64,000 bases of DNA from the NCBI GenBank assembly GCA_963977015.1, contig CAXBMO010000003.1, forward strand, positions 352,001-416,000, in the 5' to 3' direction. Position 1 is the first letter of the stretch. Each line of letters starts with the position of its first letter. This stretch comes from an uncultured bacterium (lineage in GTDB: Bacteria; Verrucomicrobiota; Verrucomicrobiia; Verrucomicrobiales; DEV007). Shown here piece by piece: positions 1 to 64,000 of this stretch. The notes beneath the pieces were generated by a model, which was not told the origin of the DNA, did no database searches, and was given only the letters and a program-made list of their open reading frames with translations. Both the position numbers and the translations under genes were made by a program.

Positions 1-441
1 GCGCCTGGAGCTGTCGCTCGATTGGAAGACATCGGCGTAAAACGGTTCCTGATTTCTTCGGCGGTGCGTTCGATCATGGCGCAACGCCTGGTCCGCCTCC
101 TTTGTGACGAATGCAAAAAGCCGGGAGGATTGACCGATTCCGAGATGAGGCGACTCAATTTGGATGCGCAGCAGGTTGGTCACGCAGACGTCCGAGTCCC
201 CGGCGGTTGCCGGGAATGTCGAAATACCGGTTACCGGAGCCGGAAAGGGATTTTTGAAATTCTCAACATCACTGATGACATCGCCAGAATGATCAATGAT
301 GACCTAACCACGACACAGCTTCGAAAACGGGCACGGGAACAGGGAATGCGAACCCTTCGCGAGGACGGAATTCGAAAAGTCCTCGCTGGAATCACCTCAG
401 CGTCAGAAATCGTGCGTGTAACCATGGCAGACAGCGATTGA
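1..441 (+). CDS. GspE/PilB family secretion ATPase, C-terminal part (5' truncated by window edge)
   Basis: Frame open from base 1 (APGAVARLEDIG...); AQRLVRLLC..C and GC..C..TGYRSRKGIFE Zn motifs; GMRTLREDG C-terminal motif. Confidence 0.93.
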   Translation, partial: APGAVARLEDIGVKRFLISSAVRSIMAQRLVRLLCDECKKPGGLTDSEMRRLNLDAQQVGHADVRVPGGCRECRNTGYRSRKGIFEILNITDDIARMINDDLTTTQLRKRAREQGMRTLREDGIRKVLAGITSASEIVRVTMADSD

Positions 442-481
442 TCATCCCCACCACTCCCCACTTTCGAAGAGCAATTTTTTC

Positions 482-2152
482 ATGAACGCACCTACCATTA
501 TCGACCTCCTGATCAGCCGCGATCTCATCGACGCCGCTCAGGGTGAAGACATTCTCAGCCAGTCCATGGGCTCGGAGAAGAGTGTCGTCGAAATCGTTGA
601 AGACTATGGAATCCTCAACGCGGATGCCCTCTACAACATGATTGCGGAGGATATCGGCGGGGTCTATTTCGACCTCAGTGAGTTTGAGCCGTCCGCCCAG
701 ATTCTCGGGATTATTCCTCCCGGCACCGCCCGTCTTCACGAGGCATTCCCGATCCAGTTCGACGAGACCGCGCTTTACGTGGCCTTGGCGAACCCTCTCG
801 ACCCCAACGTGGTCGACGATCTCCGCTTCACCTTGAATCAGGAAATCCGGGTGGTGGTGGCGAATCCCGCCCGAATTCGGGAGCTGATCAACACCTTCTA
901 TGCTGACGCCGGCCCCTCGGACATCAACGACGTACTTTCCGAGCTGGGCAGCCCTGGCGGGGATCTTTCCGCCGATGACCTCGAAGCTGAAGCCAACTCC
1001 GCCCCGATCATTCGCTACGTTGACCTTGTGCTCCTGCAGGCAATTAAGGAGCGAGCCAGCGACATCCACTTCGAGCCCTTCGAAGATGACTTCAAAATTC
1101 GATACCGGGTTGATGGTGCGCTCTACGAAATGGCGCCTCCGCCACAACACCTTCAACTGACCATTTCTTCTCGGATCAAAGTCATGGCCAACCTCAATAT
1201 TGCGGAACGCCGAGTTCCCCAGGATGGCCGGATTATGATGACGATCGCGGGGCAGGCGGTCGATTTGCGGGTTTCGACTCTTCCGACCCAGTTTGGAGAA
1301 TCGATCGTGCTTCGTGTTCTTGACCGGAGTTCCGTAAACCTGGATTTGGAGAATCTGAATCTACCGGGTTATGTTTCGGAATACATCGAGGAAACGATTT
1401 TGAAGCCGAATGGCATCTTCATCTGCACCGGACCCACCGGTGCCGGAAAGACCACCACGCTCTACGCCTGCCTCCGGAAGATTAACACGCTCGATACCAA
1501 GATCCTGACGGCCGAAGACCCGGTTGAGTACGACATTGATGGAATTATCCAGGTTCCAGTCCAGGAAGCCATTGACCTCACCTTTGCACGCGTCTTGCGG
1601 GCCTTCCTTCGCCAGGACCCGGACCGGATTCTCGTCGGGGAGATGCGCGACCTGGAAACCGCCCAAATTGCGATTCAGGCATCCCTGACCGGTCACCTGG
1701 TATTCTCAACCCTTCATACCAATGATGCCCCCGGAGCGGTGACCCGACTCGTCGATATGGGTTGTGAGCCCTTCCTGGTGGCAGCAACGATGGAGGGAGT
1801 GCTTGCCCAGCGCCTGCTGAGAACCGTGTGTCCCGACTGTCGTGTTCCGTATCAACCGACCGAAGCCCTTCTCGGAAAACTCGGCCTCAAACCGCACGAG
1901 ATCGGCAACAACCAATTCTACACCGGCGCAGGTTGTAATACCTGTAACGAAACCGGCTACAAAGGGCGCCAGGGCCTTTTTGAGTTGCTGGATATGAGTG
2001 ATCCCTTGCGGGACTTGGTGACGCAGCGAGTCGGCACGTTGGTTCTCAAACAAAAAGCCGTGGAAATGGGAATGAAAACGCTTCGGGAAGATGGCCTGCG
2101 CTGTATTTTTGAGGGCATCACCACGATCGAAGAGGTCCTCAAATACACTTAA
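482..2152 (+). CDS. GspE/PilB family type IV pilus/T2SS assembly ATPase
   Basis: ASDIHFEP, RRVPQDG, Walker A GPTGAGKTTT, LRQDPD..VGEMRD, STLHTND, CxxC...CxxC. Confidence 0.95.
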   Translation: MNAPTIIDLLISRDLIDAAQGEDILSQSMGSEKSVVEIVEDYGILNADALYNMIAEDIGGVYFDLSEFEPSAQILGIIPPGTARLHEAFPIQFDETALYVALANPLDPNVVDDLRFTLNQEIRVVVANPARIRELINTFYADAGPSDINDVLSELGSPGGDLSADDLEAEANSAPIIRYVDLVLLQAIKERASDIHFEPFEDDFKIRYRVDGALYEMAPPPQHLQLTISSRIKVMANLNIAERRVPQDGRIMMTIAGQAVDLRVSTLPTQFGESIVLRVLDRSSVNLDLENLNLPGYVSEYIEETILKPNGIFICTGPTGAGKTTTLYACLRKINTLDTKILTAEDPVEYDIDGIIQVPVQEAIDLTFARVLRAFLRQDPDRILVGEMRDLETAQIAIQASLTGHLVFSTLHTNDAPGAVTRLVDMGCEPFLVAATMEGVLAQRLLRTVCPDCRVPYQPTEALLGKLGLKPHEIGNNQFYTGAGCNTCNETGYKGRQGLFELLDMSDPLRDLVTQRVGTLVLKQKAVEMGMKTLREDGLRCIFEGITTIEEVLKYT

Positions 2153-2322
2153 GAGACATTTTCCGCCGCGAACCGAGATCTGATTTCCGCTGAAATTGCA
2201 CCATTTAACCCGTTGCAATCTTTCAGGTCATTCTGAATTTATCCCGGAATATCATTTACTTCCTGCTAGGACATTTTGTATTTTTCACTGTAAATACCTC
2301 TAAATCCCGGAACTAGACACCC

Positions 2323-3597
2323 ATGCCCAATTTCGAATACATCGCCCTCGACGCGAAAGGTCAGGAAACGACTGGCACCATTTCAGCGGCAAACGAGGCG
2401 GATGCCTATACCCAACTTCGCCGGAATGGATTGTATCCCACCAAAGTTGGTGAGCAGTCGAAAGGGGGTGTCGGTGGTCAGGCAAAACGGAAGGCAAAAT
2501 CAGCTCAGAAAAAGCGTGCCGCCGGTCGAAAAAAATCCAGTGGAAGCGTTACCCAAAAGACGCTGATGCTTTTTACCCGGCAACTTGCGACTCTGGTCGA
2601 TGCCGGCCTGCCCCTCCTCAAAGGATTGACGGTCCTCGGTGATCAGGAGAAAAACCCCAACATGCGAAGCGCCATCAACACCCTGGCGGACAGCGTCCAA
2701 ACGGGTTCGACGTTTTCGGAAAGTCTTGGGCAGCACCCAAAAATCTTCAACAAGCTCTACGTCAACATGGTGAAGGCTGGTGAGCTTGGTGGTGTCTTGG
2801 AAGTGGTCCTTAATCGACTCGCGGAATATCAGGAAAAGGCCCAAAAACTGAAGAACAAGATCGTCGCCGCGATGGTGTATCCGGTCATCGTGATGATTAT
2901 CGCGGTCGGTATCATTATTTTCCTGCTTACTTTCATCGTTCCCAAGTTTCAGAAGATTTTTGACGAAATGCTTGGCGGCAAAGCGCTTCCACCTGTGACG
3001 CAATTTGTCATCAACGCGTCCGATCTCGTACAGAACAATATCATTGTGCTGATTGGGGGTGTTCTCGTCCTTTTTGCCCTCTGGAAATTGGTGCAGGCGA
3101 CCAAAGGCGGTCGGCGCGTGATTGATCAGCTCAAACTCAAGATTCCCGTATTTGGGCCGGTTCAACAGAAAACGGCCATTGCGCGGTTTTCGCGCACGCT
3201 CGGAACCCTCGTCAGCAGTGGTGTGCCCATTCTTCAGGCCTTGAACATTACTCGCGACACGGCCGGAAACGTGGTGGTGTCCAACGCGATTGACAAGGTT
3301 CACGAAGCAGTTCGCGAGGGTGAGTCGATCGTTCATCCACTGGAGGCAAGCCGAGTTTTCCCTCCGATGGTGATCAGTATGGTTCAGGTGGGTGAAGAAA
3401 CCGGACAGTTGCCGGATATGTTGATGAAAATTGCCGATGTCTATGACGACGAAGTTGATACGGCGGTAGCCGGCCTTACCTCGATGTTGGAGCCAATCAT
3501 GATCGTTATTCTTGCACTGGTAGTTGGAACGGTTGTGATGGCATTGTTTCTTCCACTGGTCAGCATTATCACCAACCTGCAAAACCAGGCGGGATAA
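2323..3597 (+). CDS. pilC: Type II secretion F / PilC inner-membrane platform protein
   Basis: FTRQLATLVDAGLPL, NMVKAGELGG, GEETGQL motifs; follows the PilB/GspE genes. Confidence 0.93.
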   Translation: MPNFEYIALDAKGQETTGTISAANEADAYTQLRRNGLYPTKVGEQSKGGVGGQAKRKAKSAQKKRAAGRKKSSGSVTQKTLMLFTRQLATLVDAGLPLLKGLTVLGDQEKNPNMRSAINTLADSVQTGSTFSESLGQHPKIFNKLYVNMVKAGELGGVLEVVLNRLAEYQEKAQKLKNKIVAAMVYPVIVMIIAVGIIIFLLTFIVPKFQKIFDEMLGGKALPPVTQFVINASDLVQNNIIVLIGGVLVLFALWKLVQATKGGRRVIDQLKLKIPVFGPVQQKTAIARFSRTLGTLVSSGVPILQALNITRDTAGNVVVSNAIDKVHEAVREGESIVHPLEASRVFPPMVISMVQVGEETGQLPDMLMKIADVYDDEVDTAVAGLTSMLEPIMIVILALVVGTVVMALFLPLVSIITNLQNQAG

Positions 3598-3624
3598 AAC
3601 CCAACCCCTCAGACCTCCCCTCTT

Positions 3625-4224
3625 ATGAAAATCGTAAGCAATAGCCAACAATGCCACCGAGGATGGACGCTCACGGAACTTCTCTTCGTGATGCTCATCA
3701 TGATCGGACTGGCAGGATTGGTCGCCGGTTCGATTGGCCCCGTAAAAAACAGGGTGACCCGCTATCAAGCAAGTGCCCAACTCGGGATGTTGGCGACTGG
3801 ATTGGCGGACTATAACTCCGAATATGGCGGTTTTCCGATCTGCGAAGACTTGGCGGATAGTGGAAACATCCTTTACAAAACCTTGTTTGGTGATTTTGAC
3901 GAGTCGGGCAAACCGGACTGGCTGGCGACCGACAAAAACGATGGTGCCGTCAAAACGTTTGTCACCAAACTCCAGCCCCACCCCAATGTTCTAGACTCAG
4001 ATCCCGAGACGCTCCCTCAAGGAACGACCTATGTTCTGGATTTGGATAATGGGCTTACGGTCGTGGATCCGTGGAATATGCCTCTGGGCTACATCAACTT
4101 CCGGAAAGGCCAGAATTCGCAGGTTCCGAACGGTGGGGGTGCCAAGAATCCCACCTACGACCTCTGGAGTTTCGGCAACGACCAGTCTTTCAAGAACGAG
4201 GCGACGTGGATCACCAATTGGTAA
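3625..4224 (+). CDS. Prepilin / GspG-like pseudopilin
   Basis: Prepilin cleavage/N-methylation motif G|WTLTELL plus hydrophobic helix; DPW and YDLWSFG C-terminal GspG-like motifs. Confidence 0.85.
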   Translation: MKIVSNSQQCHRGWTLTELLFVMLIMIGLAGLVAGSIGPVKNRVTRYQASAQLGMLATGLADYNSEYGGFPICEDLADSGNILYKTLFGDFDESGKPDWLATDKNDGAVKTFVTKLQPHPNVLDSDPETLPQGTTYVLDLDNGLTVVDPWNMPLGYINFRKGQNSQVPNGGGAKNPTYDLWSFGNDQSFKNEATWITNW

Positions 4225-4291
4225 CGCGCAGATCGGGTAAGGCGTAACGAATTTCGAGCTTTTCGAATGTCGGCCAAGCGGTTTCCGCTCC

Positions 4292-5710
4292 CTACGAATA
4301 GCTTTTTCGCATGTGGCTGGGAAGAATGTCCAATTCTTCCCGGTATTTGGCGACGGTTCTGCGGGCAATCTTGATTCCCTTTTCCTCGAGCGCCTTTACG
4401 ATCGCCTGATCGCTGAGAGGTTTGTGAGGATCTTCTTCCGCTACAATTTCCGCGATCGTATCTTTCACGCTCGTGTTCGCGACACTCTCGCCACTGTCGG
4501 TCTGGTAACCAGTGGTAAAGAAGAACTTCATATCGAGAACACCCTGAGGGGTCGAAATAAACTTCCCGGCAATGGCACGACTGACCGTCGTCTCGTGAAC
4601 GCCAACGGCTTCCGCCACTTGCGCCATGTTCATGGGATGAAGATGCGCACGACCTTTGTCAAAGAAATCGACTTGTCGAATGACAATTTCTCCGGCGATC
4701 CGGCGGATGGTGTCCTGCCGTTGCTGGATGCTTTGAATTAAACTGCGACCGCTCCGAATCTTATCCTTGATGTAGCTTCGAACCTCCCGTTGGTCCCCTT
4801 TTTCCGCCATCATGTCCTTATAGGTGTTGCTGATTCGCAACCTGGGAACCTGTTCGTTGTTCAACCGGATCTGATAGTTCCCGTCCTCATCGACTTCGAC
4901 GAAAACATCCGGAGTGATAAAGCGATTATCTCCACTCTCGAAGAGTCGCCCCGGCTTGGGATCCAGCCGGCCGATGGTTTCCGCCGCCTGACTCACCTGC
5001 TCAGCAGTTACGCCCAGTTTTTTGGCAATCTGCGGGAAACGGCGCTTCGCAAGATCTGGGAGATGATCGTTGATAATTCGGTATTCGAGCCCAAACGGCT
5101 TTCCGCTGCGTTCAAGCTGGGCAATCAGGCATTCCCCCAGAGATTCCGCCCCTACCCCGGCAGGCTCAAAGGACTGGATAATGCTCTTGGCATTTACCAG
5201 GTCTTCCAGCGGGATTCCATTGCTTAAACTTAGTTCCTCAACCCCAATTTGGAGAAAACCGTTCTCGTCAAGATTGCCGATCAACATCTCCGCCATGCTT
5301 CTTGCCGGCTCCTCAATCCCCTCGGTGCTCAATTGCTCCAGCAAGCTCTCCTGAAGGGTTACCGGTCGGACCAGCGAGTCGAACATAAATTGGCGTTTTT
5401 CCTCATCGGCGGCGCTGCGTTGACTGACCTTGCGCGATTGGGCCATGTACTCCCGCCACTCATCGTCCATTTGCGAAAGCTTGGAAAACTCCTCCTCAAA
5501 CCCCTCATCGTCTTCGTTGAGATTCTGATCCTCAATCGAAATATCGGAAGTTTCATCCTCCAGGACCGGATTCGCGTTCAACTCCTGTTGGACCAAAGTA
5601 CGCAGCTCCAAAGTGGCAGCCTGCAAGATCTGCAGACTCTGCTGCATTTGCGGGGCGAGCTTCTGGGATTGTTTGAGCTCAGGCCGTTGAGAGAAGCCGG
5701 TTGATGACAT
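4292..5710 (-). CDS. rpoN: RNA polymerase sigma-54 factor
   Basis: N-terminal Q-rich region (QMQQSLQILQ), VHETTVSRA HTH, RpoN box ARRTVAKYRE; ATG at 5710 preferred to the ORF-track start at 5746. Confidence 0.96.
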   Translation of the reverse strand: MSSTGFSQRPELKQSQKLAPQMQQSLQILQAATLELRTLVQQELNANPVLEDETSDISIEDQNLNEDDEGFEEEFSKLSQMDDEWREYMAQSRKVSQRSAADEEKRQFMFDSLVRPVTLQESLLEQLSTEGIEEPARSMAEMLIGNLDENGFLQIGVEELSLSNGIPLEDLVNAKSIIQSFEPAGVGAESLGECLIAQLERSGKPFGLEYRIINDHLPDLAKRRFPQIAKKLGVTAEQVSQAAETIGRLDPKPGRLFESGDNRFITPDVFVEVDEDGNYQIRLNNEQVPRLRISNTYKDMMAEKGDQREVRSYIKDKIRSGRSLIQSIQQRQDTIRRIAGEIVIRQVDFFDKGRAHLHPMNMAQVAEAVGVHETTVSRAIAGKFISTPQGVLDMKFFFTTGYQTDSGESVANTSVKDTIAEIVAEEDPHKPLSDQAIVKALEEKGIKIARRTVAKYREELDILPSHMRKSYS

Positions 5711-5815
5711 TAAGGAAAGGTTGTTCGCAGATTCAACATATCTCAAGCATTTTTCGGGCCAACCTTACCAAAAAACATCCCTTGCGGACTAAACGGGATG
5801 ATAGAGTATTCAATA

Positions 5816-6352
5816 ATGTTTAATTCGTTCGATCCGGAAGACCCCCTTTCAGTAACCAAAACGGATGATCACTTTATGGGGGAGGCTCTCCGGCAAGCTC
5901 AGCTTGCGTACAAGGCCACAGAAGTGCCGGTTGGAGCCGTAATTATCCATGAAGGCCGGGTCATCGCACGGGGCTACAATCAGGTTGAACTCCTCAAGGA
6001 TGCCACGGCTCATGCTGAGATGCTCGCCCTGACTTCCGCTCAATCCGCAATCGGTGACTGGCGGTTGACCGACTGTGACCTCTTCGTGACCAAAGAACCA
6101 TGTCCCATGTGCGCCGGGGCCATTGTCCATTGCCGGATCAGACGAGTCATCTTCGGTTGTTCTGACGCCAAGGGAGGCGCTGCAGGTGGGCTCCTCAACT
6201 TGCTACAGGAGCCTTCTCTAAACCATCAGAGCGAAATTACCCCCGGTGTCCGAGAAGAAGAGTCTGTCGCCATGTTGAAGTCGTTTTTCGCAGAGGCACG
6301 CCAGCGAAGCAAGGCCGACAAGGGCCAACCTCCTTTTACGTCGGCAAACTAA
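5816..6352 (+). CDS. tadA: tRNA adenosine(34) deaminase
   Basis: EVPVGA, TAHAE, EPCPMC zinc-deaminase motifs; start could be 5798 or 5816. Confidence 0.92.
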   Translation: MFNSFDPEDPLSVTKTDDHFMGEALRQAQLAYKATEVPVGAVIIHEGRVIARGYNQVELLKDATAHAEMLALTSAQSAIGDWRLTDCDLFVTKEPCPMCAGAIVHCRIRRVIFGCSDAKGGAAGGLLNLLQEPSLNHQSEITPGVREEESVAMLKSFFAEARQRSKADKGQPPFTSAN

Positions 6353-6738
6353 ACCGGAGCCGGCGGCAACGACGCCAACGGAGTTGCTTTTTCCCGCAGT
6401 TCCTTCACAAAGCGGTTCTTTTTGTCCACCAAGATCGCCTTTGGCTCGATTGGTTTTTCAGAAAAACAAAAACCGATAATGATGATTTCCTCTCCTGCGT
6501 TGATCAAGTGAGCGGCGGCACCATTCATCCCAATTCGCCCACTCTCCCTTTCACCTTCGATCACGTAAGTCTCTAATCGCGCACCGGAAGTGTTGCTGAC
6601 GACCAATACTTTTTGACCTGGCCAGAACCCTGCGCGTTCCATCAGGTCCACGTCAATGGTGATGCTACCCACGTAGTTGACATCCGCCTCAGTGACGGTG
6701 GCTTGGTGAATTTTGCCTTGGAGTACTTCGCGAAACAT
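6349..6738 (-). CDS. panD: Aspartate 1-decarboxylase
   Basis: KIHQATVT, YVG|SITID pyruvoyl cleavage site, GARLETY, NGAAAH; start set at MFREVL. Confidence 0.95.
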   Translation of the reverse strand: MFREVLQGKIHQATVTEADVNYVGSITIDVDLMERAGFWPGQKVLVVSNTSGARLETYVIEGERESGRIGMNGAAAHLINAGEEIIIIGFCFSEKPIEPKAILVDKKNRFVKELREKATPLASLPPAPV

Positions 6739-6856
6739 CAAAAGATGCAGTTTGAGATGAAAAACAAGCATTACGGTCCAATCAGATGCTGGTGAAATCA
6801 ACTCTTAAGGGCAATGCTGACACAGGTGAGACATCAAGCACTGCTTTTCGGCCCCA

Positions 6857-9800
6857 TCAAAGTAGTTCTTCGATTTTGGACCCAACGGCTTCTGCGGCAA
6901 CTTCCAGGGAATCCGAACCACGCAGCGAAACCACCCTCAATCCGCCGCTGATGCACTTGGACCACCCTAGATCTGAGTTCTCGGCTCTGAAAAACGACTT
7001 GGAAGCCCCCAACCTCAAGAGGGCAACATTCCCCGCATAGGATTCATCGAGATGCTCTTCGTCGAGCAGATACTGAATTCTGGCGAGCTTTTTCATTTTC
7101 TTCCAAACGCCAGCCACCTGCTTGTATTTCGCAGGCACATTCGCACCAATCCCCTCCCTTTTCGACAATCCGCCAAACCACCTTCGCCCGATCGAGGCAA
7201 ATCTCGGTTGAGCTTCAATGGGAATCACCAGGGGGACCTCTCGACCACCTTCCCGCAGTTGGCGCGCCATCTCGACTGCAACTCTCCCGCCAAAACCGAT
7301 TCCGCCAATCGAAACCGGCCCATCCCCAATTTGGGTTTGGATTTCAGACGCATAGTGCCTCGCCATGGAGCGAACGTCTCCGAATTCCTCAAAACCGCTC
7401 AAAGCGCGACTCGCAACGGCAAAAACCGGCCTCTCCGGTGAAACTGATGCAGCAATCCGCGAATAAATCCCCAACGCTCCCAGCCCCAGATCATGGATGA
7501 GAACGAGAGGGACTTTGCTTCCACCTTCCCTCAGCGGGATCAACCCAGACCAGTTGGATAGAGTATCGTCATAGCTTTTCAGGAACTGGCGTAATTCTGC
7601 GATGGTTTCCCGCGACCTCACCTCTTTGATTGAGACTTTCCGCTTCAACTGGTGGGTAAACGCAACCACCATTGCGGCAAGTCCATCCAGATCTCCTCCC
7701 AGTTCCGAGAATCGGAGGGTTTGATCTGACGGAACACCGCCAAGAATCTGTCCCCAAATAACGCCAACCTCCTTATCCAGATCCTCCCGTATCCTTCGCC
7801 TTCCGGTTCCGGGGGCTCTCTTTTTCGACAAATCAGACGCTGCGGGGCTGACTTTTTCAGAAGCCGTTTCCTCCTCCACCGCAGGTGACTCCAACAGTTC
7901 CACAGGTTTGTTTTTTTCCTGCTTCAACTCGGCGAATTCCAGATTCCCGCTTGGCATCCATCTCCCGGCAGTTTTCGCGACAAACCATCGTTCCCCCTTT
8001 ACCTCCACAATCGAACTCTGATCAGATTTCGATGAATCGGAATAGGCTTTGGCGATTGAGATTCCTCCAAACCACACCCTCCCCCACACGCCCAAGGGAA
8101 GAAGTTTTCCTGCCGAGTTTCGAACTTCCACCCGGGTGTTGTCCATGGGCTTGCCGAAGGACACTGGCGCCCCTGAATCACCGACTTCCACCGTATCAAA
8201 GGTGCTGGCGATTCCGGCCGTTTCCGTCTCTCCGTAGTAGGCGATCAACGTGGAATCCGGTATCCATTTCCGGAAATCCAGGACACCTTCGGTTTTCGGG
8301 CTCCCGTAAACAAACCAATGTCGCATGTTGACCAGATCCAATGCTTCCTCTTGTTGAATCGCCCTGATTAACGGTGCCAGCATCGCGTCGTCGGAAAACA
8401 TTCTCGAAACCCGATTGTTGATCAGAATCCGGATCAGATTCTCAGGATGGGTGACCGTTTTTCGATCGACGAGAACCACGGGAATTCCCTCGAGAAGCGG
8501 CACCAGTAGTTCGTAAATGAAATGGTGGGAGGCTGGCGAATGGTGGGCGCAGGCAGTTTGGCCGATTCTGAAAGGGTAGACACGCCAAAACCACGCAAAC
8601 CGATTGATCAAGGCTCGGTGGGAGATTTTGACGTAAGAATCATCAGACAACCTCAGAACCAAGGCCGTGGCGTCGGGCAGAATGGATACGGCACTGGCGG
8701 AATCGGAGTCGCGCTTTGAAAATGGGCGAAGCTTTTCGAGACTCAACCGCTTCGCGGGAAACTCCCTCACAACTGGAGCCGTTTGATCATGAATCCAAAC
8801 GACCGGCTGGAGATCCTCAAGAATTCCCCGAACGCCATCGGTCGCCTTACTTCCGTCAATGGGAACGACCGCCGCCCCGATTTTCCATATCGCGAGAAAG
8901 CTCGCCACCAGATCAAGCGAACGTTCTGCCGATATCGCAATATTTTGGCCCGCTGAAGCCCCCATGCTCCGCAATTGAACCGCGATCTGATTCACCCGGG
9001 TATTCAGCTTGTTGTAGGAGGCGTTTCCCTGGTTATCAACCAACGCCGTGGTCGCCGGCCGAAGCTCGTATCGGGCTTCAAAAAGCTGATGAATCGTTCT
9101 TCCGCGAAAGTCGCTCAACCGCTCCGTCTCATTCCATTCCGAGAGACTTTCCCGCTCATTCTCAGTGAGAAACTCAACGTCAACAATGGGCCGGTCCGGA
9201 TCAGAGGATAGCCAGGCCGCCAACGTCACGAGATGGCCCATGATGCGATTGGCGCCCCCTCTCGAGAACCGAAAGGTATTGTATTGGAGCGAAAGCCCGC
9301 TCTTTGCTGACCACGAAAAGGCGAGATCGCACCCTGCGGATGAAATTCTGGAGGCTGGGTATTCCCCAAACACGACGGACATCGCCGGACGTAACTTGGA
9401 GATATCTCTGGCTGCCATCTCCTCCAGCAACTCTCTCGACGGACTCGAACGCGAAACCAATCCGGGTTTTTCCAACAGATCCCGGAAGCTCGTCCGATGA
9501 TCGAAGGTTGATTGGACGACTGCAGTGGCAGAAACAAATCCAAGAATCAAATCGGCAATCGGGTCTTCGCAGCGCGGGCGAGTCAAGGGTTGGTCCGAAC
9601 TTGTCCCCATTGCTATCTGCTCGGTTTCCTGACCGTAACCGATCAACAGCGCCAAAACCAACGCCTCCCAAAGTTCGGCCAGCGAACGATTCACCTCCTC
9701 AGCAAACGCGATCATCAGTGGCTCAATTCCCGCTTCCAGCCGTCGCTCCACCTTGGCAAAGTGAAATCCATCACCCGGCTTCGCGGGGAGATCAAACGGG

Positions 9801-9904
9801 AGATTGATCGCGCTTTCGTCGGTGCACAGCTTCTGCTGCCAATAAGCATCGGCGACACTTTCAGAAACGATTTCAGGATTGGTGGGTAACGGACTTTCAG
9901 TCAT
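6857..9904 (-). CDS. Degenerate single-module NRPS-like protein (partial C, A core, T, TE); catalytic motifs altered
   Basis: YWQQKL..LPFD, LQYN, WNET..TIHQLFE, GAAVVPID, YYGETET, FGKPMDNT, FSELGGD and TE-like LIPLREGG..PLVLIH; canonical catalytic residues absent. Confidence 0.8.
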   Translation of the reverse strand: MTESPLPTNPEIVSESVADAYWQQKLCTDESAINLPFDLPAKPGDGFHFAKVERRLEAGIEPLMIAFAEEVNRSLAELWEALVLALLIGYGQETEQIAMGTSSDQPLTRPRCEDPIADLILGFVSATAVVQSTFDHRTSFRDLLEKPGLVSRSSPSRELLEEMAARDISKLRPAMSVVFGEYPASRISSAGCDLAFSWSAKSGLSLQYNTFRFSRGGANRIMGHLVTLAAWLSSDPDRPIVDVEFLTENERESLSEWNETERLSDFRGRTIHQLFEARYELRPATTALVDNQGNASYNKLNTRVNQIAVQLRSMGASAGQNIAISAERSLDLVASFLAIWKIGAAVVPIDGSKATDGVRGILEDLQPVVWIHDQTAPVVREFPAKRLSLEKLRPFSKRDSDSASAVSILPDATALVLRLSDDSYVKISHRALINRFAWFWRVYPFRIGQTACAHHSPASHHFIYELLVPLLEGIPVVLVDRKTVTHPENLIRILINNRVSRMFSDDAMLAPLIRAIQQEEALDLVNMRHWFVYGSPKTEGVLDFRKWIPDSTLIAYYGETETAGIASTFDTVEVGDSGAPVSFGKPMDNTRVEVRNSAGKLLPLGVWGRVWFGGISIAKAYSDSSKSDQSSIVEVKGERWFVAKTAGRWMPSGNLEFAELKQEKNKPVELLESPAVEEETASEKVSPAASDLSKKRAPGTGRRRIREDLDKEVGVIWGQILGGVPSDQTLRFSELGGDLDGLAAMVVAFTHQLKRKVSIKEVRSRETIAELRQFLKSYDDTLSNWSGLIPLREGGSKVPLVLIHDLGLGALGIYSRIAASVSPERPVFAVASRALSGFEEFGDVRSMARHYASEIQTQIGDGPVSIGGIGFGGRVAVEMARQLREGGREVPLVIPIEAQPRFASIGRRWFGGLSKREGIGANVPAKYKQVAGVWKKMKKLARIQYLLDEEHLDESYAGNVALLRLGASKSFFRAENSDLGWSKCISGGLRVVSLRGSDSLEVAAEAVGSKIEELL

Positions 9905-10109
9905 TGCGACGCTGCATCGCGACAATTATGGACTACTGGAGTGGGTTGGATTGGCGATTGGCGGAAATTACTCACTAATGGGATGATTTTCCACCGGCAG
10001 ACGAGAGTTTCGCCGGAACGGACGCGATGTGCACTCTCGCGAGGCAGGATCGCTCGTTCTTTCTTCCACTTAGACGATGATCAACCCCGATCAGTCGCGA
10101 TTTTCTCCG

Positions 10110-10442
10110 TCACTTCCGAGGCATCTTCAAGACGACCGAAAGGAGCCAACATTGGATCAACCAAATCGGGCAAAACACAGATGTCGGGCCGGGAAATGGC
10201 ACCTTCCTGAATCCAGGCAACCATCGTGGATTGGGGTCCCCCGAATGGCGCTGACTGATTTCAAATCGATTTCCAATTCGGCGTGTGTCATAGCCAATCG
10301 CAACGCAACTTCGCTCAAACGAAAGGATCGCTGCTTTCTCTCCGAACGGAACGATCACGGCAATCCAGCCATCGCTTGTCTTGAAGGCCAGAATCGCAAG
10401 AAACACCATCAGGCCAATGACCATGGAACGGCGATAGGTCAC
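10110..10442 (-). CDS. Small hypothetical membrane protein
   Basis: GTG start overlaps the purD stop (GTGA); hydrophobic N- and C-termini; no recognisable family. Confidence 0.4.
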   Translation of the reverse strand: MTYRRSMVIGLMVFLAILAFKTSDGWIAVIVPFGEKAAILSFERSCVAIGYDTRRIGNRFEISQRHSGDPNPRWLPGFRKVPFPGPTSVFCPIWLIQCWLLSVVLKMPRK

Positions 10443-11692
10443 CCGAAATGCAACCTTCCGATGTCCGAGCGACGTTGGCAGCCCGGAAAATCCACTTTAC
10501 CAGCTTCACGATAAACTTTAGTCACGGCTTCCTCGCGGCTCTTCCCGGACGCGACGACGGCAAGCACCCGGCCTCCGTTCGTTTCGTAGTTTCCTTCGGG
10601 ATTCTTTCGCGTCCCCGCATGGTAGATGCGACTCCCCTCAACGTCCCGCAACCCTGAAATCACGTCGCCCGACCGAGACGATTCTGGATATCCGGCGGAT
10701 GCCAAAATCAGGCAAACGCTCCAATCATCGGAAAAACTGATCTGATCGGGTTCGAGATTTCCCTTCGCTGCATTCAACAGGTATTGGCTGAAGTTCCCGG
10801 AAACCAAGGGCATCACGGCCTGGGCCTCCGGATCGCCAAACCGGCAGTTGTATTCCAGCATCTTGGGCCCTGCGTTGGTCAGCATCAGCCCAAAATAGAG
10901 AAACCCACAGTAGTTGAGTCCATCAGCTTCCAGTCCCTCGATCGTCGGTTTGACCACAGTTTGATCGATCTCCCGGAGCATCGACTCGTCAATCAAGCCT
11001 GTGCGGCAAGATACGGCCCCCATTCCTCCAGTGTTTGGTCCCTGGTCACCATCGCCGATTCGCTTGTAGTCCCGCGCCGGAGCAAGAATTTGATAATCCG
11101 GGCCACTCACCGCCACAAAGATCGAGATTTCGGGTCCTTCCAAAAACTCTTCCACGAGAACCTTCCCCTCCCCAAACTCACCGTTGATGAAAACGCGTTC
11201 GAGAAAGGAGTCCGCTGACGCCTCGTCTGGACAGATCGCGACCCCTTTCCCCGCGGCCAATCCATCGAACTTCAAAACCGTGGGATAGCTGGAAATGGCT
11301 TCCTTGGCAGCCTGAAAGGAATCCGCCATCGCATAACCGCCGGTCGGAATTCCATGCTTGACCATAAACTGCTTTGCAAAATCCTTACTCGCCTCAAGTT
11401 GAGCAGCTGCTTTGGGCGGCCCCCAGCAAGGCACTCCGATCGACTGACAAACTGCCGCCAGCCCCTCATCCTTCACCAGGTAACTCTCTTCACCAGCGAC
11501 ACATAGGTCGATGGAATTTGCGCGCATAAACTCGCCCAAGCTGCTCAATCCGTCCGCCTCAACCGGCTTCGCAATCTGAAAGATCGCATCACTTCCCGGA
11601 AATGAGTAAATCTCCGTTTCGGTTGGAGATTCATGGATTGCGGTGATCAACGCATGTTCGCGTCCGCCTTTGCCTACTACCAAAATTTTCAT
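10439..11692 (-). CDS. purD: Phosphoribosylamine--glycine ligase
   Basis: GxGGREHAL, LEASK, DGLAAGKGV, GPNTGGMG, EYNCRFGDPE, TNGGRVL. Confidence 0.97.
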   Translation of the reverse strand: MKILVVGKGGREHALITAIHESPTETEIYSFPGSDAIFQIAKPVEADGLSSLGEFMRANSIDLCVAGEESYLVKDEGLAAVCQSIGVPCWGPPKAAAQLEASKDFAKQFMVKHGIPTGGYAMADSFQAAKEAISSYPTVLKFDGLAAGKGVAICPDEASADSFLERVFINGEFGEGKVLVEEFLEGPEISIFVAVSGPDYQILAPARDYKRIGDGDQGPNTGGMGAVSCRTGLIDESMLREIDQTVVKPTIEGLEADGLNYCGFLYFGLMLTNAGPKMLEYNCRFGDPEAQAVMPLVSGNFSQYLLNAAKGNLEPDQISFSDDWSVCLILASAGYPESSRSGDVISGLRDVEGSRIYHAGTRKNPEGNYETNGGRVLAVVASGKSREEAVTKVYREAGKVDFPGCQRRSDIGRLHFG

Positions 11693-13665
11693 GATTTCAC
11701 TCCGACTTCAGATTGAACCTGACTGAGCCAACGATCGTAGGGCCTTTGGTCTTCATTCTGTTCGATGAAGTTTACAAAGGCCTGGTTCACAACCCGAAAG
11801 CCACCCGGCGTCGGATAATTGCCGGTAAAATACCAGTCCCCATATTCCCTCCCCATCTCTCCGCGCATCGCCTCTTGGAGGTTCCCTATTTTCTGGAAGA
11901 TCAGAACGACTTCCTTGTCCCATTCCGGATCATCCGGAGTGACCCCCTTCGCCATTGCCTTGGAAATTTCCTCAGGAGTGAAGGGTTTGTAAATTTCCTT
12001 CACGAAGTTTCGTTTCTCACACTCATCACTTTCCAGAGCGGATTTACAGGCAATGTAGGTTTCGGCAATGATGTGCCCTTGATCCGTATCGAGCAGCAGA
12101 TCAATCGTGGCTGAAAAGGCGAGAAATTTCCCCAACTCGCTCATATCGATACCGTAACAGTCCGGAAACCGAATCTGAGGCGCGGTTGAAACAACCACGA
12201 TTTTGCGTGGCTTCAACCGCCCGAGAATCCCGATCAAAGACTCCTTCAACGTCGTGCCCCGGACGATCGAGTCGTCGAGCGCGACCAGCGTATCCACCCG
12301 TTTAATCTGACCGTAGGTGATGTCGTAGCCGAGGGCCACCATCTCGTTGCGTCCCTTTTCGCCACTGATGAACGTGCGGAACCGCTCGTCCTTGTGAGCC
12401 AACTTCTCTCCCTTTGGCCAGGGGCGGTCGATCAACTCATCCAACATTTGTTCCGCAGTGCCTTCCTCCATCGCAGCCGCGAGATCCTTTCGCAATTGCT
12501 GGCGCCGGCGACGGTTGAGTTCATCCATCATCCCGAGGTATCCGGTTTCGGCCGTGTTGGGAATAAAGGTGAACACCGCTTCGCCAAAGCCGCCTCCAAT
12601 CTCTTCCAGCACTTGATCCACGAGGGCTGCCCCCATGGCCTTCCGTTCGCGGTAAATGTCATGATCACTTCCGCGGCTGAAGTAGATCCGCTCAAAAGAG
12701 CAGGGCAAGCGCTCGCTCGGCTCCGTGAATTGTTCGATCCTGAAATCTCCTTCTTCGGTGTTTTTGATCGAAGCGACGTGACCAGGCTCCAGTTCCTGAA
12801 TTTCTCCCAAAGGCTTGTCAAAAACCGTCATCAACGGAGGCCTTTCCGACGCGAAGGCGATGACCTCATCATCCACGAAATAGTGACAGGGCCGAATTCC
12901 GTTGGGATCCCGCATCACAAATCCATCGCCGTTCCCCACCGCACCGGCAATCGTGTAACCGCCGTCCCAGTCCCTCGCCGCATTCTCCAGCACTTTGCGA
13001 ACGCAAAGTTCTTCGCTGATCCGGTCCGGAATGGTCGCACCGGGAAGCTCATTCTGATAGCGGTGATAAACCGCGTCGTGAGCTTGATCGAGATAGAAGC
13101 CAATATCTTCGAGCACGACCTGGGTATCGATATCCTGAAAGGGATGCTGACCGCGATTCACCATCGCCGTCTTCAATTCGCCAACATTGGTCATGTTGAA
13201 GTTCCCCAACAGCATCAAGGACTTCGTCTTCCAGTTCGATTCCCTTACTTGCGGATGGCAGAACTTCTTGTTCGAGGATCCACCGGATGTTGAATAGCGG
13301 AGGTGGCCGAACAGGTTCTCGCCACCGAACGCAAAGTAGCGCTTTACGCTTTCCGGACGGTCTTTGCTGATCTTTCCGTCTCGCTTCAGTCCACGATACT
13401 CCTTCAGGATATCGCCAAAGACGGGGCCCAACGCGTCCCGCTTCGCGGATCGCTCGTGAAACATGTAACGCTGGCCGTGGTCGACATTGACCTTACAACA
13501 GCCAAACCCGACGCCGTCATGGCCGCGGTTGCGCTGTTTTTGGAGGAGGAAGAAAAGCTTCTTCAGCCCCCAAAGTGGGTCACCGTACTTCTCGGTGTAA
13601 TAGCTGTGGGGCTTGCGGAGCCTGACATAGGCAATCCCGCATTCGTGCTTGATTGGGTCGCTCAT
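11689..13665 (-). CDS. purF: Amidophosphoribosyltransferase (long form)
   Basis: Propeptide MSDPIKHE|CG (Ntn nucleophile Cys), GHLRYST, RDPNGIRP, CSFERIYFSR, PRPP motif DDSIVRGTT, YGIDM; ATGA overlap with purD. Confidence 0.95.
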   Translation of the reverse strand: MSDPIKHECGIAYVRLRKPHSYYTEKYGDPLWGLKKLFFLLQKQRNRGHDGVGFGCCKVNVDHGQRYMFHERSAKRDALGPVFGDILKEYRGLKRDGKISKDRPESVKRYFAFGGENLFGHLRYSTSGGSSNKKFCHPQVRESNWKTKSLMLLGNFNMTNVGELKTAMVNRGQHPFQDIDTQVVLEDIGFYLDQAHDAVYHRYQNELPGATIPDRISEELCVRKVLENAARDWDGGYTIAGAVGNGDGFVMRDPNGIRPCHYFVDDEVIAFASERPPLMTVFDKPLGEIQELEPGHVASIKNTEEGDFRIEQFTEPSERLPCSFERIYFSRGSDHDIYRERKAMGAALVDQVLEEIGGGFGEAVFTFIPNTAETGYLGMMDELNRRRRQQLRKDLAAAMEEGTAEQMLDELIDRPWPKGEKLAHKDERFRTFISGEKGRNEMVALGYDITYGQIKRVDTLVALDDSIVRGTTLKESLIGILGRLKPRKIVVVSTAPQIRFPDCYGIDMSELGKFLAFSATIDLLLDTDQGHIIAETYIACKSALESDECEKRNFVKEIYKPFTPEEISKAMAKGVTPDDPEWDKEVVLIFQKIGNLQEAMRGEMGREYGDWYFTGNYPTPGGFRVVNQAFVNFIEQNEDQRPYDRWLSQVQSEVGVKS

Positions 13666-13747
13666 TGCGAAGGTTGAGTGGGCTGCCTCCGAATAAGTGA
13701 AAACCGCTCAACCTGCAAACGGCAATTCCAACGGAAAAATCGCTTGT

Positions 13748-14734
13748 TCACCCTGCGAAATCGACCCTGACCTTACCTGAATCGTTCACCTCTCCGAGAT
13801 TCACGGCACCCGGCCCGCAGGACAAGGCGGCACCCGCTTGTTCTGGTGGCACGATCGCCACCCAACCGAATCCGAGATTGAACGTATTTGCGACATCGCT
13901 TTTGTCGCAATGGGCCAAAACTTTCGGCACGGCTCCCAATTCCCAGGCCGGAACCGACAAATCCGCGCCAAGGTTTCCAAAAAGACGCTCCAAATTCTCC
14001 GGCAATCCTCCTCCGGTAATGTGGGCAAACGCCCGGGCCTGAATCTCAGCCTCCTTCAGGCTTTGCACCACATCGTGATAAAGCCGCGTTGGCGCCAGCA
14101 GGTTCCGAATCTCCTCATCGCTAAACTGGGTCGCGTTTTCCCGCAGCACCCGGCGAACCAGACTCCAACCATTGGCGTGAAACCCGTCGGAGGCGTATCC
14201 GATCACCACATCTCCAATTCTGATTTGGCGGGGATCCAGCAAATTCTCTTTCTCGGCCGCACCAATACAAAATCCAGAGAGTTCGATCACTCCATCCGGA
14301 ACGATTCCCGGCATTTCCGCGGTCTCTCCACCTGCCAGGATACAATCGCAACTTTCGAGATACTCCACCATTCCCGCGACAAGCCGGGTGATCTTCTTGG
14401 GCTCCAGCTTGGCAATTCCAATGTAATCCAGAAAAAGCAGCGGATCACCACCGGTCGTCAGAATGTCGTTCACACTCATCGCGACCAGGTCCTTCCCCGC
14501 AGCCTCCAAGAGGTCATGGGCGAGAAGGAGCTCCAATTTGGTTCCAACTCCATCACAACCAGTCACGATGACCGGAGCGTTGTATCCTGAAAGGTCATAA
14601 CTCGCGGCGAACAACCCGAAAGCCTGATGTAATTGACGGTTCTTTTGGGTACGCTGGCAGAGCTCGCCAATATCGCCGACAATTTCAGCCGCTTCATGGA
14701 TATCGACTCCCGCGTCTTTGTAAGTGAGGGACAT
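13748..14734 (-). CDS. purM: Phosphoribosylformylglycinamidine cyclo-ligase (AIR synthetase)
   Basis: TYKDAGVDI, DGVGTK, DLVAMSVND, GGETAEMPG, HITGGG..EN; start at MSLTYKDAG. Confidence 0.96.
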   Translation of the reverse strand: MSLTYKDAGVDIHEAAEIVGDIGELCQRTQKNRQLHQAFGLFAASYDLSGYNAPVIVTGCDGVGTKLELLLAHDLLEAAGKDLVAMSVNDILTTGGDPLLFLDYIGIAKLEPKKITRLVAGMVEYLESCDCILAGGETAEMPGIVPDGVIELSGFCIGAAEKENLLDPRQIRIGDVVIGYASDGFHANGWSLVRRVLRENATQFSDEEIRNLLAPTRLYHDVVQSLKEAEIQARAFAHITGGGLPENLERLFGNLGADLSVPAWELGAVPKVLAHCDKSDVANTFNLGFGWVAIVPPEQAGAALSCGPGAVNLGEVNDSGKVRVDFAG

Positions 14735-14817
14735 GAGGCGAACGGAATTCATAACGCCGTAAAGTCCAGCGCGAAATCTTGGGTTGAAGTGACTTTCCGC
14801 TTCCGCCATCGGTAGTT

Positions 14818-15672
14818 GTGCCCGCCGAAACAGGAACATCGTTCGCGTTTTCGCTCGAATCCGAGATGTGGAAGATCAATCACGAGCGATGTGGGCTCCT
14901 GTTCGGCCCAGCTGCGGCCATTCTCCAAATCGCCCACCCGCGAATCGCGCAGGGCGTGGCCGATCACAGCGATTTCGAATTCGACACGGTTGGCCGACTC
15001 AGGCGAACCCTGGCATCCACCAATCGGATCGCATTTGGCACGATCAAGGATGCCGAACATACCAAAGAACGGCTGAAAAGCGTCCACCAGCAGGTTCAGG
15101 GAAGAACTTCGGATACCATGGAAGGTCCACCAAGCTATTCTGCCTTTGAGCCCGACTTATTGCTATGGGTTCTCGGGACGTTGATCATGGCGGCGCTTCA
15201 AGGCCATGAACTCGCGCGAGGTCCTCTCCCCGCCGACCGGAAGGATGGCTTTTACCATGATATGCGTAGATTCGGCACCTATTTTGGGTTGAAGAAGGAC
15301 TTTGGCCCCTCCGACTTCAGGGCGTTTCAGGATTACTACCAAGAGATGCTGTCCGGAGATTTACTTGGCAGCCACCCTCTCTGCGAGAAATTGACTCACT
15401 CAATCGTTTACCCCGAGGACTCGCTGGAGACCAAGGTTCTCGGTCAGGTTTTGGCCTTTCTCCCCATTGAGACTCTCCCCGCTGACCTGCTCCCACGCCT
15501 GGGCCTGGCATCAACTCGTTCGACAAGGATCAAATTTCGCTTCCTGAAAAAACTTCTCCCATCTATTTATACGGCAATCCCGAAGATACTTCGCTTGTAT
15601 CCAGAGTCGCAAGAACGCCTGAAACGCGAACACGAGCCCCAATCATTTCGAACATCCCATCCTACCAAATGA
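14818..15672 (+). CDS. Oxygenase MpaB family (DUF2236) protein
   Basis: LLQIAHP..AQGVADHS, RLRRT, H..VQG, YSA..P.LL.WV..TL pattern. Confidence 0.8.
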   Translation: MPAETGTSFAFSLESEMWKINHERCGLLFGPAAAILQIAHPRIAQGVADHSDFEFDTVGRLRRTLASTNRIAFGTIKDAEHTKERLKSVHQQVQGRTSDTMEGPPSYSAFEPDLLLWVLGTLIMAALQGHELARGPLPADRKDGFYHDMRRFGTYFGLKKDFGPSDFRAFQDYYQEMLSGDLLGSHPLCEKLTHSIVYPEDSLETKVLGQVLAFLPIETLPADLLPRLGLASTRSTRIKFRFLKKLLPSIYTAIPKILRLYPESQERLKREHEPQSFRTSHPTK

Positions 15673-16940
15673 CCAAAAGCCCTATGAACCGCCTCCTTTG
15701 CCTGTTCCTCTCCCTCACTCCGTGGCTCGCCTCAGCGGAATGGACCCAATTCCGTGGATCCGGCGGGCAGGGACATGTCGAAGAAGGTGCACAGCTTCCC
15801 CTGGAGTGGAGTGCGGAGAAAAACGTGACTTGGCGGGTGGATCTCCCAGGCAAAGGGTGGTCTTCACCGATCGTCCATCAGGGAAAAATTTACCTCACCG
15901 CAGCCATCGCGGAAACCCGTGACCAGGATCGCACAGGGGTAGACCGCTCCTTGGTTACCATCGCTCTCGATGCCAAGAGTGGCGAAATCCTCTGGCAAAC
16001 CCAGGTCTTTCAGCAAGACGGCGCACGGGAGGCAAGGATCCACAAGAAGAACAGCCATGCCTCCTCCACTCCAATCATTGCCTGGGATCATTTGTTTGTT
16101 CACTTTGGCCATCAGGGAACCGCCTGCCTCAACCTCGACGGTAAAGTCTTGTGGACAAACCAAGACCTGACCTACAAGCCCGTTCACGGAAATGGGGGCT
16201 CACCAATTGTGGTGGGCGACAAGCTCATTTTCAGCTGTGACGGTCCGCCAGATCCTTTCGTGGCGGCATTACACGTCAAAACCGGTCGCGTTGCCTGGAA
16301 AACCCCACGAAACACCAAAGCGAGTAAGAAATTCTCGTTCTGCACCCCAATCCTCCTGGACGTTGACGGCCGTAAAGAGGTCATCCTTCCGGGAAGCGGT
16401 AGCGTCTTTGCCTACGACCCACAAACTGGTGCAGAGTTGTGGCGATCGGGTTACGGTGAGGGCTATAGCGTTGTGCCTCGACCGGTCTTTGGACATGGGC
16501 TGATTTTCGCCAGCAGCGGTTACGACCGCCCAGCGATCTACGCCGTTCATCCCGGCGGAAGTGGGGATGTTACCAAGTCCCATATCGAATGGGCACACAC
16601 CGCAAAAGGCGCCCCACGCAACGCTTCGCCACTCCTTGTTGGTGATGAACTCTATCTTTTCGACGACAAGGGAATTGGTAGCTGCCTTGACGCAAAAACG
16701 GGTGACGTTCACTGGCAGGAACGTGTCGGAAGCGACATGTCAGCATCGCCGATCCACTCCAATGGCAAAATCTATGCTCTCGATGAGCAAGGCACGACCT
16801 ACGTAATTGAGGCCGGGACGGATTTCAACCTGCTCGCCGAAAATGCATTGGAAGAACGGACTCTCGCGTCTTTCGGGGTTGATGGAGACGCGCTACTCAT
16901 TCGGACCGAAACCGGGCTATTTCGGATCGAGGAGCGTTAG
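15669..16940 (+). CDS. Secreted PQQ-binding-like beta-propeller repeat protein (BamB-like)
   Basis: Signal peptide, WTQFRG, LPG.GWSSPIV, repeated LDAK.GE..W blades. Confidence 0.88.
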   Translation: MTKSPMNRLLCLFLSLTPWLASAEWTQFRGSGGQGHVEEGAQLPLEWSAEKNVTWRVDLPGKGWSSPIVHQGKIYLTAAIAETRDQDRTGVDRSLVTIALDAKSGEILWQTQVFQQDGAREARIHKKNSHASSTPIIAWDHLFVHFGHQGTACLNLDGKVLWTNQDLTYKPVHGNGGSPIVVGDKLIFSCDGPPDPFVAALHVKTGRVAWKTPRNTKASKKFSFCTPILLDVDGRKEVILPGSGSVFAYDPQTGAELWRSGYGEGYSVVPRPVFGHGLIFASSGYDRPAIYAVHPGGSGDVTKSHIEWAHTAKGAPRNASPLLVGDELYLFDDKGIGSCLDAKTGDVHWQERVGSDMSASPIHSNGKIYALDEQGTTYVIEAGTDFNLLAENALEERTLASFGVDGDALLIRTETGLFRIEER

Positions 16941-16948
16941 ACGCCTTC

Positions 16949-17311
16949 CTACCGAACAAAATACGTGTAGTGGGCTGAGACGGTGGAAACAACCCCCACT
17001 CCACCCACCAGAAAAAGGCCCAGCCCCGTCGCAATTGCCGGAAGACAGTCCACTCTCCGCAACATTGCCAATCGCACGGGTGAAGCGATCGCCACAGCCA
17101 ACGCGATTCCCACGAAGAGCAATTGCGCCGCTCCCCCAATCAAAAAGCCGACAATCCCAATTCCCAACGGCGTCAAAACTCCGACACGGAACCAAGGGCC
17201 ATCTTCAGCCAGTTGAGTTGCCACCATCAGCATCGCTCCGGAAAGCCCCAGAAAGACGGAAAGAACAGCGACGATCGAAAGCAAGAGCTCGGGCCAGGTG
17301 ATGAAGTCCAT
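16949..17311 (-). CDS. Hypothetical small membrane protein (3-4 TM)
   Basis: ATG start, strongly hydrophobic, fills the gap between flanking genes. Confidence 0.55.
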   Translation of the reverse strand: MDFITWPELLLSIVAVLSVFLGLSGAMLMVATQLAEDGPWFRVGVLTPLGIGIVGFLIGGAAQLLFVGIALAVAIASPVRLAMLRRVDCLPAIATGLGLFLVGGVGVVSTVSAHYTYFVR

Positions 17312-17460
17312 AGAAGGATTGGAAACTATCGATTCGTCTCGTTGCGTCTAGTCAGAATGGTTCAAATCTCACCGATTTCCCTGGCTGCAGATTCCACACG
17401 CTCATCCCGTGAACTTCCGCGGATTTGCATTATGATGAAAGGGAGATTTCCGTCAGGCTC

Positions 17461-18171
17461 ATGCAATCCAACGAGATCATCGTTTATGACAATGTAGATG
17501 AGTGCCCCTACCTTCCGAAAACGATGGCTCGGATGCCGCTTCGTCGACCGACGAAGAAACTAACAGGCCCCCAATTCGATCAACGAATGTTCGAGGGTGA
17601 CCGCCGCTACGGGCGCTTTCTCTATCGAACGGCCTGTGGCGACTGTCAGGCTTGCGAGCCAATCCGAATTTCGATCAGGGATTTTAAGCCGAACAAAACT
17701 CAAAGACGCACCCTGACCCGAGGAAACGCTCAATTTTTAACCGTGGTTCAGACTCCAGTGGTCGATTCCGAACATGTCGCCCTCTACAATGACCACAGTG
17801 ATCGGAAGGGGCTGAATTCGCACTCCAAAACGACAAGCGCCTACGACTACAAGATGTTTCTTGCCGATACGTGCTGCGATACGTTCGAGTTTTCCTACTA
17901 CCACGAAGGGAAACTGATTGGCGTCTCCATAGCGGACCGGGGAAGCACCTGTCTTTCTGCGGTTTATTGCTTTTACGACCTCGACTTCGCGAAACTCAGC
18001 CCCGGAACCTTCTCCGTGCTCAAGCAGATTGAGAAGTGCGCGGATTGGAATCTAGAATTTCTATATCTTGGCTACTACGTCGCGGAGAATGCTCACATGA
18101 ACTACAAGGCTTCGTTTTACCCTCACCAACGCCTGATTGACGGCGAATGGAGGGAATTTAAGAAAAATTAG
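17461..18171 (+). CDS. Arginyltransferase-family protein (ATE1-like / Bpt aminoacyl-transferase)
   Basis: CPYLP, G.RRYG..LYR..C..C.AC, SAVYCFYD, SPGTFSVL.QI, YLGYYV...MNYK..F.P. Confidence 0.88.
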   Translation: MQSNEIIVYDNVDECPYLPKTMARMPLRRPTKKLTGPQFDQRMFEGDRRYGRFLYRTACGDCQACEPIRISIRDFKPNKTQRRTLTRGNAQFLTVVQTPVVDSEHVALYNDHSDRKGLNSHSKTTSAYDYKMFLADTCCDTFEFSYYHEGKLIGVSIADRGSTCLSAVYCFYDLDFAKLSPGTFSVLKQIEKCADWNLEFLYLGYYVAENAHMNYKASFYPHQRLIDGEWREFKKN

Positions 18172-18243
18172 AATGCGGAGCTGTCCATGATCAGTCCTAA
18201 TTGGACTTTCACGTTCCCTTTTCGTAAACTGACAAAACCAACC

Positions 18244-20838
18244 ATGCGCCGAAGGACAAAAACCGTACTATGGATGTTCGCCATCCTGGTGCTGCTCGTG
18301 GGTTGGGCCGCCTACTACGTCCAGGATAAAGGCTTTACCCATCAGTGGCGCGACATGATCATGTCGGAGTTCGAAAAGCGCGGGGTTCATGCGACCATTC
18401 GCCGCCTGAATCTCGACCCCTTGCGGGGGTTGATCGCCCGCGACGTGGCCGTGTATGAGGATCCCGAACACAAGATTCTCTTGATGTCGATTTCCCAGAT
18501 CGCGCTCGATATCGATCCCGTTAAGCTCCTGTCAGGCAGCCAATCGATGCGAGCATTCGAAGTTCGCAATGCCCAGGTCACCATTCCTCTCGATCCGCAA
18601 CGCAAACACAAGGGCGAGCAACTGAAACTCGACAATCTGAGTGCCCGGACACTGATGAGGCCCGACCACATCGAGATTGTGCGGGCCCAGGCGATCCTTG
18701 AGGGACTTGAGGTCAGCGTTTCCGGTTCGCTTTTTAGGCCGGGCGACGTTCAGGAAACACCTGAGAAGGAAGCTGAAGACAAAAAGGAACCTGCGGAGGT
18801 CAAACCAACCGATAACAAAGATCACCTCAAGATTCTTCGGGATCGTCGCCAATCCATTGCCTCGGTCCTGGATTATCTCAAACGCTTCGAGTTTTCTGAC
18901 GAAGCCAAGCCCACTCTGGAAGTGCGGGTGGATGGGGACATGGCCAACCTTCCTGAGTTGCGGGCGGCGGGAGATTTGAAGTCCGGGCCATTCCGCTATG
19001 CGGGTCATTCCAATGAGGCTGTTCACGCTCAATTTGAGTGGGCAAACGAGCGGCTCATCGTTCACGAGCTCAACCTCGAAGATCGATTTGGGAAGCTGCT
19101 TTCGCGGATGGAATACGATCCCAGCGAAAAAATACTCGGGTTCTCGCTCAAAAGCTCGACCGACCTTCACGGACAACTTTCGGCAGCTTTCCGTGCCCCC
19201 CGCTTGGGGGAAGTCGTCTTTTATCGCCCTCCCCTTATCGAAGCCAGCGGCACCTGTCGGCTCGATGGGGAGTTTTCGTGGGAAAATATGCCGCTCGACA
19301 TCATCGGCAGCGTCCGGTCCGACCACCTGACCAGCCGCGGCGTGATTTTTGAGGCGATGAGTTTCGATTTCAGCGCAAATGGACGCGAGCTGTACATCCG
19401 CAATGGGCGGATTGAACACAAAACCGGCGTCCTGGATTGTCACATTTTACGCGACTCCAATGGTGTCCGTTTTCGATCAACGGCTCAGCTCGACCCCACC
19501 ATTTTCAAGCCCTTCGTCAGGCTGAAGGGAAATGAGAACTTCCTGAACCGTTGGTCTTTCAACAACGATTCCGGAATTTACATCAAGTTTCAGGGAAACG
19601 GCCCATCGCTGGATCCCACTACCTGGTCCAGCACCGGGGTGATTGATCTGCGAAATTGCCAACTCAATGGACACCCCATCAGCGAGTTGCAATGTGAACT
19701 GCAATTTGAGGGCAACGTCCACGAATACAGGAACGTCGTGATCAGTCGTCCCGAAGGCTCCGTCACCGGTGAACACATCATCTTCGATCATGGCTCCCAA
19801 ACTTGCTACCTGGAGGATGTCGCCGGAAAAGTGCTGCCGGTTCACGCCGTGGGTTGGTTTGCGCCAAAAGCAGCCCAACAGCTCCTGGTCTACGATTTTG
19901 CCGAGCCGCCGGAATTCTCGATTGAGGGAACGATCGACTGTCGGCCCGGCTCCGAACTCGCCCGGTCCACCGCGCGGCACGATTATGAATTCTCCTTCAA
20001 GAGCGATGCCGATGCGAGTTACGAACTCTTTGGTCAGGTGATGCAATTGTCCGCTCCATCCGGCACGGTCCAGATTAAGGAGAACTCCATCCTGCTCTCA
20101 GATTTCAAGACCGGCACACTCGGAGGCGACATCTCGGCATCGGTCGTTCTGACAGACATCCATCGTGTGATCGGGTATGAAGTCGACCTCGGTGTCAACA
20201 ACATCGATTTCCGCCAATTGGCAGAACTCTACAGCAGTTACAAGGAGACGGAAGGCCATCTCAGCGGCACGATGAGATTTGAAGGAAAGGGAATCGGCAT
20301 TGAGCACCTCAAGGCCACCGGTTCGGCTGTGATTGTCGATGGAAACGTTTTCTCGATACCGGCCTTTGGCCCTCTCTCCAAGCCGATTCAGGAAGTTCTT
20401 CCCAAACTTCATGGCGATTTTTCCGTCGCCCGCGAAGCCAATCTCGCGTTTGAGATCGCCGATTCGAAGTTTTATACCCGCGACTTTCAGGCCAAGACCA
20501 ATACCTTCCAGATGAAGGGGTCCGGCTCCGTCGATTTGGTAACCCAGGAGTTGGACTTTGAGGCCGGTCTCAACCTCAGGGGCGCCCCGGGTCTGCTTTT
20601 TGCTCCGGTCGCGAAATTGCTGGTTTTTAAGGGTGAGGGCAGTGTATCCCAGCCCACTTGGCGAGCCAAAAATATGCCGGGGATGGTCACCAACAAGGCC
20701 TTGAAAGAATTGGGCGACATCACCGAGAATGCACTGCGAAAAGCCGGCGAGCTCCATTTGGGCCCTGATAAGGACCGGAAGGACGACCCGGAACGACGCG
20801 ACCGATTCCGAAACAAAGCCGAGAATCCAACCGATTGA
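18244..20838 (+). CDS. AsmA-like family protein
   Basis: N-terminal TM anchor, long beta-rich body, AsmA-like C-terminus (G.G.VDL...LDF...G....P.W). Confidence 0.7.
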   Translation: MRRRTKTVLWMFAILVLLVGWAAYYVQDKGFTHQWRDMIMSEFEKRGVHATIRRLNLDPLRGLIARDVAVYEDPEHKILLMSISQIALDIDPVKLLSGSQSMRAFEVRNAQVTIPLDPQRKHKGEQLKLDNLSARTLMRPDHIEIVRAQAILEGLEVSVSGSLFRPGDVQETPEKEAEDKKEPAEVKPTDNKDHLKILRDRRQSIASVLDYLKRFEFSDEAKPTLEVRVDGDMANLPELRAAGDLKSGPFRYAGHSNEAVHAQFEWANERLIVHELNLEDRFGKLLSRMEYDPSEKILGFSLKSSTDLHGQLSAAFRAPRLGEVVFYRPPLIEASGTCRLDGEFSWENMPLDIIGSVRSDHLTSRGVIFEAMSFDFSANGRELYIRNGRIEHKTGVLDCHILRDSNGVRFRSTAQLDPTIFKPFVRLKGNENFLNRWSFNNDSGIYIKFQGNGPSLDPTTWSSTGVIDLRNCQLNGHPISELQCELQFEGNVHEYRNVVISRPEGSVTGEHIIFDHGSQTCYLEDVAGKVLPVHAVGWFAPKAAQQLLVYDFAEPPEFSIEGTIDCRPGSELARSTARHDYEFSFKSDADASYELFGQVMQLSAPSGTVQIKENSILLSDFKTGTLGGDISASVVLTDIHRVIGYEVDLGVNNIDFRQLAELYSSYKETEGHLSGTMRFEGKGIGIEHLKATGSAVIVDGNVFSIPAFGPLSKPIQEVLPKLHGDFSVAREANLAFEIADSKFYTRDFQAKTNTFQMKGSGSVDLVTQELDFEAGLNLRGAPGLLFAPVAKLLVFKGEGSVSQPTWRAKNMPGMVTNKALKELGDITENALRKAGELHLGPDKDRKDDPERRDRFRNKAENPTD

Positions 20839-20851
20839 CCGGTCGGCAGCT

Positions 20852-23299
20852 TCAGGGCGCCACCGGGCGAAATGGCCATTCGGGAGAACCTTTGGGATCT
20901 GGAAGCGAAGGGCTTTTTCCCAACGCGAAATCCTCCGGCTGCAGATCCGCATTTTTCCAATAGTCGGGTTCCCTGATAAACCCAAAAAAGCTCGGATAGA
21001 AAGGATCCGCGTATGCCACATCGGCTTCTTCCGGCACTTTGACTCCAGTTAAATGAAGAGCCGCGTTCACAATCAACCGACGGAGGTCCTCACTGACGAG
21101 ATCAACCGCAGCACCTGCGGTGGTGCAGAAGGAAGTGCCTTCGGTACCGCCGGGAGACACATAGGGGTGAAGCCAAGCAAAGGCTTGCATGGGATCGTTC
21201 TTCGGACCGGAAACCATTGGCGACTTGGGATCCAAGCTTTCGGTTACCGCGCCTCTCATCAGAATAGTGTCTACATCAGTCAGATTTTTGACGCCATAAA
21301 CATCGCTTGGCGCGAAAACATCTTCGACGCCACGCAAAATCGGATGGTCCGCATTCGCTCTTTCGATCACGCCTCTCGCCCCTTGGCGCTTATGAACACC
21401 ATGGTGATTCACCCACTGTTCTCCCAGCACTTTTCTTCCCCATTCTCCATATCCAATGGAGTCCCCAAATTTATTTCCGCCATTGAACGCGTGCGTCGCC
21501 GTACGAATTCCAATAATGGGCTTCCCAGCGTCCATATATTGCGTGAGGTAGACAGCCTGGTCGGCATCAGGACGGCGGAACCGCGTTCCAATGATCATCA
21601 AATCCGCACTAACCAGGGCATCCAGCCCTCGCAGGCCCGTCGGATTGTTCGGATCGATATACCGTCCATCTTCGCTCATGGAAAACACCACCGTGCATCG
21701 ATAGCCAAACTTTTGGCTGAGGATTTTCGCCAACATCGGCATCGCCTCTTCGGAGCGATATTCCTCGTCCCCGGCGACCAAAACGACATGCTTTCCGGAA
21801 CCGGGCCCGCTCGCTCCTGGTTCAATCACCAAGGTGCCTTTCGCGTTCGACGTCACGGTTGCTTCACCATCGGTTTTTGCGGTCCAGTAAATCTGGTCGT
21901 CGACCAAGTCTTGATAGTAGTTCTCCAGCTTCTTGGCCAATTGATCCAACGGCGCTTCTGGTGACGCCAGCTTATCCTCTGATTCATCGACATCCGAAAC
22001 CAGGTTGTAGATCTCGAAGGAATCGAAGGGAGTCGATCGAATCAACATTTCGTCCTTTGAGGTGAGAAATTCCCGTCGCCCAAGATCTTTGAGACGGCCA
22101 AGAATCTTCCAATCCCCATCACGCAGCGCAACGCGGGATTCGTTGAGTGCGTTGTAATAACACCAGGCCAGCGGCTTCTCCCGCTTAACCGCTTTCCCCG
22201 ACAGCGCAGGCAAAAAATCAGCACCATCCAACTCCAGGCCTTCCGGAACTTTTCCGCCGGCCAACTTCGTGAAAGTCGGAAGAAAATCCAAGGAACAAAC
22301 CGGAGTCTTCACGGTTTGTCCGGCTTTGATCTTCTCGGGCCATCGCATGATACCCGCCACGCGATATCCCGCTTCGTGGGTATGTAGTTTCATGCCTCGA
22401 AGTTCTCCAGGCACACCGTAACTCCGTTTGGCGGATCGATACCGATTCAGCGTTTCCGGACCATTGTCTGAGGTGAAAACGACCAACGTATTGTCCCGAT
22501 AGCCAAGAGCTCCCAACTCAGCCAGGAGTTTGCCTGTGGCCAAATCCAAGTTCTCGACATTGGCGAAATACTGAGCCTCGTCTTCATTCTTCGCCACCTT
22601 TTGATACTTGGCGACGAGATCCGGAGGGGACGCGACGGGCTCATGCGGTTCATGAAACGCCATGTAGAGAAAGAAGGGCTTCTCCTTGTCCGCCGAATGG
22701 TGCTCCCGCAGCCAACCAATTGCTTCATCAGCCACAATCTGGCAGGCATAGCCATTGATCGGACCGACCTGCTCACCGTTCCTCACAAAGTTCACCGGGT
22801 TTTCGTGGGATGGAGCTGCATTGTTCTGCGTGGCAAACCAATGATCGAAACCAAAGTCTCCGGGCTGCGGTTGCCCTGGGTCGTTGAACTTGCTGTTGCA
22901 ATGCCATTTCCCGCTCATGCAGGTCGCATAACCCGCATCTTTCAAAACTGCGGCGATGGTGACCTCATCTTCCCGCATGTGGGCCATCGTGCGATCATGG
23001 CGCTTCTCATTGTAAGGCGGAATCCAATCATAAATTCCTGCCCGGTTTGGCGTTCTTCCCGTCAACAGTCCAACCCGGGATGGCGAACAAACGGGTGCTG
23101 CGGAATAGAAATCGGTGAAGCGAATTCCATCACCCGCCATTTGATCGAGATGCGGAGTGCGGGTATGCGGGTGCCCATAACAGGACAAATCTCCGTACCC
23201 AAGATCATCGCAAAGGATGACAACGATGTTTGGCTGATTGGCCGACAGGGCCTGACACCATAGAGCGAACAATGAAGCGCAAAGCACGAAGGGTTTCAT
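20852..23299 (-). CDS. Secreted formylglycine-dependent sulfatase fused to a C-terminal ThuA-like domain
   Basis: PNIVVILCDDLGYGD, CSPSR, GKWH, SDNG; C-terminal domain HVVLVAGDEEYRSEE...GIRTATHAF. Confidence 0.88.
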   Translation of the reverse strand: MKPFVLCASLFALWCQALSANQPNIVVILCDDLGYGDLSCYGHPHTRTPHLDQMAGDGIRFTDFYSAAPVCSPSRVGLLTGRTPNRAGIYDWIPPYNEKRHDRTMAHMREDEVTIAAVLKDAGYATCMSGKWHCNSKFNDPGQPQPGDFGFDHWFATQNNAAPSHENPVNFVRNGEQVGPINGYACQIVADEAIGWLREHHSADKEKPFFLYMAFHEPHEPVASPPDLVAKYQKVAKNEDEAQYFANVENLDLATGKLLAELGALGYRDNTLVVFTSDNGPETLNRYRSAKRSYGVPGELRGMKLHTHEAGYRVAGIMRWPEKIKAGQTVKTPVCSLDFLPTFTKLAGGKVPEGLELDGADFLPALSGKAVKREKPLAWCYYNALNESRVALRDGDWKILGRLKDLGRREFLTSKDEMLIRSTPFDSFEIYNLVSDVDESEDKLASPEAPLDQLAKKLENYYQDLVDDQIYWTAKTDGEATVTSNAKGTLVIEPGASGPGSGKHVVLVAGDEEYRSEEAMPMLAKILSQKFGYRCTVVFSMSEDGRYIDPNNPTGLRGLDALVSADLMIIGTRFRRPDADQAVYLTQYMDAGKPIIGIRTATHAFNGGNKFGDSIGYGEWGRKVLGEQWVNHHGVHKRQGARGVIERANADHPILRGVEDVFAPSDVYGVKNLTDVDTILMRGAVTESLDPKSPMVSGPKNDPMQAFAWLHPYVSPGGTEGTSFCTTAGAAVDLVSEDLRRLIVNAALHLTGVKVPEEADVAYADPFYPSFFGFIREPDYWKNADLQPEDFALGKSPSLPDPKGSPEWPFRPVAP

Positions 23300-23389
23300 G
23301 ATTCTTAGCTGAGCGAGAATCCCGCTGCCGTCAATGACCATCCGCCTTCTCTTGACACTCCCCCTACCTTCAATGCAAACTGTAGGACC

Positions 23390-24199
23390 GTGAGTGAGTC
23401 GATTGACAAGCGCCTTTACGCAATCATGTGGCCGAACAAAGCCTTGGTCGCATCTATGTTAGGTCCCAAGGACTTTGGAAGCCACTACGCAATCGGCAGT
23501 TCCCGTTACTACCACGGCATTATCGTCTTCGCCGAAATCGACCCCACCTATCGGCACGACTATTTTCCGATCGACCGATTGATGGATGAAGTGAAGCCAA
23601 AGATCGACGGCAGTCCGAAGCGAACCAAATTTGTGAGTTGTTACCGCGTGTTGGAGCATCTCGACTTTTCCGCATTCGGCGACCTCTACATCACTTCGGT
23701 GGAAGGGAAGTCGCTCTGTCTGAAGAAGGCTCCCTACGACAAGCAGCACGACGCCGGTTATTTGCGGACCTTCCAGGAAATTACCCCACTGACATCCATT
23801 GTGCTCAGCCACATGACACCACCGGAGTTCGGCCAATACATTACCGACCCCCAGCAGCCGAAAGGCGCGCCCAAGGTGATGTTCAGCCAGATCGATCTCG
23901 ATGTCGACGCCTTCCTCCGAATGTTGGAAGCCAATCCGTTTCACGATTCCCCGATCCCGAACATTCATCCCACGAAGCTCCGGGACCAGATTATGGCTAT
24001 CAAGGGGCACCCGGAAAAGCGAGTCAAAGGGATCAGCCTCGACAGCATTTTTGGTCGTGTTTCCTTCACGCGCTATCGAACCGGGTTCTGGTTTGCCTCA
24101 CAGGAAGAGTTGCTGTTTTACCCGGTTCCGGATGAAGAGCAGCTTCGAACCTCTCACTATGATTGGTTTCGATCGCTCGAAGGTCAGGGCATCGCCTAG
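23390..24199 (+). CDS. Hypothetical protein with an internal two-fold repeat
   Basis: Intact 269-aa ORF filling the gap between two sulfatases; two S.x.P.(D/E)FG...F.(E/Q)ID units. Confidence 0.75.
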   Translation: MSESIDKRLYAIMWPNKALVASMLGPKDFGSHYAIGSSRYYHGIIVFAEIDPTYRHDYFPIDRLMDEVKPKIDGSPKRTKFVSCYRVLEHLDFSAFGDLYITSVEGKSLCLKKAPYDKQHDAGYLRTFQEITPLTSIVLSHMTPPEFGQYITDPQQPKGAPKVMFSQIDLDVDAFLRMLEANPFHDSPIPNIHPTKLRDQIMAIKGHPEKRVKGISLDSIFGRVSFTRYRTGFWFASQEELLFYPVPDEEQLRTSHYDWFRSLEGQGIA

Positions 24200-24264
24200 G
24201 TTTCATCCCTCCCTCGTAAACCGTCCGGTTGCGAATTCCACTGACACGGTTTAGGGACTTTGGC

Positions 24265-25752
24265 ATGAAAGCCCCCTTTTTCTGGATTGCGTGCCTTGCT
24301 GTGATCTCCCCTTCAGCATTCGCAGAATCGAAGCCGAACATTGTTTTCATCCTGGCTGACGACCTGGGCTACCGCGAGTTGGGCTCCTACGGGCAGGAAA
24401 AGATCAAAACTCCCAGAATTGATCAACTGGCGAAGGAAGGAATGCGATTCACCCGCGCTTACTCAGGCAACGCGGTCTGTGCTCCTTCGCGGTGCGTCCT
24501 GATGACCGGCAAGCATCCCGGGAAGGCCATCGTGCGAAGCAACAAATCGATGAAGCCGGAAGGTCAGTTCCCCATCGCCAAGGAGGAGGTCACCATCGCG
24601 GAGTTGCTTGAGCCGGATGGTTACGTCTGCGGAGCATTCGGGAAATGGGGCCTCGGCCCAACCGGATCCACCGGAGATCCCAACGATCAGGGGTTCGCGC
24701 AATTCTTCGGTTACAATTGCCAAGGGAAGGCGCACACCTACTACCCGGCAACGCTCTGGAGCAATCGCGAGAAAATTTCACTCAACAATGAACCACCTGT
24801 CCCCGGTCACGCATCGCTTCCAGAAGGCAGCGACCCGTCCGATCCCAACAGCTACGAGGTTTTCAAAGGTCAAGACTATGCGCCGGACCGCATCAACCAG
24901 GCCGCCCTCCAGTTCATCAAGGACCATCACGAGCAGCCCTTCTTCCTCTACTACCCTACCATTATTCCCCACGTCGCCTTGCACGTGCCCGATGAGGAAT
25001 TGGAACCCTATCTGGCGCAAAACTGGGAAGACCCTCCATTCACCCGTGATGGCGGCTACGGATACACACCTCACTTCACCCCCCGAGCTGCCTACGCCGC
25101 GATGATCACGCGAATGGACTCTTATATTGGAAAGGTTCTGGATCTCCTTGAGGAGCTCAAGCTGGCCGACAACACCATCGTCATCTTCACTTCCGACAAC
25201 GGGACCACCCATCTCAAAGACGAAGTGGACTACGACTTCTTCGCCAGCGTTGGCGAGTTGCGGGGCCTCAAAGGATCCTTGTATGAAGGCGGCATTCGCG
25301 TTCCTCAGATTGTGAAGTGGCCCGGTAAGATACCCGCAGGTTCGGTGACGGATCTCGTCACCGGTTTCGAGGACTGGCTTCCCACCTTGGTCGACATCGT
25401 CGATGGAGAGAGCGAGGTCCCCTCTGGAATCTGTGGAATGAGCATCAAACCAACGCTTCTCGGCAATCCGCAGCCGCAACGACCCTTTCTGTATCGCGAA
25501 TTCACCGGCTATGGCGGTCAGCAGGCGCTTTGGTTGGGCCAGAAATGGAAGGCGACGAGGCAGAACATTCTGCGCAAAAAATCAGATCCGCTCGAGATCG
25601 AACTCTACGATCTGGAAACCGACGAATCGGAAACCACAAATGTCGCCGAGCAGTATCCGGAAATTGTCGATCGCGTTCGGAAAATCATGGCTCAGGAACA
25701 CACGATTTCCGAGGTGTTCCCGCTCCCTCCGGTGGATAAGCTTTCGCGGTGA
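24265..25752 (+). CDS. Secreted arylsulfatase (Cys-type)
   Basis: Signal peptide, KPNIVFILADDLGY, CAPSR, GKWGLG, SDNG, KGSLYEGGIRVP. Confidence 0.93.
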   Translation: MKAPFFWIACLAVISPSAFAESKPNIVFILADDLGYRELGSYGQEKIKTPRIDQLAKEGMRFTRAYSGNAVCAPSRCVLMTGKHPGKAIVRSNKSMKPEGQFPIAKEEVTIAELLEPDGYVCGAFGKWGLGPTGSTGDPNDQGFAQFFGYNCQGKAHTYYPATLWSNREKISLNNEPPVPGHASLPEGSDPSDPNSYEVFKGQDYAPDRINQAALQFIKDHHEQPFFLYYPTIIPHVALHVPDEELEPYLAQNWEDPPFTRDGGYGYTPHFTPRAAYAAMITRMDSYIGKVLDLLEELKLADNTIVIFTSDNGTTHLKDEVDYDFFASVGELRGLKGSLYEGGIRVPQIVKWPGKIPAGSVTDLVTGFEDWLPTLVDIVDGESEVPSGICGMSIKPTLLGNPQPQRPFLYREFTGYGGQQALWLGQKWKATRQNILRKKSDPLEIELYDLETDESETTNVAEQYPEIVDRVRKIMAQEHTISEVFPLPPVDKLSR

Positions 25753-25787
25753 TTGCGAACCAGCCCCGATTGCACTAACATTGTCGC

Positions 25788-26951
25788 ATGGTTTTCGGCC
25801 TCGGCCCGGGAAATCGTTGCCCGCACATTCTCGTTTTCTCGGTCCTCATTCTCATTACCTTGGGAATGGTGATGCTTGCCTCGACGTCTGCGTTTCAAGC
25901 CAACGTCGATGCCGATGACCTGTACTTTGAGGTCAAGCGGCAAGCTCTTTGGGGTGTTGCGGGAATCTCCGTTGCCCTTTTCTTTGCCCAAATCGACTAT
26001 CGGCGGATTCAGAATTGGATTTGGCCCGTCTACGCGGTCGCCGCAGTCCTGCTCATCGCGTGTTTCATTCCCGCAATTGGGCAAGAGATCAATGGGGAGC
26101 GGCGCTGGATTAATTCAGCGTTCATCGGCATCAATTTCCGGGTTCAGCCGTCCGAATTTGCCAAACTCGTCCTGATCGCGACTTTGGCGACCTGGTTTGC
26201 AAGGTACTCCAACTCGATTCACGACGTTCGCCTTGGCTTCCTTTTTCCAACCGTCATTGCCGGTTTCATCCTCGCCCTAATCGCCGCAGAGGTTGATATC
26301 GGAACAACGGCTGTCCTCACGGGGGTGGTATTCGCCCTGATGTTTATCGCCGGCTGCAATCGAAGACTTCTTTTTGGGGGGGCAATCGCGGCCACCCTGG
26401 GCCTTGCGACCCTGGTGGCGTTGGTGCCGGGCCGAATGACCCGCGTCATGGCAATTCTGAAGCCCGAGGAGCACGAACACGGGGTTGGATTGCAACAGAA
26501 CATGGCAAAACTGGCGCTTGGTTCAGGAGGCGTCGACGGAATGGGCCTGGGAGAAGGAAGTCTCAAGATGCTCTACATGCCGTTTGCCCACACCGACTTC
26601 ATCTTCCCCATGATCGGCGAAGAGTTGGGACTGGTTGGGACCCTTACGGTTCTTGCCTGTTTCGCAGGATTTGCCTGGTCTGGAACGGTCATTTCCCAAC
26701 GAGCCCCCGATTCGTTTGGAAGACTGCTCGGGATTGGCATCGTTCTCTGCGTTTCCATTCAGGCCGCCCTCAACATTGCCGTCACGACGGCGGTATTTCC
26801 CAACACCGGGCTTCCGCTCCCCTTTGTCAGCTATGGCGGGTCGAACCTGATTTGTTCGTTGATGGGGGTCGGCATCCTCCTGAGCATCCATCGCCAAAGC
26901 CCGAAATCGTTCTCCCCCCATTCGGACGCCGTTTTTGCACCCCGAATTTAG
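25788..26951 (+). CDS. ftsW: SEDS family peptidoglycan glycosyltransferase FtsW
   Basis: NG.RRWI, QPSEFAK, HTDFIF..IGEE.G, GLPLPFVSYGGS; directly upstream of murG. Confidence 0.92.
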   Translation: MVFGLGPGNRCPHILVFSVLILITLGMVMLASTSAFQANVDADDLYFEVKRQALWGVAGISVALFFAQIDYRRIQNWIWPVYAVAAVLLIACFIPAIGQEINGERRWINSAFIGINFRVQPSEFAKLVLIATLATWFARYSNSIHDVRLGFLFPTVIAGFILALIAAEVDIGTTAVLTGVVFALMFIAGCNRRLLFGGAIAATLGLATLVALVPGRMTRVMAILKPEEHEHGVGLQQNMAKLALGSGGVDGMGLGEGSLKMLYMPFAHTDFIFPMIGEELGLVGTLTVLACFAGFAWSGTVISQRAPDSFGRLLGIGIVLCVSIQAALNIAVTTAVFPNTGLPLPFVSYGGSNLICSLMGVGILLSIHRQSPKSFSPHSDAVFAPRI

Positions 26952-27068
26952 CTGGATTGCCCGAAAGGTGTTTGAAATCCCGCGCGTATCCTAGCCAACC
27001 CAAAATTCGACGACAATCGGAGTTGGATTTTTTCGATTCTGAATCAGTTTGCGCAGAATTTTTCTTTC

Positions 27069-28178
27069 ATGTCAGAACCAACATCCAGCGGAGCCGTTTT
27101 GATCGCGTGTGGTGGAACCGGAGGCCATTTGTTCCCCGGAATCGCCATCGCGGAAAAACTCAAGGCGCGAGGAATCGACGTCATTCTCCTGATTTCCGAG
27201 AAGCAGATCGACACCGTTGCCAGCAAGGGCTACGCCGACCGGTTCCGATTTGAGCGGATTCCAAGTGTGGCCATGCCCAAACCATGGTCGCCGAAGATGA
27301 TCCCGTTCCTGTTGAATTTGAGGGCGGCGATCTCCAAATCGCGAAAGCTGATCCGCGAAATCGGCGCAACTCATGTGATTGGAATGGGAGGCTTTACCTC
27401 GACGGCTCCCTTGATTGCCGCGAAAAAGGAAGGTTGCGTGGGATTGATCCACGAATCAAACGCGATCCCCGGACGCGCGAATCGTTTGAACGCAAAGATC
27501 GCAACCTGGGCGTTGGTTGGATGGGACGCCTGCGCCAAGCATTTTCCGGAAGGCAAGGCCAAGGTGGTCGGCACCCCGGTGCGTTCATCCCTCTATGACT
27601 TGCCGGACAAAGCCATCGCGCGCCAGCATTTCGGGCTCAACTCCGGCCGCTTCACGCTCTTCGTAATGGGCGGCAGCCAGGGAGCTCGCGGAATCAATGA
27701 AGCGGTAACCGGCATGCTCGAATACTTTGATCCAGAGCTTTGCCAGTTTCTCCACATTGCGGGAGCAACGGACATTGAGGTGGTCCAGGAAGCCTACAAG
27801 AGCGCCAACGTGACGGCGCATGTGATCCCGTTTCTGAGTGAAATGGAGTGGGCCTATGCCGCCTCCGACCTGATTGTCTGCCGCTCCGGAGCGTCCAGTT
27901 TGACCGAAATGTCAGTGGTGGGACTCCCCGGCATTCTGGTTCCCTATCCTCACGCCGCCGACGATCACCAAAACCGGAATGCCGATATTTTCGAAGAAGA
28001 AGGGGCCTGCATGGTGATCCAACAAGCAGACTTGAAGCCATTGGAACTGGCGGAGATTGTGGCAAGTTTAGGGAATGATCCGAATCGCCTCCAACAGATG
28101 TCCGAGAAGATTCGAAGCTTAGCCCCACAGAACCCTGCAGACGCAATTTGCGATTTGATTGAAAACCAGACGCCTTGA
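27069..28178 (+). CDS. murG: Undecaprenyl-PP-MurNAc-pentapeptide GlcNAc transferase
   Basis: GGTGGH.FP, HESN..PG.AN, GGSQGA, RSGAS, DDHQ..NA. Confidence 0.96.
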   Translation: MSEPTSSGAVLIACGGTGGHLFPGIAIAEKLKARGIDVILLISEKQIDTVASKGYADRFRFERIPSVAMPKPWSPKMIPFLLNLRAAISKSRKLIREIGATHVIGMGGFTSTAPLIAAKKEGCVGLIHESNAIPGRANRLNAKIATWALVGWDACAKHFPEGKAKVVGTPVRSSLYDLPDKAIARQHFGLNSGRFTLFVMGGSQGARGINEAVTGMLEYFDPELCQFLHIAGATDIEVVQEAYKSANVTAHVIPFLSEMEWAYAASDLIVCRSGASSLTEMSVVGLPGILVPYPHAADDHQNRNADIFEEEGACMVIQQADLKPLELAEIVASLGNDPNRLQQMSEKIRSLAPQNPADAICDLIENQTP

Positions 28179-30475
28179 GCACAGAAACAACTCTCCAAAA
28201 CCTTCGCGAACCGAGCGACCCGATCCGCATTCACCTCATCGGGGTGGCCGGCTCAGGAATGAGCGGGTTGGCGTCATTACTGATGGGAATGGGCCACCAG
28301 GTCAGCGGCTCCGATCGCGTCTCGACCCTCGAAACCGAGCGATTGACCTCCGTCGGCCTGAAATTTCACTCTCCACAATCCGCCGAGGAAGTTGAGGGGG
28401 CGCAAATGGTGATCTATTCATCGGCGATCAAGCCCGGAAACCCGGCTTTTGATGCGGCAACCGAAAAGGGGTTACCACTCGTGAAGCGAGCGGAAGCCCT
28501 CGCCGCAATCATGGATCAGCGGAAAGGGATCGTGGTCGCAGGAACTCACGGAAAGACCACCACCTCCGCCATGGCGGCGCACGTCTTGCGAAGTGGCGGG
28601 CTTAAGCCCTCCCACTACGTCGGGGCCGAAATCCCGTTGCTGGGCACCAATGCGCATTGGGAGCCGGAAACCGAGTATCTGATTGCCGAGGGCGACGAAA
28701 GCGATGGGACCCTGGCGCTGTTTCGCCCGGAGCACGCCATCATCCTCAACATTGAAGAGGAGCACCTCGATTTCTACGACGGCATCGATCAGATCAACGC
28801 GGTCTTCAAGAAGCTCCTCAGCCAAACGCGCGACTTTTTCATTTACTGCGGAAGTGACGCCGGCGCGAAGGCGGTCTGCAGTGGTTTGGAAGGCGGGATT
28901 TCCTATGGATGGGAAGATTGCGATTATACCGTCGCCAACATTCAGGAAAAGCGCGGCAGCAGTTCCTTTCACGTGCTGAAGAACGGCACGGACCTGGGAG
29001 AGATTGAGTTGAGCATCCCCGGATTGCACAATGTCCTCAATGCCATGAGCGTCATTGCCTTGGCCAGCGAACTCGGAGTTACATTTGGAGTGATCAAAGC
29101 AGCTCTGGGGACCTTTCGCGGGGCAAAACGCCGTTTCGAACGCAAGTTTCAATCTGAACACTATCGGCTATTCGACGATTACGGTCATCACCCCTCGGAG
29201 ATTTCCGCGACGCTCCAAACCGCTCGTTCCTTGCAACCCAAGCGCCTTCTCTGCGCGTTCCAACCGCATCGCTACTCCCGAACCCAACTGCTCCGCGATG
29301 ACTTTGGCCGGGCCTTCGATCAAGTCGATGAACTCGTCGTCACCGATATCTATCCAGCGAGCGAGAAACCCATTCCCGGCATCACCGGGAACACCATTTG
29401 CGAAGCCGTTCAGGAGTTTGGGAGCTCAACGGTCCGGTCCATTCCCAGCAAGACCGAAGCGCGGCTCGCTCTCGGAAACCAGCTTCGTCCCGGTGATCTC
29501 CTGATGAGTCTCGGCGCTGGTGATATCCACGAAATCACCACCAAATTGGCCAAGGACCTGGAAACCCTTTCCAAGCTTGAATCCGCCCTCGACGAACCCG
29601 ATTCCACCTTGCGGCTCTATGAGCCGATGAACCGCCACACCACCATTCGGATCGGCGGTCCGGCTCAATTTTGGATTGAGCCCATGACGGTTGCGGGATT
29701 CGCCCGATTAACCAAATACTGCCGCGAAAACGAGCTTCCGATGCGCGTGGTGGGCCGCGGCTCCAATCTGCTCGTTCGCGATGGCGGTATCCCCGGTGTC
29801 GTCGTTCATCCGTTGAAAGGCGATTTTGCCCGGGTCGAAGTCGAAGGCGAAATGATCGAGGCGGGCGTCGGTGCAAGGTTGAAGCGGATTGCTTCTGCGG
29901 CCCTGACCGCCGAGTTGACCGGATTCGAATGGATGGAAGGCATTCCGGGAAATGTGGGAGGCAGTATTCGGATGAATGCCGGCGCGATGGGAACAGAAAC
30001 GTTCGACCAGGTTGTGAGTGTGACGTTCATCGACTCGGAAGGCGAGATTCGAACCAAAATGGCCGACGATATCGATTTTCACTATCGCAGCGTGCCCGAA
30101 TTCACGGACAATTTCATCGTTTCCGCCGTCTTTCGAGGCACGAAGGGAAACCGGTCGGAGATTGACGAAAAGCTGGCGGAATCCAAACACCACCGGAAGA
30201 GTTCCCAACCCATCGCCGCGAGCGCCGGATGCATCTTTAAGAACCCGGAAGTGTGCGGAGCGGGCAAACTGGTCGATGATTTGGGACTGAAAGACACGAG
30301 TGTCGGGAAGGCCCGGGTGTCCGATGTTCACGGAAATTTCATCGTCAATGACGGCGGAGCGACTGCCGCGGAAGTTCTGGAGTTGATTGGAAAGATCCAG
30401 AAGAAAGCCAAGGATGAACGCGGCGTAACCCTAGAAACAGAAGTTCAAATCCTCGGTACTGACGAAACATTTTAG
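28175..30475 (+). CDS. murC: Bifunctional MurC-MurB fusion (UDP-MurNAc-L-Ala ligase plus UDP-GlcNAc-enolpyruvate reductase)
   Basis: MurC motifs G..GSGMS, GTHGKTTT, EGDESD, DDYGHHP, FQPHRYSR, then MurB motifs HTT.RIGG.A, GRGSN, GIPG..GG..MNAGA, SAGCIFKNP, HGNF in one frame. Confidence 0.95.
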   Translation: MSTETTLQNLREPSDPIRIHLIGVAGSGMSGLASLLMGMGHQVSGSDRVSTLETERLTSVGLKFHSPQSAEEVEGAQMVIYSSAIKPGNPAFDAATEKGLPLVKRAEALAAIMDQRKGIVVAGTHGKTTTSAMAAHVLRSGGLKPSHYVGAEIPLLGTNAHWEPETEYLIAEGDESDGTLALFRPEHAIILNIEEEHLDFYDGIDQINAVFKKLLSQTRDFFIYCGSDAGAKAVCSGLEGGISYGWEDCDYTVANIQEKRGSSSFHVLKNGTDLGEIELSIPGLHNVLNAMSVIALASELGVTFGVIKAALGTFRGAKRRFERKFQSEHYRLFDDYGHHPSEISATLQTARSLQPKRLLCAFQPHRYSRTQLLRDDFGRAFDQVDELVVTDIYPASEKPIPGITGNTICEAVQEFGSSTVRSIPSKTEARLALGNQLRPGDLLMSLGAGDIHEITTKLAKDLETLSKLESALDEPDSTLRLYEPMNRHTTIRIGGPAQFWIEPMTVAGFARLTKYCRENELPMRVVGRGSNLLVRDGGIPGVVVHPLKGDFARVEVEGEMIEAGVGARLKRIASAALTAELTGFEWMEGIPGNVGGSIRMNAGAMGTETFDQVVSVTFIDSEGEIRTKMADDIDFHYRSVPEFTDNFIVSAVFRGTKGNRSEIDEKLAESKHHRKSSQPIAASAGCIFKNPEVCGAGKLVDDLGLKDTSVGKARVSDVHGNFIVNDGGATAAEVLELIGKIQKKAKDERGVTLETEVQILGTDETF

Positions 30476-30480
30476 CCACT

Positions 30481-31401
30481 ATGACTGAATTTCGAAAACT
30501 CAAGATCGCGGTACTTGCCGGCGGTCCAGGATCCGAACGAGAAGTGTCGTTAGCCTCCGGCAACGCAGTTCTCGAAGCCCTCAACACCCGGTGTGACGAT
30601 GTCTGCCTGGTGGATGTCACAACGCATTCGGTAGACCTTCCCGCCGGGACCGATCTCGCCTTTAACGTGATTCACGGCACCTTTGGGGAGGACGGTGAAC
30701 TCCAAAGTCAGCTGGATAAAGCCGGAGTTCCCTACACCGGCGCTGGAGCCGAAAGCAGTCGCCTCGCGTTCGACAAGATCAAGAGCAAGGATCGCTTCGT
30801 GGAGTGCGGCGTGGCCACTCCGACCCATCAACTTGTGGAAGTCGCCAAGGCAGACGAAGCGCAGGTCGATTTGCCCTGCGTCGTCAAGCCTCCTCGCGAG
30901 GGTTCGAGTGTTGGCGTTCACATCGTCGACTCGACCGAGAAATGGAAGGAGGCGGTTGCCGACGCCGGAAAGTATGGTGACACCCTGCTCGTTGAACAGT
31001 TTGTGAAGGGGAAAGAGTTGACGGTTGGGGTGCTGAAAGACCAACCGCTGCCCATCATTCATATCCAGCCGCGGTCCGGGTTTTATGATATGAGCAACAA
31101 ATATCCCTGGATGAACCAGGGAGGTGGAACCGATTATTTTTGTCCCGCCGATCTCAACCCCGAGATCACTCAGGCCGTTCAGGAGGAGGCCTTGAAGGCC
31201 CATCGGTCGTTGGAAATTGAGGTCTACTCCCGCGTCGATATTCTCCTCGACGAGGATGACCGGTTTTACGTGCTCGAAGTGAATACGATCCCGGGAATGA
31301 CCGCGAGCAGCCTTCTCCCAAAAGCAGCGAAAGCGGTGGGGATCTCGTTCGACGAACTCTGTGTCCAGATCGGCGAGGAGTCGCTGCGACTGCGTGGTTG
31401 A
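30481..31401 (+). CDS. ddl: D-alanine--D-alanine ligase
   Basis: GG.GSEREVSL.SG, HGT.GEDG, EGSSVG, LEVNTIPGMT..SL.P. Confidence 0.96.
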   Translation: MTEFRKLKIAVLAGGPGSEREVSLASGNAVLEALNTRCDDVCLVDVTTHSVDLPAGTDLAFNVIHGTFGEDGELQSQLDKAGVPYTGAGAESSRLAFDKIKSKDRFVECGVATPTHQLVEVAKADEAQVDLPCVVKPPREGSSVGVHIVDSTEKWKEAVADAGKYGDTLLVEQFVKGKELTVGVLKDQPLPIIHIQPRSGFYDMSNKYPWMNQGGGTDYFCPADLNPEITQAVQEEALKAHRSLEIEVYSRVDILLDEDDRFYVLEVNTIPGMTASSLLPKAAKAVGISFDELCVQIGEESLRLRG

Positions 31402-31402
31402 A

Positions 31403-32524
31403 TCAGACGAGATATCCCGCAATTTCGTCCGCCACCATCATTCCACTCAACGTCAGTCGAACACGCCCCTCGGCAACGACGATGAGATTTTCGTCGGAAA
31501 GATGCTTCAGAAATTCCCCGTCGAATTCCGGAACGGGAAGGCCAGTTTGAGTTCGCAATCCCAGCGCCACTCGCTCCAGACGTTGATCCTCCTCGCTCAG
31601 GATCTCCACTTCATCCAGCGCGTGCCCGACCTTGGCGACCATCTCAACATAGGTTTCGGTGTTCGCGACATTCTTCGATCGCTCGCCGCAAATGGTTGAA
31701 ACCGCGCTCGGACCGATCCCAAGATAGTCCGCGCCGCTCCAATAGGCCTGGTTGTGGAGGCTTCGACTGTCCGGTTTGGCATAATTGGAGACCTCATAGT
31801 GCTCAAAACCGGCTGATTCGAGGACTTCGTGCGCCAAGGCAAAATACTCGGCATCCCGGTCAGGATCCTGACTCCACTCCCCTTCCTCAAATCGGCTCAG
31901 GAACTCCGTGTCCTCCTCGTAGGTCAGGTTGTAGGTCGAAATGTGGTCCGGCTCCAAGGCGATGGCCTGCTCCAGAGAGGCCCGCCACGAATCCAGGCTT
32001 TGACCGGGAATCGCGAACATCAAATCGAGGCTGACCTTCGCAAATCCAGCGTTTTTGAGAACCCGGGCCGACTCCGACGCCTCATCCGAAGAATGATCGC
32101 GCCCCAACGTCTCCAATACCGTTGCGTCAAAAGACTGGACTCCGAGACTGGCTCGCGTCACACCAGATTCCAACCACTCCTCCGCCTTTCGCTCATCAAA
32201 AGTTCGGGGATTTGTTTCAATCGACCACTCTACGAGCTGAGTTCCGGCAACTTCAGCGACGCGTTTTGCCAGCTTTTTCCACACTTCGCGCGGCAGTAGA
32301 GACGGCGTGCCGCCTCCGAAAAAAATCGTCTCAATTTGGGAGTATCCGTCAGGAATTCTCTTTTCCAGTTCGGTTGCCAACGCGTCGGCAAGCGAGGGCA
32401 TCGAAGTTCCCCCTGGCAGATGCTTAAAAAAACCACAATAGGGGCAAATCCGATGGCAAAATGGAACGTGAAAATATACTTGTCGCACCTTTATCGTTGG
32501 ATGAAGATCAAACTCCAATTTCAA
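31403..32524 (-). CDS. hemW: Radical SAM heme chaperone HemW (HemN-like)
   Basis: Y.HVPFC...C.YC, FFGGGTPS, SLGVQSF, YEVSNYA...HN..YW. Confidence 0.88.
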   Translation of the reverse strand: MKLEFDLHPTIKVRQVYFHVPFCHRICPYCGFFKHLPGGTSMPSLADALATELEKRIPDGYSQIETIFFGGGTPSLLPREVWKKLAKRVAEVAGTQLVEWSIETNPRTFDERKAEEWLESGVTRASLGVQSFDATVLETLGRDHSSDEASESARVLKNAGFAKVSLDLMFAIPGQSLDSWRASLEQAIALEPDHISTYNLTYEEDTEFLSRFEEGEWSQDPDRDAEYFALAHEVLESAGFEHYEVSNYAKPDSRSLHNQAYWSGADYLGIGPSAVSTICGERSKNVANTETYVEMVAKVGHALDEVEILSEEDQRLERVALGLRTQTGLPVPEFDGEFLKHLSDENLIVVAEGRVRLTLSGMMVADEIAGYLV

Positions 32525-32570
32525 TTACCTCAATCGGCGTCCTGATCGCCAAAATCAAGCTGGTCTCGCT

Positions 32571-33641
32571 TTGAGCCAAAGAAACAAACTCACCGCAATG
32601 GACTTTGAACGCACGCTTGGTGGGAAAGTGTTGCGAGATGTTTCGCGTTCTTTTTTTCTCAGCCTTCGGGTTCTTCCAAACGAGGTTCGCGGCACCTGCA
32701 GTCTTGCTTATCTGCTGGCAAGAACTTCAGATACCCTCGCGGATACGGCGGTCGTCAAACTTCCGGTTCGCAAAGATTTGCTTCTCCGGTTTCGAAGTCT
32801 GATCCAAGATCGTGAGCTCGATGAAGCCGAGGTAAAGAAATTCGAAACAACGGTTCACGACGAAGTACTTCCTTCGATCGACCACAAAGGGGAGAACCAG
32901 TTGATGCGCCGAATTTCGGGAATGCTGGACTGGTTGAACGCGCTTTCCGAATCTTCCCGCGAATCCGTGGAACAAGTCCTCGATTCGATCACCACGGGTC
33001 AACTTGAGGATCTGCAACGGTTTGGTGAGTCCGAACCCGGGAAGATGCGCTTTCTCATGACGTCGGATGAGTTGAGCACCTATGCGGATCATGTGGCGGG
33101 AAGCGTGGGACGGTTCTGGACCGAATTGGGCAGCCAGGCCTTTCCCAACTTTTCCGATGTCTCCGTCGACTCGATGCAGGCGAGAGGTCAGGCTTATGGC
33201 CGAGGCCTGCAGTATCTCAATATCGTGCGGGATTTGGGCGATGATGTGAAGATGGGCCGTTGCTACCTTCCTAAACAGGAGCTGGAGTTTGCAGGGTGGG
33301 AAGACGGGCCATGGAACACCAACCAAGGCGCTCTGATGAACGTGGCCACAACCTGGCTCAATCACGCAGAAGAGGGCCTCCGCGAGGGCCTTGACTATTC
33401 CCAGCGTCTTCTCAATCGGCGAATGAAACTTGCCACGGTTCTGCCGGCCATGATCGGTGCGGCAACGATCCGCGCCTTGCGCAAATCGCAAAGCTCCTTC
33501 CTGACACGAAAGATCAAGGTGGACCGAACCGAGACGCGCCGAATTTCGATGCAATGCACCCAGAAGGTTCTTTTCGGACAGAAGTTGGAGCCCTATTTCA
33601 ATCAGTTGTTAAGGGGCGGAGACAGCAATCTCCCAAGTTGA
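32571..33641 (+). CDS. Squalene/phytoene synthase family protein
   Basis: VSRSF, YLLAR..DT.AD, VAG.VG.FWT, GLQ..NI.RD..DD..GRCYLP. Confidence 0.85.
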   Translation: MSQRNKLTAMDFERTLGGKVLRDVSRSFFLSLRVLPNEVRGTCSLAYLLARTSDTLADTAVVKLPVRKDLLLRFRSLIQDRELDEAEVKKFETTVHDEVLPSIDHKGENQLMRRISGMLDWLNALSESSRESVEQVLDSITTGQLEDLQRFGESEPGKMRFLMTSDELSTYADHVAGSVGRFWTELGSQAFPNFSDVSVDSMQARGQAYGRGLQYLNIVRDLGDDVKMGRCYLPKQELEFAGWEDGPWNTNQGALMNVATTWLNHAEEGLREGLDYSQRLLNRRMKLATVLPAMIGAATIRALRKSQSSFLTRKIKVDRTETRRISMQCTQKVLFGQKLEPYFNQLLRGGDSNLPS

Positions 33642-33684
33642 CTTGGGCTCACTCTCAGGCCACTTTGCCGATTTTCCCTGACCA

Positions 33685-35226
33685 ATGTCCAAAGCAGTCA
33701 AAAACGCGGTTTCACCAGCGCGAGGTGAAGATTTTCCAGAGTGGTATCAGCAAGTGATTCGGGCTGCCGACCTTGCCGAGAATTCAGAAGTACGAGGCTG
33801 CATGGTCATCAAACCGTGGGGATACGGGCTTTGGGAACAAATGCAGCAGAAACTGGATCGGATGATCAAGGACACCGGCCATGTGAACGCCTATTTCCCG
33901 CTCTTGATCCCACTGAGCTATTTGGAGAAAGAGGCTGAACACGCCGAAGGTTTCGCGACCGAATGCGCGGTCGTCACTCATCATCGATTGGAAGCGGAGA
34001 AGCAGGACGACGGGACGACGAAGATGATTCCGACCGGAAAACTGGCTGAGCCCTATATCATTCGCCCCACCTCAGAGACCATCATTGGAGCTGCCTATGC
34101 ACGATGGGTGCAGAGCTATCGCGATCTCCCGATTTTGATCAACCAATGGGCCAACGTGATGCGTTGGGAAATGCGCCCCCGCATGTTCTTGCGCACCACC
34201 GAATTTCTTTGGCAGGAAGGCCACACCGCTCACGAAACGAAGGAAGAGGCAATCGAGGAAGCGGAGAAAATGCATGAAGTCTATGAAACCTTCATGCGGG
34301 AATATTTGGCCATCCCAGTGATTCCCGGCGAAAAATCGGAGGCAGAACGCTTTCCGGGAGCCGATCGCACGCTGACCGTTGAGGCAATGGTTCAGGATCG
34401 AAAGGCGATTCAGGCAGGGACATCTCATTTTCTTGGCCAGAATTTCGCCAAGGCCGCAGGAATCGAATTTCAAGGCCGTGACGGTAAGAAGGAACACGCC
34501 TGGACCACGAGTTGGGGAGTGACGACCCGAATGATCGGCACGGTCATCATGGCCCATGGCGATGACGACGGTGTTGTCCTGCCTCCTCGTCTGGCGCCAC
34601 AACAGATCGTAATTCTTCCCATCATTCCCAAGGAAGAACATCGCGGCGCAGTTTTGGAAGCCGCTGAGAGCTTTGCCGCGAAACTCCGGGATCAAGCGGC
34701 TTGGGGAGAAGGACTTCGCGTCCACATTGACAGTCGTGATTTGGGTGGAGGAGCCAAAAATTGGGAATGGATCAAAAAAGGCGTCCCGGTTCGGATTGAA
34801 ATCGGTCCTCGCGATCTCGAGAAAGGAACCGTGGCGATCGCGCGACGCGACAAGGGAGCCCAGGAGAAAGACTTCGTGAAGATGGAGGACGCCATCACCC
34901 AACTTCCTGAAACGCTCAAGGAGATCCAGGACGGCCTTTTGCAGCGAGCTCTCGAATACCGGGAAGAACATACCCGAAAGATCGATACTCTTGAGGAATT
35001 CCGGGCGTTTTTCACGGCTGAGAACCCCGACAAGCCCGAGATCCATGGTGGTTTTGCCCTCGCCCACTGGGGAGGAACAGCGGAGGATGAGGAGAGACTG
35101 GCCAAAGAGATGAAAGTGACCATTCGCTGCATTCCGAACTCAGACGAGTTGGGTGGTGAACCCGGGGTCTGTTTCTACACCGGAAATCCAAGTCAACGCC
35201 GACTGGTTTTCGCAAAATCCTATTGA
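33685..35226 (+). CDS. proS: Proline--tRNA ligase (archaeal/eukaryotic type)
   Basis: IRPTSET, QWANV.RWE, FLRT.EFLWQEGHT, GTSHFLGQNFAK, C-terminal FAKSY. Confidence 0.96.
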   Translation: MSKAVKNAVSPARGEDFPEWYQQVIRAADLAENSEVRGCMVIKPWGYGLWEQMQQKLDRMIKDTGHVNAYFPLLIPLSYLEKEAEHAEGFATECAVVTHHRLEAEKQDDGTTKMIPTGKLAEPYIIRPTSETIIGAAYARWVQSYRDLPILINQWANVMRWEMRPRMFLRTTEFLWQEGHTAHETKEEAIEEAEKMHEVYETFMREYLAIPVIPGEKSEAERFPGADRTLTVEAMVQDRKAIQAGTSHFLGQNFAKAAGIEFQGRDGKKEHAWTTSWGVTTRMIGTVIMAHGDDDGVVLPPRLAPQQIVILPIIPKEEHRGAVLEAAESFAAKLRDQAAWGEGLRVHIDSRDLGGGAKNWEWIKKGVPVRIEIGPRDLEKGTVAIARRDKGAQEKDFVKMEDAITQLPETLKEIQDGLLQRALEYREEHTRKIDTLEEFRAFFTAENPDKPEIHGGFALAHWGGTAEDEERLAKEMKVTIRCIPNSDELGGEPGVCFYTGNPSQRRLVFAKSY

Positions 35227-35264
35227 TTTTCTGCACCAAACCAAGTCACACTTCAAGTAGGCCA

Positions 35265-35537
35265 ATGTTCGAGAATCCTGACGACCTCACCATTTATTCC
35301 AAGCCCGGCTGCCCGTGGTGTATCGCGGTAATCAGTTATCTTCAAAATGAGGGTTACGAATTTACCGAAGTCGATGTTGTCGCCAGCGATAAGCAATTCC
35401 AAAAGATGGTGGAGATCTCCGGTCAATCGCTGGTCCCTACCATCGCCTTTGGCGACCACGTGTTGCCGGATTGCGGGATTTCTGAACTGAAGAAGTTCAT
35501 CAAGAACCACAACATCCAGCTTCCGGTTTCGGCTTAG
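35265..35537 (+). CDS. Glutaredoxin family protein
   Basis: IYSKPGCPWC, SGQ..VPTI. Confidence 0.88.
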   Translation: MFENPDDLTIYSKPGCPWCIAVISYLQNEGYEFTEVDVVASDKQFQKMVEISGQSLVPTIAFGDHVLPDCGISELKKFIKNHNIQLPVSA

Positions 35538-35563
35538 GATTAAGCGCTGCCGATTATCGTCTC

Positions 35564-35878
35564 CTAATCTTCGGCATCTGGAGGCTCCTCCAAATCTTCT
35601 TCAACGGGTGGCGGCGCACCTTCCATCAGGGCATTGATCTTTTGTTCAGTCGTCTTCAGCTTCTTCAACGCCGTCTTCGTCAGAAAACAAGACACGTTGG
35701 CATCCCGCTGCACCAATGCTTCAACGATGTGCCGGTGATGGTTCATGATTGCGATAAAGAGCGGCGATCCACCATCCGCATCGACATCTCCTCCCTCCTC
35801 GAGAGCTCTCTCAAAGTTCGTCAGGCAGCCAACTCGACAAGCGACTTCGAGTTCGCGATCTGCATTCCATTCTGACAT
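35564..35878 (-). CDS. Small ankyrin-repeat-like protein
   Basis: GGDVD..GGSPL..A....H..IVE.L....ANV ankyrin-like pattern; acidic tail. Confidence 0.65.
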   Translation of the reverse strand: MSEWNADRELEVACRVGCLTNFERALEEGGDVDADGGSPLFIAIMNHHRHIVEALVQRDANVSCFLTKTALKKLKTTEQKINALMEGAPPPVEEDLEEPPDAED

Positions 35879-35910
35879 TGTTAGGTCATATTTATGGCGT
35901 TGTCAGGCGG

Positions 35911-36675
35911 TCACTCAAATACATATTTGCCGTTTTTGAGGCTGGTAAACGGCGGCTTCCCCACAATCTCAAAGTAGTCATAGCCGATTTTGAGATTCGC
36001 CCAGAAGTCGAGCAATTCTTTGCCCTCGCTCGACACCTCTAAGTCGGCAAGCGCCCGGTTCATTCTTTGATCGGTCATTCTGAAAGGAAAGATGTGAACC
36101 CGAAAGAATTCCTGCCCATTGTTCAGCGCGGAAGTCGCGAGGGTGAAGACCTCTTCAATCGAGTTGTTTCCCAGTCCAAACCCTCCGGTTCGTTTGCAGC
36201 CCCCATGCACCAACACGGGATTTCCAGACCATCGTTGCTGACGATCGTACTGGTTGGGAAAGCCGATATTGAACGAGAGATGGTATTTGCTACCAGGATC
36301 CATGTGACGAGGCGCAATCCAATAAAAACCTTCCGGTGCATCGCCATCCCGCTCCCTGCGCTTTGGGCCCAAATCGCCCAAATCACTGCAGATCAGATAG
36401 GTCTTGTAAAAGATGAAGATATTCGACCCCGTTGGCTGCACCCAGACCTCCAGTTCACGGGTTTCTTTGAAAATCCGGATAAAGATGGGTTCGCCCATTT
36501 TGAGATTGAGCCGGCTCAACTCCGCTGAGATCAAAGGTCGAACTCGTTTCGCGGCTGATTGCGAGCGCTTGGTGGGATCTCTTTCTCTTGCCAGAAAATC
36601 GACGACGTCGTGCCGGTTTGAGACAATCCATCCAGCAGCAAGGATGACCAGCAGGACCAGAAAGCGTTTTCTCAT
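35911..36675 (-). CDS. YafK/DpaA-like L,D-transpeptidase-fold protein (putative catalytic Cys replaced by Gly)
   Basis: IRIFKE..ELEVW, GPK...DG..PEGFY, YHLSFNIGFPN.YD, VHIFPFRMT, FW.NLK.GYDYFE. Confidence 0.85.
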   Translation of the reverse strand: MRKRFLVLLVILAAGWIVSNRHDVVDFLARERDPTKRSQSAAKRVRPLISAELSRLNLKMGEPIFIRIFKETRELEVWVQPTGSNIFIFYKTYLICSDLGDLGPKRRERDGDAPEGFYWIAPRHMDPGSKYHLSFNIGFPNQYDRQQRWSGNPVLVHGGCKRTGGFGLGNNSIEEVFTLATSALNNGQEFFRVHIFPFRMTDQRMNRALADLEVSSEGKELLDFWANLKIGYDYFEIVGKPPFTSLKNGKYVFE

Positions 36676-36750
36676 GAACAACGGTTTGGACGGTACCCGG
36701 TTCCCTTATTCGCCTTTTGATGACCAGAACCTTCGTTGCAACCTACTCTC

Positions 36751-37338
36751 CTAGTCATCAGAGGGCCAAATTAACGTTGCCAAGGCAAACCCTCCGAGAG
36801 TCCAGCCAATCAGCGTATCACCCATACTGGCAATGGTATGGCCGACGCTAAATTCGAACCACGTCCAATACGGAATGTGAGTGACCATGGCTGAGAAGAG
36901 AGCCATCAACGTGACGAACCCCACCCTGCCCAGATAGGTCCGAATCCGTGCAATCCACAGAATCACTCCCATCACCACGGCGGATAGAAAGAGGAACGTC
37001 AGGTGCAGGATCTGATTTCGCTCTGCAGAATTACCACTCGCAAGTTCGCCAGGTCGCACAAAGCCGAAAAAGAAAGGCCCTGCATTCTTTCGGATCTGAT
37101 AGGCCTCGTTTGCGGTTGAGTCCCCCGCTTCGTCATCGGTCATTCGCGGGAGCCAATACATTCCCGGTTCACTTACATTTTCCCGAATCGCGACCTCCAT
37201 TGCGGCTTCGTTCTCAAAACGATGAATCGTCGTGTTATGCCAATCGAACTTGATCCACGAAATCACCCCCCAGAAGAAGACGATCAGCGTTGCAAAAAGC
37301 GCAGCAAACGGAAGCCGGATAAGATTCCACATTTCCAA
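36751..37338 (-). CDS. Hypothetical 4-TM membrane protein
   Basis: Four hydrophobic segments with a soluble loop; same strand as its neighbours. Confidence 0.7.
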   Translation of the reverse strand: MEMWNLIRLPFAALFATLIVFFWGVISWIKFDWHNTTIHRFENEAAMEVAIRENVSEPGMYWLPRMTDDEAGDSTANEAYQIRKNAGPFFFGFVRPGELASGNSAERNQILHLTFLFLSAVVMGVILWIARIRTYLGRVGFVTLMALFSAMVTHIPYWTWFEFSVGHTIASMGDTLIGWTLGGFALATLIWPSDD

Positions 37339-37383
37339 AATTAGAGCGAATCAGTTAGGCCGCAAAGCCAAAATACCGAATAC

Positions 37384-37411
37384 AAAAAAAGCGCCCCAAA
37401 CGGGACGCTTT
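37384..37411 (-). terminator. Intrinsic terminator downstream of rpsU
   Basis: Minus strand GCGUCCC-GUUU-GGGGCGC followed by U7, about 40 nt after the rpsU stop. Confidence 0.8.
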
Positions 37412-37451
37412 CTTCGAAATTTTGCGATTGAACAATCGGCAACGGAAAGAC

Positions 37452-37673
37452 CTAACTTTCGGAATCGGTCTTTTTGTCTTCCAACGTAAAGCGAAACTTG
37501 AATCGAGCACGTTTTGCATTGGCACGGGCCTTGCGCTTGAGTCGAGCCGTTGGTGTTTCGAACGCACGAAGACGGCGGACTTCCTCAAGAATCCCTTCGG
37601 TCTCGAGCTTTGTTTTGAGCCGCTTCAACGCGCGATCGACGGATTCACCTTTTTTGACCTGAACTTCTGGCAT
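37452..37673 (-). CDS. rpsU: 30S ribosomal protein bS21
   Basis: MPEV.VK.GESVDRALKRLK...EGIL.E.R....FE.P. Confidence 0.95.
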   Translation of the reverse strand: MPEVQVKKGESVDRALKRLKTKLETEGILEEVRRLRAFETPTARLKRKARANAKRARFKFRFTLEDKKTDSES

Positions 37674-37758
37674 GCTATTGCTGGATTACTTATCTAACTT
37701 TTGGGGCGGGGACACTAGAGTCTAATTGCCTCGTGTCAACTCGACAATTCCAAACAGA

Positions 37759-38544
37759 TCACTGACTTTCAACGTCTGATCTTTCACGATTTCGTACCGT
37801 GAGGTGGGTTCTTGCGACATCGCCCATGTAGTGATTCGAGGACGCGTTCTCCGCAGCCTCCCGAACATATTTCATCGCCTTCTCGGTTTCGCCCACGGCT
37901 TCAAAATAGAGCCCCACGTAAAGCGCTGCATAAAACTCTCCGTTGTTACCACCAAGCTTTCCCGCTTCAATCACGGATTCTGGGGTAGCATCCCCCGCAA
38001 ACAATTGGTGCACCTCTTTCATGGGAACTCTCGAATCCCCTGATATCGGAATTAGATTCTCCCGGGCCTTTGCCACGGTGCCACCGGGTACCCTGACGGC
38101 ACAAAGAAAGTGCCACACGGCGTTTTCGACATCCTCTGGATTCACGGTTTTATGAATTTCGAATTGGTCGACACCTTCCTGATACTTCCCAGCGTAATAG
38201 AGCGCGATTCCCCGCTGCCAGTGACTCGGGGCGTACTCCGGCTCTAATTCGAGTTCACGATCGAAATCGGAAACAGCCTCCTCAATGTTCCCTTCCTGAA
38301 AAGATTTCCAGCCTCGGCGATGAAGAATCGAAGCGGTGTATTGGCGGGCAATCTGGGCACTTTCATCGTCTGCAGTGTCTCGGGCCGCGATCGGGGCCAG
38401 GAGCTTGATCGCCTCATCATAATCTCCGCTCTGGAAAGCAGCCTTGGCGGCTTCAAATACGAGATCCGCGTCCTCATCCTGCGCTTGAACGGAAATCAGG
38501 AGCCCAAAGACAGCGAGGAGGAAGGAAATTTTGCGAACAATCAT
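37759..38544 (-). CDS. Secreted TPR protein (NlpI-like)
   Basis: Signal peptide; TPR helices; WQRGIALYY, NP.DVEN.VWHF, D.RVPM, FYA.LY.GLY.E. Confidence 0.8.
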   Translation of the reverse strand: MIVRKISFLLAVFGLLISVQAQDEDADLVFEAAKAAFQSGDYDEAIKLLAPIAARDTADDESAQIARQYTASILHRRGWKSFQEGNIEEAVSDFDRELELEPEYAPSHWQRGIALYYAGKYQEGVDQFEIHKTVNPEDVENAVWHFLCAVRVPGGTVAKARENLIPISGDSRVPMKEVHQLFAGDATPESVIEAGKLGGNNGEFYAALYVGLYFEAVGETEKAMKYVREAAENASSNHYMGDVARTHLTVRNRERSDVESQ

Positions 38545-38628
38545 CTTTTTCTGAAACTTGGCGGAATATCGGTTGTTGAACCTTTCACTGAGTAACTCAG
38601 TTCAACCTATCTCTACAAAAAATTAATC

Positions 38629-38886
38629 ATGAAAAGAAAGCTCCTAATTACGACTCTTACGATGTTTGGATTGGCATTCGGTGGTGCCATTGCCCAAGAC
38701 GCCCCTAAAAAAGACGGCGCCAGAAAACCTCCCACACCCGCTGAACGTGCAGCCAAGCTGATGGAATCCGCGGACAAAGACAAGGATGGAAAACTCACCG
38801 TGGAAGAACTGACCGCTCACTTCGAATCCATGCCTCCACGGAAAGGCAAGCCAGACGGCGGTAAAAAGAACAAGCCTGCCAACTGA
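38629..38886 (+). CDS. Small secreted EF-hand protein
   Basis: Signal peptide; EF-hand loop DKDKDGKLTVEE. Confidence 0.8.
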   Translation: MKRKLLITTLTMFGLAFGGAIAQDAPKKDGARKPPTPAERAAKLMESADKDKDGKLTVEELTAHFESMPPRKGKPDGGKKNKPAN

Positions 38887-38923
38887 ACCTGTTGAGCTAG
38901 GCAACCTTTGTTTTGCTATTTGA

Positions 38924-38966
38924 GGGAACCCGCGAGTTGGCTTCAACTTTCGGGTTCCCCTTTTTT
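38924..38966 (+). terminator. Intrinsic terminator after the EF-hand gene
   Basis: GGGAACCCG / CGGGTTCCC stem with inner GTTG/CAAC pairing, followed by T6; abuts the stop of the convergent kinase gene. Confidence 0.75.
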
Positions 38967-41106
38967 ATTCCTCCATTTCAAGAATTTCCGAGGTTCGATC
39001 CCGGTATTCCTGAATCAGCTCCTCTCGCTCGCGACTGAACTGGAGGGGATTTCTCATCGTCTCAAGAAGTCGAATCGCCCTCAAGAGATTCTCCAAAGCA
39101 AGTGAACGACTAGCCGGGAGCTCCAGATTGTAACAACGCCCCACAGCGGCGTAGCATTTCGCCAGGAGAACCGTGTGCTTGGAGTCTCTTGGCTCCCGCC
39201 TTTGAATCTCCTGCCTTACCAGCAGTTCTTGCCGCAAGTAGATCAGGGCCCCCACCAAGTCCCCGTCCTCCAGATGTGACAGACCCAGGGCATGGTATCC
39301 GTAGGCAACAGCGGCCTGCAAGGTGGTGCTGAATTCAAAAAGATCCATCCGGTCTCTGCCGACTTCAATCGCCTCCTCATAGTTATCCTTCGCGTCCTTG
39401 CGTTCGCCGGCGGCCAAATGCGTGTCGGCCCTGGCGTTCAGGACCTTCACCACCATCAACTGATTCGCGACTGACGCCGTTTGATTCGGCAGTTTTCTCA
39501 CGAGCGTCGCCAAACGAAGCGCCTCATCAAAGGAACGAATCGCTTGATCGTAGCGTTCGATGGTCTTCTGGATTTCTGCTTTCCGAACGAAAATTTCCGC
39601 CGTGTTGCTGAAGTAACGTTCCTCGGAAGCTCCACTCGCCGTCTCGAGATCCCGCATTTCCAGCGCCAAATCATAGTATTCTGCCGCAGTATCAAGATCC
39701 TCCTTCAGCCGATAGCAATCCCCCAATCCCACCAAAATCAGAGCGGAGCGAAAGGTCATTGCCGGATCGCCTTTTCCATTCTGGGATAACTGGTCAAGGA
39801 TATTGAAGGCTTTCTCGTAAGCCGCGATGGCGTCTTCATGAAGTCCCCTTACAATCGCCGCATCACCGCGACCTCGTAGAATATTGGCAAGAAGCTTCAA
39901 GGACTGCACCGTCCGCATATCCTTAGAGAGGTTCTCAAAATAGGTATCTGCGTTGTCCGCGATGTGCTCGAGAAGCTCCATTTTCTCCATGGGCCCCAGA
40001 TTTTGGCGCAAATCGAACATGATGAAGTTCACCAACTCCTCCGCATCCCGACGAGCTTTCTGCTCCGACTCGCTTGCCTGCCGGGCCTGATGGGACTCGT
40101 AAAACGCCAGACTCGATGCCACAATCGCAACTCCGGTAATCGCCCCGAACAGGAGCGACCAATTTCGCGAACGGACCGTCCGTTTCTCCTGCTCCGAACG
40201 GATGATCTCGTTGCGGACTTCCCGCATATCCATAAACCGGTCTTCTGGCTTCAAAGCGAGGCACTTCGTGATCACCATTTTGCGCCGGTTGTCGATTTTT
40301 GCCCCATCCGGCCAAACAATCTCGGGCTCCTCTTCAATCAACTTGGTGATTCGGCTGGCTTCCGTCGAGAGGGTATCTGCAACCGAGGCCTCCAAGGTGG
40401 TCGCCTCAATGATTGATGCTTCAAAATCCTCATCCGCCTGCCCTTCAATCAGCTTCTGCAATCGGGGCAACTTCCCGGTGATGAGCCGATAACAAAGCAC
40501 GCCAAAGCTATAAACGTCCCACCGGAACCCTTTGCCATTGGCGGTCTCGCCCGGATTCATCAGCTGCTCCGGACTCGAATAGAGAGGAGTTCCAACCGCA
40601 TCCACATGCTGAGGATTGATGCCTCGGCTTTGACCGAAGTCACAGATTTTGATCCGGGGAGGATTCTCGTCCGTCAACATCACGTTGGTTGGTTTGATGT
40701 CGCAATGGAGAATCTGATGGCGATGCAAATAGGCCAGCGCAGCTGCCATTTGGTCAATCAACCGCGCATTCTCCTTCGCGTCCCGTTTCCCGCAAATATC
40801 CATGAGGGATCGGGATCGCCACGTCCCATCCTCCTTGGCATCGGCGTGCAGGCTCATCGCATAAAACGGCGTGCTTGTGAGGAGGTCAAAGTCGTGCAGC
40901 GTGACGATGCCAGGGTGCTCGGCCATGCTCGAAAGCTTTTCCAACTCGCGGGCCATCGTCGGCAATTCCACCGTGTCAGGCTTGAACACCTTGAGAGCGC
41001 GTTCGCTGATTCCCCGATACGTCGCCCGATAAACCGTTCCGAAAGTTCCTTCACCAAGTGGCGGAAGGTGCACTTGGTAGTCTTTGATGTGGAAGTTCTG
41101 CTTCAA
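38965..41106 (-). CDS. Membrane-anchored Hanks-type Ser/Thr kinase with C-terminal TPR repeats
   Basis: GEGTFG, ALK, HCDIKPTN, DFG, GTPLYSSPE, DVYSFG; TM segment WSLLFGAITGVAIVASSLAF; TPR-like helices; TTG start. Confidence 0.92.
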   Translation of the reverse strand: MKQNFHIKDYQVHLPPLGEGTFGTVYRATYRGISERALKVFKPDTVELPTMARELEKLSSMAEHPGIVTLHDFDLLTSTPFYAMSLHADAKEDGTWRSRSLMDICGKRDAKENARLIDQMAAALAYLHRHQILHCDIKPTNVMLTDENPPRIKICDFGQSRGINPQHVDAVGTPLYSSPEQLMNPGETANGKGFRWDVYSFGVLCYRLITGKLPRLQKLIEGQADEDFEASIIEATTLEASVADTLSTEASRITKLIEEEPEIVWPDGAKIDNRRKMVITKCLALKPEDRFMDMREVRNEIIRSEQEKRTVRSRNWSLLFGAITGVAIVASSLAFYESHQARQASESEQKARRDAEELVNFIMFDLRQNLGPMEKMELLEHIADNADTYFENLSKDMRTVQSLKLLANILRGRGDAAIVRGLHEDAIAAYEKAFNILDQLSQNGKGDPAMTFRSALILVGLGDCYRLKEDLDTAAEYYDLALEMRDLETASGASEERYFSNTAEIFVRKAEIQKTIERYDQAIRSFDEALRLATLVRKLPNQTASVANQLMVVKVLNARADTHLAAGERKDAKDNYEEAIEVGRDRMDLFEFSTTLQAAVAYGYHALGLSHLEDGDLVGALIYLRQELLVRQEIQRREPRDSKHTVLLAKCYAAVGRCYNLELPASRSLALENLLRAIRLLETMRNPLQFSREREELIQEYRDRTSEILEMEE

Positions 41107-41230
41107 CCTTCTTGCCTGAAATTTTGAGCGATATGCGCGTTCGCGGCATCTCGCTGATGACCATCACTTCGTCAAACCGGAAATCGTTGACCTTCGCTCC
41201 AATGGGAAAGAGTTTCGCCTCGTCAGAGCG

Positions 41231-41722
41231 CTAGGAACCTGAAGGTTTTTCTGCCATTTCTTTTTTCTCGGGTGCCGGTGCTTTGGGTGGTCCATTTTTT
41301 GCCGCTTTCGCGATCCCTTTGACGTATTTCTGATCTTCCTCTGACAGTTTTTCGAGAGGAAATTCGACAGGAGCTTTGGCCCCCGAGCGAAGAAACCTCA
41401 CATTTCCATTTTTGATCACTTCGACCGCCCCGGTTTCGCCGGGTTTCGGAGCTGAAAACGCCATCAACCTCCCCACCATCATTCGACCATCGGCAGCTTT
41501 CCACTGCCGGGCCGGGCTCACCGAGGTGTAGTAGACGATTTTGGTTTGTGGCTTCGGAGTTGGTGGTGCCACGATCACCCCGCCGCCATCGTTATTGATG
41601 CTTCCACCGCCCAGCGCCCGCCGTTGCGCTTCGATGGGATCCTCGGCAAAAAGCGGGTCATGGAACGTGAAACTCCCAAAAATGATCATCGCAACAAAAC
41701 GAAAGCGGATTCGAGAGAACAT
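41231..41722 (-). CDS. Secreted hypothetical protein with an SHD1-like domain
   Basis: Signal peptide; RQW...DGR...G.L...V.F......FPL.KLS.EDQ.YV pattern. Confidence 0.65.
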   Translation of the reverse strand: MFSRIRFRFVAMIIFGSFTFHDPLFAEDPIEAQRRALGGGSINNDGGGVIVAPPTPKPQTKIVYYTSVSPARQWKAADGRMMVGRLMAFSAPKPGETGAVEVIKNGNVRFLRSGAKAPVEFPLEKLSEEDQKYVKGIAKAAKNGPPKAPAPEKKEMAEKPSGS

Positions 41723-41801
41723 CGCGTAATCTTATCCCTTAAGGTTCCAGCGTCCAGCAATGTTGGCGTCTTGAAGGTCGAAACACCTTTGATTACCAGA
41801 A

Positions 41802-43418
41802 TCACTCGATGAGCTGGAGCAAGACCTCCCGCACTTCGAGAGTCTCCAACGGGGCTTCGCAAACAATTCGGTAGGTCGCAGCACCGGGATTTTCCAATCG
41901 GGTCACGAATTCTGCGCGTTGCCATTCCGTGCTCGGCCCCAATTCGAGACGGGTCGAATTCTCATCGCCAAAGCCCTGGAGAAGCACGCCGTGAGCTCCT
42001 TGGAACCGATACACAATCTCTCCCCGCACTCTTCCCGTCCTCGATGCTTCAATCGGCCATGACGCCGAAAATCCTGCCCGATCCCACCCCTCGATGAACC
42101 CTAAATTCGTCGAATGTGGCCATTCTGAAGGGAAAACCGCGGAACAGGGATCCAATTGAATCGGCTTTGCATCGAGCACCCACGGAATGACGGGGTAGCC
42201 AAACACCTGCGACTTGTGAAACCAGTGGGCAATGTCGCTCTTGAGCCCTGCCAAGACGAACGGGTAGGCTTCCGCGACGTTGTAATGTTGTCTCGGATCC
42301 GCTTTCAAATCATAGAGCTCCCAGCGTTCGTCATCAGCACCTATTTCATCTCTGCGCCACTTGGGATCCAGAATCGCGGCCCAACGCGTGGTTCGATAGG
42401 ACCTTCGCGCATTGGCGAGATCCCTTCCCGGAATCCAGACTGAACCCAGATTCCGATTCGGCCACCGCGCGTCGTCACCGAACAAGAGCAAGGGCGCGAT
42501 ATTGAGGCCGTTGATGGTTCGATCATCCGGAACGGGAGATCCGGCAAACCCAAGCACGGTTGGGAAGAGATCCGTGTGATGACAAATGTGATGCACAACC
42601 GCCCTCTCGGGAATCACTCCTTTCCACCTCCAGATGGACGGAACGCGCAGCCCGCCTTCATGAAGGCTCCCCTGACTTCCGTACAAACCGGAATTGAATC
42701 GGCCTTCGATGTCTTTTGGGCCGCAATCCGACAGCAAAACAATCATGGTGTGGCTCTCGAGATCGAGAATCTTCAGTTGATTGACAATGTTTCCCACCAC
42801 GCTATCCACCACCTCGATTCCGGCATAAACGGTCGCCAGTTCTGCCCCTAAACCGCGCTCCCGGTGTTTCTCGATTGCCTCCTCAGGGATGTGGTCACCA
42901 TGATCCAAAGCAGGAAGCGCAATGAACGCACAAAACGGCCATTCCGCATTCGCCTCCATGAACGCAGGGCCATCGTTTACCTCACCGACTTGCCCAAACC
43001 CCTGACTCCCGGCGTCATGAGGTGGATTTACGCCGTTTTGCCAGCGCCCAAAGTAGCCCGTTTGGTATCCATCCTCCTGAAGAACCTCCGCAAAGGTGAT
43101 CTCGTTTTGATGGAGGATATGGGTTCCCTGAGAATCCCCAATTACCCCCGTCAACAGGCAATGGCGCCCGGTTAGGAGCGATGAAGTGGTCGGCGCCGAA
43201 GCGGGACAAACGTAAAAGCGATCCAATCGTGCTCCCGATTTCGCCAACTCATCCAGATTCGGAGTCGCCACCTGCGGATTGCCATGAATCCCCAAATCTC
43301 CCCATCCCAGATCATCCGCCATCAGGATGACCAGGTTGGGCTGCGCCAGGGGAGAACGATTCGGCGCTGCGCAGACGACGACCGCGCTCAAAAGGAATCC
43401 GATAAAATGGCGAAACAT
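41802..43418 (-). CDS. Sulfatase-like protein with a degenerate formylglycine motif
   Basis: PNLVILMADDLGWGD, TPNLD, EGGLRVP and LYDLKADP present; SAPTT replaces C/SxPxR and GRWQNG replaces GKWHLG; start set at MFRHFIG. Confidence 0.82.
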   Translation of the reverse strand: MFRHFIGFLLSAVVVCAAPNRSPLAQPNLVILMADDLGWGDLGIHGNPQVATPNLDELAKSGARLDRFYVCPASAPTTSSLLTGRHCLLTGVIGDSQGTHILHQNEITFAEVLQEDGYQTGYFGRWQNGVNPPHDAGSQGFGQVGEVNDGPAFMEANAEWPFCAFIALPALDHGDHIPEEAIEKHRERGLGAELATVYAGIEVVDSVVGNIVNQLKILDLESHTMIVLLSDCGPKDIEGRFNSGLYGSQGSLHEGGLRVPSIWRWKGVIPERAVVHHICHHTDLFPTVLGFAGSPVPDDRTINGLNIAPLLLFGDDARWPNRNLGSVWIPGRDLANARRSYRTTRWAAILDPKWRRDEIGADDERWELYDLKADPRQHYNVAEAYPFVLAGLKSDIAHWFHKSQVFGYPVIPWVLDAKPIQLDPCSAVFPSEWPHSTNLGFIEGWDRAGFSASWPIEASRTGRVRGEIVYRFQGAHGVLLQGFGDENSTRLELGPSTEWQRAEFVTRLENPGAATYRIVCEAPLETLEVREVLLQLIE

Positions 43419-43528
43419 TAAACGGAACCATCCAAGGCAAGCAGATCGGCGCAAGCTGCCTTTACTGAAGTTCTTACCGCCGGGCTTCGTTCTGGACTTC
43501 CTCATCCCGCCCGCTAGCGTGAAGGGTA

Positions 43529-46500
43529 ATGAACCCCTTCGTTTCCTGCGTCCTGTTTGTCCACGCGGTCAGCGCCGCAGAAATCCCTCAGCAAACGATC
43601 AACTTCATGGAGGAGGCGATGCTCTCCGAGATGGAGTGCCGACTTGATCCCAAGCGTTCCCAAAGCACGAATCGGGAGGAGGTATTTCAACTGCTTTCCC
43701 CCAATTTGCTCCGCGTATCCGGGAAAGGCTGGGGATATCTCCAAACGGCCAAGACCTATCAGAACTATCATCTCGTTCTCGAGTTCAAATGGGGCGAGCA
43801 CACCTGGGGACGCAGAGCCGACAAAGCTCGGGACGCTGGCGTCTTCCTGCACTGCCACGATCGCTTTGGGACCTGGCCGAAGGGTGTCGAAGCTCAGTTG
43901 ATTGAGGGAGGTTCGGGCAATCTCAACATCCTGGAGGACGGTGTGACCAAGCGCTATTGCAAGTATCGTTCCCCGCGGTGGACGGATGTGAGGGGCTTTC
44001 GTGGCGACTGGGATCTGGAGGAACTCTTTGGCCAATGGAATCGCATCGAAGTGATTTGTGACGGCAACGAACTAACGGTTCTCCTGAATGGAACGCGCGT
44101 GAACCACTTCGAAGAGCTTCCCGTCTCAGAAGGAGGAATCGCGATTCAATCGGAGGAAGCGGAATGGTTCATTCGGCGATGGGAGGTCTGGCCACTGGGA
44201 GAATTCGGGGAACCCTGGAAGCCCGCAACCCTCTCAACAAACACCGGAAGCGGCGCCGATCTCGTTGCCCGTCCGAACGCACTCTCCCCAGACGAATCCT
44301 TCGCCGCACTGGAAGTCGACGGTCCGTTTCAGATTCAGCTCGTTGCGTCCGAACCGTTGGTTTGCGATCCCGTGGACGTGGTTTGGGACGAAGCCGACCG
44401 GATGTATGTGGCAGAAATGCGCGATTATCCGCTTCCGCCAACGAACGGCCCCCTCCTTTCCCGCATCAAAATCCTCATCGACACCAATGGCGATGGCATT
44501 CCCGACGAGAGCAAGGTCTGGGCCGATCAAATGGACCACGTTCAGGGGCTCCTCCCCATCAACGGTGGGATCCTGGCAACGACCCGCCGCCAAATTCTGT
44601 TTTTTCAGGATACCGATGACGACCAGGTGGCCGACAAGCGTGAGATCTGGTTCGAAAGCAACGATCCACGCCACAATCAGCTTCAAATCTCAAGCCCTCG
44701 CCTTGGGCCCGATGGATGGATCTATCTCAACAACGGGCTGGACGGAAAACAGATCTATCCCAGCGATTCCGAGGAACCAGAGCTCAATATCGCGCGACGG
44801 AATATCCGGATTCACCCTGAGACCCGGGAAATCGAACCCGTCAGCGGCTACGGCCAATTTGGAGCGACGATCGATCCGTGGGGACGTCGTTTCGCGAGCA
44901 GCAATCGCAGTCCGGTCATGTTTGCAGCAATGCCTCTTTATGCGGTGGAGCGCAATCCGTATGCAGGTCTGTCCACGGGTCATATCGATATCGCTCCCAG
45001 TGGCGGAGATTCCCTCGTTTACCCGCTCAACATGAGCCACACCACGGCGGCAGCTCATCTTGGAACTCACACCGCGGCTTGCGGGCTTTGTTGGTATCGC
45101 GGGGACATCTTTGTCTGCGAACCCACCGGTCAACTCATCACCCGGAATCGAATCGAGCCCGAGGGCGCCATCTTGAAGGCGAGCCAGGTCCGCACCAAGC
45201 CCCAAACCGAGTTTTTGCGGAGTCACGACGAATGGTTTCGCCCAGTGAACCTCCGCAGAGGGCCGGACGGCGCACTCTACGTTTGTGACATGTATCGACG
45301 CTTCATTGATCACGCGCGATTCTTTCCCGAAGAGTTTTCCCAGGCCCATTACATGCGGGCGGGATTTGATCAGGGAAGGATCTGGCGAATCACACCGAAA
45401 CAAAAAGATAAGAATGCTGACTTCGGTCGAAGTGAGATTGCCGCAAAAGCAGTCTATGGGATGAGCCCGGCGGAACTGAGAAGACAGTTTCAAAGCGAGT
45501 CCCCTGAGGTCGTTGAGAACGCAGTCCAGGCGGCTGAAATCCATCTCGCAGACTCCCCTGAACTGCTGCCGGAGTTCATCAACCTGACTCAGCATGAGAA
45601 TGCGCGAGTCCGCTTTCTGGCCCTCGTTGCCATCGGCGGATCGACGAGCCCGGAAGTTACGCAGGCCCTCAAAACTGCGGCCCAGAGAGATTACTTCGAA
45701 CCCTGGATCCGCAAGGCCATCCTTTCCGGCGCCGAGAATCGAGCCGGAGAAATTTTCCAAGCCGTGATTGAGGCGCCAGGCTTCGCCGACTTCGCCTCGG
45801 ATCAGAAATTGGCATTTGTCCGCGAATTTTCTTCCGCGATTGGAAGACGATCCGACTCTCACGAAACCCAAATGGCGGCAGCCTCAGTTCGCAAGGTCAG
45901 CGACGACGCACTTTGGCTGCGGCTCTCTGCCTACGAAGGGCTTGGCAGAGCCGCAAAACTGAGCGCCGATGAGTTATTCGCCAGCGCTCGCATCGCGCTC
46001 GATTCTGACACCCAAATGACCGACCGGCTTGCGGCCATTCCCCTGCTGCGCCTTCTCCCGATTGACCGCAGCATCGAAATCTGGTCCGCGCTTTTGGATG
46101 TTTCCCAACCCACCGAAATCCGCCGAGCCGCGTTCTCGGTCGCGAAGTCACTCAACCGGACCAAAATCTCGGCAACGCTCTTCACGATGTGGCCGGATCT
46201 CGACACCGAGTCAAAAGCCGAGGCCATGGCGATTCTCTCCAAATCCCCCCTCCCCCTCCTTCAAAAGATGAAAGCAGGCGACATCAATCCCGCCTTGCTC
46301 GACCCGATGAGCCGTTGGGTTTACCTGCGATCGTCGAATGCCGAAATCAAAGAACTGGCTGAGGAACTTTTTGCTCGCCCCAGCGAGGATCGGGCCGCGA
46401 TTTTGACGAGCTATCTCCGTGCGGAAACGTTGAAAGGCGACGCATCCCGAGGTCACGCCCTTTTCACGACGAATTGCGCGGTGTGCCATCAGTTTCGCGG

Positions 46501-48232
46501 TGAAGGTGGCCAGATCGGTCCAGACATCACCGATGTTCGCAACAAGCCCTGGCAAGCGTTGCTTTCCGACATTCTCGATCCCAACCGCATGGTGGAGGCG
46601 CGCTGGACCGCCCATTCCCTAACCAGGAAAACGGGCCCCGCTTTGCTCGGCGTGATTGAAGCCGAAACCGCAGATTCGATCACGATCAAGGGTCTTGGAG
46701 TCCACGAAACCGTTTCACGCAGCGAGGTTGCCTCCATCAAGGATTTGGGGCAATCCCTGATGCCAGTCGGATTTGAGGGCTCGCTCGACCATCAAGCGAT
46801 GGCCGATCTGCTCGCGTTCTTGCAGGGAAAAGGTGAAACCGGCCCCAAAGAAACGGAGAAACCGAAACGCGCCGCCGCAGACAAACCCAACATCGTCCTG
46901 ATCCTCTGTGACAATCTCGGCTACGGCGACATCGAGCCTTTTTGGCCGGAAACACCGCACCGCACCCCCAATCTCAATCAGATGGCGGCGGAGGGAATGA
47001 AGCTTTCCCACTTCTATGTCTCGGCAGGCGTATGCACGCCTTCACGCGCCAGCATCATGACCGGTTGCTATGCGCAACGCGTCGGTTTGCACAAGATGGA
47101 GGTCGATCATCATGTGCTTCGTCCGGCCTCGCCGCTGGGATTGAATCCGGAGGAAGTGACCGTCGCGGAAGTCTTGAAGAGCGCCGGCTACGCGACCACC
47201 ATCATCGGAAAGTGGCATTTGGGAGACCAACCCGCCTTTTTACCGACGCAGCAGGGGTTCGATTCCTTCTTCGGAATTCCCTACAGCGACGACATGACGG
47301 CACGAGAATGGAACTCCCGCGTTTGGCCGCCTCTCCCTCTGGTTGAGGATGAAACCGTGGTTGAGGCTCCGGTCGATCGGAGCACGTTGACCAAACGTTA
47401 CACCGAACGCGCCCTCCAATTCATTCGAGCACAGAAAGAAAGCCCCTTTTTCCTGTTCCTGAGTCACGCGATGCCGGGAAGCACGAAGACTCCCTATTCG
47501 AGTGAACGGTTTCAGGGAAAAAGCCAAAACGGGGCCTGGGGTGACTCCGTTGAAGAAATTGATTGGTCGACCGGCGAGATCCTGGACGAACTCAACAAGC
47601 TCGGCATTGCCGAAAACACCCTGGTGATCTGGACCTCGGACAACGGCGCGCCCCACAATCCCGGAGACATCAAACGGGGAACCAACCAGCCGCTGTCCGG
47701 ACGGGGATACACGACCAGCGAGGGTGGAATGCGCGTTCCGACGATCGCTTGGTGGCCCGGAAGGATTCCGCCAAACACGGAATCCACCGATTTGGCAACG
47801 ACGATGGATCTCCTGCCCACCTTCGCCCGCCTCGCACACCAGTCTTTGGATGTGGAGAAAACCATCGATGGGAAAGACATCAGCCCGATTTTATTGGGCA
47901 CACCCAACGCCGAGTCACCGCATGAAGCGTTTTTCTATTACCAGCTGGATCAGCTCCAAGCCGTGCGAAGTGGACCATGGAAGTTGGTCCTCCAGTTGGA
48001 GAATCCCATCCGCCACGGACGCTTTCGGCAGGGACCAACCGACGAACTCTTGTTCAACCTGGTCACCGATATCGCCTGCGAATCGAATGTCGCAGCTTCT
48101 CACCCGGATATCGTGGCCAGACTCCGAGAACTCGCAAATCAGGCCCGTAAGGAACTTGGTGACACGAATCAGCCGGGAGAAGGGCAACGGGCAGCCGGCA
48201 GAGTTCCAAATCCTGTTGCTTTGGTGAAGTGA
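43529..48232 (+). CDS. Multidomain protein: DUF1080 + PVC-type heme-binding membrane-bound dehydrogenase (propeller, HEAT, cytochrome c) + sulfatase
   Basis: Signal peptide; DUF1080 motifs (GYLQT.K.Y.NY.L.LEFKWG, RDAG, E.QLIEG..G, GQWN, I.IQSE); LVASEP..DP, WFRPV...GPDGALY..DMYR; CAVCH heme site, GPDIT; sulfatase CTPSR, GKWHLG, SDNG. Confidence 0.9.
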   Translation: MNPFVSCVLFVHAVSAAEIPQQTINFMEEAMLSEMECRLDPKRSQSTNREEVFQLLSPNLLRVSGKGWGYLQTAKTYQNYHLVLEFKWGEHTWGRRADKARDAGVFLHCHDRFGTWPKGVEAQLIEGGSGNLNILEDGVTKRYCKYRSPRWTDVRGFRGDWDLEELFGQWNRIEVICDGNELTVLLNGTRVNHFEELPVSEGGIAIQSEEAEWFIRRWEVWPLGEFGEPWKPATLSTNTGSGADLVARPNALSPDESFAALEVDGPFQIQLVASEPLVCDPVDVVWDEADRMYVAEMRDYPLPPTNGPLLSRIKILIDTNGDGIPDESKVWADQMDHVQGLLPINGGILATTRRQILFFQDTDDDQVADKREIWFESNDPRHNQLQISSPRLGPDGWIYLNNGLDGKQIYPSDSEEPELNIARRNIRIHPETREIEPVSGYGQFGATIDPWGRRFASSNRSPVMFAAMPLYAVERNPYAGLSTGHIDIAPSGGDSLVYPLNMSHTTAAAHLGTHTAACGLCWYRGDIFVCEPTGQLITRNRIEPEGAILKASQVRTKPQTEFLRSHDEWFRPVNLRRGPDGALYVCDMYRRFIDHARFFPEEFSQAHYMRAGFDQGRIWRITPKQKDKNADFGRSEIAAKAVYGMSPAELRRQFQSESPEVVENAVQAAEIHLADSPELLPEFINLTQHENARVRFLALVAIGGSTSPEVTQALKTAAQRDYFEPWIRKAILSGAENRAGEIFQAVIEAPGFADFASDQKLAFVREFSSAIGRRSDSHETQMAAASVRKVSDDALWLRLSAYEGLGRAAKLSADELFASARIALDSDTQMTDRLAAIPLLRLLPIDRSIEIWSALLDVSQPTEIRRAAFSVAKSLNRTKISATLFTMWPDLDTESKAEAMAILSKSPLPLLQKMKAGDINPALLDPMSRWVYLRSSNAEIKELAEELFARPSEDRAAILTSYLRAETLKGDASRGHALFTTNCAVCHQFRGEGGQIGPDITDVRNKPWQALLSDILDPNRMVEARWTAHSLTRKTGPALLGVIEAETADSITIKGLGVHETVSRSEVASIKDLGQSLMPVGFEGSLDHQAMADLLAFLQGKGETGPKETEKPKRAAADKPNIVLILCDNLGYGDIEPFWPETPHRTPNLNQMAAEGMKLSHFYVSAGVCTPSRASIMTGCYAQRVGLHKMEVDHHVLRPASPLGLNPEEVTVAEVLKSAGYATTIIGKWHLGDQPAFLPTQQGFDSFFGIPYSDDMTAREWNSRVWPPLPLVEDETVVEAPVDRSTLTKRYTERALQFIRAQKESPFFLFLSHAMPGSTKTPYSSERFQGKSQNGAWGDSVEEIDWSTGEILDELNKLGIAENTLVIWTSDNGAPHNPGDIKRGTNQPLSGRGYTTSEGGMRVPTIAWWPGRIPPNTESTDLATTMDLLPTFARLAHQSLDVEKTIDGKDISPILLGTPNAESPHEAFFYYQLDQLQAVRSGPWKLVLQLENPIRHGRFRQGPTDELLFNLVTDIACESNVAASHPDIVARLRELANQARKELGDTNQPGEGQRAAGRVPNPVALVK

Positions 48233-48278
48233 TTCGAAGGTTGCTTCAGTTCCAAATCGTGGTAACAGCTTTCCCGAT

Positions 48279-48563
48279 ATGATGCTGCGTAACATTTCGC
48301 GATTTTTCCTGAGCCTCGGCTGCGGGGCTTTCCTCGTTTTCTTCGTTGGTTGTGAGCGTCACGTGTGGAGTGGAGGAACCGACCAGCTCTACAAACCTCA
48401 TCACGGGGCCGACAGCCATTCCGACGACCATTCCAAAGAGGAACACGGTGATCATCCCAAAGAGGGCGAACATCACGACGAGAAAGACGCGGGACACTCA
48501 AACGTCACCAAGCCGCACGCGACAGAACCAGCTCCAGCCGCTCGGAAGATCTTCCCAAGATAA
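48279..48563 (+). CDS. Small His/acid-rich putative lipoprotein
   Basis: Lipobox FVG-C; His-rich HHGADSHSDDHSKEEHGDH segment. Confidence 0.6.
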   Translation: MMLRNISRFFLSLGCGAFLVFFVGCERHVWSGGTDQLYKPHHGADSHSDDHSKEEHGDHPKEGEHHDEKDAGHSNVTKPHATEPAPAARKIFPR

Positions 48564-48587
48564 TTCCGATCCTTCGAGTTCGGGACG

Positions 48588-49646
48588 ATGCTTGAGCATG
48601 TTCAGCGATTCTCCCATCCCGGGGGAATCTACGAGTTAGACTTTCCTGACGAATGGATCGTCGTCATTGAGGACGATGGGTTGAATTGTGGGTTTGGCTG
48701 GGAAGATAGCGACGATGTCGGTCTCTGGATCTCGGTGCTCCCCTTCTCGATTGAAGCGGAACCTCTCTTGGAAGGGTTGCTGGATTCCTTCCGTGAGGCT
48801 GCGGGAGATTCCTTCGGGCAATTTCAACAAGACGTCCGCTTGGCCCATCCCGCGTTCAAAGCGAGGTCGCAGGATCCGGCCTCTCCGGGTCTCGCCTGGA
48901 TGGTAACCAACGGGAACGCCGTTCTATTTGCCTCCGCTCATACTCCCATTGCCGAGTTGGCGGATTTTGAGCCCGTCTTTGACCAGCTCATGCAAAGCCT
49001 CCGGATTTGCGCCCCTGAAGAAGAGGAACCAGAGGAGTTGGAGGACGAACCCGAGGTTCTCGATGAAACTCCCGAGGAAATGGAGGAGGAGGAAGCCGAG
49101 TCGTTGGAATCCGTCACCAATCAGATTTTGCCGTTTTTGCGACCTGACGGCTATTTTTCCAGCGCCCCGGAAAGGCAGTCCCTCGCGCGCTTGGAGTTTC
49201 TGGGCGATGTCTGGATTACGTATGCGATTCAGCGCGTTGGTAAACGCACATTCGTCCGAGAGTGGGACCTGGAGCAATGGGGAATCTCCGTCGATGAGCT
49301 TCACGATATCGCGATGGCCAATCTCGACGAAATCGACTGGCCCAAACTGCTGAAGCGGAAGCGGAACAAGCCGAAACGCAGCGGCCGCCTCATCGTGATC
49401 GAGAATTCCGGAGACCCTGTCGGAGCGTCGAAAGTCCTCGATTTACGGCTTCACGACATCTTTGCCAACCATTTGGGAACTCCGTTCTGCATCGCAACTC
49501 CGGATTGTGAATCGCTCGTTCTGTTTCGCGAAAGCGATCTTGAACGCGGCACAGAGGAAGTGGCGGAGAAATTCAAAAAGGCGAAAAACCCGCTTTCACC
49601 ACAGATTCTGGTCCTCAGTCCGGAGGGAGTTTCGCTGGCCGAATAG
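48588..49646 (+). CDS. DUF1444 (YtpQ-like) family protein with an N-terminal PsbP/DUF3805-like domain
   Basis: F.HP...Y.L.FP..W N-terminus; acidic linker; ILP.LRP, WG....ELH..A..NL, AS..L, P....L, PLSP motifs. Confidence 0.6.
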   Translation: MLEHVQRFSHPGGIYELDFPDEWIVVIEDDGLNCGFGWEDSDDVGLWISVLPFSIEAEPLLEGLLDSFREAAGDSFGQFQQDVRLAHPAFKARSQDPASPGLAWMVTNGNAVLFASAHTPIAELADFEPVFDQLMQSLRICAPEEEEPEELEDEPEVLDETPEEMEEEEAESLESVTNQILPFLRPDGYFSSAPERQSLARLEFLGDVWITYAIQRVGKRTFVREWDLEQWGISVDELHDIAMANLDEIDWPKLLKRKRNKPKRSGRLIVIENSGDPVGASKVLDLRLHDIFANHLGTPFCIATPDCESLVLFRESDLERGTEEVAEKFKKAKNPLSPQILVLSPEGVSLAE

Positions 49647-49648
49647 GT

Positions 49649-50851
49649 TTACCGCATCGCCCAATCCAACTCAGATGCCTCGATGGGAGCGGGTTCCGGG
49701 TATTCGAAGGTCTTGCCCTCGAAATTGCGGATGATCACACGCTCTTCGTTGCGCTGAATCACGGTTTCCGGGTTCATCGGCACTTTTCCACCGCCGCCAG
49801 GCGCATCGATTACGTATTGCGGAACGGCATAACCCGTGGTGTGCCCACGAAGTCCGCTGATGATCTCAAGTCCCTTGGAAACGGGCACGCTGAGGTGCGA
49901 AGAGCCTTTAATCAGGTCCAATTGGTAGAGATAATAAGGCCGGACCCGGCAGCGAAGCAGCTTGTGAACCAACGTCTTCATGACCTCCAACCGATCGTTC
50001 ACCCCGCGCAAGAGGACACTTTGATTTCCAAGAGGAATTCCGCTGTTGGCAAGCCGCTCCAACGCCTCCTTCACTTCCAACGTCAACTCCCGGGGATGAT
50101 TGACGTGAACGCTGATGAACAATGGGTGATGCTGCTTCAGCATCTCGCACAATTCGGGCGTGATCCGTTGAGGAAGAAAAACCGGAACGCGCGAGCCGAT
50201 GCGGACAAATTCGATGTGCTCAATGCTTCTGAGCCGCCGGAGAATTTTCTCCAATTTCGAGTCACTCAGCAAAAGTGGATCGCCCCCTGAAAGTAGAACG
50301 TCGCGAACTTCAGTGTGTTCTTCGAGGTAACGGAAAGCCGCTTCAAATTGGGTGTCGAGATGCTGTTCCCCGGCACCACTGACGACCCGGCTTCGGGTGC
50401 AATAGCGGCAGTAGCTGGCACAACGATCGGTCACCAGAAAATTGACACGATCCGGATAGCGATGCACCAACCCCGCAACCGGCATGTCTCCATCCTCGCC
50501 ACAGGGATCCTCCATTTCATAGTCGGCTTCCCAGGTTTCTTCGATTCGGGGAATGACTTGGCGGCGAATCGGACAATTGGGATTGTCCTTATCGATCAAA
50601 TTCATGAAGTGGGGCGTAATGGCCATCGCCAGCTTGTTCCCACTCAGGATCACCCCGCTCCGCTCTTCATCGGTGAGATTCAGATGTTCTTCGAGGGCGC
50701 CCAGCGATGTAACACGGTTTTTTTGCTGCCAAATCCAGGAATTCCAATCTTCTTCGGCGACTTTCCGGTCAGCCCAATAGCCCGGAGCGTAAGATGTGAA
50801 GTCCCTTTCGGGAACCGTTGCGTCAAAGGTCATAGATGCGGTCAGATTCAA
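49649..50851 (-). CDS. KamA family radical SAM/PLP 2,3-aminomutase (lysine 2,3-aminomutase/EpmB-like)
   Basis: W.WQ.KN, DP.GE, LVHRYPDR, CASYCRYCTR, SGGDPL, NQSVLL.GVND, PYYL, PLP Lys in GGGGKVP. Confidence 0.93.
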   Translation of the reverse strand: MNLTASMTFDATVPERDFTSYAPGYWADRKVAEEDWNSWIWQQKNRVTSLGALEEHLNLTDEERSGVILSGNKLAMAITPHFMNLIDKDNPNCPIRRQVIPRIEETWEADYEMEDPCGEDGDMPVAGLVHRYPDRVNFLVTDRCASYCRYCTRSRVVSGAGEQHLDTQFEAAFRYLEEHTEVRDVLLSGGDPLLLSDSKLEKILRRLRSIEHIEFVRIGSRVPVFLPQRITPELCEMLKQHHPLFISVHVNHPRELTLEVKEALERLANSGIPLGNQSVLLRGVNDRLEVMKTLVHKLLRCRVRPYYLYQLDLIKGSSHLSVPVSKGLEIISGLRGHTTGYAVPQYVIDAPGGGGKVPMNPETVIQRNEERVIIRNFEGKTFEYPEPAPIEASELDWAMR

Positions 50852-50878
50852 TTCGGACTCTGAACAAGAAAAAAGCTT

Positions 50879-50906
50879 ACGGTAGGAGGTACCATTGGGG
50901 TGTCAA
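50879..50906 (-). promoter_or_regulatory. Putative sigma70 promoter for the kamA-family gene
   Basis: Minus strand TTGACA-N16-TACCGT, about 30 nt upstream of the ORF start. Confidence 0.45.
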
Positions 50907-50944
50907 CCATCACCTCAACACTTGCCGTATGACAAAAGTACCAG

Positions 50945-50972
50945 TTGCAGCCCGCCCGGTGATGCCTAAGAT
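50945..50972 (+). promoter_or_regulatory. Putative sigma70 promoter for the riboswitch leader
   Basis: TTGCAG-N16-TAAGAT; the predicted TSS (about 50979) coincides with the aptamer 5' end. Confidence 0.5.
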
Positions 50973-50978
50973 CCCTCC

Positions 50979-51142
50979 TAGCATCAGGAGTGGTGCTGCG
51001 GTGAGTGATAAGCAAACTGCGGCATCCGGCAACCTGGCATGGAGAAGCCAAGGTGCCTTGGAAGCTGAAGGGAACTTCAGTCTCCGATGTGCGGAACTGA
51101 TTTGCCGGATTTCGGCACGTCAGCCGAACAGCAATTCTCCGC
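50979..51142 (+). ncRNA. SAM riboswitch, SAM-I/IV variant
   Basis: Core GCAUCAGGAG...GGCAACC...GGUGCC...GAUG. P1 GCAUC/GAUGU; P2 GGUGCUGCGGU/ACUGCGGCAUC with no kink-turn; P3 GGC-A-ACC-UGGC/GCCA-A-GGUGCC; P4 CUGAAG-GGAA-CUUCAG; P5 CUGA..UGCCG/CGGCA..UCAG; L3 GGAGAA (51041-46) pairs with 3' UUCUCC (51135-40) as the PK-2 pseudoknot. Confidence 0.85.
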
Positions 51143-51213
51143 CGGAAGAATCTCCGGACATGTTCCTGATGCGGTGAACGAATGAAACTTCAACCGACAT
51201 CGCATCAACTATC

Positions 51214-51456
51214 ATGAATCAGACAGTCATTGAGTCCGATCAGGGAAGACCGGCTCTTCCAACACCCAAACTCAGCGTGAGGGTGAATTCCGAGAACGAG
51301 AATCACCACCTTTGGAACAACCGGGGAACCTGGTGGTGCCATTTCACCGTCCACAAAGCCGATTATACCACGGAACGCATTCGCTTGAGCCTCAAGACCC
51401 GCAGTTTGGAGGAAGCCCGGAACCGGCGGGATCGCGTTTTTGCCGGCTTGGGCTAG
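51214..51456 (+). CDS. Small basic protein downstream of the SAM riboswitch; resembles an integrase arm-type DNA-binding domain
   Basis: HHLWNNRGTWW.HFTVH...ERIRLSLKTRSLEEARNRRD, predicted three beta strands plus a helix; ATG about 70 nt after the aptamer. Confidence 0.75.
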   Translation: MNQTVIESDQGRPALPTPKLSVRVNSENENHHLWNNRGTWWCHFTVHKADYTTERIRLSLKTRSLEEARNRRDRVFAGLG

Positions 51457-51551
51457 CACCATTGCTGCCGGCGCGATCGCGTTTCCGCTTGAAATGTGAT
51501 CAATTCTGAGTTGGTAAGTCTGCCGCGGAAAGCACCCCGCGCAGAAATATC

Positions 51552-52142
51552 ATGGCTGAAGTGAATTCGACGTTTGAACTCAGGCGGGGCGCCATTGCGC
51601 CGGACTTCGAGCTTCCCGAAGGCGGAGCAAAGAAAAAGCATTCCCTTGAAGATCTTGCCGAGGGAAAATCGGCAATCGTCATTCTGTTTGCCTGCAACCA
51701 CTGTCCGTATGTGGTCCACCTGGCCGATTATGTGGGAGAGTTCGCCGATGAATACGCGAAGAAGGGTGTTCAGTTCGTCGCCATCAATTCCAACGATGCC
51801 AAAAAGTATCCGGATGATGCTCCCGAGAAGATGAAGGAGTTTTCCAAGGCGCACGACTGGAACTTCCCCTACCTATTCGATGAGGACCAGAATGTGGCCA
51901 AGTCCTACTCCGCAGCCTGCACGCCGGATTTCTATGTCTTCAACCAGAATCTGGAATTGACCTACACTGGACAGTTCGACAATTCGCGGCCCGGCAATTC
52001 AGCGCCCATCACTGGTGCCGATCTGAGAACGGCTCTTGAGTCCACCCTTCGAAACGGAAAAGCAGACTCCGTGCGCATGCGCCCAAGCAGCGGATGCAAC
52101 ATCAAATGGAAAAAGGGCAACGAACCCGCCTATTTCGGCTAA
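51552..52142 (+). CDS. Thioredoxin family (AhpC/TSA-like) protein
   Basis: APDF.LP, CNHCPYV, INSND..KYP.D, FPYL.DE.Q..A..Y.A.CTP, PS.GC.IKW. Confidence 0.9.
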   Translation: MAEVNSTFELRRGAIAPDFELPEGGAKKKHSLEDLAEGKSAIVILFACNHCPYVVHLADYVGEFADEYAKKGVQFVAINSNDAKKYPDDAPEKMKEFSKAHDWNFPYLFDEDQNVAKSYSAACTPDFYVFNQNLELTYTGQFDNSRPGNSAPITGADLRTALESTLRNGKADSVRMRPSSGCNIKWKKGNEPAYFG

Positions 52143-52253
52143 AATGGAGCGGCCAAATCGCATCGTGACTCACTAAATTCTCAAATTTGGAAACTCTGCG
52201 TGCGAAGTCCGCTCTGACGAATTATATTCGGGCCTTCTCCGTCCTAAACCTAC

Positions 52254-53231
52254 ATGGCGCACCAGCTTCCACAACGCCGTCCTAGCGGTAACGGTCAAAT
52301 GTTTGACTCCTTGCGTTACAGCGACAACGGAACCGCATCGGCACCCTCTCGTGCTCCCACATCGACGCCTGCTCCCGCCATGGTCCCAGACGACATGACC
52401 GGACTCGTTGTCGAGTTGCCGGAATCTTTCGAACGGCCCTCAAATCCTGTCGTTCCTCCTGACTCGATGGTCCCGTCCCTCGAACCTGTTCAGCAGGTCG
52501 TGCAGGTGAAACGCGGATTTTCCGGTTTCGGCGTTTTTTGCATGGCAATTTTCGCGCAAATTCTCCTTATCGGTGGTTTGGGAGTCGCGGCCTATTTTTA
52601 TCCAAAAGAGGCGTCTGCAATTCTCGATAAGGCAGCTCAGTATCTGGACGCGGAAGGTGAAGAAGCCACTCCTCAGGTTGTTCACTGGACCCCTCCAGAA
52701 CCCGAGAGCACTCTCGGCGCCCGAATCCAAATTCTTGAATTGGAGGATCGAGCCATCGTCCGGGGAGATCGCACCGCTTTTTCTGAATTGCAACGTCAGG
52801 CCAAGCTTCTGGAGTCAGACAGCGCCAATCCGATTTATGACGCCGTCCACGCGAGCTTGGTACGGGTCCGTCAGCTCTACCATGTCTCGGCTCAGAACAC
52901 TCCTCCAAGATTGGACGCTCAGGCGATTTTCCCGGGCGCAGAGGCGGAACCCGATCTTCCGACCGCCTCGGTCATTCAGGTGTTGCGCGATCGCCGTCAC
53001 GCAGCCGAGTCGCGCGAGCGAGCCGCTTATTTGTTGGCCGAAGTGAATACACCGCCTGCCCAGAAAGCGCTCTTCAACACGATTCAGGATGACCCCAACC
53101 TTCAGGTTGTCGTCCAAGCGTTTTCGTCGTTCTGCAAATCCACCGGCTATCCCGGGCACGATTGCTTTGACTCCGAAGCGGTCGAGTCGTGGTGGTATCA
53201 GAACGCGCCAAAGATCCTCGGTCAAAACTAA
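52254..53231 (+). CDS. Hypothetical single-pass membrane protein with a C-terminal HEAT-like region
   Basis: Pro-rich N-terminus, one TM helix, HEAT-like SRERAAYLLA...DDPNL.V. Confidence 0.6.
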   Translation: MAHQLPQRRPSGNGQMFDSLRYSDNGTASAPSRAPTSTPAPAMVPDDMTGLVVELPESFERPSNPVVPPDSMVPSLEPVQQVVQVKRGFSGFGVFCMAIFAQILLIGGLGVAAYFYPKEASAILDKAAQYLDAEGEEATPQVVHWTPPEPESTLGARIQILELEDRAIVRGDRTAFSELQRQAKLLESDSANPIYDAVHASLVRVRQLYHVSAQNTPPRLDAQAIFPGAEAEPDLPTASVIQVLRDRRHAAESRERAAYLLAEVNTPPAQKALFNTIQDDPNLQVVVQAFSSFCKSTGYPGHDCFDSEAVESWWYQNAPKILGQN

Positions 53232-53267
53232 GTTGCTCTAAGCGGATCGAGCGTGAGATCATGCAAT

Positions 53268-54752
53268 ATGATCCTCGCCCTTGATCAAGGCACGACCAGT
53301 TCCCGCGCGATTCTTTTCGACCACTCCGCTGGGATTGTCTCCATCGCCCAAAAGGAGTTCGGCCAGATTTTCCCCAAACCCGGTTGGGTTGAACATGATC
53401 CAATTGAGATCTGGGAATCACAGTTGGAGGTCGCTCGAAGTGCGATAGCTTCCGCTGAATTCTCAGCCCAGGAGATCAGGGCCATCGGAATCACCAATCA
53501 ACGGGAGACAACCCTGATCTGGGACCGAGCTTCCGGTAAGCCAATCCACAATGCGCTGGTTTGGCAGGATCGGAGAACCTCTGGAATTTGCGACGAGATT
53601 CGTAAGGCTGGACATGCCGAACGAATCAAGGCCAAAACGGGTCTCCCGGTCGACGCCTACTTTTCCGCGACCAAGCTGAAATGGCTCCTCGATCACGTTG
53701 AGGGAGCGCGAGACCGGGCGGAGAAGGGCGAACTCGCCTTCGGGACGGTGGATTCATGGCTCATCTGGAACCTCACAAATGGCAAACTTCACATCACGGA
53801 TGTCACCAATGCCAGCCGGACCATGCTATTCAATCTCAAATCACTGGATTGGGATTCGGATCTCCTCGACCAATTTGACATTCCACGTTCGCTCCTTCCG
53901 GAGATCCGATCCAGCAGCGAAGTGTACGGAGAAACCGCTCCCGGCACCTTCCCGGTCCAGATTCCAATTGCCGGGATCGCGGGCGATCAACAGGCGGCCT
54001 TGTTCGGTCAAGCCTGCCATCAACCCGGCCAGGGGAAGAATACCTATGGAACGGGATGTTTTCTGCTGATGAATACCGGGACGAAACCAGTACAATCCCG
54101 AAATCAGCTTCTAACCACGGTGGCATGGAAGATCGGGGAGACGGTTCACTACGCGCTTGAGGGAAGCATCTTCGTGGCCGGCGCCGCAATCCAATGGCTC
54201 CGCGACGAACTGGGAATCCTTAGCAGTGCGGAAGAGATCGAACAACTCGCCAGAGCCGTGCCCGATAGCGGAGGCGTCGTATTCGTCCCGGCCTTCACAG
54301 GACTTGGGGCACCACACTGGGACTCCTATGCTCGTGGCACAATCGTGGGACTGACCCGCGGCTCCTCCAAGGGGCATCTTGCCCGAGCGGCCCTCGAATC
54401 CATTGCGCTCCAGAGCCTCGATCTCCTGTCGGCAATGGAACGCGATTCCGGCATTCGAATGAGCGAATTGCGCGTCGATGGAGGCGCCTCCGTCAACGAT
54501 CTCCTCATGCAGATTCAGGCCGATTTCGCCCAACGCCCCGTGGTTCGCCCCCAAGTTACGGAGACGACCGCTCTAGGTGCTGCCTATCTTGCGGGATTGG
54601 CGGTGGGATTCTGGGATGACCTTGAGGAAATCCACGAAAACTGGCAAATGGACCGGACGTTTCAACCAAACCGCCCTCAACAGGAACTTGCTCCCCACCT
54701 CGAGAATTGGGCCCGCGCTGTGGAATGTGCCAAGGGCTGGGCGAAAGAATGA
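53268..54752 (+). CDS. glpK: Glycerol kinase
   Basis: [60 protein letters not shown]. Confidence 0.96.
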
Positions 54753-57100
54753 AAGCTGGAATCTCGCAAAACGGTGTTCTCTCTATGATCAAACAGTTCA
54801 CTTTCGTTCTAGCGTTCGGGATTGGCTCCGTTTTCGCAGGCAATCTCTCGCCATCGGATCAAATCGATAAACTGGTTGGCACTCAACTTCAAAAGCAGGG
54901 TCTCGCGCCAAATGCGGAAATCAGTGACGCGGTCTTCCTGCGCAGGGCATACCTCAATATTGGCGGGCGAATCCCGACCATCGAAGAAGCTGAGGCATTT
55001 CATACGAGCGAATACCCCAACAAGCGGGAGAGATTGATCGAAGACCTGCTCAACAGCCCTGCCTATGTCTCCAATTACTATCACTTCTGGGCGGATCTGC
55101 TCCGAGTGAATGGTGAATTGCGAGGAGCAACGAAGTCCGCCTACGAGCTTTGGGTGAAGGAAGCGCTTCAAACCAACAAGCCCTACGACCAAATGGTTCG
55201 TGAGATGGTCAGCGCTGAGGGGATGATTTGGGACAATGGTGCAACCGGCTATTACTTCCGAGATCGTGGCATGCCTCTCGACAACATGTCGAACACCGTC
55301 CGGATCTTCTTGGGAACTCGATTGGAATGTGCCCAGTGCCACAACCATCCCTTCGATAAATGGACACAAATGGACTATTTCAAGATGGCTGCATTCAGCT
55401 ATGGAATGTCGACGAGAAACTACGATTTCCCGAACCGGGATTTGGTGACCAAGCACTATTCCAAGGCTTCCGTCGATGCCTACCAGGACGCGGTTCAAAA
55501 GGCAGGGGCGAAAGAGGGCTTTCCCCATGTTCGCAACGAACAATCCATCGATCGATATCTGTTGGGCAGGAAGAACAGGCCCAGCTGGATTGAGCAACAC
55601 GGATACAGCGAGCAACAGTTTCGAGCCATTGTTGCCAAGGGAATCGCCGCCTTGGAAGCATCCAAGAAAGAACAGAACTCCCTTCGTCAGACGCTCAGCC
55701 AGCTCTACAACCCGCTGCAATACACTTCGGTTCGGGAGGACGAAAAGGATCCAAAGTTGCCTCACGACTACCAATACACGGATGCCGATCCCCATGCTCA
55801 GGTTTCACCAGCTGTGATGTTTGGCACGGAGATCGACCTTGATCAGGAAGACAGTCGAATTGCGGCCTACTCCAAATGGATGACGAGCCCGGAAAACCCC
55901 ACCTTTACCAAGGTCATCGTGAACCGACTTTGGAAGGAAGTCTTCGGTCTCGGGATTTTCGAGCCCGTCGATGAAATCACCGATCACACCGAAGTTTCAA
56001 ACCCTGAGCTGCTGAGCTACCTCGAGAATTTGATGCGGGAATTGGACTACGACATCAAGGGCCTGCTCCAAATCCTTTACAACACCGAGACCTATCAGCG
56101 CGCCGCCAATACCGGTGAAATCATGTTGGGAGCTCCCTACTATTTCCAGGGCCCCATTCTTCGCCGCATGAGCGCGGAGCAGATTTGGGACTCCATTGTC
56201 GCCCTTTCCCTGCCCGAGGCGGATCAATATCGCCCGCGCCTGAAGGGCCAACTTTCCTCCATCGAAAATCAACGCCGGATTTATACGAGCCTGGAAGAAC
56301 GCCCCTTTGAAGAATTCCTCGCCATGGTTCAAGAGTTGGCTCCGCTCGTCAAGAATCGCTATGTTATTGAGGCGGAATACCGGGACAAGTTGACCGAAGC
56401 AAGGGCCGCGGAAGACACTGAACTCTTTAATCAGCTTCGGAGAGAACTGCGGGAGGTTGGGAGAGAAGTTCAGGAGAAAATTTCCCAGATCGGCTACATT
56501 CATCTTCGAGAGGAAGTGGATGCGGGGGACTTGCTCGCTGCGATTGGGATGAACGAAGTCGCTGCTGAGATGATGGCCGATATGGAAGAGGGCTCGGAAG
56601 ACGCAGTTGTGACCAAGCTGCCAAAAATCAGCTTGCCCAATCCGCCTGAGGACCTCGAAAGAAATCAAAAGAAGGCCTGGGCCAACGCCCAAAAAGCGGA
56701 CTATTCCGTCTATAAAAATCTCATCTCCGGTATGGCGCGAGCTTCTGAATTGGAGTCACCCGCCCGCCGGGGACATTTTCTCCGTGATTTTGGTCAGTCA
56801 GACCGCGAGGTCATCGAAAACGCAGCTGACCACGCTTCCGTCCCGCAGGCCTTGAACCTTCTGAACGGCCCGATCGTTCAGGCATTGACCAATCGCTTCG
56901 CCGTCTTTGGAAACCGGGTGCATGCGGCAGGAACCCCTGAGGACAAGACCCGTATGATTTTCCAAGCCATGCTCACTCGCGAACCGACCGATTCGGAGCT
57001 GGCGATGGTCAGCGAGGAAGTTGGGAAATACGGAGACGAAGCCTATGAAGGAGTCGTTTGGGCCCTCCTCAACACCCAGCAATTCCTGTTCGTTCAGTAA
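54749..57100 (+). CDS. DUF1549/DUF1553 (PSD1-type) domain protein
   Basis: FLRRAYL...[37 protein letters not shown]...FG.G..EPVD, RRMSAEQ.WDS, QALNLLN, WALLNT. Confidence 0.9.
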
Positions 57101-57112
57101 AATCCCCTAGAG

Positions 57113-57754
57113 CTAAGATGCGGCTAAATTGGCCTCGAGGACTTCGTCGAGGCTTTCCACAATCAAGCTGGACCAGGATTCCAGGCGATCGAGTCGCTGA
57201 ATCAGTTCTTCACGGCTAAGGAACTCCAATTCCGTAATGTCCGCTTCGTTCGCTTCGACAGCGGCGATCTCGAGATCAAAGAGATGGACAATTCCGAGGT
57301 GAACCTGACCCACCTCGTTGGTATCATCGTTGATCAACCCGATGATTTGCTGGGTATGCCCGCTTTCGATCCGCAATTCTTCATTCGTTTCGCGCTCGAC
57401 CCCCGCCAGATACAGTTCCCGTCCCATGGAACCGCTGGCGTGATAGTCGTCCTCGTTGACATGACCACCAATGCCAATCGAGCCTTTGGCGGCCAAACGC
57501 TTCTCACCGCCGCCGCCACCACGGACATAGTGGAGATAGCGATCCTCGTGCCGGAAAATCGCATAGGGAATGATCTGCTTAAAACCTGGATCATCCTCAG
57601 CGAGATTTCGGTCCAAAAACTGGTTGTTCTCCGGACTCAGAATGGTCGGCAGGTAATCGCCCGCCCGGGGACAGAATCCATGAAACGCACCCAATTGATC
57701 AAACAATTCGCGCGGAATTACAAAAACGTTTTCGTCGTAGCGTTTGGTGGCCAT
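57113..57754 (-). CDS. NUDIX-family putative phosphoesterase (COG4112-like)
   Basis: AEDDP.FKQIIPY, GE.RL....SIGIGGHVN, RE..EEL, INDD..EVG.VHLG. Confidence 0.85.
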   Translation of the reverse strand: MATKRYDENVFVIPRELFDQLGAFHGFCPRAGDYLPTILSPENNQFLDRNLAEDDPGFKQIIPYAIFRHEDRYLHYVRGGGGGEKRLAAKGSIGIGGHVNEDDYHASGSMGRELYLAGVERETNEELRIESGHTQQIIGLINDDTNEVGQVHLGIVHLFDLEIAAVEANEADITELEFLSREELIQRLDRLESWSSLIVESLDEVLEANLAAS

Positions 57755-57892
57755 GTCAGGACCGGTAGCCGCTTGGGATAGGGTTGCAAGCCCAACTTCC
57801 GCCGCATTCCAGAACTCCCCAACCGAAAACCAACCCTAGCAAATCACCCAAAACTCACTTGACCTTCCCGTAGGTCCTTTCCAAAGTGCGCC

Positions 57893-58939
57893 GTGGCCTC
57901 AGGACTCAATCTCAGAGAGCAATTGCGGCAAATTTTGCCGGATATTCTCCCCAAAAACCCAGCGGAAGCAATCAAAGGCACCGAGCTGATTCAGTTGGTG
58001 AAGTTCCAGCTGCAGCAGCCTTACTCTGATGCGACGCTGCGCTATCACTTTTCGATCATGTCGTGCGATCCCTCCTCGCCGATCGCAAAAGTGGAGCACG
58101 GACAGGGTTACTATCAACGATCTACCACGCTTCATTCGCTCGAAAGCGCCCGAAACTTCATTCCGGTCAATCAGGAGGGTTTCTTGTTTGGCGGCGAGGA
58201 TCGCGCAACGGGTGAACAACTCGCCTTATCTCGCGCCAATCGATTTCGCGCCGTTTTCAATCGCTTCTGCGAGTTCAACAATCGCTTCCCGTTCGCGTTC
58301 GAAGGGGCCTTGTCGCACGGAGCTGGTGAACAGTTTCTGTGGCGCCTTCCCGATGTTGCCACGGTGGAATGGCTGATTGGTGAGGTCGATGAGGAGAGCG
58401 GAAGCCTCGTTCTCGACCAGAAAAGCCTCCAAACCCGTCAAATGATGGGCGGCGCTCCGTTCAAGGTCACCGCCCTGAAGCTGAAACTGGATACGAATTA
58501 TGCTACGGCACGAGCCGACTTTTTCCGAACTCTCAGTTCCGGACTTTGGGCGAACTACTCCGAATTGGTAATCGCGGCTGAACTCAGCGACGAACAGCTG
58601 GTTGCCGATCTGCGCGAGCTTTCCGACCAATTTGGGGTTGGTGTGACCAGTCTTGGTTTGACCCTTGATGTGATTGACGATCTGCCCGAACCGGCGGCCA
58701 TTGAGAACATGCGGCTGCGCGAATTCGAGGCCCTCCTGAATCTTTTTACCCCACGGAGAATCGCGCTGCCCCGGGACACGGGCCGGTTGGATTGGCAAAG
58801 CATCAACCAATTTCGCGACAACGAGGATTTTGAGACGTTTTATCAGTGGACTGCCAAGTGTCTTGAGGACGGCAGAGCCTACACGGCTGAGCAATTCACT
58901 GAGTCGAAAGGCGGCGATGTGAAGATCGAAGCGGCCTGA
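57893..58939 (+). CDS. N-terminal winged-HTH plus HrgA/COG2958-like restriction-endonuclease-fold protein
   Basis: W..PDV; FF...S...WANY..LV....D......L..L...FGVGV; LDW..IN.....DF motifs recall the HrgA family; GTG start. Confidence 0.55.
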   Translation: MASGLNLREQLRQILPDILPKNPAEAIKGTELIQLVKFQLQQPYSDATLRYHFSIMSCDPSSPIAKVEHGQGYYQRSTTLHSLESARNFIPVNQEGFLFGGEDRATGEQLALSRANRFRAVFNRFCEFNNRFPFAFEGALSHGAGEQFLWRLPDVATVEWLIGEVDEESGSLVLDQKSLQTRQMMGGAPFKVTALKLKLDTNYATARADFFRTLSSGLWANYSELVIAAELSDEQLVADLRELSDQFGVGVTSLGLTLDVIDDLPEPAAIENMRLREFEALLNLFTPRRIALPRDTGRLDWQSINQFRDNEDFETFYQWTAKCLEDGRAYTAEQFTESKGGDVKIEAA

Positions 58940-58984
58940 CGTTTTCGGTTGCCGGGGTGAAGAGCCTCCGTCAGAATTCGAACC

Positions 58985-60397
58985 ATGAAGCCCCTCCTTC
59001 TGGTTCTGGCGGTTGCGTTTGCCATGGTCGCGGCAATCAGCGCTTCCGAGAAGCCCAATTTCCTGATCATCGTCGCGGATGATTGCACCTACAACGATCT
59101 TCCACTGTACGGAGGACAAAATGCCAAGACTCCCCATATCGACGCATTGGCGGCGAGAGGCCTGACCTTTAATCGAGCGTTTTTGGCCGAGGCGATGTGC
59201 CAGCCCTGCCGTGCAGAACTCTACACCGGCCAATATCCGATGCGGAACGGCTGTGCCTGGAATCATTCTGCCAGTAAACCCGGCACCAAAAGCCTCCCAC
59301 ACTACCTCAAGCCCTTGGGATATCGTGTCGGTTTGGCGGGGAAAGGCCACGTGAAACCGGCTGCCGTATTTCCCTTCGAGAACATTGAAGGATTTGACCC
59401 AAGCTGCGTTCGTGAACCAACCCAGGCCCATGATGTTGCGGGAATCGCCGAATTCATGGAGCGGGAATCCTCCCCGTTTTGCCTCGTGGTTGCGCTGGTC
59501 GAGCCCCACGTTCCGTGGGTCATGGGGGATGCGACCCGGTATCCTCCTGCCTCGCTGAACCTGCCGCCCAATTTGGCTGACACGCCGGCCACCCGGGAGC
59601 ACTTCGCGAATTACCTCGCCGAAATTACCTACATGGACGGGCAGGTCGGCGAAATTCTTGAAACGCTGAAAGATTCGGGGCGAGAGGAAGAGACGGTCGT
59701 CATTTTCACCTCGGAACAAGGTTCGCAATTTCCCGGCTGCAAGTGGACCAACTGGAATACCGGGTTGCACACCGCGTTTGTGGCCTCTCTCCCCGGCCAA
59801 ATCGAGGAAGGGAAACGAACAGACGCCTTGATTCAGTATGCGGATCTTGCTCCGACGTTGATTGAGTTGGCCGGCGGCGAGATCTCAGGTTCCATGAAGT
59901 TCGACGGATCCAGTTTCGCGTCAGTCCTAAAGGGAGCGTCCGAGACGCACCGCGAGTTCGCCTATGGAATGCACAACAATCTTCCCGAAGGCCCTGCCTA
60001 TCCGATCCGGACCATCACCAACGGGAAATTTCGCTATATCCGGAACCTGGCACCCGATGAACTCTACATTGAGAAGCACCTGATGGGCGGAGGGAGGCTG
60101 AACAACCCGTATTGGGCAACCTGGGTTGGCGCGGATCCCATGAAACCGGAGTCCGGAGCCTACCCGTTGATCAAACGTTACATGTCTCGTCCCGCTGAAG
60201 AGCTTTATCTCACGGTCGAGGATCCCTACGAGTTGGAAAACCTGGCTGGAAACCCCGAATACGTGGCGATGAAGGCGAAGCTCAGCGATGAGTTGGAGAT
60301 CTGGATGAATGCTCAAAACGATCCCGGTAAGGCGGTTGACACCCCTGCCGCGTTAAAAGCGGCCCGCAAAGGTGCCCACCTCTACGGAGTGGATTAG
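58985..60397 (+). CDS. Secreted sulfatase (Cys-type)
   Basis: KPNFL.I.ADD, TP.ID.LA, CQPCR..L.TG, GK.H, EELY...DPYE..NLA. Confidence 0.92.
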   Translation: MKPLLLVLAVAFAMVAAISASEKPNFLIIVADDCTYNDLPLYGGQNAKTPHIDALAARGLTFNRAFLAEAMCQPCRAELYTGQYPMRNGCAWNHSASKPGTKSLPHYLKPLGYRVGLAGKGHVKPAAVFPFENIEGFDPSCVREPTQAHDVAGIAEFMERESSPFCLVVALVEPHVPWVMGDATRYPPASLNLPPNLADTPATREHFANYLAEITYMDGQVGEILETLKDSGREEETVVIFTSEQGSQFPGCKWTNWNTGLHTAFVASLPGQIEEGKRTDALIQYADLAPTLIELAGGEISGSMKFDGSSFASVLKGASETHREFAYGMHNNLPEGPAYPIRTITNGKFRYIRNLAPDELYIEKHLMGGGRLNNPYWATWVGADPMKPESGAYPLIKRYMSRPAEELYLTVEDPYELENLAGNPEYVAMKAKLSDELEIWMNAQNDPGKAVDTPAALKAARKGAHLYGVD

Positions 60398-60519
60398 CAG
60401 TTCGAGACCTGACGAAATCTGCCAGTTGACCGGGCAGATTCGATGAAATGGCTTTGCGCTTGCAGCGTCAAATTATGAGACCACGTTTCACACGATCCTA
60501 ACAAGGACACCAACCAGTC

Positions 60520-62436
60520 ATGCTCAAGAAATTTCTCAAACGCGGCGCGATCTTCTTCGGGGGATTGATTCTTCTCCTCGCGATCATCCTTTTCCTCTCC
60601 CGCGACTACCTGTCTGCCACCCTAACGAAGAAAATCGACTCCACCTTGGCTGAGCAGGGAGTCCATCTCACCTACACCACCACCGATTTCGATATTTTCA
60701 CCGGACTGGGCCTCGAAGACCTCACGCTCTACGAATCCGCAGCACGAGAGACGCCCGTCATCGCGCTCTCCAACATCGCGGTGGGATACAAGCTGGCGGA
60801 TTTGGTCTTTTCGCCGACAAAGCGATCGGCAGTTCTCCAGGTGGAGGATTCCACGCTGACGGCTTATCACGAAGGAGAGGCCTACCGACTCGAGAAGCTC
60901 AATGGGTCTGTGAGTGTCTCGCAAACTGAAGTCGATATCGCAGACCTCACCGCACAACTGTTTGGCCTGGATTTGGATGTGGCAGGCAACATCAAGATGG
61001 CGAGTTCGAAAGCGGCGAGCACGTCCAAACCAGATGTTTCGTCCGAAGATGATGACAAGACTCCCTACGAGGGCCTGGACCTCAGTCCCATTGCCGCATT
61101 GGCTGACGCCATGAAATTGAAGGCTGAAGGCGAAGCGCCCAAGCTAACCGCCCGCTTCACCGTCAACGAAGACCAAACGGTCGAAGCGAAAACCACCTTT
61201 TCCGGGAAGAAGTTTTCCTGGGACGGCGTCCCGATCGACTCGCTGACCGCAGAAGTCGAAGTTGAGAACGGCGCGAACGCTCCAATCCTGACCATCAAAC
61301 GTCTCGAACTCCAGTATGCGGGACGGCCACTCAAAGCGGAAGGGTCCTTTGATCTCGATACGGAAGTCTTCGCGCTTAAGAGTCTCGATTCCAAAATTGA
61401 CCTGATGAAACTTGCTTCGCACTTCGAAGAGAGTGGCGATACCAGCATGCTGCGATTCCTGGAGCCTCCGAATCTGGTCGCAAGCGGAACGATTCCGATT
61501 GCCGAGATTGATAAGGCGGTGATTACCGGCAGCGCAAATTGCCCTCAAGGAGTCGAAATCGCCTTCAAGGAGGATCAGAAATTGGTCATCAGTAATGTCA
61601 CAACCACGTTTTCCCTTTCCGAAGGCCTCCTCAAACTCCCAGACCTTTCTTCCAACGTCCTGGGCGGCGCCACCAAGATTAACATGAGTCTCAAGCCGTT
61701 CTCCAAAGTTCCCTACATGGACGGCACGTTCGCCTTGGAGAAGCTTTCGTTGGCCGAAATTGCGAAGTTTGCGGGTCAGGCGAATGACAAGGTTGGAACC
61801 CTCAGCGCTTCATTCACCGGCGCAGGTGAACCCGATCTCAAGAAATTGAACGGCACCGGTAACCTCGAGATTTCTGAAGCACATTTCGTTTCGATCCCAA
61901 TTTTCCGGAAAATTTTGCCGGTCCTCTCCGCCTTTGCGTTGAAGCCCTTCAACGGCAATAGCAAAGGAACTTCCGTGACGGCAACTTTTGCGCTGAAGGA
62001 CGCGCAACTCACGACCAGTGATGTTCAGCTCCTTTCCGGAATCTATGGGGTCGATGGAACGGCTGATGTGAATTTCGCCACGGAAACCCTGGCCGCGACG
62101 GCGAGCGTGAAGCCCAATGGTCCCATGAAAGTGATTTCAAAGCTCTCTGAACGGACGATCGACATTGAGGCATCCGGAACCTTCGACAACTATGATTGGC
62201 GGGTGAAAAATATTCCAGGAGTTGACCGGGTCAGCACACTTGCCGGGGTGCCTCAGGAGAAACTGGGAGATATGCTCCAGAAATTGGGGATCGAGGAGGG
62301 TTCCGCGTCTAAAACAGCTCAGGACATCATCAAGGCAACGGAGAGCATCCCATTCCTGAAGGGGCTTAACAAGAAACTGAACCTCAATCCGACAGCAGAG
62401 GAAGAGGCTCCACCGAAGGCCACAAAACCGGAATAA
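60520..62436 (+). CDS. AsmA-like family protein
   Basis: N-terminal TM anchor, beta-rich body, L.G.G.L.I..A and ATF.L.D AsmA-like C-terminus. Confidence 0.7.
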   Translation: MLKKFLKRGAIFFGGLILLLAIILFLSRDYLSATLTKKIDSTLAEQGVHLTYTTTDFDIFTGLGLEDLTLYESAARETPVIALSNIAVGYKLADLVFSPTKRSAVLQVEDSTLTAYHEGEAYRLEKLNGSVSVSQTEVDIADLTAQLFGLDLDVAGNIKMASSKAASTSKPDVSSEDDDKTPYEGLDLSPIAALADAMKLKAEGEAPKLTARFTVNEDQTVEAKTTFSGKKFSWDGVPIDSLTAEVEVENGANAPILTIKRLELQYAGRPLKAEGSFDLDTEVFALKSLDSKIDLMKLASHFEESGDTSMLRFLEPPNLVASGTIPIAEIDKAVITGSANCPQGVEIAFKEDQKLVISNVTTTFSLSEGLLKLPDLSSNVLGGATKINMSLKPFSKVPYMDGTFALEKLSLAEIAKFAGQANDKVGTLSASFTGAGEPDLKKLNGTGNLEISEAHFVSIPIFRKILPVLSAFALKPFNGNSKGTSVTATFALKDAQLTTSDVQLLSGIYGVDGTADVNFATETLAATASVKPNGPMKVISKLSERTIDIEASGTFDNYDWRVKNIPGVDRVSTLAGVPQEKLGDMLQKLGIEEGSASKTAQDIIKATESIPFLKGLNKKLNLNPTAEEEAPPKATKPE

Positions 62437-62442
62437 CCGCCG

Positions 62443-63036
62443 CTATCGACGGACAACGCGAGTTCCGCTCAAATGATCATGGAGGGTGCGGCGTTGACCA
62501 TCGAACAGCGCCGTCAGGTAGCCAAGGCCCAGGATCAGAACCGTCAGGGACTCGGACCAGGAACGCCCAAATGCCTTCCCAAAGTTGAGGGAATCCCCTT
62601 TATCGTCCACGACGCGGGAGCCCATGAGCCACTTGCCCCAGGTGTTGGCGCGCAGAAACGTATTGTAGTTGAACCAGGTGAACCAAACTCCGATAAATCC
62701 GAACACCCCTACTGCGATGGCGGGTGCCCACTGCGGGCCTTCAGGAAGTTTGGCGATCAGCCCAATCGATGCCGCGTAAAACACGACGGAACAAATCAGG
62801 AGGTCAATCCCTTTGGCGACAAACCGTCGTCCTCTTCCCGCCAGCATCATGCCAGGAACCTGGACCATCGGCACATTGACCACGTTCTCGTGAATCGGGT
62901 TTACCAACTCCATTTGATCGGGAATCGCCTCAGCCTGCGCCCCAAGTTCAAACAAGGGCCGATCCTCCCCTCCGGAGCCTAACTCAAAGAGTGGCCGTTC
63001 CTCGGTTTCACCGTAATCTGGATTTGAATCGTTCAT
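62443..63036 (-). CDS. RDD family membrane protein
   Basis: RRFVA..ID, T.GK..MG.RVV, RRTLHD..SGT.VV. Confidence 0.88.
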   Translation of the reverse strand: MNDSNPDYGETEERPLFELGSGGEDRPLFELGAQAEAIPDQMELVNPIHENVVNVPMVQVPGMMLAGRGRRFVAKGIDLLICSVVFYAASIGLIAKLPEGPQWAPAIAVGVFGFIGVWFTWFNYNTFLRANTWGKWLMGSRVVDDKGDSLNFGKAFGRSWSESLTVLILGLGYLTALFDGQRRTLHDHLSGTRVVRR

Positions 63037-63288
63037 CTATCCACCCTGGACCGGGGGCATGATCGCGATCTCCTGACCATCTCGAAGTTCAGTTTCGCGA
63101 TCCACATAATCCATATCGGCAGCCACCAGCAAATTTGTGTCCCAATCGCGAAGTTTCGGATAATCGGCGTAAAGGCGTTCCAAAAGGCCTCCCACGGTCC
63201 ACGATTTTTTCGCCGGCAATTCCAACTGGAATTGCTCGCGACCAACGACGTCACGCAAAATGGAGAAAAACAGGACCTGAAGTTTCAT
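63037..63288 (-). CDS. moaD: MoaD/ThiS family sulfur carrier
   Basis: V.FF..LRD.VG ... L.DG.EIAIMPPVQGG with C-terminal GG; start set at MKLQVLFF. Confidence 0.88.
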   Translation of the reverse strand: MKLQVLFFSILRDVVGREQFQLELPAKKSWTVGGLLERLYADYPKLRDWDTNLLVAADMDYVDRETELRDGQEIAIMPPVQGG

Positions 63289-63484
63289 GGGTTCTTGGCG
63301 GGAACTCCACTTTACGCAGGATCCGGATCGGGGCAACTCTCCCCCTCCTCCCTTCAAGCTCCACTGACACGATGCACCAAGCTGAAGAGACCGGGCAAGT
63401 GGGCTTGATATCGATTGGAGCATCCCCATTTTCGACGCCCCGTAGCTGGGAATCATTCGCGAAAGGAAGGGGCTTCCGGGTATC

Positions 63485-63523
63485 AAAAAACCGCTCCCCA
63501 ATTGAGATCAGAGAGCGGTTTTT
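63485..63523. terminator. Intrinsic terminator, possibly bidirectional, downstream of the last minus-strand gene
   Basis: AAAAAACCGCTC...GAGCGGTTTTT inverted repeat with A/T tails on both sides. Confidence 0.7.
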
Positions 63524-63562
63524 GGTTCTGAAATTTTGCGGGGTGAGCCTCGCGCTCCCGAT

Positions 63563-64000
63563 CTACTTGAGTCCGCTCTTGATCATTTCTGCGAACGGCT
63601 CCCGGGCTTCATCTGCGACAGCGGCAGGAGCAGTCATTTTCACAAATACCAAACGCCCATCATCGGTCGGCAGGATGGCGCCAAGCATCCGATAGTTCTC
63701 TTTGGGCTTTTTGGAAGTGGCTGGGGCCATTGGCGGTCCGTCGAGGTAGACCCCGCTGAGGATGACAATCACGCCACCACCTTCCAACTTCTCACGTTCC
63801 TCTTCCGGTGGAGCCGCGAACTGCCCCTTCCAACGGGCAATATTTTGCTCAAGCGTACCACCGAAGACAAAAAACGCAGCCGAGGGATCATCATCGCCTT
63901 CGGCATCGAAGAGCAATTCCGCGGACCGCATGGGGCTGCTCGGTTGTTGGGAGGTCCATTTTTCGCCAAGATCAAACGTGTATTGAGAGACTTCGATCGT
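63563..64000 (-). CDS. Hypothetical protein (5' truncated by window edge)
   Basis: Frame open to 64000; W..QQPSSPMR.AE...GG..EQNI.RW.GQF...FVKMT.P pattern. Confidence 0.7.
   Translation of the reverse strand, partial: TIEVSQYTFDLGEKWTSQQPSSPMRSAELLFDAEGDDDPSAAFFVFGGTLEQNIARWKGQFAAPPEEEREKLEGGGVIVILSGVYLDGPPMAPATSKKPKENYRMLGAILPTDDGRLVFVKMTAPAAVADEAREPFAEMIKSGLK

Follow-up and report, generated by a model that had tools for sequence, protein, structure and literature searches.

A SAM-I/IV-type aptamer with an additional hairpin upstream of a small conserved gene in Verrucomicrobiota

Textbooks present SAM riboswitches as regulators of genes for methionine and SAM. In an uncultured bacterium of the verrucomicrobial lineage DEV007 (assembly GCA_963977015.1, contig CAXBMO010000003.1), an RNA that resembles such a riboswitch is followed by a gene for a stand-alone protein of 80 residues, and the locus raises the question of what this RNA controls and what its target might do. 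The region lies at positions 50945-51456 (+) of the window, by which we mean the whole stretch of 64,000 nucleotides that was analysed, and it comprises, in order, a promoter-like element, a structured leader of approximately 235 nt and an open reading frame of 80 codons. An earlier note on this DNA had read it as a SAM-I-family riboswitch in front of a putative DNA-binding protein. The features of the locus and its neighbours are as follows.

49649-50851, minus strand: gene for a KamA-family radical-SAM aminomutase, the divergent upstream neighbour
50928-50937, plus strand: TATGACAAAA box, conserved, approximately 8 nt upstream of the -35 element
50945-50950 and 50967-50972, plus strand: promoter-like element, TTGCAG and TAAGAT with a 16-nt spacer, identified by its sequence layout, which recurs in relatives
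50981-51140, plus strand: SAM-I/IV-type aptamer, identified by the RF01725 match, covariation and the pseudoknot
50981-50985 with 51086-51090, plus strand: P1, aptamer helix
50992-51026, plus strand: P2, 11 continuous pairs (50992-51002 with 51016-51026) and no internal loop
51028-51057, plus strand: P3, with loop L3 at 51039-51046
51060-51085, plus strand: P4, a hairpin inserted between P3 and the 3′ strand of P1
51092-51125, plus strand: P5, a hairpin 3′ of P1
51041-51046 with 51135-51140, plus strand: pseudoknot of the P3 loop (GGAGAA) with the 3′ tail (UUCUCC)
51164-51175, plus strand: putative switching strand UCCUGAUGCGGU, a single copy in the window, with two possible partners
51193-51207, plus strand: ACCGACAUCGCAUCA, the 3′ strand of the predicted start-proximal (sequestering) hairpin, which ends 6 nt before the AUG
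51214-51456, plus strand: small gene of 80 codons, with a variable N-terminus followed by a conserved core of approximately 55 residues (three strands and a helix)
51552-52142, plus strand: redoxin gene, the downstream neighbour

An RNA of the SAM-I/IV class

A scan of the whole window at Rfam gathering thresholds returned no match. In a permissive Rfam scan of 50700-51600 (901 nt), RF01725 (SAM-I-IV) matched at 50976-51110 (+) with an alignment that spans the whole model (positions 1-99); this match, which bears on the covariance-model check suggested by the earlier note, has an E-value of 0.004, although its 32.3 bits lie below the gathering score of the model, 41.1 bits. The SAM-I model RF00162 reached 17.3 bits at the same site against a gathering score of 44.4 bits. 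We attribute the low RF01725 score to the length of P2 and to P4: at the site of this inserted hairpin, which separates P3 from the P1 3′ strand, the RF01725 consensus has a short joining strand. The aptamer is the sole SAM-clan match in the 6.9-Mb genome, and the leader folds with z = -4.25.

The architecture agrees with the class to which the match points. The SAM-I/IV class is marked by a pseudoknot that joins the P3 loop to the 3′ tail, and in the window such a pseudoknot occurs together with a hairpin 3′ of P1 and with the P1-P2-P3 core and its conserved junction nucleotides. The kink-turn by which P2 of SAM-I is recognised is absent, and P2 has no internal loop, a feature by which the original report (PMC2864571) sets SAM-I/IV apart from both SAM-I and SAM-IV.

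Among 61 related genomes searched, RF01725 gave 21 matches in 19 genomes. A match above the cut-off occurred in seven of the 61 genomes, and 14 of the 21 aptamers fell below it, so a whole branch of the class escapes the curated Rfam model. Across the aligned relatives, the blocks CAUCA.GAG, CGGCAACC, CAAGGUGC and GAUG are invariant or nearly so, and P2, P4 and P5 differ in both sequence and length. When the sequences were aligned with MAFFT, RNAalifold recovered P1-P5, with compensatory changes in 17 of the 34 pairs. A model built from the relatives' aptamers (R1) was also used to align 24 further matches. The covariation figures from this alignment lean toward the model because the alignment was fitted to it: 96.6% of cells were paired, P1 and P3 were paired completely (100%), and double changes were found in 15 of the 34 pairs, with four of the five P5 pairs showing them. 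None of 500 shuffles reached any of these measures, and sliding the partners lowered the paired fraction to 24-41%. The MAFFT/RNAalifold result, which is independent of the R1 fit, agrees with this covariation. Moreover, the pseudoknot between L3 and the 3′ tail is complementary in all 20 of 20 sequences and occurs in five sequence versions (GGAGAA/UUCUCC, GAGAC/GUCUC, GUGGAA/UUCCAC, UGGAGU/ACUCCA and CUGGAG/CUCCAG).

We consider it established that 50981-51140 is a SAM-I/IV-type aptamer, and the SAM-I-family core with P1-P5 and the pseudoknot that the earlier note had drawn is confirmed by helices that are present in the window and covary in relatives. This RNA adds a new structural variant to a known riboswitch class. 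From homology and the conserved core only, we infer that its ligand is SAM.

Promoter and expression platform

A promoter whose start site coincides with the head of the aptamer had also been proposed for the locus. One part of this proposal held: a CTTGC-N16-17-TAnnnT layout, situated 6-9 nt before P1, recurs at the loci of relatives. The consensus part did not, in that a promoter consensus scan of 50600-51700 found nothing and that TTGCAG and TAAGAT agree with the consensus at seven of 12 positions. Because the layout recurs at an equal distance from P1 in relatives, it is plausible that transcription starts near 50979, approximately 2 nt ahead of P1.

Upstream of this element lies the TATGACAAAA box. 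The heptamer TATGACA was present within 88 nt upstream of 36 of the 40 unique aptamers that precede the small gene (35 found by script, plus the locus L032), upstream of none of the four aptamers that precede other genes, and upstream of one of the 56 small genes that lack an aptamer, with a background of 0.005 per 88 nt. The box may be a factor-binding site or an UP-like element. We also considered TATGACA as the motif of a regulon and rejected it, as it shows no genome-wide enrichment: the 10-mer of the box has seven copies in the genome, compared with approximately 13 expected by our own estimate. A composite pattern of box plus promoter fits this locus only, genome-wide.

Every leader contains, 3′ of the pseudoknot, one or two copies of (U)CCUGAUG, which is the complement of the 5′ strand of P1 plus J1/2. 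In the window, UCCUGAUGCGGU is complementary to CAUCAGGA (50982-50989, the 5′ strand of P1 plus J1/2) and alternatively to ACCG...CGCAUCA (51193-51207), just 5′ of the start codon. The start-proximal hairpin forms in the minimum-free-energy folds of the window leader. When the two states were forced, P1 plus the start-proximal hairpin gave -97.0 kcal/mol and the alternative pairing gave -99.4 kcal/mol; with a difference of 2.4 kcal/mol, the two folds are nearly isoenergetic, as expected of a switch that is tipped by its ligand. The sequestered bases are not Shine-Dalgarno-like, a point against the proposed switch.

In relatives, the conserved UCCUGAUG lies within terminator hairpins that are followed by U runs. 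Most relatives place the first copy in a GC-rich hairpin with a U run, and the second copy forms the start-proximal hairpin. Of 19 leaders classed by eye, 13 carry both modules and six, the window's among them, carry the start-proximal module only; the terminator scan of 50600-51700 found none. In the 12 relatives' leaders analysed by script, terminators were flagged in seven (dG -18 to -25), and at least eight of the 15 nt before the AUG were paired in 11. These features suggest that the leader acts as an OFF switch in which UCCUGAUG would pair either with the 5′ strand of P1 or with the bases before the AUG.

The small gene, its protein and its partners

The 80-aa open reading frame at 51214-51456 (+) is a genuine protein-coding gene under protein-level purifying selection, as is evident from codon-position entropies of 0.59, 0.21 and 1.43 bits at positions 1, 2 and 3 (48 core codons, 90 sequences), and it follows the aptamer as described before. 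We found 202 homologues of near-equal length; at E<=0.001 the family numbers 972 cluster representatives, the best 150 of which are all 68-141 aa long. No fused or longer homologue was found at E<=0.01, which is weak evidence. Species-representative genomes contain 374 matching stretches, and the 80 that were fetched carry labels that include Verrucomicrobiales, Haloferula, Luteolibacter, Rubritalea and Akkermansia. Homologues differ in their N-terminal 25-30 residues. The core, N..HHLWNNRGTWWCHFT.H..DYT.ER.R.SL.T....AR..RD, is nearly invariant; 24 columns are invariant, and H31, H32, C42, H43 and H47 are the invariant His/Cys residues.

The pairing of RNA and gene is recurrent. In the 19 related genomes with an aptamer, the small gene lies on the same strand, approximately 100-300 nt downstream, at 19 of the 21 aptamers; at the two exceptions, the aptamer precedes a MoxR-like ATPase gene (L041) or a membrane-protein gene accompanied by a RadC-like one (L042). 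When 151 genomes sampled from the phylum were scanned with R1, matches were found in 10, and seven of the nine aptamers besides the window's own precede the small gene, with other families and classes included; this sample is biased toward gene-linked aptamers because R1 was trained on gene-linked examples. The riboswitch-small protein pairing is conserved across the phylum, and the reading of a SAM-I/IV-family riboswitch on a stand-alone small protein is upheld by the 19 of 21 aptamers and by the lengths of the best 150 representatives. The association of homologues with aptamers, which the earlier note had offered as a check, holds in one direction: starting from the protein, an aptamer was found at 24 of the 80 homologue loci but was absent at 56, so the protein is not tied to SAM-I/IV RNA everywhere. 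Among the 61 relatives, 18 have both parts, one has the aptamer only, seven have the protein only and 35 have neither. With so many relatives lacking both, the module is dispensable.

The immediate neighbours of the window's copy are the KamA-family aminomutase gene and the redoxin gene, and the observation that neither a met gene nor an integrase catalytic domain lies next to it is correct. Redoxin is retained as a neighbour in the closest relative. What flanks the pair varies from one genome to another, often with a convergent gene next downstream, which leaves the small gene as the sole constant target. At some homologue loci, tRNA genes occur shortly downstream of the small gene. In the literature searched, we found no description of the aptamer-small protein pairing; the riboswitch has an unusual and apparently undescribed target.

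An AlphaFold model of the protein (mean pLDDT 74.8, core 86-91) has strands at 33-36, 39-47 and 53-59 and a helix at 65-79, in which a three-stranded antiparallel sheet packs on the C-terminal helix. By the alternation of residues along the strands, H32, W34, N36, T39, W41, H43, T45, H47, R55 and R57 should lie on one exposed face of the sheet. An arm-type or AP2-like fold had been proposed; the order of three strands and a helix in the model agrees with it, but the corresponding structural matches (Z 4.0-4.5) are tied with unrelated folds, and the DUF6538 match is below its cut-off. In the structure comparison, the arm domain of lambda Int scored Z 4.5 (1z1b) and 4.0 (2wcc), AP2/ERF scored 4.0 (2gcc), and 6sy0 scored 3.9, all level with PH, DegV and other unrelated domains. 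Foldseek of the model against PDB and BFVD gave nothing at E<=0.001; the weak BFVD match at rank 8 is a phage integrase (48 columns, rmsd 1.6, E 0.15).

In sequence comparisons, the window protein matched DUF6538 (PF20172), a domain that we take to be located at the N-termini of integrases, with 16.9 bits and E 0.0049 against a gathering score of 27 bits. The same family was matched by 41 of 42 members at E<=0.1, all below the cut-off (best E 3.5e-5), and its cluster was the only named match in the ESM Atlas (0.89). These matches point to a distant relative of DUF6538, not a member. The open reading frame ends at 80 aa, and the C-terminal catalytic domain of tyrosine recombinases is absent from it. 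A DUF6538 search of the bacterium's own genome gave no integrase-type matches, a profile search of PDB sequences gave a chance trehalase match only (E 0.6), PADLOC and NCBIfam gave no match to the protein, PHROGs gave one at E 0.32 only, and tblastn against plasmids found none. Its resemblance to DUF6538 and to the arm and AP2 domains is thus weak. Together with the modelled fold, it makes DNA binding plausible, and we infer that the protein may bind nucleic acid.

A different line of evidence comes from loci that lack the aptamer. At 36 of these 56 loci, the small gene is directly downstream of, and on the same strand as, a gene for a 489-aa enzyme of the PF01053 (Cys/Met PLP) type; three representatives were run against Pfam, and all were PF01053. 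By NCBIfam the enzyme is BesB-like, far under the cut-off of that model. The arrangement occurs at none of the 24 loci with an aptamer, and in the window's genome the enzyme is encoded away from the small gene. This adjacency, read from gene order, points to sulfur amino-acid metabolism a second time and independently, but the synteny may have been inherited within one clade. Phyletic coupling of the small protein to the enzyme was considered and rejected: the enzyme is present in 54 of the 61 relatives with or without the small protein, and in family f2 it is present in none of the six genomes, all six of which have the small protein. A complex prediction for the own-genome PF01053 enzyme and residues 24-80 of the small protein scored 0.00 and was counted neither way.

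Methionine genes of the window's genome were also compared with Rfam; metK-ahcY, metH, four PF01053 genes and two metE-like genes had no match at E<=0.1. Divergently from metK-ahcY, the genome encodes a 309-aa protein with an ArsR-type HTH and a methyltransferase domain, the architecture of SahR. Palindromes that resemble ATATC-N10-GATAT, a motif form taken from PMC4239095, occur upstream of metH (two, overlapping) and metK (one); they are only suggestive because the genome holds 60 such sites at <=1 mismatch. The genome thus has a SahR-type regulator, for which the small protein is no substitute. The suggestion that the riboswitch and its protein substitute for MetJ/SahR-type regulators in this lineage is not supported, given this SahR-like gene beside metK-ahcY and the 35 of 61 relatives with neither part of the module.

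Proposed mechanism, rival readings and known systems

The reading that we favour, and regard as moderately probable, is that of a SAM-responsive OFF riboswitch whose protein is made at low SAM and binds nucleic acid. An aptamer with the extra P4 hairpin would be transcribed from its own conserved promoter and would govern a single small gene. When SAM is bound, P1 and the pseudoknot between L3 and the 3′ tail would close; with P1 closed, UCCUGAUGCGGU would be free to pair with the bases before the AUG, and the initiation region would be hidden. In most relatives, the first copy of the switching strand would also complete an intrinsic terminator when SAM is bound. When SAM is scarce, the switching strand would pair with CAUCAGGA of the 5′ side of P1, and the gene would be expressed. 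Invariant Trp, Arg, His, Asn and Thr residues would line the exposed face of the sheet, and the small protein would be the trans-acting output of a low-SAM signal. A more specific form, in which this riboswitch-gated, AP2/arm-like regulator might recognise the TATGACA box at its own promoter as well as a set of low-SAM response genes, we regard as distinctly unlikely. Within this form, since the module is an accessory one that changes genomic context and is multiplied in some genomes, it could equally serve as an alarm for a sudden loss of SAM, such as that caused by SAM-degrading enzymes of phages, rather than as a housekeeping methionine regulator.

The riboswitch may be as described and the protein something other than a nucleic-acid-binding regulator, which we judge to be unlikely on balance. 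The protein would then bind another protein or a small molecule, for example, to modulate a Cys/Met PLP enzyme, a methyltransferase or the ribosome at low SAM, and the invariant H31, H32, C42, H43 and H47 could bind a metal or a ligand. The adjacency to the PF01053 enzyme gene at 36 of the 56 aptamer-less loci and the five invariant His/Cys residues favour such a role, as does the outcome of the search for a target regulon, in which no DNA target motif was found in the genome, together with fold matches that do not discriminate. However, the enzyme is present in 54 of the 61 relatives and yet in none of the six f2 genomes, which without exception carry the small protein; the closest families that have a name are DNA-binding modules; and the invariant aromatic and basic residues that are predicted to share one face of the sheet recall those of AP2 and arm domains.

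Two further readings concern the ligand and the target. That the variant senses a SAM-related compound instead of SAM would agree with the extra P4, which marks it as a variant, with a target gene outside the SAM regulon, and with J1/2, which reads CAUCAGGAG (A-to-G) before the small gene and CAUCAAGAG in the two best-scoring relatives, which have other targets. We consider this very unlikely, as conservation extends over the remaining core, which aligns with RF01725 along its whole length, and the J1/2 position is in lower case (weakly conserved) in the Rfam consensus line; moreover, the J1/2 G pairs with a C of the switching strand UCCUGAUG, and its conservation is thus explained without a change of ligand. 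It is barely credible that the open reading frame has no cellular role, as a leftover of an integrase N-terminus that is decaying or selfish, and that the riboswitch controls a gene farther downstream (redoxin). Its DUF6538-like sequence, the tRNA genes near some homologue loci, the lack of a called terminator between the open reading frame and the redoxin gene, and the retention of redoxin in the closest relative would fit a remnant, but purifying selection is strong over 90 sequences, 24 columns are invariant, no relatives of integrase length were found, and what lies downstream changes from genome to genome and is often convergent. The tests that were run contradict a remnant, through both the codon-position bias and the absence of conserved downstream genes.

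The SAM-responsive OFF switch on a nucleic-acid-binding protein, which we favour, matters for several reasons. The SAM-I/IV-type aptamers found in the phylum sit almost only before one tiny conserved protein (19 of 21 and seven of nine). The RNA provides a ligand-defined handle on a protein family of 972 cluster representatives, and the locus may be a natural case in which a metabolite-sensing RNA feeds a protein regulator.

The SAM-I/IV riboswitch (RF01725, Rfam clan CL00012; Weinberg et al. 2010, PMC2864571) shares with the window's RNA the junction bases of the P1-P3 core, a loopless P2, the hairpin 3′ of P1 and the pseudoknot. The window aptamer differs from RF01725 in its score below the cut-off and in a SAM-I-like P4 hairpin that separates P3 from the P1 3′ strand and is absent from the Rfam consensus line, and it precedes a small non-metabolic gene. 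With SAM-I (S-box), it has in common a four-way junction of P1-P4 and a strand complementary to the 5′ side of P1 with a probable OFF logic; most relatives also share the intrinsic terminators of SAM-I, whereas the window's copy has the translational module only. SAM-I has a kink-turn in P2 and J3/4 as its pseudoknot partner. Unlike SAM-I, the window's RNA scores 17.3 bits with RF00162, lacks the kink-turn loop in P2 and uses the 3′ tail as the pseudoknot partner.

The predicted order of three antiparallel strands and a helix is like that of the lambda Int arm, AP2/ERF and DUF6538 domains. In contrast to lambda integrase, the small protein stands alone without a recombinase domain; it has its own invariant motif, HHLWNNRGTWWCHFT, and its matches to arm and AP2 domains are not above those to unrelated folds. 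The closest precedent for the module as a whole is the SAM-I RNA of Desulfovibrio vulgaris (bioRxiv 10.1101/803072), in which a SAM-I riboswitch/sRNA is reported to act in trans on the SahR mRNA. In both cases, a SAM-sensing RNA stands ahead of a regulatory protein in methionine control, a role that is putative for our protein. The window differs in that its aptamer lies in cis on an uncharacterised small protein and its SahR-like gene is separate.

Leader of the small gene at PF01053-linked loci

Where the small gene follows the gene for the PF01053 enzyme (a Cys/Met PLP enzyme), it has a conserved upstream block of its own, TTAGCAAAT..CTTGCC..GATAAACCGCT..AAT. Its leader at these loci is about 130 nt long and contains hairpins with stems of variable sequence. 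The comparison covered roughly 200 nt 5′ of the small gene, and the block and leader were observed at loci L048, L049, L054-L056, L064, L073, L076, L077, L079-L081, L084, L085, L087, L089, L090 and L101. An Rfam search of 20 loci, ten of them from this list, returned tRNAs only and no other family. We consider that this leader may be another regulatory RNA.

SAM-I/IV aptamers ahead of other genes

Among the relatives, the highest-scoring SAM-I/IV aptamer (51.6 bits) lies at locus L042 (G034:C152, oriented position 3001-3112), where it overlaps the 5′ end of an ORF for a membrane protein. The gene that follows this ORF contains an HNHPSG motif, which we take to be that of RadC/JAB proteins. Such a target is odd for a SAM riboswitch, and the locus may represent a mobile element. 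Two more aptamers that share the UCCUGAUG-type expression platform precede genes other than the small gene. At L041 (G042:C301), the downstream gene encodes a 536-aa protein that Pfam identifies as a MoxR-like AAA ATPase and whose N-terminus is rich in Pro. At L142 (G087:C13), the aptamer is followed by an ORF that is unrelated and some 145-160 aa long.

Other genes of the window and its genome

49649-50851, minus strand: KamA-family radical-SAM aminomutase (TIGR03820, 478.7 bits, below the cut-off of 525.4)
43529-48232, plus strand: 1567-aa ORF
G000 (the window's genome) C47, about 4100-5070 (locus L136, 240-1166), plus strand: SahR-like regulator, 309 aa, with an ArsR HTH and a SAM-methyltransferase-like domain
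G000 C47:1432-4130, minus strand: metK-ahcY pair, divergent from the SahR-like regulator gene

The aminomutase gene is divergent to the riboswitch promoter, and this neighbour is conserved in the closest relative only. The enzyme is a SAM user, yet its gene is on the opposite strand and outside the control of the aptamer. Judged by eye, the 1567-aa ORF presumably has a C-terminus resembling sulfatases, joined to a beta-propeller/HEAT-like region and a CxxCH haem motif. In G000, palindromes resembling ATATC-N10-GATAT occur upstream of metK (C47:4095) and metH (C1:184792 and 184800).

Copies of the small gene and adjoining tRNA genes

Some genomes carry more than one copy of the small gene, either in tandem (L063, L078, L088 and L104) or dispersed. 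Genomes G007, G037 and G051 have four, three and two copies, respectively, and each of the two in G051 has a separate aptamer. At L064, L077, L081 and L085, tRNA genes follow the small gene at a distance of 150-520 nt, and at L052 and L071 they lie upstream of it; these tRNA-adjoining loci are labelled Haloferula or Rubritalea. This proximity is reminiscent of integrase-tRNA neighbourhoods, although here the recombinase is absent.
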